A DNA stretch of 48,041 bases, from contig MU271265.1 of NCBI GenBank assembly GCA_021432655.1, forward strand, positions 62,001-110,041, in the 5' to 3' direction. The notes beneath the pieces were generated by a model. It saw only the letters and a list, made by a program, of their open reading frames with translations, was not told the origin of the DNA and did no database searches. The position numbers were made by a program, and so were the translations under genes. Below, one piece after another: positions 1 through 48,041 of this stretch (position 1 is the stretch's first letter; every line of letters begins with the position of its first letter). This stretch comes from Atractiella rhizophila. Its lineage: Eukaryota.

Positions 1-2889
1 AAGCTAGCTGTCCCTCTTTTCCGAAGCGAGAAAGAAAAGGAGCGTCAGAGAGATAAGGAGAGTCATGACAGGAAGAGGAAAGACTTAAAAGGAAAGGGCA
101 AAATGAAGGTAAGTTGAGATTTGCAATGGACGAGAAAGCTGAAATGGGTGTAGACAGGTGACGAAGAAGACGCCACAGAGGCAGATCTTACGCGAACATC
201 TATACCTCCGTATTATGGAAAGGTCGAAATCAAATACAGCAAGTTTGGTATTGAAGATTTCGACTTTGGGTTTGTGTTTACGATTTGAATACAGCCCTGC
301 TAAGTTTGACACAGGTTTTACAACAAGACCAAACTCAGCGGGTTAGAGACGCACGTCGTTAACTCTTACGTCAATCCAATCCTACAAGTCTTGCGCTTCA
401 TTCCACCGTTTCGCCAAGTTGCCGCTTCTCACATTGCCGAGTCTTGCGCAAAAAACGGGTGTCTTCTGTGCGAACTCGGATTCTTGTTCAAGATGTTGAG
501 GGATGCTAAGGGTCAGAACTGTCAAGCAAGCAACTTTTGCCGAGCGTTTACAGCTGATTTGAAAGGTATGTTGTACCCAGAGGAACCCAGCTTTGGCTGA
601 AGTCCATCGTTTGGTAGCTGGCGCCTTTGGACTGTTGGATATAGACGAAGGAGCCTCCTCGAACGTTCCTTATTCTTCCCTGATCCAGCTTTTCAATCGG
701 TACGTTGTCGAGACAACGAGCGTCGAATGCGACATTCCGAAGCCGGGGAAATACTGCTTGAATCGGTCCATGGTACATATGCAGACCTTGCCCAGCGTCA
801 TCAAGCAACTTTTCGAGATGACTGCTCAAACAACTGAGATTTGTCAGACTTGCGGGAACAAAGCTTTTCGGGATTCTTCATCTCTCGTCACCGATCTGGT
901 CTATCCTAGAAAGGCAAGCACGACTGCATATAACGTCCTTTACTGACTTCAACCAGCCCTTGTCCAACGAACCACCACCGGCGACCGACTTTCCTTCCAT
1001 TCTGCAACGGTCAATCAACCGCGAGAGCGTAGGGAACACGACTTGCGTTAATTGTCGTCGTCAATCACATCAGCAAAGCAAGAGAACTGTCTCCTCATCA
1101 TTACTGCCTCCGGTTTTGTCCATCAATAGTGGAGTTCAGGCACCAGAACAGCTTGAGGTCTGGCTCGATAGTCCGTCCAAAGGTCGCTTTCTTCAACCTC
1201 GAATCGAATTTTACAGGCTCGGTGAATCTATTGCGGTACGAAATGCTGCACAAACGGCAAGTAATACTGTGTATGAACTCAGGGCGAGTATCATTCTCTA
1301 CTTAGGCGATCTGCTTCTGAAATTATCACAGGCACTTGTCTTCCAAGTACAAACTGAAGAGGATCCAGCCCACTTGGTAGCTGCTATAAAAGGTATGAGG
1401 TGCCCCGCTGCATTATTATTCTGACAATGTGTCTGAAGTGCCAGCGAATTCAGATTCGGGGATCAAGAAGGATGCCTGGTACCTCTTCAATGATTTTCTG
1501 GTTCGCCAGATATCAGAAGAGGAAGCATTGTCTTTCTCAGGCACATGGAAGATCCCTTCGACACTCTACTTCACCAGGGTCGACTGCGATAACCTGCTGG
1601 ATTTTTCGACACTACCCATGAAGATCGAGCCATCTATTTTGTTTCATGAACACAGCGTTAACAGGTTCGTCCGTTTTTGACCGCAATAGAGTTGCCAAAC
1701 TGTCTTCGTAGACCCAGAGACCCGAAGCTCCACCGCGTTTTGCAGCCAAACGAGTTACCACAGAAAGGTACCATAGTCGCTCTCGATGCTGAATTTGTTT
1801 CTCTCCAACAAGTCAGATTTTAGTCTACAACTTAGATATCAGTACTCATGTGAATTGCAGGAGGAAGTCGACTACTTTTCTGACGGCCGAAAGTTGGTTT
1901 TACGACCTGCAAGGATGTCGTTGGCTCGGGTCAGCGTGTTGCGTGGAGATGGACCCTTGAAAGGAACGCCATTCATCGACGACTACATTGAGACCACAGA
2001 AGATATTGTGGACTACCTGACAGAGTACTCTGGAATCAGAGGTAGGGTTCAACATTGTTAATACGGGGGTATTGAACATAAGGTAGCCGGTGATCTTGAT
2101 CGTCATCTTTCGCGAAAGTCGCTTGTTTCCATCAAGACTGCTTATAAAAAGCTCCGACTGCTTCTAGATCTTGGATGCATCTTCATTGGTCACGGCTTGA
2201 GCAAGGATTTCAGAATTATCAGTTAGTTCTCCTTTCCACTCAAATACTTTCTCATGAAGAATCGAGTAGACATCTTTGTTCCGCCAGACCAAATCGTGGA
2301 TACGGTCAACATTTACCACCTTCCACACAGACAAAGGCGAATATCCCTCCGTTTCCTAGCTTGGTACATGCTAGACCAGACAATCCAATCCGAGGGAATT
2401 CACGACAGTATCGAAGATGCCAGAACAGCCCTTAAGCTCTACGAGCATTATCAGAATGCCATCAAGATGAACGACGAGGAGTCTAGCTGGGAAGAGATCA
2501 TGGAAGGCATCTACAATGAGGGTAAACGACTGGTATGTTCAGCCTCATTTTGTGAGCCTTTCCAACTTGGTTCGTAGAATTGGAAGGTGCCAGGAGCAGT
2601 GCAGCCTCCTCCGCGTCCAGCTCAATCTCCGCCTCCGCTCTCCATCTCTCCCCATCAATCGCGTCTCATGTACTCTCCACAATACCATTCTGGCCCGAAC
2701 TTTTATCAACCGACACCGCACTTCGCTCAATCTTTTGCTCAGCTGAATCTAAGCGGTTCAGGGGAAAATGCGAATCGACGTCTGAGCAGAAGTTCAAGAT
2801 TCTCTGAACCGAGGAGTGCATCATTGAGCCCTCCTCCAAGTTGGAATCAGGCCAATCCGGCCGGTAGACGGTACTGGTCTCCTGGATAG
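1..2889 (+). CDS. PAN2: Poly(A) nuclease catalytic subunit Pan2 (5'-partial, multi-exon): pseudo-UCH plus DEDD exonuclease domain
   Basis: Spliced translation gives [81 protein letters not shown] and [11 protein letters not shown]; stop at 2889. Confidence 0.95.
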
Positions 2890-3106
2890 CAACGGTTCGC
2901 ATTGTCATAGAATGAGTAGATACGTCCTCCTCCTGTTTGCTGTCAATGCAATGCTACTAAAGTGTGAAAACCACTTCTGCATCACTTGAAGAGAAATGAG
3001 CTGAGTTAGACATAAGGAGAAGAACGAGGGATTGCTATGCAATACAATAATATCAGTCCGTGCTACCTGGTATGTAACATCTGCAAGGGTCGAGAATCGT
3101 TTACTG

Positions 3107-5715
3107 TTATACATCTTCCAACTGAACGTTCGTAGTACTGCTGCTGGGCAAAAGCGTATAATCTCCCCTCGTAAACTTCGCTCCTAGTCTTGCCCCCAAT
3201 CCCTCCATTCTCCCACTCTGAGACTGGGCGACGCGCATCTTCATAGCTTTCGCAGCGCGGAATCCACCTGCGGCACAGATCGGCCAGTCAGTCAGCACTT
3301 TATCTGAAGGACGGGAAGGATGAGGTTAGAGAAGAAACGAACCTGGAGGCACGTCATAAACCCTAGTATAGTCCACCCCCAGCTCCCTCCCCCTCGTCCA
3401 AAAGTCCATACAGTTCCTCCGAAATCCGAGATCAAAGGGATTCGCGGCGCTCTTGCTCTTCGCCAGACCCTCCGTAGCCTTGCCCCTCGTGAACCTGTCC
3501 AAGCCAAGCACGGTGAGGAGGACACCCATGCCTCCCTTTGAGTGGGCATGCGCATGAGGGTGCGCGTGTCCAGTAGAGGATTCGGAGGAGAGCGAGGAGA
3601 GGTGGTCTCGAGCTCCATGATGCGAGTGAGAGTGGGAGTGGGAGTGGGAGTGTGAATGGGAGTGTGAAGACTGAGCCGCCATGGAGGTTCCGCCCCTACC
3701 GCCCATGTATCCGTACCGTCCGAGGTTTGACACCTCCAGAGTCGTCATTTGGGTGCCGACTTGGTAGAGCTGCGAGATGAGGAGAATGATGGTCCACGTC
3801 AGCTGTAACGTCGCCCAAAAGGACACGGCGAGGGCGAAAGCGTCGTAGTTGGATGCGGAACAAAGGGGCGTGGGCATGATACATGTGCTGTCGAAGCCTT
3901 CGTTCGATGGTTCCCAGGCAGGTGCATATTCTGTGAAGTAGGCAATGAGGAGGTGGTCGAAAGTTATTATGCCTGATATGAGGAAGAGAATGAAGAGGAG
4001 GAATTGCCGGTGATTGTTCACTCCAACTAATCAACAAATGAGATTCTTGGGCAGAAGAGAAGGAGGGCCAAACGCACTGCAGCTCCACGTCCAAGGACAG
4101 TGATGGTCGTGTCTCGCAACACAGCGATTACAACTCCTGCAGTGTTTGGATCTCAGAGGTTTCCGTGCCTTCATCACCGTGATTAGCCATCTTCCTCCAT
4201 CTCGATATCCCGATGGAATATAAAAGGAACCTACCATACAAGCCAAACAGAAGTTCTGTCCGTCATACCGTCCCGTTATGACTAAGTTTTCAATCTCCTC
4301 CTTGAGCTCAGCATCGTTCGCGGGCTCCTTGACGAAACCAGGATCGAGAGTCATAGCTCTAAACAGGTTGTAGGAGCACAAGAGGATGGATATTCCGAAT
4401 ATGAAGTTTGCAACGGCGAATTCTGTGCTCACTGTTACAATCCAAACCTATCATTCAGCACGAAATTTGAGGGAGGAGAAAGCCCACTAGAGACCAGACG
4501 TGTGAGCCACACGTATCCGACCCAAAACACGGAACCCGAAACGAGTCCAGCCAAATAAGGAGACTTGATCATTTTGTCCGGGCCACCGCTCTTATGCACC
4601 TCCAAAAGGACCTTTACGACGACATGATGCATCGCGAACGCCTCTCCGGCAGCAGCGAGGAGTCCAGTCCACCATGGCAAGAGGGCGAGAGTGTAGAAGA
4701 TGAGGAAGAGGAAGAATCCAGGGGCGAGGAAGACTGCCAATTTCGTGTTTCTCTCCGTCAGCGGTCCACTGCGCAACCGCCCGGTTTCGTCCATCCCCGC
4801 TTCCCGGAGCGCGCGATGGTAGGCAGCTTCGCTCTTCAGCTCTCTCGCCAAATCCAATGGCGTCTTCCCCTGGTTCTCCTTCCGCCTCACATCTCCTCCA
4901 GCTTCCAGGATCCGTTTGATGCACCCACTGTTTCCTTTCACGACAGCCCAATGAAGACACGTCAATCCTCCCTCGTCCGCTTTATTTGGATCCGCCCCCG
5001 CCCTCAGAAGGAGCTCTACGGACAGAGCATCGCCTTGATAGCACGCCCACGAGAGGGACGTATGTCCTTGCGCATCGGATGTGTCAACGGCGAGAGGTTG
5101 GGACGTGAAGAGGTAATAAGAGACGAGCAGGGCGGAGGACGAGTGGACGGCTAGGTGGAGGGCGTTGAAGGATTGAGAGTCGGCCAGTGTAGGGTCAGCA
5201 TTGTACGAAAGGAGGAGGTGGACGATGGCAACGTAGCCATTCCTGAAATCCGGCAAAAAATAGCCGCCGTCAACGCCAGACTTTCCCGCCAAGCGAGCAG
5301 CAGGAAAGACGAACCGAGATGCCCAGTGTAAAGGAGTAGCCTCCAACTCCCCTCCTTTTGCATCCACCTCCGCACCGTTATCTAGCAACAGCTTGCACGC
5401 CATGAGCTGATTATTAATAGCAGCCCAATGCAAGGCTGTGATATTCTGTGCATCTCTATCGTTTGCTGTCGCGGTTGGTTCCTTCGGTGCATCAGGGAAT
5501 AAGAGCTCTTGGAGAGCGTGCAGGTCGCCTTTCAGTCACGTTTCAAGCGTCAGCAGTTATACTTGGGCGAAAGGAAAGTACGGACCCCGCTGAGCGGCGG
5601 CGTGCAAGGGAGGGAGTGCGGGTGCCTCTTCGGCGGGTGGAGCGACGGTGGTCGTCTCGAAGCTGGTATCTGTCGTGGCGGATGACTTTGGTGACACTTT
5701 CAGCGGACTGGACAT
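3107..5715 (-). CDS. AKR1: Ankyrin-repeat DHHC palmitoyltransferase Akr1 (multi-exon)
   Basis: Ankyrin repeats ([30 protein letters not shown]), TM segments, [49 protein letters not shown] at 5715 inferred. Confidence 0.93.
3618..3667 (-). repeat. (His-Ser)n hexanucleotide-like coding repeat within AKR1
   Basis: + strand gagtgg/gagtga/gagtgt repeats; encodes [15 protein letters not shown]. Confidence 0.85.
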
Positions 5716-6207
5716 CGAAGTGAACAGGCTGTAGATGAGGTAAGATTCAAGGAGGAGTTGGAGTTCGTCACTTAGTTTCACTTTAGTCTGCTCTCACTAA
5801 CCACGGATATTCGCCTTTGCTTTTCGCAGTCAATGCAGCAATGGTAATTCTTATTAACATTGTTACTCTCAGAAGTGGTAATTTGTAAGAGGAAGAACAT
5901 CAATTGCGGACCGCTTATCGGGAATTTTTTCTTCATTGTCTAGTTAAAAGTCTCGACGCCTTTCGAAGCAATAGGTAGTGTCGTTTTGAAGTTGTCCACA
6001 AGCAATAAAACGTCGCGAAAGCCTGGGTAAGCGCGAGAGACACGAAAATGACCAGAAATCCTATATCTTATTTCACTAGATGTGCTGAATTTGAACCAGT
6101 ACTGCAACGGCAGACATTACAGTGAAACTACTCTAGCTAGCCTCGCTCAAGGTCCTTGATTCTCTCGTTTTAGAACACAGAGATCTCGCATTGTAAAACA
6201 TACATAC

Positions 6208-8024
6208 TCAAAGGCCGACCGCGTCATCCGCCCCTCCCTCCTTGATCTGAAGTCGTGGCATGATGACGGGGAAGGTTGACCCCCAAGTCCTCACCACCTC
6301 TTCTTCGTCCCATTCACCAAAGAAGAGCACAAGGTCCAGCCGCTCTCCTCGATGGAAGAAGGAGGAACAGTACTCCCTGAATCCACGAAATGCGATGGAG
6401 CAATACTTGATCGATATGCGCCGGAGTCCGCGACGGTGAGGATTACGATTCTCGACCATTTGGTGGAAAAAATCATATGGGAGGAGGAGAGAGTTATCGG
6501 CGTACCCTTCGAGAGATAGATCGTATAACCAAAGGTACCGAGGTATGGAGAGAGGGCGAGAAAGAGAATACAATGCCCTCTCTGGCACTGAATAGGACAC
6601 AGAGGGAAGCAAATCTAAGTGTAAAATATTGAGGGGGATGACATCTGCATCTGAATGAAAGAGCTTTTCCTCTAGATTTGCTGGAAGGGGGAAACATTTG
6701 TGGATGCGAAGGTCGACAAGATTCCCTGGCAGTCGAGCGACGATCAAGGACGTAAGGGAAGGCAGCGATCGTAGCGATATATTCGAAAACCATAGCTTCC
6801 GCCAGTAAAAAACAAACCTCGTTGACTTTCCTTCAAGTTCTTGACTGTCGACACACTCGGGTACAAGTACTGGCGATGAAATCGCCAAATCAAAGGCATA
6901 ACAAGTCGGTTCGTCAAAATGAGTGAGAAACCAAAAAATCTCCGAGCTGGTCCATGGCGCCGTGAACGAGATGGAGGAGAGACTAGGTAGTCCAATAAGT
7001 CGTGTCAGAAATTTCTGACGCTCCTCTGGATCGGATGGGCCAGATTTCAAAATACACTAGAGATGTTGTGTCCAAAGCGGAACAGCAGTGACCAATGGAT
7101 GTGGAGAAGTGAGTTGAAATCCTGCTTCGTGCAGCGTAATGTCTGCCAAAACGACGAAGGGGCAGTATTGGTCTTCAGAATCGCCAGTTTCTCTGAGTTC
7201 TTTTCTGGTTCGGATGCAAACTGAGCTCCCAAGGCTCTCATTCGAACGGAAACGTGACCCAGAGCAATAGGTCGTAAACGGGTCGAGGATCGTCTGTTAT
7301 TGTAACGGTGTCTGGCCCACAACTCGTGGAAGATCTCGTTCCAAATCTCGTTAGGCAAGCCATCGACCGTATCGCGCGAGGGGACTCGACAGAACTGAAA
7401 TAAGACTGGAATGACTGGCGCACGGTACCATCCGTGTCCATAGGTGACCCTGACAACGTCTCTCGCGTCTTGAAATGGATAGATAGTCTGATCTAGTGAC
7501 ATAAAGACTTCTCTTTCTTCCCATCCAGACTCCGCCGATAACATGCACGTCGAAGCTCTGCCAGGGAAGCTCACTCGAAAATGGAGATGAAATATCTCAT
7601 CGAAGCAAGCAATTAACTCGTCTGTCCCTTCATAAGGCAGAGGTATGATCTCAATATTGCCGCCAGCTTCATGTTTGCCATTAGGTCTATTAGGAAGCTT
7701 AGAGAAGCGACGGAAGAAAAGGCGAATTTTCGTGTATCCGCTTGCTTGCATAAAAGAAGGACTGAGAACGATCGCAAGCTCGAACACTTCTTCTTGCGGC
7801 GCGCCAGGTTGATATGGCACGCAGTGGAACATGACTATGCGGGCATCAGCATGTATTACTGCCAGAAACGGCTCAGGAAGGCTTACCGGTGGCTCACCAG
7901 CACAAATCCTTTGCCAATCGCCACAGCTCTCTCCTTCCCTTTTCATTAACACCGCGCTGCAACGTGCGAGACATGACTTGGCTATTTGGTGTGGTGTGTG
8001 GTCTCCGCAGCACCTGGTAAACAA
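6208..8024 (-). pseudogene. F-box-like/LRR-like orphan protein, split by a 1-nt frameshift at about 7047-7052 (pseudogene or sequence error); 5' end uncertain
   Basis: ORFs 7047..8024 and 6208..7050 are together colinear with ORF 14162..15811. F-box-like GLPNEIWNEIFHEL. C-terminal VLFFGEWDEEEV shared with the paralog. Confidence 0.7.
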
Positions 8025-8862
8025 ACCGGAATTGAAAGAGGAGGATGAGCAGGAAATTTAGGATACTGTTGGGATACCACGTCAAGCTGGAGTCTTAAGG
8101 CAGTAGATGATAGGAGCCGATACGTGGGCACAACGGAACTGGAAGGTGAGACCAAGGTGAGAGTGATTCTATCGCGTCATGGGATCCTTCGGAGTAAGAG
8201 GAGTGTGGATGAGGTCCATAGGGCCAGCAGCCATTCAAAGGCGCTGAGCAATGGAGACATTGTTGCTTTGGAGGTCTTCGAAGAACAGACGACAGAAGTG
8301 CTTCCAGTACCTTTTTTGGAGGTTTTCGAAGCTGTTTGTGCCCAATGATGAGACACACGCACGATGGATCGTGTCATTCTAGATCCATTTGATCAAGGTG
8401 CTTGGTGCATTCAAAGCGACCTTGGGATGCTGCAGTGCAGGGGTTTTGAGGGCATTCTTTCTCACGAGGTTGTGCACAATATCTGTATCTGCGGATGGAA
8501 ATGGAAGCTGACTTTTATTCCGTGTGGAACAGGCACAGGCACGCACCTTGATTGACGCAGGAGCAAGGCTCTCAATCAGTTTTGTCATGCGTTGTCATCA
8601 ATAGATAGCTTCAAATCTACAGTGTACTCCCTTTTCTCTCCCGAGTTCACTTAAGTAGGATTGACGCGGCTTGCAAGTCAAGTTAGGGAAAGTAAAAGAA
8701 TTGTGCAAACGCTGCGAGTATGTACTAGTGAGACCATAGTGATGGCACCGGAATCCGGCAGTGAGAGGGAAGAAGTACGATGGACGACCAAGAGGAAACA
8801 TAACAGAGGTAAATCAGGATTTTGCCATGGCAATCGATCCCAAAGTGCAGAGAGAAAACCCA

Positions 8863-10098
<1,236 letters not shown>

Positions 10099-10429
10099 GA
10101 TTTGAGCGTCGAAAGAGTCTGAGCTGCTCAGTTGCTGAGAAGGGAAAAGGTCCCGACAACCCAAATCCGCCCGCTTCGATTGTTTCTTGTCGCGATTTAC
10201 TCGGGCTGTCAGGCGTTTTCACCTGTTGCAGCCAATTTACAGTGTCAAGCCATAAAAGCACCCCAGCACCCCAACGCCTTCGAGTTCGAGCGACCGCTGA
10301 AGAGTTCGACTGGGAACCAAACGTTTCTGTTGATCGAGCTTCTACATCAGCGAGACGTCGCCGATTGATTTCCTGCTTTGCTTCAAATCCTGCTCGCCAT
10401 CGGCAGCGAGAACGAAAGAAAAGGAGAAG

Positions 10430-13400
10430 ATGGAAGTACCAAAGATGCCGACTTCACCTCAGGAGCCGTTCATGAGAACGCCGCTCCCTCTGGACATCGA
10501 CACCAAGGTCAGGAAGTTGGCAGTCTTGACTAGTGGTGGAGATAGCGCTGGGATGAATGCTGCTGTTAGAGCAGTCGTCAGGATGGGTATTACTAGGTGC
10601 GTTGGCTGTTTATGTGGTGGGAATTGCGAGTTTCGTATATTCTATGCCTGAAAGTTTCCATAATACCTTTAGCTCAAGAGGCTTTACAACTTGTATCCTC
10701 ATTTTTGTCCAGAACGCTCAGTCAAGTTCTTCAGATTAATGCGAATGTATAAAATTTTCATGTCATTCGTAATGCGATTATCGCTAGATCCTGGATCAAA
10801 ATATTATCTGTACCATCTCGTAAACCTTTGGATCATGCCAGTCCTGTGCGTCAGAACATTGCGAAGCATTGAGATCGAAATGCGGTTCCAGTTGCCAAGA
10901 CTGTGTTCAAAGTTGCAGAGATTTTCTTCCCTAGCAGTCTGATAGTGGAATGTCCTGAAATCATTCGGTGGTTACAGAGGTTGCCAAATGTACGTGATCC
11001 GGGAAGGCTGGCAAGGTCTTGTAAACGGCAATGCGACATCACAAGCACCTACACCATCAGCTCCTGCCAGAGCAAATTCGGCATTCAGCGAAATCGTGGG
11101 AGAAGGTGAATTACTGAAGGAAGGCGAAAGTGATCACATCATGAAAGGGAGGTCAGTGAGAGCTATTGTCGCATCATATGTGTGTGGGTAAATGAAATAC
11201 AGATATATAGTACCTGTTGGATGGGACGACGTCCGAGGGTATTTGAGAGAGGTAAGGAATGTGTGACGTAAAGTCGATGTCTCACCTAGAATCACTCGTA
11301 GGGAGGAACTCTCATTGGAACGGCGCGATGTGCAGCCTTCAGGACCATTGAAGGGAGGAGACGTGCCGCCTCGAACCTCATCAAGCACGGTATCGATGCT
11401 CTGGTCGTATGCGGTGGCGATGGAAGCTTGACGGGAGCTGATGTACTCAGAAGTGAATGGCCAGATCATCTAGCCGCTTTGAGGGAGAGTGGTGAGCTCC
11501 CATTCTCCTCTCGGTGGATGGCGCTGAAGAATAGGTTATCATTCAAGGCAAAATCACGGAGCAGCAGGCTCAAACTTATAAACACCTCAATATAGTTGGT
11601 CTGGTCGGAAGCATTGATAACGATATGGCAATGACTGATCTCACAATCGGTGCGTTCTGCACGCTCCATTCCTGCCATGAATTCCCCATATGATATGACA
11701 AAGGCGCTCCCACTGCTCTTCATCGCATCTGTGAGGCCGTGGATTCAATATCTTGTACAGCTTCGTCGCATTCAAGAGCATTCGTGATTGAGGTGATGGG
11801 AAGACATTGCGGTTGGCTTGCTGTCATGGCAGCTGCAGCGTAAGATAGTGGTTTATTCAATAAAGGCGTAAAACTCATCTACTTCATACTCTGTGCAGAA
11901 CTGGGGCAGATTATTGTTTTATTCCTGAGCGGCCGCCGAAAGGACACGACTGGAAGGCGGAGATGGTCAAAGTGCTGCAAGCGGTAAGTTATGTTCACAT
12001 GAATAAGGGAACGTCCTTATCGAGTAAATGTAGCATCGAGATCATGGCAAACGAAAATCTATTGTCATTGTGGCCGAGGGTGCCATTTCGCGGGACCTTG
12101 AACCGATCACTGCCAATGCGATCAAGGAGGTCCTTGAACAGAGAGGGTTGGATACACGTGTGACTACCCTTGGACACACTCAAAGAGGTGGTGCACCGTG
12201 CGCGTACGATCGAATAATGGTAAGTATTTTCTCTCGTGTCAATGCACACTGGCCGAATGCGAAGGTCAGGCAACACTACAAGGGGCTGAGGCTGTTGAAA
12301 CTATCTTGGACGCTACCCCTGACAGCCCGAGTTATGTGATTGGACTGAAAGAGAACAAGATTGTGCGCATAAATCTCATGGAATCCGTCAAAGCCGTAAG
12401 TTTACTTCCCCAAAACCGTAAAATCCCGAACAAAAGCGCAAGACTCAAGAAGTTGCGAAAGCGATTGCCGCCAAAGACTTCGATAAAGCAATGGGGCTCA
12501 GGGATAGCGAATTTGAGGATTCCGTGATGGCCTTCATAGCAACTGCTCGATTGGACGATGATCTCAAACTCCCGCTTGATCAGGTGCGACTACGTCTGAG
12601 TATAGACAACAGACGCTCACGATTGAAACGCAGCGCTTACGCATAGCAATTCTCCAGTACGAGAATACATTGGCATAAGGCACTGAGTTTGTTGATGTTG
12701 CTGCGCAGCGTAGGGGCACCAGCTGGTGGGATGAACGCCGCGACCAGAACCGCTGTTCGATATTGCCTCACGCGAGGGCACGCTCCCCTTGCAGTCTACA
12801 ACAGTTGGGCTGGGTTGATGGACGACAACATCACAGAGCTACAATGGCTGCGAGTTGATCAATGGACGACAAGGGGCGGTTCAGAGCTCGGTACTAATCG
12901 AACCCTTCCGGATCCTGAAGCCGTTGCGGCCAAAATCAAGCAGCATCGAATTGATGGAATCATGGTCATAGGAGGGTTCGAAGCTTTAAACAGCCTCTTT
13001 ATCCTGGAACAGGCTCGTCACACCCATGCTGGACTCAACATCCCAATGGTACACCTTCCGGCTACAATTTCGAACAATGTTCCTGTCACAGATTGGAGCC
13101 TGGGCAGCGACACGAGCGTGAATGTTCTGATGGAAGCTTGCGATGTTATCAAGCAAAGTGCCAGTGCAAGCCGGAATCGGGTCTTCGTCGTGGAATGTCA
13201 AGGTGGGGAGAGCGGCTTTTTGGCCATTTTAGGAGCGCTTGCTGTGAGCCTCTTCTTCGACTTTGTTTCGGACCCCTTTGATATATCTTGCCTCCAGTCT
13301 GGAGCTGTCGTTGTTTACACGCCCGAGGTCGGTATGAACTTGGCACAATTGACACGAGATGTAAAGTTTTTGCGACGCCTCTACGCAGTCGAAAAGAAGG

Positions 13401-14014
13401 GCAAGAGTGAAGGACGCCTGCTCATCAAGTGAGATTCCGTTTCCTGCACGGCGCTCTGACGTTGACTGTATGCAGGTCAGAGAAAGCGTCGAAGGTATAT
13501 ACAACCGACGTTCTCACGAACATTTTAAGGGAAGAGGGTGCTCCAATCTTTGACTCGAGGTATGTCTCTCTGGGGCACACACTGCAAGGCAACACGCCAA
13601 CGCCAAGGGATCGAGTTCGCGGCGTTCGTCTCGCAGTCAAGTGCATTGACTTCCTAGAGCAGCATGCTTTAAACCTCAAGGGCCTCAGACCTTCCGTTCC
13701 TGGAGTCGCTGGGATGCAGGATGTCCTTGCCACTCGTTCGAAGTTTGCAGTCATGGCAATTCAAGGTGGAGATGTGAAGCTGGTCAACCTTAAAGATATG
13801 AGAGAAGCTTCAGATATGAAGAATAGGAGGGGGCAAACAGCCTGGTGGTCAAATCTGAAATCGCTGGTTGAGCTTTTAGGCGGCAGAAGGGATCTTTCAG
13901 AGGTGAGAGTGGCTTCTCAGCGATTTTTACTCGTCTCTGATTTGATTCCAGCTTGATGGAGGGAGGCCTCTCCATGACCTCCTAAGCCAGTGGATTGTTC
14001 AGGAATTTCAATAG
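10430..14014 (+). CDS. PFK1: ATP-dependent 6-phosphofructokinase (eukaryotic two-half type, multi-exon); last exon approximate
   Basis: [81 protein letters not shown]. Confidence 0.97.
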
Positions 14015-14161
14015 ATTTCGTGTCAACAAAGCAAGGCTATGTAAGTTATCAAAAATGTAAGACAGAAATGCAAGGTGATCATTCTGTATTGGAAGAACTG
14101 AACATTACAAGCTGCGCGCATCTGAGCTTTCCTACTACACGTTTCAGATTTAAAAATGGTC

Positions 14162-15811
14162 TCACGCATAATCGAAACACTGACGTTGAAAGGTTACGAG
14201 AGATCCATGTCTGCGTCCCCTCCGCCTTCGTATATTGTGAGCCGATCCATCAGAACTGGAAAAACCACACCCCCAAGTTTTTGCAACCTCTTCCTCCTCC
14301 CATTCACCGAAAAATAGAACCACTTCTATCTTACTGTCCCACTCTGTGAACCAGCGAGCCGTTCGGAAGAATAGAGCACAGAACTCCCTGAAGTGAGAAA
14401 AGCCAATTGAGCAATAGTTGAGTGAAAGGTATTGCAACTCTTTAGGACATCCACGAAGTATGAGGGCGAAGAAGTTGTAAGGAAGAAGACGTGATCTTTC
14501 ATTATACCCCTCCAAGATAAGGTGGGTCAATTGTGGAAAGCGCGAAATAGACAGGGGAGCAGAGAGGGACCAAGGATGGTCGCTGCTGTTTGACAGTTGA
14601 TACGGTAAGCAATCGAGCCGAAGAAACTTGAGATTCGCTAACGATCGAGAGCCAGGGCCGAAGATATCACGTTCCAAGCCAGGTGGAAGTGGAAAGCTGT
14701 GCACAATCTCTAACGTCTGAAGCTGATTTTCAGAGTGTTTGACCGATTTGGTAGACATCGTCGTCAGAATAGATGCAAAGATTTTGTATCTCGTCAATGG
14801 TACTCGGACAAAGCTCACTCGGTTACAATCAGTAAGCGACCTTGTGCATTCTTGATCTGCAGCTTCCGTCGCAAGTGCTGGGGAATAAACTTCGAGGCTC
14901 CGAAGATTTGAATGGGTTTTCTGGACAAAAGTAAATATATCTTTAGTTGTCCAGGGAGAAGAAAAAGTAATCGATTGTATCATGCGCAGTTGGGCTAACT
15001 GATCAAGCAGTTTTTCGCGCTCAGCAGAATCCACAGGGCCCGCCTCAAATCGAACATCTGTAGCGCTGCGAGACCATCGTATTACTCGAAGGAGATCAAG
15101 ATTGCGTTCGACGTCTTCAGTCGTGTAACGAAAGGTTCTCCACAGCCTCGATAACGACGGTTGATAGCGTAGGAGACGCAGCTTCTCAGCGTTATCAGTC
15201 GGTTCTGCCAAATAGTGTGCAGCAAGATCCCTGAACCGCGAGCAGACTTGTGCAAGGGAAGATGACAAATCTTCGAGTTGTAGACGAAGCTCCATCATGA
15301 TTTGATGCAGGATCTCGTTGGGAAGGCGATGGATTGCACCCACGGGTGGAACTCGGGAGAACTGCAAAATTATGAATCGGGTATGATATCGCTGACGCCT
15401 GGAGAACAGGGAGCCAGAGCTCCAACTAATGTCCCCACGGTTGGGCGCCTCGAAAACGATAGGATAGATGACGCGATCAGGAGAAATCCGTATCGATGTT
15501 TCTTTCCAATAGTCCTGCAGCTTGTTGGTTGTAAAAGTTATTCGATATTTTTGAGGCAGAATTTCATCCACGAAAACACACAATTCGTCACTTTCACACC
15601 ACGGGAGCATCAAAATCTCCCCTCCAAGCTCTTTGGTGGGTACTCTGACAGACTTGACAGAGGATTCATGATAGAAGATTCGAATCTTGTTAATTCTGCT
15701 TTCGCGAACAAAGGAGGAGGTAAGAGCTAGTCCAAGAGGAAATGTCGCCCTTGAGCCTTCGATAATAATTGGGACGCAGTGAAAGTCAGAACGGTAGTGC
15801 ATATTATCCAA
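14162..15811 (-). CDS. F-box-like/LRR-like orphan protein (paralog of 6208-8024); true start uncertain
   Basis: 549-aa ORF; F-box-like HRLPNEILHQIMMEL...LAQVCSRFRDLA; LRR-like L..L.L segments. Confidence 0.75.
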   Translation of the reverse strand: MDNMHYRSDFHCVPIIIEGSRATFPLGLALTSSFVRESRINKIRIFYHESSVKSVRVPTKELGGEILMLPWCESDELCVFVDEILPQKYRITFTTNKLQDYWKETSIRISPDRVIYPIVFEAPNRGDISWSSGSLFSRRQRYHTRFIILQFSRVPPVGAIHRLPNEILHQIMMELRLQLEDLSSSLAQVCSRFRDLAAHYLAEPTDNAEKLRLLRYQPSLSRLWRTFRYTTEDVERNLDLLRVIRWSRSATDVRFEAGPVDSAEREKLLDQLAQLRMIQSITFSSPWTTKDIFTFVQKTHSNLRSLEVYSPALATEAADQECTRSLTDCNRVSFVRVPLTRYKIFASILTTMSTKSVKHSENQLQTLEIVHSFPLPPGLERDIFGPGSRSLANLKFLRLDCLPYQLSNSSDHPWSLSAPLSISRFPQLTHLILEGYNERSRLLPYNFFALILRGCPKELQYLSLNYCSIGFSHFREFCALFFRTARWFTEWDSKIEVVLFFGEWEEEEVAKTWGCGFSSSDGSAHNIRRRRGRRHGSLVTFQRQCFDYA

Positions 15812-16276
15812 TAAGAGCGTCTGCGAGATGTCGTTGAGCTAAAGAATCAACTGTAAGCAGGTCCAAACAGTCAAAACACAATCCAGGCAAAATCTAATTC
15901 TCTAAAAAGCACATCACTCTTAAGTGATGATATAAGGAAAACTCGAGTTATTATTGTAATGAGATTTATTTTTGACGATAGCCTGTACGTTGGCACTCGC
16001 GTTTGATCGCAAATAGCAGTTGAGGTAACCATGAATGTGTCTCGACTTGAACTCGAACTCAACGACTCCTGGAGCAGTGACACTCACTGTACACAGTGCA
16101 GTAACTCCTAGCAGAAGCTAACGATTGTGTTACGAACCCTTGCACCACCTCCAAGGAGCCTCCTTTCTCAGCTATTCTCAGCACATTCTTACGGACTTGC
16201 GGGGGATTAGGAAATCCTTTGGGGGCTTCTCCACCAAGGATCGCGCTCGTCAACAGGAATCGCGTATTCTTGCGAT

Positions 16277-16773
16277 ATGCAGTCGTCAAGGATGTCCTCC
16301 CTCCCCAGCAAAACGGGCTCCGTTTCAGGCCAAAATATTCATAAGCGTGTCAAGGATTATCAAAAGGAATTCAAGACGTATCTCGAAATCGAGCAGAATA
16401 CTCGTCAGATGGAGACACTGTTCAAGGAGATGGTCGACAGTTTTGCAATAATAAAAGAGGGAGGTAGAGGTATGTTGTTCATCCTGACCTGCATGTCTCA
16501 TTTTGATCCTGGGAGAAGCAACGGCCGATGTTACACAGAATTGGGCCAATGTCTTTCGTGCCGCCCATCTTGCCATCAGTATGTGTCATTTGGTCAAGTG
16601 GTTGCACGGGCAAATCTGATCCCTGATTCGTCCCAGCTTCTGCTCGACAGTCATTCCCCTTGAACGAGGAAGAAGGGCGGGAAGCTCAAAGCTCGAATTC
16701 ATCTGTGTCCTCCAAGGAGGAGGAGGTTCAGACACTCCCCGACACCATCGTCCGTTTTGAAACGGGGAGATAA
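16277..16773 (+). CDS. DAD2: DASH/Dam1 kinetochore complex subunit Dad2 (3 exons)
   Basis: Coiled coil followed by ATADVTQNWANVFRAAHLA and C-terminal LPDTIVRF, matching the Dad2 NW.NV.RA and LP.TLVR motifs. Confidence 0.7.
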
Positions 16774-16987
16774 AACTGTCTTTCTTTCATCTTGTACAAA
16801 CCTACACAGTCTATTAGCGCTGTTACTTTTAAGCGGGAAGCTCAAAGCTCGAATTCATCTGTGTCCTCCAAGGAGGAGGAGGTTCAGACACTCCCCGACA
16901 CCATCGTCCGTTTTGAAACGGGGAGATAAAACTGTCTTTCTTTCATCTTGTACAAACCTACACAGTCTATTAGCGCTGTTACTTTTA
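16677..16987 (+). repeat. Perfect direct tandem duplication, 2 x 155 bp with a 1-nt spacer
   Basis: 16677-16831 is identical to 16833-16987 by base-by-base comparison. Confidence 0.97.
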
Positions 16988-17239
16988 CCACTTGTTGTGG
17001 ATTCACTTCCCTAAAGATAATGAATGTAGGATCATCATTGCTGTAACGTGTGATAATAGATCATAGATGCGCATGCACACTCCCGCAACGAACCTGCCCT
17101 GAACTGCCCACAAGACTCTGTAGTAGTATAAACAAAGTGTGATTAATGCTCGAGACAATTGAGTCCCGTCACTACACTGATGGCGACGGCCTATTGGGAA
17201 TAGGTTTAATAAGCCTATTGCTTCCAGCATCATGGTTGG

Positions 17240-19012
17240 TTAAACCCATGCACGGACGGCGAAGCTCGACAGGGAACCAGCTGCAATGCCGGAGTAAAGG
17301 AACAACGTCATGGACGTGCTTGCGCTCTTCGGCACTTGATCAGCAAGGAAGGCAGAGAAGAAGGCGGACTAACTGAGATCTCGACGGGCTCCAGAGAAGG
17401 ATCTTGAATGGCGTTGACCATCACGAGTGCGCTGACATAGCCATTCGACACGGAAAATGCCAAAAGGACCAATAGGTATCCTATGTCAGAATTGATGATT
17501 GGAGTCGAATCCGCTTGACTAGCCTGGCGGATGTTGCAGAAGAGGAGTAGAGGCTATACAACCCCAGTAAGTTGAGCGGATCATAGTGATAGCAGGTCCT
17601 GACTTACCAAGAATACGAGTCTTGCACCGCTGGCCCATGCCAAACTGTTCTTAGTTCCTCTGTTGAAAGCTGGAACTTGAGGAAGGTTACGACCGAACCA
17701 GTCTCCTCCGTTAAAGAGGACAAATCCAAGTGGAATCCAGACTTTGTCGCTGATGCCAGATACCGAAGCAATTCTGACCGTAATGCTTGGAAAGAGAGAA
17801 AGGGTGAGGAGAAAAACGAAGAAGACAGAGAATCCCCAAACGTAAATCTTCTTGGCTACTTTCCACTGACTGACATGAATATCAGAAGGACTTTTCGTGT
17901 GAATCAGTGGAGACGACTCCGGATCGTCGTAGAACGAATTGTGAAGCGAGCGCAAGGAAGAGCTCATCACTTTGTCCCACTCATCCGTCCTCGTCAGGCG
18001 TCGAAAAAGAACGAACGAGTATGCTGCGAACGCAGTGCAGACGAAGAAGAAGATTGTAGGACCCCACCCGATGCGTTCATCCTCATTCCATTTCTCGGAA
18101 GGGGAGACGGAGCTAATGAGTTGAACGATGGAAACTAGGAGACCGATTGCGCCTTGTCCGCTGAAACACGCTTGGAGGCATTGGGGTGAGAACAACCCTG
18201 ATAGGCCCATGATCGCATTCTGAAAATAGGCGGCATAGCAGGCGATGATTACGTGCGTCAAGACGAGGTAGGGGACGACTATTGCCGCAGGGAGGCTGGG
18301 TGTTGTGGACGAGAGCAGGAGTAAGAAGAGGAGTGCTGTATCATCCAACTGTTAGCACATTAGTCTTCCTTCAGTACCCCAGAGGAAAGTCTGAACAACA
18401 AGTCATTGTGGGGATTGTATCGAATGCGCAAATCTGGACAATGTTAGTTGCTCTGGAAGGCAACTTGTGCGTTCGCCGGGCTCTTCCCTTGTGTATACTC
18501 AGGTCACCCATAACACAGCTAAAGGCGTGCGATGGTACAAGCTGTCCCGGCGCTTTGCTTTCTGCTTCTACTAACTAAAGCCGGTCCTTGACTAGACGTG
18601 TACAACAAGAATGCGAAAGAGAAACAAGCTCTCTCTGCCTCCCATTTCTTTTCAAAATAGGGTACGAACCCGTTATTCCCAAAATACTGTTCTCAGCTCG
18701 AGCTTTCATTCCCCTCTACGCAAATCATTAGTCAATTACACAACGTGCTCCTGAGGCGAAACACACAAGCTTCATGCTTCCATTTGCAATGACCAAAGCC
18801 ACCAAGCTGCTAGCAGTAAACGATAAAGGCAACCAGGAAGGTGCGCCATCTCGGACTGAGTTTGGTACGTTGGAACGAGAAAGTAACGCTGAGAAGTATG
18901 GCAGAGAGACTAGGACAGCATTCCAAGGGAGAAGAATAGTGCATCCTAGCAGGAAAAAGGTGAGGTACTGTGAATTCGGGTCATGCTGCCGTGATGGAGA
19001 GCTGGAAGACAT
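17240..19012 (-). CDS. Equilibrative nucleoside transporter (ENT/SLC29, Fun26-like; multi-exon)
   Basis: FFLLGCTILLPWN, SGQGAIG, TLSLFPSIT, LFNGGDWFGR, ARLVF, SNGY; many hydrophobic segments. Confidence 0.9.
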
Positions 19013-19193
19013 GGGAGTTATTACGTTTAGGGTCTCTGTTATTCCGCAGTGAACTTAATCGCAGGGCCAAAATTATGGATGGTCATAAGACTACAGCGGA
19101 CTAGAGTTGAACTAGAAGGTGACGCCAATTGCTGGCATAATTGAGCATAAATCTTTGTGGATCCAGCGAGGAAGTGGCTTTGGAACATGTGCA

Positions 19194-20489
19194 ATGGGGT
19201 GAGAACCTCGTTAGTGTTGTATCTGTTTTTCTGACCATCTTCACGGCCATCAGAACATTCTTCGCCGACCCTGATACCAACGCCTTTGTGTGGAGTGGGG
19301 ATTCCCTCTTGCTTGGATTCAGATAAGTGAGAATTAATGCTAATGGTCACAGATCACCGCACCTCCATAGCTGCTGGATCCGCTTCTATCGTCACAACAC
19401 TTGTTGGGTTTCCGTTGGACAGCATCAAATCTCGTTTGCAAGTGAAGACCTACGAAGGCGGCGTGTTGGGATGTGTCAAGAGTACATTCAGGGAGGAAGG
19501 GTTCCGGGGGTTCTTTAGGGGATTACTGAGCCCTTTGATAACGATCAGCGTGGTTCGGACAACAAGCTTCACCATTTACACAGAGTAAGTAACTTTTACT
19601 TTGCAATCGGATATGTTATGAATGGGCTGTGGCGGACAGGACGAAGAAAACTTTGCATGAAAAAGATCTTTTTAACAAAGATACGGTATCAGGAAGAGCT
19701 ATTTCCGGCTTCTTGGGTGGTGCAACGTGAGCTCTTTCGCTTGCTCTAGCAGAGAATTGACGACTGACGGTGTGGCAGTTCCGGAGCGTTGATAAGCGCT
19801 GGCTCTTGTCCTTTCGAGTTGACCAAGATTCGAGCTCAGCTCTCCTATCACATTGCTGCCTCTCGGGGTATTCCTTATCGACCAGAGGGGACTCTCGCTT
19901 CTGCGCGTGACATTATTGCTCGTGGGGGCTATCGAGCACGTTCTTTCCATTCTCTGATTTCAGTCCTGACCAGTTCAGGATAGGGACTGTATGCTGGAAT
20001 GGTTCTGCATTCGTTTCGAGATTGCTTCGGAACCGGGATCTACTTCGCTTTCTACGACTCCATACGGCATAGCAAGACAGTGAAAAGGACCATCAACGAG
20101 CCGCTGCAGCCCTTTCTTTGTGGGAGTCTTTGTGGAGTTATGAGTTGGATCATTGTCTACCCGTTAGGTATGTGCCTCCTCCAAGCAGAACATGGATGAC
20201 ACGAACGTAGATTTGGTGAAGACGCGTTACCAGAGAGCGAGGTTAGAAGGGGACTATGACAAGAAAGCATGGGGGATCTGGAAGGAAATATCCTCTGGAG
20301 GGATTCGGCGGATGTACACCGGCTTAGGCATAAGTGTAGCTCGCTCCATGTTTACCCACGGTCTCAGTAGGTCTACTCCTCGTTCAAGCTACAGAAACGA
20401 TCTGACAACTGCATATTATAGTGTGGTGGTGCCTCGAACGATTTGTCGTGATGATTGGAACTGCAACTGGTGGAGCCGCTCAACGGTAA
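19194..20489 (+). CDS. Mitochondrial carrier family protein (SLC25), substrate not assignable; start inferred
   Basis: Three PX(D/E)XXK signatures: PLDSIKSRLQ, PFELTKIRAQ, PLDLVKTRYQ; EGFRGFFRG; last exon ends GGAAQR* at 20489. Confidence 0.9.
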
Positions 20490-22024
20490 CCCGAATCTCC
20501 ACCTCTGTCCACCGCTCCAGCGTCTGTGAATGTTTCACAGATAGTCCCTCCTCCCAGAACAACGTCCGAAAGGGATAGCATGACGGTCTGACCGAGCGAT
20601 ATACCGTAAATTGGTTTCTCCAGCATAATGGCTAGGGAGCCATCGACACTACTATGAGATGAGAACAGATCGTGAGGACCGTGTGTGGAGGTCACGGACT
20701 GTATTTTTATTGCGCAAGCTACTTCGTCATTTCGGCTTTTGCCCAATTTGGCCATCAGGGGTGGGGGTTCCTGGTTGGTTGGTTGATGCATTAACATTCG
20801 CTTGTAATCGGGAAGAAGCCAGGAGAAGTCCTCGGTTCTGACTGTGTGAGTATATAGTGAAGGGTGTGAGCTGTACATATACTTTAGTGTTGATACGATT
20901 GATGGATCTCAACAATACCTCGGTGCAACATAGAGTGTGGGACAGCCCTCTGAAACGCGTTTTGACGAAACAAAAAGCTTTTCCTTCATCCCACTCAGAC
21001 TGAACTTTTGCCCTATTCAACCTCTAAGCTTGCTGAGCAGGTTCGATGAGGAGGAACAGACGAACCTATTGTATACTTCCACAATCCTTCGTGCTTTGCA
21101 ACCACTTCTTCGGTCCCCACAAGTTTTACAACACCTTCTCTTTCCTCGACATATGCGCCGAGCCAATCTGCGAACCTCTTCCTCTCGCCAACAAAGCAAA
21201 GGCCCATGCTTTCCTTCCGATTCCAATTGTGAAACTCTTCCTTTTTTGCAAGCTCCTTCACTGTGTCCTTCGAAGTAACATGCTGGCCCAACGGAAAATA
21301 TGTCCGTTGCAATGCTGCGAGAGGGGTGCTGCAAAGGTAATATGTCTGGTCTTTTGACGACGGGAATCGCGAGAGGAAAATTGATGGCCCCGACGTGGAT
21401 GCAGAAGGCGAGAGGAGACGGGCATAGTGTCCCGTAGCGAGCCAAGCGTTTGGGAATCTGGAGCGCACAAATGCAGAAAGTGCACCAAATTTGATCTCCC
21501 TGCTTACTCTTTACCTTCAGCTCTACTGAAACAAGGAGCGGACATACCGATTGCAGCTGACATCTGGATTTGGCGTCCAGCCCTTCTCCCACATGGCAAT
21601 GGATGGCTGAAAAACTCTGAACCAGTACTCCTTGCTCAAGTCTACCTTTCCAAGGTCTCAACACTTATGTCCAGAGCCCTGAAATGGAAACGCACCAGTT
21701 CACATGGAATTCCAATTTTTGCGCAAACCCTTTGAACATCGTTCCATTCACGTTCCCATTCGCAACCACGAGCAGAATCATCATCCCTAACATCCCAATT
21801 GCGCATGTAGATGCCGGAGACGTTGTAATCTCCAGATTTTGCCACCAAATGAGCAGAGACAGTGCTATCGACTCCTCCCGACAGCGCTACAAATACTGCG
21901 CCAGTGTGTTAGCTAGGAGTGGTAAATCTGAGAACTTCTTACCTTGAGATCCTTTCGGAGGCACATATCCCGTCGCTGGCTGAGTGAAGATGCGTGAAAG
22001 CGCATGGGGGAGGCGTTGTAACAT
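20480..22024 (-). CDS. SLM3: Mitochondrial tRNA-specific 2-thiouridylase (MnmA/TRMU/Slm3; multi-exon)
   Basis: SGGVDS PP-loop, YMRNWD, TPNPDVSCN, ATGHYAR, KDQTYYL, ESMGLCFVG, GQ...LGGGTI. Confidence 0.93.
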
Positions 22025-22104
22025 ATATTGGTCGTTGTGAGTTGGCTGATCGGCTTCCAACGCAAAGCGAGAAGCAAAGCGACCACGAGCACGATCAGGA
22101 CGAC

Positions 22105-25100
22105 ATGGATTTCCTCCGCTCACTCGCTTCCAGCTCGCTGGCCTCTCTGGCTGGCGGCGGGATACCAAACCTCCCTCAGTATACGCTGGGCGAGAAACAA
22201 CCTGTTTGGGACACAAATTGCATTTGGCAGCTCTTCAATGGTGTCCGAAAGGTGTGTTGAATCCTTACCAACTTCAAGTCTGGGTAACGGAGGGATGCTG
22301 CCATTGTAATCCTCTGCTTTGAGAATATGAAGATACACTCAGAGCGGATCTTCATTGCTACTCTGCTCGTTGCTCGTTGCTCGTTGCTCTCCTGAACAAA
22401 CGTCGTGCCCTAATCCTTTCCTGACTCGTGGAGCTAGAGATATTCTGTGGGGACAACACACTGACGTGCTTGTGTGCAGGATGACCAACTCCCCGTTTCT
22501 ATCTTCCACTTCGACGCCAACACCTCTCCAAGCGGTCGCTCTATCCTTCCACTCGCAAAGAATCACTTACGCAAACTGCGTTCGATACGTTATCCCGATG
22601 TCCTCAAGTTTCTAGATGCATCAGAGACGGATCACCAAGTCTGGGTCATTACAGAGCGAGTTGTACCGCTAAATATGAAGCTGGGTGAGCCTGATGTGGC
22701 TACTGAAGAATGGAAGATATGGGGACTAGCCAGGATTGCGGTGGGTATTTGATCTTGTTCGAAGGGGGAATGATAAAATTTGGCAAGTAAGTCAGCTCTA
22801 CAATTCATCAACAAGGAAGTCGGAGCAACGCATGGTGCGCATGGCATGACTAGGGAAAGCGTTATCTGACGCTTGGACGCATAGGGAATCTACGAGCTTC
22901 TTCTATCTTCGTTTCGCAGGGTGGCGAATGGAAATTGAGTGGTTTTGAAGTCCTTTCCAGTCCGAAAGACCAAAACCCTGTTCTTTACGTCCGCATTTTG
23001 TTCTTCTCTGTCCACGGATCTCACCTTGTTGCAGACTCTCGGCGGTGCTCTGCCTGGAGCAGGAGCTTTAGCCTCGCCTGAAGTCGCAAAACAAGGCTGG
23101 CCAATGATACGGGAACAAGATCCGTCTGCTCTCGACTCGTTTCAGCTTTATATTTTCATCTATCAGATCTTCAATAATTCACTCCCGCCTTCTGGCGCTC
23201 CTCAACCTGGATCTATACCTCGATCGCTTTTTGGCACTATTAGGAAGCTGGGAAACCCCTCTCCAGCTGGCAGGATGAAGACGGTTGATCTTTGGGAAGC
23301 GGGTATGGCAGAAGCTGGGTTCTTCAAGACGAACAGGCTTGTGAGGATCTGCAATGGGCTGGAAGGAATGGCACTCATGGGAGAGAGCGAACGTGGGGCG
23401 TTAATTAAGTACGCCAGCTTTTGAATCGTTGTAACCCTTGAAGCTAAAGTGGCAACAGGATGATCAAAGAATCTCCAACTCCATTGCCTCCCGATTTCTT
23501 GACGCACAAAGTGCTTCCATCTTTGCTAAATGTTTTCGAATTCAGCCCAGGTACGTCTGGTGAAAATTTATCTTTATCATCGCCTGATGCTTGGAGAAAT
23601 AGGCGGCCCAGCACTGCTTCCACTCATTCTCTCCTTCTCGACCAATCTGCCATCTGCTGCATACGCTCAAACCGTCCTACCAATTGTTCTGCGAATGTTC
23701 AGTTCCCCAGACCGCGCTATGCGTGTCGCATTGCTCGAAAATATAGACAGTTACAAGGAACACCTTGACACTCGTATGGTGTGTGACAAAATCTGGCCTA
23801 ATCTCGTTGGTGGTTTCAGCGATACTGTCGCAATCGTGCGGGAGATGACCGTGCGAAGCATACCTTCCTTTGCTCCAAAACTGTCAGAACGCATTTTAAA
23901 CAACGACCTCCTTCGACACCTAGCGAAAACCCAAACAGACCCAGACCCATCCATTAGGACAAACACTGCGATTCTTCTTGGGCGCCTTTCGAAACAGCTC
24001 ACGATTTCGACGCAGAGGAAAGTTCTAGTGCCAGCATTTGCGAGAGCTGTCAGGGACCCATTTCCACCTTCGAGAACGGCCGGCTTAGCCGCACTGATGG
24101 CCACGGTTGAAATTTATGAGCGGGATGATTTGGCCGCGAAGGTTATTCCAGCTATGAGCCTATGTCTCGTAGATAAGGAGAAAAAAGTTCGAGATCAGGC
24201 GTTTAAGGCTATGGACATGTTTGTAAAGCGTCTTGAAGTGCTCGTTCGAGATATGGTGCGTTCTCGCCTTCAGTTGATTTGGTACAAATTTAATGGCAGG
24301 GTAGCCTGAAACAGTCCAAAACGATGCTCAATCTGCTCCAAGCCAGATTTATACTACTCCTTCCACGGCCGCGGCCACTAACACAACTGTCAGCCCAGCT
24401 CTCACCACTTCCGCTGCCGCAGCTAGCTATCTTGGTTCGTGGGCCATGAGCACCATATCTAAGCAGGTGCATCAAATTTCTCAATTTTACTCGTAAACTT
24501 ACGGCCTTTCAGCTTGAACTTGGATCTACAATGTCTCCAACGCCAGCAACTCAGCCTCCTGTTCCCCAACCTGTGAATGGTGCTCGACCCATGAATGGAA
24601 CAGTTCCTTCTCGTCCACAAGCATTGACCCCTCGTCCGCCATCGCTCGAAGCGCCAGCACCACAGATTGAGGAATGGGGAGGCGATCCTGAAGATCTTAT
24701 GGATGTGACTGCTGATCAAGGCGATTGGAGTAAGCTGCGCATCCAAGTTGAGATGAGAAGGAAGGGCTGACATACAGCGGTTAGCTGAATTCGAGACAGC
24801 ACCTCAGCATAAACCAAAGATTGCTGCCATTAGGCAGAAGGGTCCACCAGCTTCTCGGCGGCCAGTGGAACCAAAGAAAACACCGATGAAACTTGATGCC
24901 AAAAAGTTGGACATGTCAACTTTCGCACCAGAACCTGACGATGGTATGTCCCTTCCAAGCCCCCCTTTCTATGGCTAAAATATAGCATAGATATTGGGGA
25001 CGCTTTTGGTGGAGACGCTGGTTGGGACTTGGACGCCGTAGCCGATGAAAACTGGGGAATGAACGAGCCTGCCCCTGAGGCTGAAGTTCGATCAGTTTCT

Positions 25101-25481
25101 CCAGGACGAGTAGCGTCTCCACCTGTTAAGCCAGCCTCACCCGCACCCCTAACAGCCTCTTCTTCAACAAAATCTCCTGTTACCTCTCCGCCAATTACTA
25201 TTTCAAAGGCGGGAAAGGGCCTTTCCGCTGTCCATGGCCCTGGTCGTGCGAAACCAGTAAATTCTACTCCGTCCCGGAGAGTATCTGTGTCGGCCTCGAA
25301 GGATAAGACGAACGATGGCTGGGGATCTTTTGATGATGAACAAGAAGAGAAGGAGCCGGAGAAGGTCACTTCTGTAGCCAGTGGAGTGGATAAGAAAGCT
25401 GAGATGGAGAGAATGCGGTTAGAGCGGAAGAAGCGCTTAGAGGAGGCGAAGAAGGCTAAGGAAGCAGCAAGGAACAAGTAA
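22105..25481 (+). CDS. CEX1: SCY1-like pseudokinase with HEAT repeats (Cex1/SCYL1; multi-exon)
   Basis: MDFLRSL start, LAKNHLRKLRSIRYPDVLKF, GEWKLSGFE, DRAMRVALL, IRTNTAILLG, RDPFPPSRTAG; low-complexity tail with DGWG motifs and a terminal coiled coil. Confidence 0.88.
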
Positions 25482-25619
25482 ACGTGTTGTCTTTCAATAT
25501 TCACAATTCACAGCTGGATTTGTATGCATTTCAGTCCCGCAGTGGTATTTATTGGACAGATCCAGTAGTTTCCCAAAATGACATTGATATACCGAGTGAA
25601 GAAATTGGTTAATGGTTAT

Positions 25620-26429
25620 TCACAACTTGCTCGTGATGGCCCTTGGCTCCAAAAAATTGACTTCCGTCCCGGCAGTCATGAAATAACCCAAAGAATGAAA
25701 TTTGTCCTTCATATCGATCCACCCCAAGCCATCACCAGCACAATCTTTGACCTTTGCGAGTCCCAACCAACCTTTCATCCTGAAAGCGGTACCTTTCCAT
25801 TCCTCCGTGTCGGCTTCCTCCTCCTTAACACCTTTTGGAAGTGGAGGCTGGACTAGCTCCAGATCCAACACCGGAGCTACTAGCGAAGTAGAAAATGGTA
25901 TGGATGGTAGCAGAGGGATGGGAGCAACAACGGCGCTGAAGAACGGTGTCGAAGCGTGGGGTTCTGATACGCTGATTTGTGTACCGCGGGCAGTTTTGTT
26001 GAAGGAGAAATTGGCGACATGTTTGGGGATGTTCCAATTCTTTCGCCCGGAAAATGTGGATGCTGCTGTAGAGACGTAAATTCGAGTGATACGAAGCTTT
26101 TTCTTCCTCTCTGGTGTTTGAAAGAATCCGGGAATATACATTAGCTCGTCGTACGGCCCTACAATCATCATGCCTTCTCAGCCAATTGCAACGACGCAGG
26201 CAGCAGGGAATGACCAACCGACTGGCGACTCCGCATATCGAATAATCAGCACTCCTCCTGGTCCTCCTTTAAGATCTTCTGGTTTTAGGGCCGCTTCTTC
26301 GGAAGGATGAAAAGCTCCTGCACGAAGAGCGGTGGAAGAAGGGAGAGAAACGTAAGAGGTCATGATCATGTACACGCTGGAACATTTAAGCGCCCATGGG
26401 GCAGGTGCAACCTGAAGAGATTCTGTCAT
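25620..26429 (-). CDS. Acetoacetate decarboxylase-like fold protein (2 exons)
   Basis: APAPW...IIRYAESPVGPYDEL...RITRIYVS...GRKNWNIPK resembles the ADC-family Y..S..GPY.E and GR..W..PK motifs. Confidence 0.7.
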
Positions 26430-27159
26430 CCTGTTTCTTTTGAGCGGAAGCAAACTGCTCTAGGTGTTTACGAAGCTGAGCAAAACGTTTGAAGTAAAGA
26501 GCTTGGAGGCTGGAAAGAGGATAACTTTTTAGGAAGCGGCTAGCAGGCAATCCGGGCATGTGTACGGCCAAGTCATGCGCGAGACACTGAGACCTGAGCA
26601 GCGCTAATAGTGTGTGCACTGTGATTGATAGTGGTAGGGATTGGTGATAGCTGCGCGTAGTATTCATGATTGCAACTCGAAAGTTCATTGACCGGAGATA
26701 CACAATGTTGTAATATTCACAAATCTAAATCAACACCTAGAATTGACTGTTCCTTTCTCACCTTTACGCGGAAAGGAATGGGAGCATAGCGAGAGATCAG
26801 ATACACTTACTTCCACTTCACCATCGCCCACAACATACTCAGCGGCTCATACACGCGTTCGCTACGGGTCCGGCAGTAAGAGGATACGGCTCATTCTGCG
26901 CTTCTGTCGGGCCTGAGCAAAGAAAAAGTTGGAACTGTGCGATAGGATGATACCGTTATTCCCTCAAAGAAGGCATTGCCCATTTAATCAGGACCTAAGT
27001 CTCTTGCCTGAGGCATGCACTCCCAGATCTCACCGACTCCTTGCTGCCCATTGACAATCTGCTTCTCTTCAATGAGCTACAGGCATTCTACGGAAACTAA
27101 AACTCCACCGTTGCTAGCTGCTTTGATTAAATATGGCGCAATATTTCATCGCTATAAGT

Positions 27160-28521
27160 TTAAAAGGAATCGTACAGGTTGCCCGTGAACGACGAATCAT
27201 TGAATCGCCGATAAACGTAGACCTTTCGATTGGTGTGGAATGTAGGGATCCTGTAAATTGCAAGCGTCTGTAAATGTGGCAAAAATGCCGCGCAGACCGT
27301 CAAGATTTTATTGATCTCTTGTAGATCTAAGGGAGACGTCAAGACTTCGTAAATTCCATCGTCGAGCTGAATGACCAGGTCACGGGCAGTTGAGAATTTG
27401 ATCACCGACAGATCGTGTGTGAGCGCATTCGCAAGACAGGCCGTTGAGACAACCAATCGCACCGATTCAAGGTTTTCGAAGAGCGGGATATCCTTGAAAA
27501 CATTCGGAAACTCAGTGGCAGCTTGTAAACCTGGTCGTTTGATTTCCAATTTTCGTAGTGACTGACAGTGCCTGATTATCATCTGAGAGCAGAAGTTGGG
27601 ATCAAGGTAGCATTCTTTGATGGTGAGGTTCAGGATCCTTGACGGCCACTTCAATTCTTTCGACGCCGAAGAGTATCCATAAGACCCAATAATCAGGTGC
27701 AAATCGTCAAGATTCGGCAACGTGGAAAGGACCTGATTGACCAAGGAGATATTCTGAGGAGATAATGAGATTTTCAATTTTTTGAGCCTTGTCGAAGTAG
27801 CCGCAACAAGTGAAACAAAATTCGAATGGGTGCCAGGTTGAGGGAGAGACAGTGCTTGAACACTCAAAACACGACTAAGTAGCCGTTCGAGGTTGAAGGT
27901 TGGGATATACTCTCCTTGCCCGGTTTTGCACGAACCACCGTGTTTGTCCTTATAGATCAACGAGAAGTGAGCAGAGCCATTCGGAAGGCGATTGAGCAGG
28001 TCCTTGAGAGTGGAAGATACTTTCTGCACGGCTCTCGCGTGATATCTGAACCGTCTCCGCCTTTGCAAAGATGGCATGTAAAATGTTGGGTCGTCAGGCA
28101 TTTCCATCGTAATTTCCAGCGAAATTCTTTTGACATGGGGTAATAACTTACCAGGAAAGCGACCCAAGTCTTTGATACAGCCGTCGGAATAAGAATCAGC
28201 GCTTCTGCTCAATGACCGTTGAAGCTTTAATTTTAACTTCTCCATGATATCCAATTGTTCAGGTTGAATGCGATACCAGATAGAAAGGACGATATGTTTG
28301 AAAAGCGAAGGTACAATCACCTGTCGGAATCGTCGACACACGCAACTGAGACTCTTCAAGGCAGCTTCGTAGTTGAGGCCGAGAAGGGACACTATTGTGC
28401 CGTTGACAGAGATATAGAGACCAGCTGCAAGAGCAAAGATGATCAGGTGAAGCTCGGTCGGAAGCGTCAAGAAAGGTGGGACGGGACGTTGGGGTCCTGG
28501 ACGGGTATGGCATGAGTTCAT
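27160..28521 (-). CDS. Intronless F-box domain protein with LRR-like C-terminus
   Basis: 453-aa ORF; FLTLPTELHLIIF...LKSLSCVCRRFRQVIVPSLF F-box signature. Confidence 0.8.
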   Translation of the reverse strand: MNSCHTRPGPQRPVPPFLTLPTELHLIIFALAAGLYISVNGTIVSLLGLNYEAALKSLSCVCRRFRQVIVPSLFKHIVLSIWYRIQPEQLDIMEKLKLKLQRSLSRSADSYSDGCIKDLGRFPGKLLPHVKRISLEITMEMPDDPTFYMPSLQRRRRFRYHARAVQKVSSTLKDLLNRLPNGSAHFSLIYKDKHGGSCKTGQGEYIPTFNLERLLSRVLSVQALSLPQPGTHSNFVSLVAATSTRLKKLKISLSPQNISLVNQVLSTLPNLDDLHLIIGSYGYSSASKELKWPSRILNLTIKECYLDPNFCSQMIIRHCQSLRKLEIKRPGLQAATEFPNVFKDIPLFENLESVRLVVSTACLANALTHDLSVIKFSTARDLVIQLDDGIYEVLTSPLDLQEINKILTVCAAFLPHLQTLAIYRIPTFHTNRKVYVYRRFNDSSFTGNLYDSF

Positions 28522-29038
28522 CGTAAAGCCAGAAAGGAAATCGAACCATTCTGCATTGCCTTTCGAAGTGTTGTAATCATGTAATCGTTTGCTCTGTGCA
28601 CGATGGCGAGAGCGCTGTTTTCATTGGTCATGGCCTAGTTAATGATTCTGAAGTGGTTGGGGAGCTTGCAACTTGTGCAACTCCTTGTGTTTCATCAAAT
28701 TTCGGCACGGAAGAGAGGAGTTCTTGATCCATTGTCAGTCTAATTGTACCATTGTACATCAGGGGGATCCCGAAGCGAGGGTGCCCTTCTCATCAATTGC
28801 CTGTCCCTCAAGTTCTAGTTCGACATTGGACAACTCACGTAATCTTCCGAGCGGTTGTCCTTCCCGCGCCAACTCGTCGCGGGTAATGTTAGGTGTAGTT
28901 TCAGATTTTTAGTTTCTTGATGATTATAAGTTGCACCTAAGAAGATGCGGTTGCATTTCTCCAACCAAATTTTTTGACTTCCACTGCTTCCTGTTCCTTC
29001 TTGTTTGTTGCTTCTCAGCTTGGAAGTGCTCAGAAAGG

Positions 29039-30106
29039 ATGGCACCAAAAATGAAATCGAAACTGGTCGTCAAGTCACAATCCACAAGACTCTCTCCTCC
29101 GATCAAATCGGCACTCAAACCAAGTGGATCGAAGGCAGAGCAGGAGAATGAAGGGAAGGTTATTGGCAAGCGGAAACGGGATGCAGATGAGGAAGAAGGG
29201 AGCGAGGTGGAAGATGGGGAAAGTGCAAGCGAGAGTGGAGGGAGTGCAAGTGGATCTGAGTCTGAGTCTGAGTCTGAGGTGGAGGGAGGAGAGGGAGAAG
29301 GGCAGAGTGAGGGAGACGATGAGGCTGCGATAGCTTCTATGCAGGACGCGAAGAAGAAAAAGAGTGCGTTCCAATCCATCCATTCTTTACTGTAAAGGTT
29401 TTGACATTTATCGTTCCATAGAAAAGCCCAAAGCGCGAGCACTCTCGCCGACCTCGTTCGGAGCCTCGCTCACACACTTACTCTCTCTCCCCGCTCCTCC
29501 CTCGCACGTTCCACACACCGCACCATCCCACCTCCTCCCGCGGGCCAAAGGGTCTCCAAAGCCGTCGAAGCTAGAGAAAGAGGCGCGTTCGCTCGTGCGT
29601 CAGGAGAAGCGCGAGTTAGCGGAACGGGGATGGGTGAGCGATGTGATTGGAGGATGGGCCGGGGAGGTGGAGTGGAGTGGACGGCCGATCGAGTTTAGGG
29701 AGGCGGAGGAAGGAGAGGGAGGGGCAGAGAGGGAGAAGAGGCTGAGGAGGCTCGCGCAGAAAGGTGTCGTTAGGCTCTTTAATGCCGTCAGAGCGGCGCA
29801 GGGCGTGAAAGATGAAGAGGTGGAGGAGCTACCGAGGAGGAAAAGGAGGAAGGTGGAGGAAGAGCAAGAGAATGACATAGATTCGGCGATTGTGAAGGAG
29901 GAAGTGGGCGAAGAGAAAGCTGTTGGAGCGGAGAGGAAGGGACTGAATATTATGGGTACAAAAGGGAAGGCAGAGGCATGTACGTCGATTTTTCTTGCTT
30001 TCCCTTTCTCTTTGAGAAATGTGCGAACTGATTTGGGATGGATACAGTGAGCAACTTGTCAAAAGCCAGCTTCTTGCAGCTCCTACGGCAGGGAGGGAAG
30101 AAATGA
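29039..30106 (+). CDS. RRP15: Ribosomal RNA processing protein Rrp15 (3 exons)
   Basis: Acidic N-terminus, EREKRLRRLAQKGVVRLFNAVRAAQ, C-terminal LSKASFLQLLRQGGKK*. Confidence 0.88.
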
Positions 30107-30528
30107 TACTCAGACCGTGTATCAGGTTCTGAAATTGCTTATTCCCGATCTCTCTAATCAAAGTCCTTGAAAACGACAAAGTCGGAAGATGCTTTCCATA
30201 CTCGATTTCCGAGGACTGCTAGTACGTAATGGCGATTCCACCGCGCGACCCAAGTCCTCCTCAATGCCAAGTTCGCAGGTGCAAGATGACCGGGACAGTG
30301 CCTGAGATGTTTGCGCGCATCGGAGTAGTCAGGTGAATGGAATATATGTGTGGCCTTGAGTTCCTGTTGGGCCTGTTCATCATTCAAAACGACCAGAACC
30401 GACCAAAGCTCACGCAATTGCTTCCCCGCGTATATTTTTATAACTTTTCTACTACAAAATACGCTTCCCACAAACCACCAGATAAGCATTGGCGCAACGC
30501 CTGCAGACACTAATACTCGAACGGAACG

Positions 30529-33500
30529 ATGCCGCGAGACCTCGTACTGCGCCAGTCCAACCATGACAAGGTCACCACCTCACTCCCCTCCCAGCTGGAG
30601 GATCGAACCCTGCCTGAGTTCTTGCTCTCCATCAAAGCCTTCTCCCGCAAACACTTCCGTCGATGGGCTTACTTCGTCTCCACCCACCAAATCTTCGTCC
30701 TCCTCCTCAGCTCAGCGCTCATCTTCTCCCTCTCCTATCCGGTCATCTTCCTCTACGTATGGACTACCGAAGGCCATTCCCGCTTGGTTGACGCTCAGAA
30801 CCTGTGGAGGTTCGTCAGCAAGCCAGTGAGGGATCGTGCCAGCTTTGGAGCGGCAGTGGGCGACTTGCGGATGCCTTGGGAGCTGGCAGAGTTGAGGGGA
30901 GAGCTGCTGAGCACGGACGACGAGATGTGTTGGGAAAACGTGGGTGTGGAGAGGGTGGTGCGCATGGAACAAGTCTTGGTGACTACCGAGGTATGTATTC
31001 TCATTGTACTTTGGTGGGCGAGAGTTGAAGAGAAAGAAGGAAGTTCTAGACTCCGGAGGAGGAATATCAGGTCCTGGAGTCGTGGACCGGAGAACGCTTG
31101 AAGCTGCTCTGGACTTGCAAGAAAAGATTCAGACGATGCTGAAGGAGGAAGGGATTGAAGCATCTTCGTGCATTTTGTCAAGAGATGGACAGTCCTGCCT
31201 CGTCCTCTCACCCTGGGACTTCTTCACTCTCTCCTCCACCACAACAACAACCGCAGATACCTCCGCTCCAACCTCCGCCTCAACAGCCAAAGCAGACTCC
31301 CTCCTCCGCTCTGCCCTCCTCTCCCCTCTCCACCATCCCCACCTAAACACCACACTATCAGGGCTCCCACTCTCCCTCGAAACCACCTTCGCCGGCCGCG
31401 TCATGTCTCGGGATCGGCTTATCCGGGCCAACTACCTCGCCCTCACCTTCTTTCTCGAGTCCTCACCACCCGTCCATTTCTCCCGCTCCGCACATTCAGC
31501 CTGGACGCGCTCCCTCGCTTCCGTCGCTGGAGACTGGGCACGCCTTTTGCCAGCTCAGCGGTGGGCCGCCCGTCGTCTGTTCGTCCTCAAGTACCGTCCA
31601 CGGCTCCCGCTCACGGATAGGCACCTCGAAGACGCGTTTTATGCATTGGGATATCTCGTTGTTGGCGCTCATGTGTGGAGAAAGAGCGGGAAAGTCAAAG
31701 GACTCCATTCCCTCTCTGGCATCCGGATAGCTGCAGCGACCAGTCTGGCGGCGACGGGAGTGATGACGTTCTCTGTATGCGCTTTGGCTGGCTTGAGTTT
31801 GGGATTGGCGCCAGGGTACGTCTCTGCTCCAAGTATTGCCGATGGAGGACTGATGAGGCGAGGATAGGAAAATGTTACCACTCTTGGTCATAGTTTCTGG
31901 GGCGGACAATCTACTCATATTGTCGAGGAGTGTGACGAGGACCGGAGTGTTCTTGCCTGTGAAGGAACGAATTGCGAGAGGGTTGGAGCGGGTCGGCGCT
32001 GGAATGGTTGCCTTCCTGGGATTCGAATTGCACTTCATTTTTGTGGTTCTCCGTTATGTTAAGATCAAGACCATCAAAGTCCGTGCCCTCTCCTTCGGTC
32101 GCGTTGTGCTGATGGAAGTGGCGTAGGAATGGGTCGGATTCATTGCTGTCACGCTCATCACGTCTTACGCTATGGAGATGACCTTTTTCCTCGCCGTTCT
32201 CTCCATCGATCTCGGAAGACTGGAGTTAGGTGATTTACTCAGCGGCCCAGAGCTCAAGAAAGATCTAGGGGAAGAAGACGAGAAGGAACGAGCTGATCAG
32301 AAGTGCTCGCTGTTTAAATGTGTGCTACGTGGACTAGGAAGAATGCTGAAAGAACGAGGGGCGAAAACATTCACATTTGGATCTGTACAGATTTCATCGT
32401 TTCATTGACGCAAATGCTGATTTGCCGACTGTAGCTTGTGGTGATCAACACATCCCTCATCCTGTTCTACGGAAGAGACCACTACCTCCCCGCCTTCTGT
32501 TCTCAAGCAAACCCAGACGCTCCAAATCGCCTCCTCTCTCCATCCTTAGGGAACGATCTTAACAACCTGCTCGCGAAGGAGTACGCACTGTCGCAGCCTT
32601 CGGGCTCCAGCTCTCCCGCCGAAGTGTTTTGGAACGTCGTCAACCCCAACGGCGCGAGCAGCATCCACGTCTACGTCGAACCTGCCTCTGTACTCGCACT
32701 CAGGAGCCCCGCCAATCTGGACACGGAGACGACGTTGAGCGCGATCAGCGTTTGGTTCGAACCGTTCAGCTTGTTCGCAAGATTCGTTGTCCTCCCCCTC
32801 GTGCTCAGCTTGTTCACCATGTATCTCTTCCTCCTCTACTTGCTTAAGGATTCGGATAAACTTGCGTTGGAGAGGGAGAGAGCGAAAATGGCTCTTGAGA
32901 AAGAGGCTGCCAGTGTCGCTACGCAGGAGGAGTTGTTGAGTATCGATACCTGGAAAGGCAGACACGGCGGAGATGTTGACCTTACTTCCAGCAACCGGGA
33001 GACGATTGTCTCTTGGTCCGCTTTCGAGGAGTTCATTACTGTCTGGAAGGGAGGATCGGACCGGATTCTCCTACCCGTTTCTGAGGATGAATCGCCGCTC
33101 ACATCTCTAGCGGTTGACGAGAACTCGACGCTTTGCGCCGCAGTAACGAGAGGAGGAAATGTCGTAGTGTGGACCATGTCAAGAAAGCGGCTACGTGTCA
33201 CAGAAGAGGCCGAGATATTGGTCGAACCGCTAGGAAAGGCGACCAAAGTCCTGTTCGTCAGCGGGGCGGAAGTCTCGAGCTCGCCAAGTTCGCCAACTGA
33301 TTTCAGTAAGGGGGGAATGAATGAGGGAGAGGGAGGACGGTTCTTGAGCTTCCATGAAGGTGGCGCGGTTGTCTCATGGGATTATCGTAGTGGTCGGGGA
33401 GAATCGTCGATCGCAGTTCCTCCTCCAGAATGGGCTTCATCGCAGCCAGTCAAGCTTCATCTTCTGGATCTCCATGCCCCATACCCGTCTAAAACCTACC

Positions 33501-34648
33501 GGCCTCTTATTGCTCAGGTCTCACAATCAGGCCTCCTCTCCATGTGGAAATGTGAAGAGTGCTCGACATCGTCGTCGCCTTGGAAAGAAGTCGCCTTATT
33601 TTCTCCATCAACCACAGTCGATCCCATTGTCACTCTTGGAGCAGCAGAGTTCTGCGGTCAACTAGTTCTCGTTGTTGGGTGTGCAAGTGGAAGTACAACT
33701 CTATGGGATGTAGAATTTGATGGGGGCAAGAAGATGGCCGAAATTGCCTCATTTTCCCAAATTGGGGGTACGCCAAAACAGATCCGAGTCCTAGGGGAGT
33801 GCAAGGCGCGATGTTCGCGGTGCTCGAGCTTAACTGTCGACTCTCTCATGATTATGATCGGATCGACGGGCCGATTACTTGTCCAGCGCGCCATTCTCAC
33901 TTCCAGTTGCGGCTGTTCTAGTAACTCCCCAAGGAGGTCGCAGAGAGCTTCCATGGTCTCACCTGACACTCTGCATCATCCTCGACAGCGATCAAGTATG
34001 ACAAGCTTGAGAGACGCAATGTCAGCAACACCGAGAAAGAATGGATTTCTAACTCCACCAGTCGAGAACAGCGAACTCCCTCCTCCGCTGTCATTTGACC
34101 TTTCAGATTTGATGGTGGAGACTATCGCAGAGCTTGAAGTTGACGAGCGAGGAGTTTGGGAGTTGTTAGGTGTAGAGGTTGTCGGTGTAGGGCGAACGAA
34201 TGTCGGCGGACGTTCCCCCTGGGAGTTCTGGATCTTACCTAGCCTTGACGACCTTCCAGCTTCGATGGACAACCACAATGCCTTTGTCCCTATCTTCGAA
34301 CCAGTCGAGCAACTATTCCGGTCGTCAGTCGAGAGTGCACGGCCACCTTCCCCAGCTCGACAGTCAACATCCGTTCTTCCACCTTCTGCAACCTCCACAA
34401 GTCTTCGGCGGCGTGGCTCCAGCATGACAATTGCACGATCAGATTCCAATACTTTTGGAGAGGATCTTCTTCCCTTTACCCGCATAAGGGTATTCTCGAA
34501 AAGCTTCGACGGATGTTCTATCTTGGTTGGGCTCGCGAATGTTCTCACAAGGGTGAGACGGCGGAATGCGGAAAGGAGCGAAAGTACGAGACATTCGAGG
34601 TCGAGGTCGAAGAGTAGAAGTGGAAGCTTTCGTAATTCATGGAGTTAA
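30529..34648 (+). CDS. SCP1: SREBP cleavage-activating protein (SCAP/Scp1): sterol-sensing domain plus WD40-like C-terminus (multi-exon)
   Basis: N-terminal F..WAYFVSTHQI TM segment; SSD-like LPLLVIVSGADNLLILSRSV...PVKERIARGL and EMTFFLAVLSID; cytosolic beta-propeller-like tail (HGGDVD, VGCASGSTTLWD). Confidence 0.8.
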
Positions 34649-35301
34649 TTGTTGCCATTCGCAGCGTTGCCTTATGCCGAGAGGCGCTGATAAGTGATCT
34701 TAACAGACTTATTGAGTGAGATAGACCGTGGCTTTCTAGGATAGTTTGTCCGAGCATCGAAGACCAGTACTCGAACAGTAAAGGAATCGAACTGGATAGT
34801 GACTAACCCTCAAAACTAAGATCCAACACATTCGATACCTTGCTTTACCCCGTCAAATGAGCTTGATGCAAAGCTCTCAGCACCACAGTCCTGTTAGACA
34901 ATGGCCTAATCGTTCTCAGTTTTCCGCGATTATCTCTTTCGGGAGGCCACGGTGTCTAGCCTTGTTCCGTCGTCCCATATTGACTTCATGCTTTCCAGTT
35001 TGCTGTGTGCAATTCCCGAATCTCAACTCTCAACTTGTTGTTTTGTTGTGATCTTTGGGTATGTTAGGCTATTTGGGAGGTTCTTGCCAACGGCTCGTCG
35101 GCCTCGTTATTTGATAGACCGATATGTAGGCAATTTGGTGCTGTGGTCAGCCACCGCAGGCGCGTCCTCTCATGCTGTCCGCCCCGGGGTAGGTATGAGT
35201 CGTTGTATTGCACTATTCTGTGCTATCTCCTTTACAACTACGAGTTCTGCTTGCCGTTATCCCTCGGAAATGTCGTTCACCGCACTACAAAGCGTGGAGT
35301 T

Positions 35302-35308
35302 ATAAAAG
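35302..35308 (+). promoter_or_regulatory. Putative TATA box
   Basis: TATAAAA about 70 nt upstream of the ATG at 35375. Confidence 0.45.
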
Positions 35309-35374
35309 GCTTGGGGTCGAAGGAGGGGAAGACGTCTAATTCTCTTTGACCGCTGCAGAAGGTATCGAATCGCA

Positions 35375-36843
35375 ATGACCGTTCAACGACAGCAAATACA
35401 GCCACGCCACGACCTCCTTCAATCCTTCCTTTCTGCACATCCCAGTATCCAGTTCATTCGATACAACTGGGTCTCACCGTCCGGATTGCTTTACTGTCGG
35501 AATGTCACTGTTCAGCATGCACTTTTCCTTTGCTCTTCGGGTAAAGCGTTGAAGATTGGCCCCATAGCTCACATCCTCCGTCCTAGTAAAGCTGACGTCT
35601 GTTTCGAGAAGGATATCCCCATTGTCGGCATCGACTACCTGTATCCAGACTTCGAGTCGCTTCGGATAATACCTTGGACGAAAAACGCAGACGGGAAGTT
35701 GACGGAGGCTTGGGTGTGGTGTGACGTTTTTGAAGAAGACAGGTGGGATTTTGAACGGTGTGGAAGAAAGGTGCTGGAGAAGGTCCTTTCCACTGCGAAA
35801 GAACAGGATATCACGTTCCAGTTAGGCTTCGAGGTTGAATTTACTCTGTTCACGAAGGAAGCCGATGGGGAACTAAAGAAGTTAGATAATGTCGGAGGAG
35901 CTTTCAATCCATCTGCTTATCGACGCCCCGAGGTCCTTTCCTATCTTCAAGAAGTCTCTATCGCTCTCTTGGAAGCTGGAATTCAGGTGTACCAATTTCA
36001 CTCAGAGGGAGGACAAGCGCTCTTTGAGATCTCCACAGGTCCATTATCGCCAATTCAATCTGTTGACGCCCTCTACTTTACACGAGAATGCATTCAGGCC
36101 ATAGCCATGAAGTACGGGTGGATCGCAACATCCTATCCCCACTCGAGCGTTGGATTGCACCACCATCTCTCAATCGAAGGACCTAAAGGAAAGGGAGAAG
36201 ATCAACAACGGTTTCTCGAAGGAGTGCTCGATAAGATGACCGCTCTTTGCGCATTCTCCATGCCCACAGTTGACAGTTACAAGCGCGTCTTCGAGTTCTC
36301 GGCCAACATGGGAGCTTATATCGTAAGTCCTCGCAATAATCTGGTGTCAATGACTGGATTTTGTGTAAGGGATATGGAACCGAGAATCGCGAAACTCCAG
36401 TTCGAAAGATAAGAGATGGGTACTGGGAATATAGAAACGCAGATTCGACAGCTAACTCCTATCTCGCTGTGGCTTTTTCTCATTCTCGCAGGACTCGCTG
36501 GGATAGAGGAAGGTGGCTCTTCGAAGTATTCAGATTGTCCACGTGAGTTTCTCTCGGCGTTACAGTTGTAAAAAGCAAGTTCGGTTAACATCGTTCCTGT
36601 GCAGATTGGACAGCAGCGATTTCTGAAGAAGAGAGGGCGAAGTACGGTATAACGAAGAGGCTTCCCAAGACGCTTGCAGAGTCGCTTGATGCCTTGGAGG
36701 GCAGCTTGGTGAAGCAGGAAAAGTGGCTCGCCGGTTACGAGAAGACGGTGCAGAGGTACCTGAAGGTGAAGAGAGAAGAAGTTGCGGAGCTAGAAGTTTG
36801 GGAGGAACAGGAGAGGATAAGAATTTTGATCAATCGATACTAG
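35375..36843 (+). CDS. Glutamine synthetase-like (GSI/FluG C-terminal-like) protein; contains a +1 frameshift at about 36474-36478
   Basis: GFEVEF, HSEGGQALFEI, GLHHHLSI, PTVDSYKR, GTENRETPVR, ANSYLA...LAGLAGI, LPKTLAESLDAL. Confidence 0.88.
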
Positions 36844-37889
36844 AGGACGGCACTATTAAGTGCAGCTGGAGAGGTGGACAGCATTAATGAACATTTACTG
36901 TGTCACTAGAACTTGATGCATTGATGGGCCATTGTAACGTTAGCTGCACATACCAACGTCATAATTGTGAACTTGAAGGTTACCTTCACCTTTGGCGTTC
37001 ACAGGCGTTACAAAACAGGCGTGGGACAGTGGGAGAATCCACCTCGCCAGGCTACACACTGCCATCAGTGAGTAGATCAACAGTGCAACAAGTTTTCGGG
37101 CAAAGTCTTGCTAGCACTTCAAGGGAAGAAAAACGAAAGTGTAACCGATCTCTGTGATTTCTAGCAACTGCGATTTAGACTGCGAATGTCAGATGCCTCG
37201 AAAGAAACAGGTTGAAAACTCTCGACAAGAGTACGAGGGAAACATCGCCTTACGGAACAAGAAACTGGTCCTCCCTCTCAAGCCTCTCTTTACACTGCCA
37301 ACGAGGGGAAACTTGAAATCGACGTCTGAATGGCCACGTCAACCCTGAAATTGGGCTTCCATGCGCTTAGCCCGCAGGACAAGATTGTCTATCAGTCTGA
37401 TTACTCAAGATGAGCTCAATTAGACGAATTCGCTCGAGAGTACCGACGCCATCCATCAATCGTTGCCAGCTTCACAGAGCCAATCTTACCCAGATCATTG
37501 TCTAGTCTATTTGATGTGACCGAGTACGCTTGACATTATTTTGTTGTCCATTACTAAAGTGGTTTGTAGCATTGGGAAACCATTTTCTCTAAAAGGGTTA
37601 ACTCGGATCATCGAGGCGGCTATCTGGGGGATAGACGGAGAAGGACTGGTCAAAGATGTGTAATGTTCCGCCCGTCTTCCGTTTCTCCATTCGAAGCTTT
37701 ATGGTTGGGGTTGCTTTTTTCAGCTGGAAAGCTTTTATGTCAACGGACCGTGAGAGTGTAAACAGCTGTATCAACAAATCAATCGTGTGAGACAGCGGGG
37801 GTTACAGTAAACGTTTCTTGGCATGAAATGGGACTCGCGCAATCAGCCCAGTGGGGTCGAACGTCCTCTGGTTTCACTCGTGCATCATA

Positions 37890-37936
37890 CAACAAAGTCA
37901 AGTGAACAACAAAGTGAACCACAAAGTGAACCAGAA
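37890..37936 (+). repeat. Short imperfect tandem repeat (ACAAAGTGAACC-like, about 3-4 units)
   Basis: aacaaagtcaagtgaacaacaaagtgaaccacaaagtgaaccagaag. Confidence 0.6.
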
Positions 37937-38259
37937 GGTGTGAATGGTGCATACCACAAACAGTGACGCTAGGATGCCATCTTCGGTTTGGGGGTGTATG
38001 GGGGACGTCTCATAACGGGACTAGCGTATTCGGAGACTGTACCAGTACCAACTAACAGGACAACTGCCCGATGGACGAGGTTCAAAGGAGTTGAATGTGA
38101 GGAGCTCAACCCACTCCTTCTGCTGTAACCCACCGCTTGATTGAGGTGTGGAGGGTGCAGCCTGCGCACCTCGCGCGATAGTATAAATTCCATAGCTTCA
38201 TCAGTATCCCAGAATTAAATAAGAGGAGCAATTGAAATAAGATCAACCATCGAGCACAA

Positions 38260-39211
38260 ATGGCAACTCTAGCGGGAGAAACAGTCGTGATAATTGGAGG
38301 TAAGCTATCATTTGAACCTTTCATGGCCAAAATTTTGAGTGGCCTCGCAGGATCTTCTGGAATCGGTTACAGCTTAGCTATCCTTTCGATTCTTAACCAG
38401 GCATCCAGGGTGATAATCGCCTCAACTAACCCCCAACGTCTTGCAATCGCCGCAAAGCAGCTAGCAATTGACTTGAAGGGCAGAAACGTGGATGTCGGCG
38501 ACCGCATCGAAGCAAAGGTCATGGATATTACCCAGCAGCAAAATGAGAAGCAGTTCTTTGAAGAGGTCGGAGAGATCGATCATTTAGTGATCACAGCTCA
38601 AAGTGAATCGCTTGATCTGGTTCAGCCCTTGAAGGGCATGGATTTGGAAAAAATCAAGAGCAATGGTATGGCCCTTTATCCATGTAGGGGGAAGGCACTC
38701 ATGTCGGACGTCAGATCCTTTCAACAGGAGGTTCTTCTCACATGCTTGTGCGATCCAAGCAGCAAAAATCAAGTCGCACGGCTCTGTCACCCTTTCCATT
38801 GGTCAGCAATTCTATCGAAATTCCCTCATGCCCACTAAACTGCTGCTAGGCACCGTGTTGGTAAAGCCCAATCCTTATTGGACTATCTTGGGAGCGTTGG
38901 CGGGGTGCATAGACGGTTGGACGAGAGGTGAGAGCATATTTCAGGCTCGTTAGCTGAGCTTTCTAGCCCTGGCGGTGGAGCTTGCTCCAATTCGGGTCAA
39001 CGTCATTTCTCCCGGGCTAGTCAAAACCGAACGGTGGGATAGTATGCCAGAAGAACACAGAAACGAAATGTTCAAGAACGCAACAGAGAAGTTGTTGGTT
39101 CGCCACGTTGCTGAACCAATGGAAGTCGCTGAGGCGTACTTGTTTGTTTTGAAGTGCAAGTATGTGACTGGGACTAGAATTGAGGTCGATGGTGGTTACA
39201 GGCTGGCGTAA
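38260..39211 (+). CDS. Short-chain dehydrogenase/reductase (5 exons)
   Basis: IIGGSSGIG Rossmann motif, IDHLVITA, ALAVELAPIRVNVISPG, YVTGTRIEVDGG; TATAAAT at about 38183. Confidence 0.92.
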
Positions 39212-40121
39212 TATCGCTGTGAAGTGAAACTTTGATGAAATGAATATCCATTGTGTGCAGCAGGAATGAGACATAGATCGGGCAATGACAGCGGCCTATT
39301 ACCAGCGACATCCGGGAGCAGCAGCTTCTACTGCTAATGCACAAGTACATTTCTGTCTGGCTGCTTTGATTCGCTGTGAATCACACTCCACTAACGCCCA
39401 AGGAAGGGAAAGAAATCATGTGGGGGGTTTAGAACACACACTATTTTCAACTAAACTGAGACCAAAAGATGGAAATATTGCGCACAAAGCTCTGCCCATA
39501 TCTCCCAGAGGCTCCAATATTGCAATGCGTTTTCGTTGCTTCCTTGTAACGAATCGACCCTCAAGGGGCCCTGTTTTTTGGCCATCGTCAATGTGTGGAG
39601 GGAGCTGGCTCATCTCCAGCAGCAGAGGCACGGGATATCCTTTGCGTTCAAAATAGAATGTACCCAGACTGTATGAGGTTTTACCAAGCCTGCCTGCTAT
39701 TTTTTTTCGGCGATCATTTTCGCCTGCTTGGCTTGGTAGTACTCAGTTTATCTAAAAGCAAGGACTAAAGCTGATAGGCACCCTGGTAAAGAAGATTGTA
39801 GGTATACATCTCGCTCGTGACTCTGCAAATTGGTCAATGTTGCCTGCCCCAAGTTGTGCTGACAAGATTTCCTCTCCCGCAGAAGCATTTTGAACCCCTC
39901 AGGCTTTTCTTTGTGGAACCATTCTCGACATTTACTTTACCTTTCAAGTTCCAAGTGATATGCTCAAGGCACCTTCCTTTCCCTGCACAATTACCAAAAC
40001 ATCTTGAACACTGTATGGCCATTCCTAGAAGTCGAAGCAGGGTAGTAACGCAAACTCGAAACATTCACATCATTCAGAAAGGAAACGTCGAACTGAGCAC
40101 ACGCAGAGATGGCAGACCCAA

Positions 40122-41383
40122 TCAAAGATAATAAGCCTGTCTGCCCACGTTCACTCCATACTCTGCCAGCGCCGGCGCGAGGTCGTCCATCGTCAACACC
40201 GTCCTTGCACGATCCTGCACCCACAAGTCAAAAAAAAACAAAGTAGTCATCAGTGAGTGTTTGATGTGCTGGAGAGAATAGATAAAATGGAAAGGGAGAA
40301 AGACGCACCCTCCTCCTGTTCTCTTCTCCTCCGTGTGTGGAAGCGGCGGTCCGAGTCCTGGCGTATTGGAACGCGTCGCCTATGATGTCGGAGACGAACT
40401 TTTGTGCAGAGAGCGCGATCAGCCTCGATCTGTCATCCCGTCATCAACCAAACATCAGTCATCAGCGTCAGCTTGCGGCGTGATACCGTGAGAGAGAGGA
40501 GAAAGGGGAGGGATGGAGACAAACATTCGGACGTCGGAGGTGTCGAAGCCGCTGCGTTGGAGGTAGTATTGGGTGACGGAGTCGGGGATCTGTGTAAAGA
40601 TAGAATGTAAGCTGGAACAAATGAGAGGAAGAGGAGCGTACGATGGGCCGGTATTCGTCCATAAGGAGGAGTAGGTCCGCGAGGGTCCTGTTTATGAGTG
40701 GTGTTAGTAAATGCATGGTATAACTAAAACAGAAAGAGGGCATGATAGCTGTCATGTCACTTTTTACGCGTTTGCGGTCGCAAAGTGTAGATGAAGCACC
40801 CCGTCTCTGTAGAAGAAAGAATGACATACTGGTCCCTCCTCTCCTCTCTCCACTCCCTCCTCGTTCCACCGACCTCCTCCCTCTCTAGCCTCTCCATCTC
40901 TTCTCTCCTCTTCGCCATCTCTGCCGTACCCTCCAACTTCAGAACCTCCACAGCGTCAACCTCCATCTTCTCTGCCTCCTCCTCGACTTCCCCAGAGGCT
41001 CCCGTTCCCGGCAGAGGAGAATCCGGAATCTCAACCACCTCCCTCTCCTTCCCCTTCCCATCCTCTCCCTCTCCCTCTCCCTCTCCTCCCTCCCGCTCCC
41101 CATCCTTCTCTTTCGCTCCCTCCTCCACGCCCTCCATCTCCTCAGCCTCAGCCTCACCCTCCCGCTCCTCCTGCACCGCCTCCGGCTCTTCGACGACCTT
41201 CTTCCCCTTCCCCCTCCCCTTCCCTCCCCCCGTCGTATTTCCACTTACGCTCCCTGCCGCAGCGCTGCTCGTGGTCGAAGTGGAGTTCTGCCGAGCTGTC
41301 ACGCGTGACGAGCGGCGCGAAGGCTGCGGGGTCACGGGAGGAGGAGACGCGGCGGATTGTGCGGAGGGGCAACGAGGAGGCAT
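40122..41383 (-). CDS. TAF10: TFIID/SAGA subunit Taf10 (multi-exon)
   Basis: LLLLMDEYRPI-IPDSVTQYYLQRSGFDTSDVR...LIALSAQKFVSDIIGDAFQYAR...VLTMDDLAPALAEYGVNV histone-fold motifs; long acidic N-terminal region. Confidence 0.92.
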
Positions 41384-41465
41384 GTTTGTGGCAATGTTTT
41401 GGATGAGGGCTGGGTGGAGATGGCCGTAGTTTAGTCTGTAGATTGTAGTGGGAAGGGAAACAGAC

Positions 41466-41470
41466 AAAAA
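41466..41470 (-). terminator. RNA polymerase III T-run terminator of the tRNA gene
   Basis: TTTTT on the minus strand, 3 nt after the discriminator base. Confidence 0.75.
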
Positions 41471-41473
41471 GAG

Positions 41474-41556
41474 TACGAGAAGTGGGGATCGAACCCACGA
41501 CCTTATGCGATTAAGCGCTGTTAAGCATATGCTACTACCAACTGAGCTATCCCCGC
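41474..41556 (-). tRNA. tRNA-Val(AAC) with 9-nt canonical-position intron (41510-41518)
   Basis: GCGGGGA-TA-GCTCAGTTGGTAGTAGC-A-TATGC-TT AAC A[GCGCTTAAT]C-GCATA-AGGTC-GTGGG-TTCGATC-CCCAC-TTCTCGT-A cloverleaf; A and B boxes present. Confidence 0.9.
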
Positions 41557-41720
41557 TTTGATTCTTCCTCCGTTTAGTTAGTATATAATACAGTAAAGCA
41601 AAGGACGGTTGCCACGTGGCTCGGCCCTTCCCGCCGGGCAAATGGAAAAGAAGCAGGAAAACGACCTCGACCTCAATACGTCCACTTTTTCACCTTAGAA
41701 TTCCCAGCGAAGGTGCAGCC

Positions 41721-43349
41721 ATGTCCTCCTTCCTCTCACGAAAGCCACACGCCCGCATATCCTCCGTCACCCTCAACCCGTACTCCCCGACGGCGTCCCC
41801 GAATCCCCAAGCGACCTCGTTCACCCAATCCAATTCGTCATTCGACTCGTACGCCGCCCATCCTGCTAAAACAACCTATTCCAGCTCTGGAACCACATTG
41901 TCCCTCACCACGACGGTATCGCACCATGGGTCGTACTTTTTGGCAGGGCTGCTGCAGTTCATGTCCCTGTTCTCAGATCGGACGGTAGACTTGTTGGCCA
42001 CTGATAGAAAGGTGAGGGAGAACTGTCTGAGGACGGCAGTGTTGCAGGGAGTGGTGTTGGTCGCTGTATTGGTCGGGAAAGCGTTTGGACTGGGAAGCTT
42101 GTACACCGTTCGTCTTTTTCCTTTCTTTTTCCTTTTCCTTTTTGGAGCGCTCGGCGTTGAGATGTTCGGTTCGGTTGGGCAGGCGACAGTGGTCGTGCCT
42201 CTCTTGTTGGGAGCGACATATCTCGGCTCGACAGCTGGGTCGGACCCGCCATCCGCTGCTACCCTCGTCACGAGAGCATCGGTCTGTGCGGATTGGGTCG
42301 TCGCCACTTTTTCACTCGCATACCTCTCCCAAAAGGGCGGATTTTGGATATGGATCCTCCTCCAGCCGTTCGTCATCGGATACACAGCTCTGACCAACAC
42401 CTACTTCATCTTTGAGTGCGTCATCTCTCCCTCTTTCCTTATTTCCTTCTTTCTAAAGAACCCTGGGTGGGAACAGTCCATCTTGGTCTTCGAAGCACAT
42501 GGTGCTCTCTGCCCAATTCAAGACCCTCCGTCAACACTGGGCCTACTTCCTCGGCCTCGCCCTCCCTCCGACGCTCTTCCTCTCCCTCTTCTCCCTCCTC
42601 AACATCACCCTCCTCCCCCTGCTCATCTTCTCCGCCTCCATCCCACTCCTCCAAACCCTCCCCGCCACCTCCCGTCCCCTCCCGATCTCCCCAGACTACC
42701 CTTCCGCATGGGGAATGGGCAGCACAGCCGGCACAGGGATGCGAGTCGGCGATTCGATCTCGTTGATGAGGAGCGAAGGAGCTTTCGATGGCGAGGACAG
42801 CGAGGCGGAGGAGCCGGTTTGCTCCCTGGACATCCCTTCTTCCCCAAGTCCCTCCCCGTCCTCTACTTTGCGCAAATCGTTGCCACGGCTGTGAACGGCG
42901 CGCTTGGATTGGAGGGAGGGAAGGGACGGGGAGCGAAGAAACATGCCGGGGGTGGGTTCCATCAGAACCATCAGGCGCAGGGAATGGCCAGTGGCATGAA
43001 CGGATACTCGTATGGACAGAACCAGATGCATGGCGTGAACGGATACGGTGGGTACGGTTCTCAACCTCAGCAAGGACACGGATATGGAGCTCCGAACGGA
43101 ATGAATGGTATGAATGGGATGGGCGGCATGAGCGGAATGAGCGGGATGGGGTACGGTCATCAACAACAGCAGCAAGGACAGGTCCTCTTCGATTATAATC
43201 AACAGAGCCAGCAACAGCAGGAAGAAAAGTCGTACCCTCCCCCACCTATGGCTAGGAAATCTTCCGTCCCCCCACCTCCCCAAATTAGACTCCAGCAGCC
43301 GAGCATCTCTGGCGGACCACCGGTGCCTCCTGGAAAGAAGGACGACTGA
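41721..43349 (+). CDS. EI24 (etoposide-induced 2.4)-like membrane protein with G/M/N/Q-rich low-complexity tail; probable frameshift at about 42814
   Basis: TM segments, YFIFE, LRQHWAYFLGLALP, RPLP and HPFFPKSLPV, resembling fungal EI24 motifs as I recall them. Confidence 0.6.
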   Translation: MSSFLSRKPHARISSVTLNPYSPTASPNPQATSFTQSNSSFDSYAAHPAKTTYSSSGTTLSLTTTVSHHGSYFLAGLLQFMSLFSDRTVDLLATDRKVRENCLRTAVLQGVVLVAVLVGKAFGLGSLYTVRLFPFFFLFLFGALGVEMFGSVGQATVVVPLLLGATYLGSTAGSDPPSAATLVTRASVCADWVVATFSLAYLSQKGGFWIWILLQPFVIGYTALTNTYFIFECVISPSFLISFFLKNPGWEQSILVFEAHGALCPIQDPPSTLGLLPRPRPPSDALPLPLLPPQHHPPPPAHLLRLHPTPPNPPRHLPSPPDLPRLPFRMGNGQHSRHRDASRRFDLVDEERRSFRWRGQRGGGAGLLPGHPFFPKSLPVLYFAQIVATAVNGALGLEGGKGRGAKKHAGGGFHQNHQAQGMASGMNGYSYGQNQMHGVNGYGGYGSQPQQGHGYGAPNGMNGMNGMGGMSGMSGMGYGHQQQQQGQVLFDYNQQSQQQQEEKSYPPPPMARKSSVPPPPQIRLQQPSISGGPPVPPGKKDD

Positions 43350-44130
43350 GTCGATGAGTCCAACGGAAGGGTAGATGGCTCGGAGGGTGAATTCAAAATG
43401 AATTGCGGTGGAGGTTGCGTTGCTGTTGGTTGTGCGAAGGAGACGGAGCGTTGATCGCTCTGCGATACGATTCTTGTGGAGACATAGTTGGTGTGACGAT
43501 TACTTCAGTTATGATCCATGGGAATGTCGGATGATTCTATCGTTTAATTATACGAGAGCTAAGATCGAAGGCATTTTCATTTCTAAGTCGTTAAATATCT
43601 CTTCATACCACAACATGCGGGCATTGTGTCTATTTGACATGGAGCTATTTTCGAGGGGAAGAAGAACGAGCGATCTATTTAACTCCCCTCTAGGCTTGTC
43701 TATTCATTCCTGCAGGTTCGATTCCACTCTATAGCCCCATCACCTGTCAAAGCTACGGCTTCTCCTAGCCCATCCGCCAGGTCCCACCGGCGCGCTTCGT
43801 GGTCATCAAACGTTACACATGCTGGAACGGGGCACGAGCACCCATTGAAAGCCCTTCAGAATTGTTAGTAGGGGTTGTAGGTGGATTCGACGGTGACGTA
43901 CTTTTTTCAGTTTACTATGCAGTTTCTCTCTAATCAATTTTCAATACGTATTGCAGGCCCGACCTCCAATAGCTTTACACTGCATTACTTTGCATCACTG
44001 TGAGAAGCTGGCGCAGACACTACGCTCCCGTAGTTTAGTCTGTTCAGGCTAAAAGTCCTTCCAGTCAGACAGGCTCAGTTTCCACTTTCCATCAGTTCCA
44101 ACAGCCTTCGAATTCGTACAGGAGCTATAG

Positions 44131-44136
44131 GAGTCA
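44131..44136 (-). promoter_or_regulatory. Putative Gcn4/CpcA-type element (TGACTC)
   Basis: GAGTCA on the + strand, about 30 nt upstream of the asparagine synthetase ATG. Confidence 0.35.
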
Positions 44137-44161
44137 CATATAATCCCATAGATACTCTGAA

Positions 44162-46241
44162 AATGTGTGGGATATTCGCCATTCACAACTACGAAGGCGA
44201 GTCGAGCTTGCGCAGAACCAAATGCCTTGCCTTATCGAAGAAGCTACGACATCGAGGCCCAGACTGGTCAGGTTGCTACGAGAATGGTAACTCGATACTA
44301 TGTCATGAGCGTTTAGCTGTCGTCGGCGTTGGTACGTAGCTTTTTTTGTTAGCAAAAGAAGCAATGGTGCGAGAGCTCTCTTGTAGATACTGGTGCTCAG
44401 CCTATCGTGAACGACGAAGGCACGCTGGCACTCTGCGTCAATGGAGAAATTTACAATTACAAAACATTGAAGAGATCTCTGCAGGACTGCAGCTTCAAAA
44501 CCCATTCTGATTGCGAGGTCATCATGCATTTGGTGAGTTCAGCCACTTGTACGTAACACCAAAAAAGCTGATCGTGATCGTCTTGCACTTTTTGTGCGTT
44601 GTGATAGTACAAAAAATGTGATCTCCCATCGCTCTGTAATCAGCTCGATGGAATGTTCTCCTTCGTCCTCCTCGACTCTCTCGATCCGCAAAATTCAAGA
44701 ATGGTCGCGGCACGAGATCCGATAGGAATCACGACTCTCTATATGGGATCCTACAACTCGACTTACTGCTTCGCGTCAGAGATGAAGGGCTTGCCACCAG
44801 AATGCACGAACATTATCTCCTTCCCTCCTGGTTGCTTTTGGGATTCACAGACTGGAGAAATTCAGAGGTATTACGAACCGGCTTGGTTCAAGGTCCCGAC
44901 CCAGATCCCGACCACTCCAGTCGACTTTGCCCTCTTGCGTACCAGTCTTGAGAAAGCTGTGCGGAAGCGTCTCATGTCAGAAGTTCCTTACGGTGTACTT
45001 CTGAGTGGAGGATTGGACAGTAGCTTGATTGCCGCCATCGCTGCTCGGGAGACGGAAAAGGTGGCCCGCGCTCAGATGCAGCGCGAATACCTCAAGCGAG
45101 CGTCGAACGAGGATCTGAGTCAGTCGGTTTCTTCACTGGATCGAATGGATGTTGGGGATTCGGATGAAGAAGATGACAGCTCTCTCACCTCCTGGCCAAG
45201 GTTACATTCCTTTTCCATAGGTCTTCCAGGTGCTCCCGATCTTCTGGCTGCTCGACAAGCGGCTTCATATCTCGGAACAGTGCATCATGAATATACCTTT
45301 ACCGTTCAAGAAGGCATTGATGCATTACAGGACGTGATTTATCACCTCGAGACGTTCGATGTCACCACAGTTCGTGCCAGCACACCGATGTATCTTCTCA
45401 GCCGCAAGATCAAGGCATCAGGAGTGAAAATGGTCCTTAGTGGTGAAGGAAGCGACGAGATCTTTGGTGGTTACCTCTACTTTCATAAAGCCCCAAGTGG
45501 GAAGGATTTCCATCAAGAATGTGTGGACAGAGTCAAGAACTTACACACTGCCGATTGTCTGCGGGCTAACAAGTATGCCTCCTTCAGTGTTGCCCTGCTT
45601 AGTTTTGCTGACATTTCTGTCGTGAAGGAGCACAATGGCCTGGGGACTTGAAGCTCGTGTACCTTTCCTCGATAAAGAGTTCCTATCGGTTTCGATGGAT
45701 ATTCGACCCGAGGAGAAGATGTTTGGTTCGAAGGAGGTGGATGCTCAGGGACGACCGAAGATGGAGAAGGTGCATTTTTCTTTATTTCCATCTTAGGAGG
45801 AGCCTTATCCATCACCGTCAGTACATTTTGCGCAAAGCCTTCGACATCTCTCCTGGAGGACGACCGTACCTTCCAGACTCCATTCTCTGGCGACAAAAGG
45901 AACAATTTTCGGACGGTTTGAGCTTTCTTCCATCGCATATTCTGTCTGTCTTAAAACCAGCGTAGGCGTAGGCTACTCTTGGATCGACGGCATGAAGGAA
46001 CATGCCTCAAAGGTCGTCACCGACGAGCAGCTGTCATCCGCCAAAGATCGCTGGCCGCTCGCTACGCCTGACACAAAAGAAGCATACATGATCAGGGAGA
46101 TGTTCGAAAGCCATTTCCCTGGTGAAACAGCCGCAGGAACCGCTGTCAGGTGAGCTCCATCCTTCCGTGGGCTGCGTACATTCTGATTTTGCGACACAGA
46201 TGGGTGCCGAGAACAGATTGGGGTTGTAGCTCTGATCCCTC
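44162..46241 (+). CDS. ASN1: Glutamine-hydrolysing asparagine synthetase (multi-exon); the last 37 nt lie in the reversed block (48041 to 48005)
   Basis: MCGIF (Ntn Cys), [74 protein letters not shown]. Confidence 0.97.
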
Positions 46242-47515
46242 CACATGTTTCATTAGGGGTTCATCTCTCCACCACACGGAGTTCTAGGTATAGTCCACTC
46301 ATCAACTTACGTCCTATCACTACAACGGAATAAAGCGGAGCGTTGTTACCCTAATTACGGGATAGGAGTAGTGACAGGTGTGGTAGTCCTAGTCCTCTCC
46401 TACCCATACTAGCCCAAAGAAGAAGTGACATGAGGAGTCGCCTCCCACTTACGACAGAGGTTACAGCAGCTCGACCAGCACTTCTATATCTATCACTTCT
46501 CGAAGCTGTCACGGCGACTGTGACTGCACCTCGGGATCAACTAGAACAGAGTACAACTCTACCTCATCCACCTCATCCTAATTTTACACGTCCCGCAACG
46601 GAGAGAGAATGTCCAGCTGGGACCATATCACCACGGAGGACGACGTCTGTAACTACGGCAAACCTAGCTGCGAGAGCTAAAGAACAAACTAAAGAGACTT
46701 AACGTGCACCGTACTCTCACATCGAACGACGTGTATTGTTTTACTATACTCACTTCTTATATATTCGGTCTCAGGTGTGTGGATACGAAAAAACGAACTA
46801 AACTAAACTACGATTGTCCGACTCCCTATGATACCATCTAACAATCCTTCGTATAAGTACCACTTTCTTTGACAAAGTGAACGTACTTACGAACGAGTGA
46901 AAGGGAGGATCAACCGTTTCTTGTCAAAAACCGTGTACTGTACCTCTACTCTTCAGAGTCTTTCGAGACATCCTTAATCTTTAACGCCCGTGCGTCAAAC
47001 GTTTGTGTTATCCTAAACCGTCACTGTTTTACACTGTACTGACTCTTAGCTTGGGCGTGGTTGTGATGTCAGTTCTGAGTTGATGGGTTTGGTATGTGGT
47101 TGATGTGGTAGCGCGTTTGAGACATGGAACAACGGAATAAACTCATCCATTCCTTTAAAAACAGTTTCACGGCTTCAGCCAGTGAACTGAGTCAGTACCT
47201 TTTGTTGATAAAAAAACAGGAAATTTATTCGAAATAACATATACCAACCTTTCCGCGACTATGCGCATAAGACCACCATACGAGTCTTAAAACTCCCCCA
47301 ACAACACCTGGTTCTTCAGTGTACTCAGTCAACGCCATTTTTAAAAAAAAAGCAGAAAGTTTACCCGAAACGACATATGCCAAGCTTCCCGCGGCTGTGC
47401 GCATAAGAACGACATACGAGTCTTAAAACTTTCCTGACAACACCCGCCACTATATTCCCGAGTTTTCATGTACACACTCAGTACCAGTTTTGGGCAGCAC
47501 GAAATATATATTCCT
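46242..47515. mobile_element. Probable Helitron 5' portion, readable right-to-left, running off the restored window end
   Basis: Restored sequence has an A^TCCTTATATATAAAG terminus at 47515, an internal tandem repeat of about 136 bp, and an open 157-codon ORF from ATG at 46713 ending AFNYSPDMDLEAHHLSTWGLLCT. Confidence 0.5.
47210..47445. repeat. Imperfect tandem duplication, period about 136 bp
   Basis: Identical core CATACGAGTCTTAAAACT at 47277-47294 and 47413-47430; alignable flanks (gcgcataaga, cgaaa..acatat.ccaa). Confidence 0.85.
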
Positions 47516-47538
47516 ACAGGGTATTTGAGTGCCTCATC

Positions 47539-47701
47539 CAACACGAGGCCATCGCTTCTAACCGAATCACCTGCTATGAAATCGCAATTGACCCTGGACC
47601 TGCTTGAGTTATCGCTATTTAAGTTTTGTTCTTAGAACCTTCTTCTAAGCGACTTCTGATCCGAGTCCCACGGTCGTCTCGAACGTCCCCCTGCGCCAAT
47701 T
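47539..47701. CDS. Last exon of a fungal SDR-type oxidoreductase, readable as the complement left-to-right (minus strand of the restored sequence)
   Basis: CTCAC..TAG acceptor, then LCSGSEDWLSGRYFSVNWDLDELNSDKFKTRILEEDSLKTRL...GGRG*; the LSGRY...NWD.DEL motif is typical of fungal SDR C-termini. Confidence 0.7.
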
Positions 47702-48004
47702 GTTCTTCGCGGTCAGTGGTGCACCCTGGCTTATCTACCTCATATCCTTGTTCCGTTGCATAACACGTGACACGTCTTCGCCTCCGTACGTTAAGGAGAT
47801 TGTAGGCTTTTATTAAGATCTTGTACCATCCATGTGTAGTCCAAGGGATTACTCATTATCGCGAGATGTGATTCGAAGGTGAGTCTTTTCTAGGGACATA
47901 ACGATGCTACTCGTTCAGTTTGGGGTTACTTGTGTTTTAGTTTAGATATGACACCACAGCATTTGGCGCTAACAAGGGTGTCTCAGTCGCCGGATGATCA
48001 TGTA

Positions 48005-48041
48005 AGTCATCCGAAAGAGTACCTGTCGGACCCGAGCAGGT
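48005..48041. CDS. ASN1: Final codons of asparagine synthetase, readable only right-to-left (uncomplemented)
   Basis: TC(46240-46241)+T GGA CGA GCC CAG GCT GTC CAT GAG AAA GCC TAC TGA = S-G-R-A-Q-A-V-H-E-K-A-Y-stop. Confidence 0.93.

Follow-up and report, generated by a model that had tools for sequence, protein, structure and literature searches.

Plain reversal of the last 1,800 nucleotides of an Atractiella rhizophila sequence window conceals the end of an asparagine synthetase gene

DNA strands are antiparallel, and a segment that is excised and put back in the opposite orientation reads as the reverse complement. Draft fungal assemblies commonly contain such inversions, as well as mis-oriented contigs. 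A plain reversal, that is, letters written in the opposite order with no complementing, is to our knowledge beyond any polymerase, ligase or recombinase, and by established chemistry it matches no physical molecule. The gene that meets such a reversal here encodes a glutamine-hydrolysing asparagine synthetase of the ASN1/AsnB type, for which the nearest solved structure is that of Escherichia coli AsnB (PDB 1ct9). The closest protein found to the gene product (P0001, 592 aa; NCBI name, glutamine-hydrolysing asparagine synthase, Atractiella rhizophila) matches this structure at E = 4.2e-171. The carboxy terminus of these proteins is strongly kept, with the motif DPSGR lying within the last 45 residues in 117 of 120 listed relatives and [IV]H following two or three residues further on in 115 of those 117; the three proteins that lack DPSGR there (P0041, P0050, and P0092) end early or differently.

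In the stretch of DNA analysed here (48,041 nucleotides, referred to as the window), the part of ASN1 that stands in true orientation could be modelled as seven exons, the last of them cut short (Table 1). The open reading frame begins with MCGIF, a start identical to that of P0001, in which a cysteine comes right after the initiator methionine; in AsnB this cysteine is the N-terminal nucleophile. The large exon (44608-45570 in the search) matched the Pfam families PF00733 (Asn_synthase; 176.4 bits against a cut-off of 21, 1.7e-51) and PF13537 (GATase_7; 44.4 bits against a cut-off of 25, 2e-11), and it is 99% identical to P0001. SGGLDSS, the ATP pyrophosphatase loop, is present in the translation of 44653-45651 and aligned to the same letters in E. 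coli AsnB. All six introns are bounded by GT and AG and measure 50 to 75 nt each. Contigs from one public sequencing run (X3) skip all six, and contigs from another (X4) skip four of them; these runs therefore contain spliced transcript, or else cDNA, from a very close relative, which backs the gene model without any use of homology.

Table 1. Coordinates of the asparagine synthetase gene and of the reversed block within the window.
Feature	Position	Strand or reading	Remarks
Asparagine synthetase (glutamine-hydrolysing, ASN1/AsnB type), part in true orientation	44163..46241	+	codons 1-580 plus 2 bases
ASN1 exon 1	44163-44331	+	
ASN1 exon 2	44387-44532	+	
ASN1 exon 3	44608-45572	+	large exon
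ASN1 exon 4	45628-45769	+	
ASN1 exon 5	45822-45915	+	
ASN1 exon 6	45966-46149	+	
ASN1 exon 7, part before junction	46200-46241	+	
Plain-reversed block	46242..48041	.	1,800 nt written 3'->5', no complement; true order is 48041 down to 46242
Two direct copies of a 107-nt unit	47202-47308, 47338-47444	.	79% alike, 136 nt start to start
ASN1 stop codon	48005..48007		written AGT, TGA right to left
Last 34 ASN1 coding bases	48008..48041	read right to left	complete the Ser codon begun at 46240-46241, then GRAQAVHEKAY

Just upstream of ASN1 lies a 577-aa open frame on the forward strand (41616-43349) with hydrophobic stretches and an end rich in glycine, methionine, glutamine, and proline, for which no Pfam family was found at E <= 0.001. 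Word depth in run X3 rose to 12,130 at 43042-43208, near the 3' end of this frame, compared with about 190 to 330 over ASN1. Low-complexity or repeated sequence, and not expression, may account for this depth.

As the original prediction had it, asparagine synthetase breaks off at 46241, where the reading frame ends in the middle of a codon with the two bases TC standing over. In the written order, 15 further open codons (46242-46286) precede a stop, giving a product of 595 aa, 578 residues of which are identical to P0001; all of the extra mismatches fall within the tail, where 15 residues that resemble no relative stand in place of the last 12. Read backward from 48041 without complementing, the frame instead goes on as ...SGRAQAVHEKAY and then reaches a stop. 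Restored in this way, ASN1 comprises seven exons and 592 aa; it shares 587 of 592 residues with P0001 and agrees with it throughout the last 30, the last 12 included. The E. coli AsnB terminus, DPSGRAVGVHQSAY, aligns to the restored tail as well. That backward reading would complete the conserved terminus in frame was thus borne out, both by the identity to the end of P0001 and by the prevalence of DPSGR among the listed relatives.

The five substitutions that separate the restored protein from P0001 (window>P0001: P169S, N173K, Q186R, S402T, and E455D) show that the window comes from another strain or assembly, and it represents a strain or allele distinct from that of the P0001 record.

The conserved DPSGR..[IV]H..AY terminus is present only after plain reversal of 46242-48041 and is absent from the sequence as written. 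A six-frame search of the whole window as written found neither the tail peptide nor the looser motif GR..(.)[IV]H..AY; both turn up in the plain reversal alone, right at its first base. A chance match of the backward tail is excluded, because 11 residues and a stop agree exactly at the sole predicted position and frame, and because the peptide has no occurrence in the six frames.

Evidence on the junction itself came from four public sequencing runs (X1 to X4, from three samples), the four that best held the 4 kb before the junction, which were examined as assembled contigs, not raw reads, and compared with window positions 43042-48041. In all four runs, contigs follow the window exactly to 46241 and then diverge. 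Contigs with a loose end behind 46241 numbered two in X1, one in X2, two in X3, and one in X4, with median loose-end lengths of 31 to 147 letters. Compared by eye over their first 30 letters with the reversed end of the window, the loose ends agreed at 29 of 30 letters in X4 and X3 and at 27 of 30 in X1 and X2 (summarised as 27-30 of 30). The differences fell at restored positions 1, 10, and 19, all of which are third codon positions and all of which are synonymous, as is expected between strains. None of the four runs was identical to the window, and each showed scattered base differences at the level of strains. Depth was 0 over 46382-48041 in every run, and this uncovered part carries no evidential weight. 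The first reversed base is placed at 46242 because the contigs match up to and including 46241, after which the restored letters follow, and because a shift of one base either way adds or drops a C and breaks the frame.

A further line of evidence makes no use of the gene. In real DNA, the frequencies of a word and of its mirror word differ, and plain reversal swaps them whereas reverse complementing does not; in the window, for example, ATC and GAT are commoner than CTA and TAG. In a leave-one-out Markov test, each 600-nt window was scored against its own mirror image (k = 1 to 4). All 77 windows before the block favoured the written order at k = 2 and at k = 3 (mean +12.6 nats, sd 5.6, minimum +0.7), and one of the 77 was slightly negative at k = 1 and k = 4. 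The three tail windows favoured the mirror at k = 2 (-14.6, -7.4, and -1.6), and the block as a whole scored -24 to -27 nats (k = 1 to 4).

The trinucleotide mirror score gave the same picture, at -51.4 for the block, whereas the 25 other 1,800-nt blocks lay between +34.8 and +105.2. At a resolution of 300 nt, 11 of 11 windows were negative inside the block and 292 of 307 were positive outside it, where the longest run of non-positive windows was two. The best single change point fell at 46253, 11 nt from 46242, with the gene left out of the calculation. Within the block, the signal was strong at 46201-47100 (-10.7 to -25.0) and weakly negative at 46951-48000 (-0.9 to -5.2 per 300 nt). No further mirror edits were seen elsewhere in the window, either in the 300-nt windows or in the other 1,800-nt blocks, all 25 of which were positive. 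Mildly negative 300-nt stretches outside the block (-0.9 to -7.9) were noted at 40501-40950, 41401-41700, 18301-18750, 1651-1950, and 5701-6150; standing alone or at most two together, they are taken as noise or low-complexity sequence and not as edits. A mirror-word statistic that locates a block of this kind to within 11 nt without a reference could serve as a cheap screen for corruption.

The reversal, its exact start at 46242, and the restored end of the gene are thus established directly, the protein comparison covering 37 nt of the block and the contig comparison the first 30 letters of each loose end. We infer a single reversal spanning all 1,800 nt; 46951-48000 is assigned to it on account of the geometry and of the two well-supported ends. 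Since ASN1 picks up again at the window's final base, the reversed interval ends exactly there. Its length (48041-46242+1 = 1,800) is the exact 1,800 nt up to the window edge that had been claimed.

It is practically certain that 46242-48041 is an in-silico plain reversal of some origin. Since no enzyme makes a plain reversal, the block is the product of software, and a physical, biological origin is excluded by strand polarity. The central claim of the original prediction, an in-silico plain reversal of exactly this interval, is upheld by four independent lines, namely the restored protein, the public contigs, the mirror flip in k-mer composition, and a reverse complement that lacks the tail. 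In the sequence of events that we propose, the true genomic letters of the last 1,800 nt would have been put in reverse order by a computer, not by a cell, in an operation applied to the window after it was cut, whether as a deliberate edit, as a control, or through a slicing fault. Undoing it with x -> 94283 - x, the conversion already proposed and arithmetically correct, gives back a 592-aa asparagine synthetase of the ordinary Atractiella type, with about 1.76 kb of further DNA behind the gene. That the reversal was made on the cut window is very probable, given that the block is mirrored about the final base of the window and spans a round 1,800 nt.

The alternative that survives best, while still improbable, is that the reversal was already in the public source record: a contig or scaffold would stop where the window stops, its final 1.8 kb having been reversed by a script used in assembly, scaffolding, or submission. 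A contig end could indeed fall at this point, and the five residue differences of 592 from P0001 would fit a window taken from an assembly or strain other than that of the annotated record. Against this, exactly 1,800 nt from the end resembles a parameter and not an assembly event, the annotated relative P0001 has the correct tail, and contigs in all four public runs carry the correct continuation. We know of no assembler that emits plain reversals. A reversed contig end deposited as part of a public assembly from an Atractiella-like fungus is rated as slightly more doubtful still. Were it there, the record would contain a truncated ASN1 and 1.8 kb of meaningless letters that routine checks miss.

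Much less credible is that the sequence is real as written, with a diverged ASN1 tail followed by unrelated DNA and a backward reading that is mere coincidence. A gene caller would accept the 15 open codons and their stop, but the exact backward agreement at the only base and frame predicted, the retention of the DPSGR end in nearly all listed relatives, the flip of composition in exactly 46242-48041, and the departure of the public contigs at 46241 to follow the restored letters refute this reading in practice. The least likely of all, a genuine chromosomal inversion or an assembly mis-orientation that left the block as the reverse complement of the ancestral order, would belong to a class of events that is common in draft fungal assemblies, but the tail peptide is missing from all six frames as written (reverse complement included), so the block is not a reverse complement, and the strand-symmetric k-mer score flips sign here where a reverse complement would leave the sign unchanged.

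The content of the block was considered in both orientations. Searches of the block as written assigned a Pfam family to none of seven ORFs (E <= 0.1), and Rfam gave no match at E <= 1 over 45800-48041; nothing recognisable stood in the written order, in keeping with the assertion that six-frame ORFs in the block are meaningless. Aragorn found no tRNA gene in either orientation, and blastn of the block against the rest of the window returned nothing below E = 0.24 in either orientation. The two direct copies of the 107-nt unit (Table 1) sit in presumed intergenic DNA behind ASN1 and, because direct repeats survive plain reversal, they are genuine in the true sequence as well, with letters to be read backwards. 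In the restored block, the roughly 1.76 kb behind the ASN1 stop includes a 200-aa open frame that runs off the far end. A crude codon-usage score with in-sample training did not support this frame as a gene: the best segment in the restored block reached 7.1, compared with 26.9 for ASN1 and 7.2 to 41.3 for 24 other chunks as written.

A metagenome scan recovered 51 loci encoding relatives, the best at 85% protein identity and none near-identical. By blastn, the block matched none of these 51 loci, whether restored or as written. By tblastn, 40 restored open pieces gave a single match (L022; 31 aa, 38.7% identity, E 7.7e-4 in this small set), which is taken as chance, and 38 pieces from the written order gave none.

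For users of this sequence, the matter is one of data hygiene only, and its biological interest is nil. Any ORFs, motifs, promoters, or structures read from 46242-48041 as written are void, and the interval needs to be turned round (x -> 94283 - x) or masked before annotation. Automatic gene calling would give no warning, as the corrupted ASN1, with 595 aa and a stop, looks complete.

Compared with described systems, the restored gene is a full-length member of the glutamine-hydrolysing asparagine synthetases (ASN1/AsnB), with both domains and the DPSGR..VH..AY end, and its five substitutions relative to P0001 are at the level of strain or allele, with no biologically notable difference. For plain-reversal artefacts, a search of the literature yielded nothing relevant in the titles and opening lines of abstracts of the matches listed. 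Real inversions and mis-oriented entries resemble the block in that a segment is turned against its flank and a gene is broken at the junction. They are, however, reverse complements, and hence valid DNA with the same genes on the other strand, whereas the block described here is reversed without complementing, which destroys every gene and signal within it.
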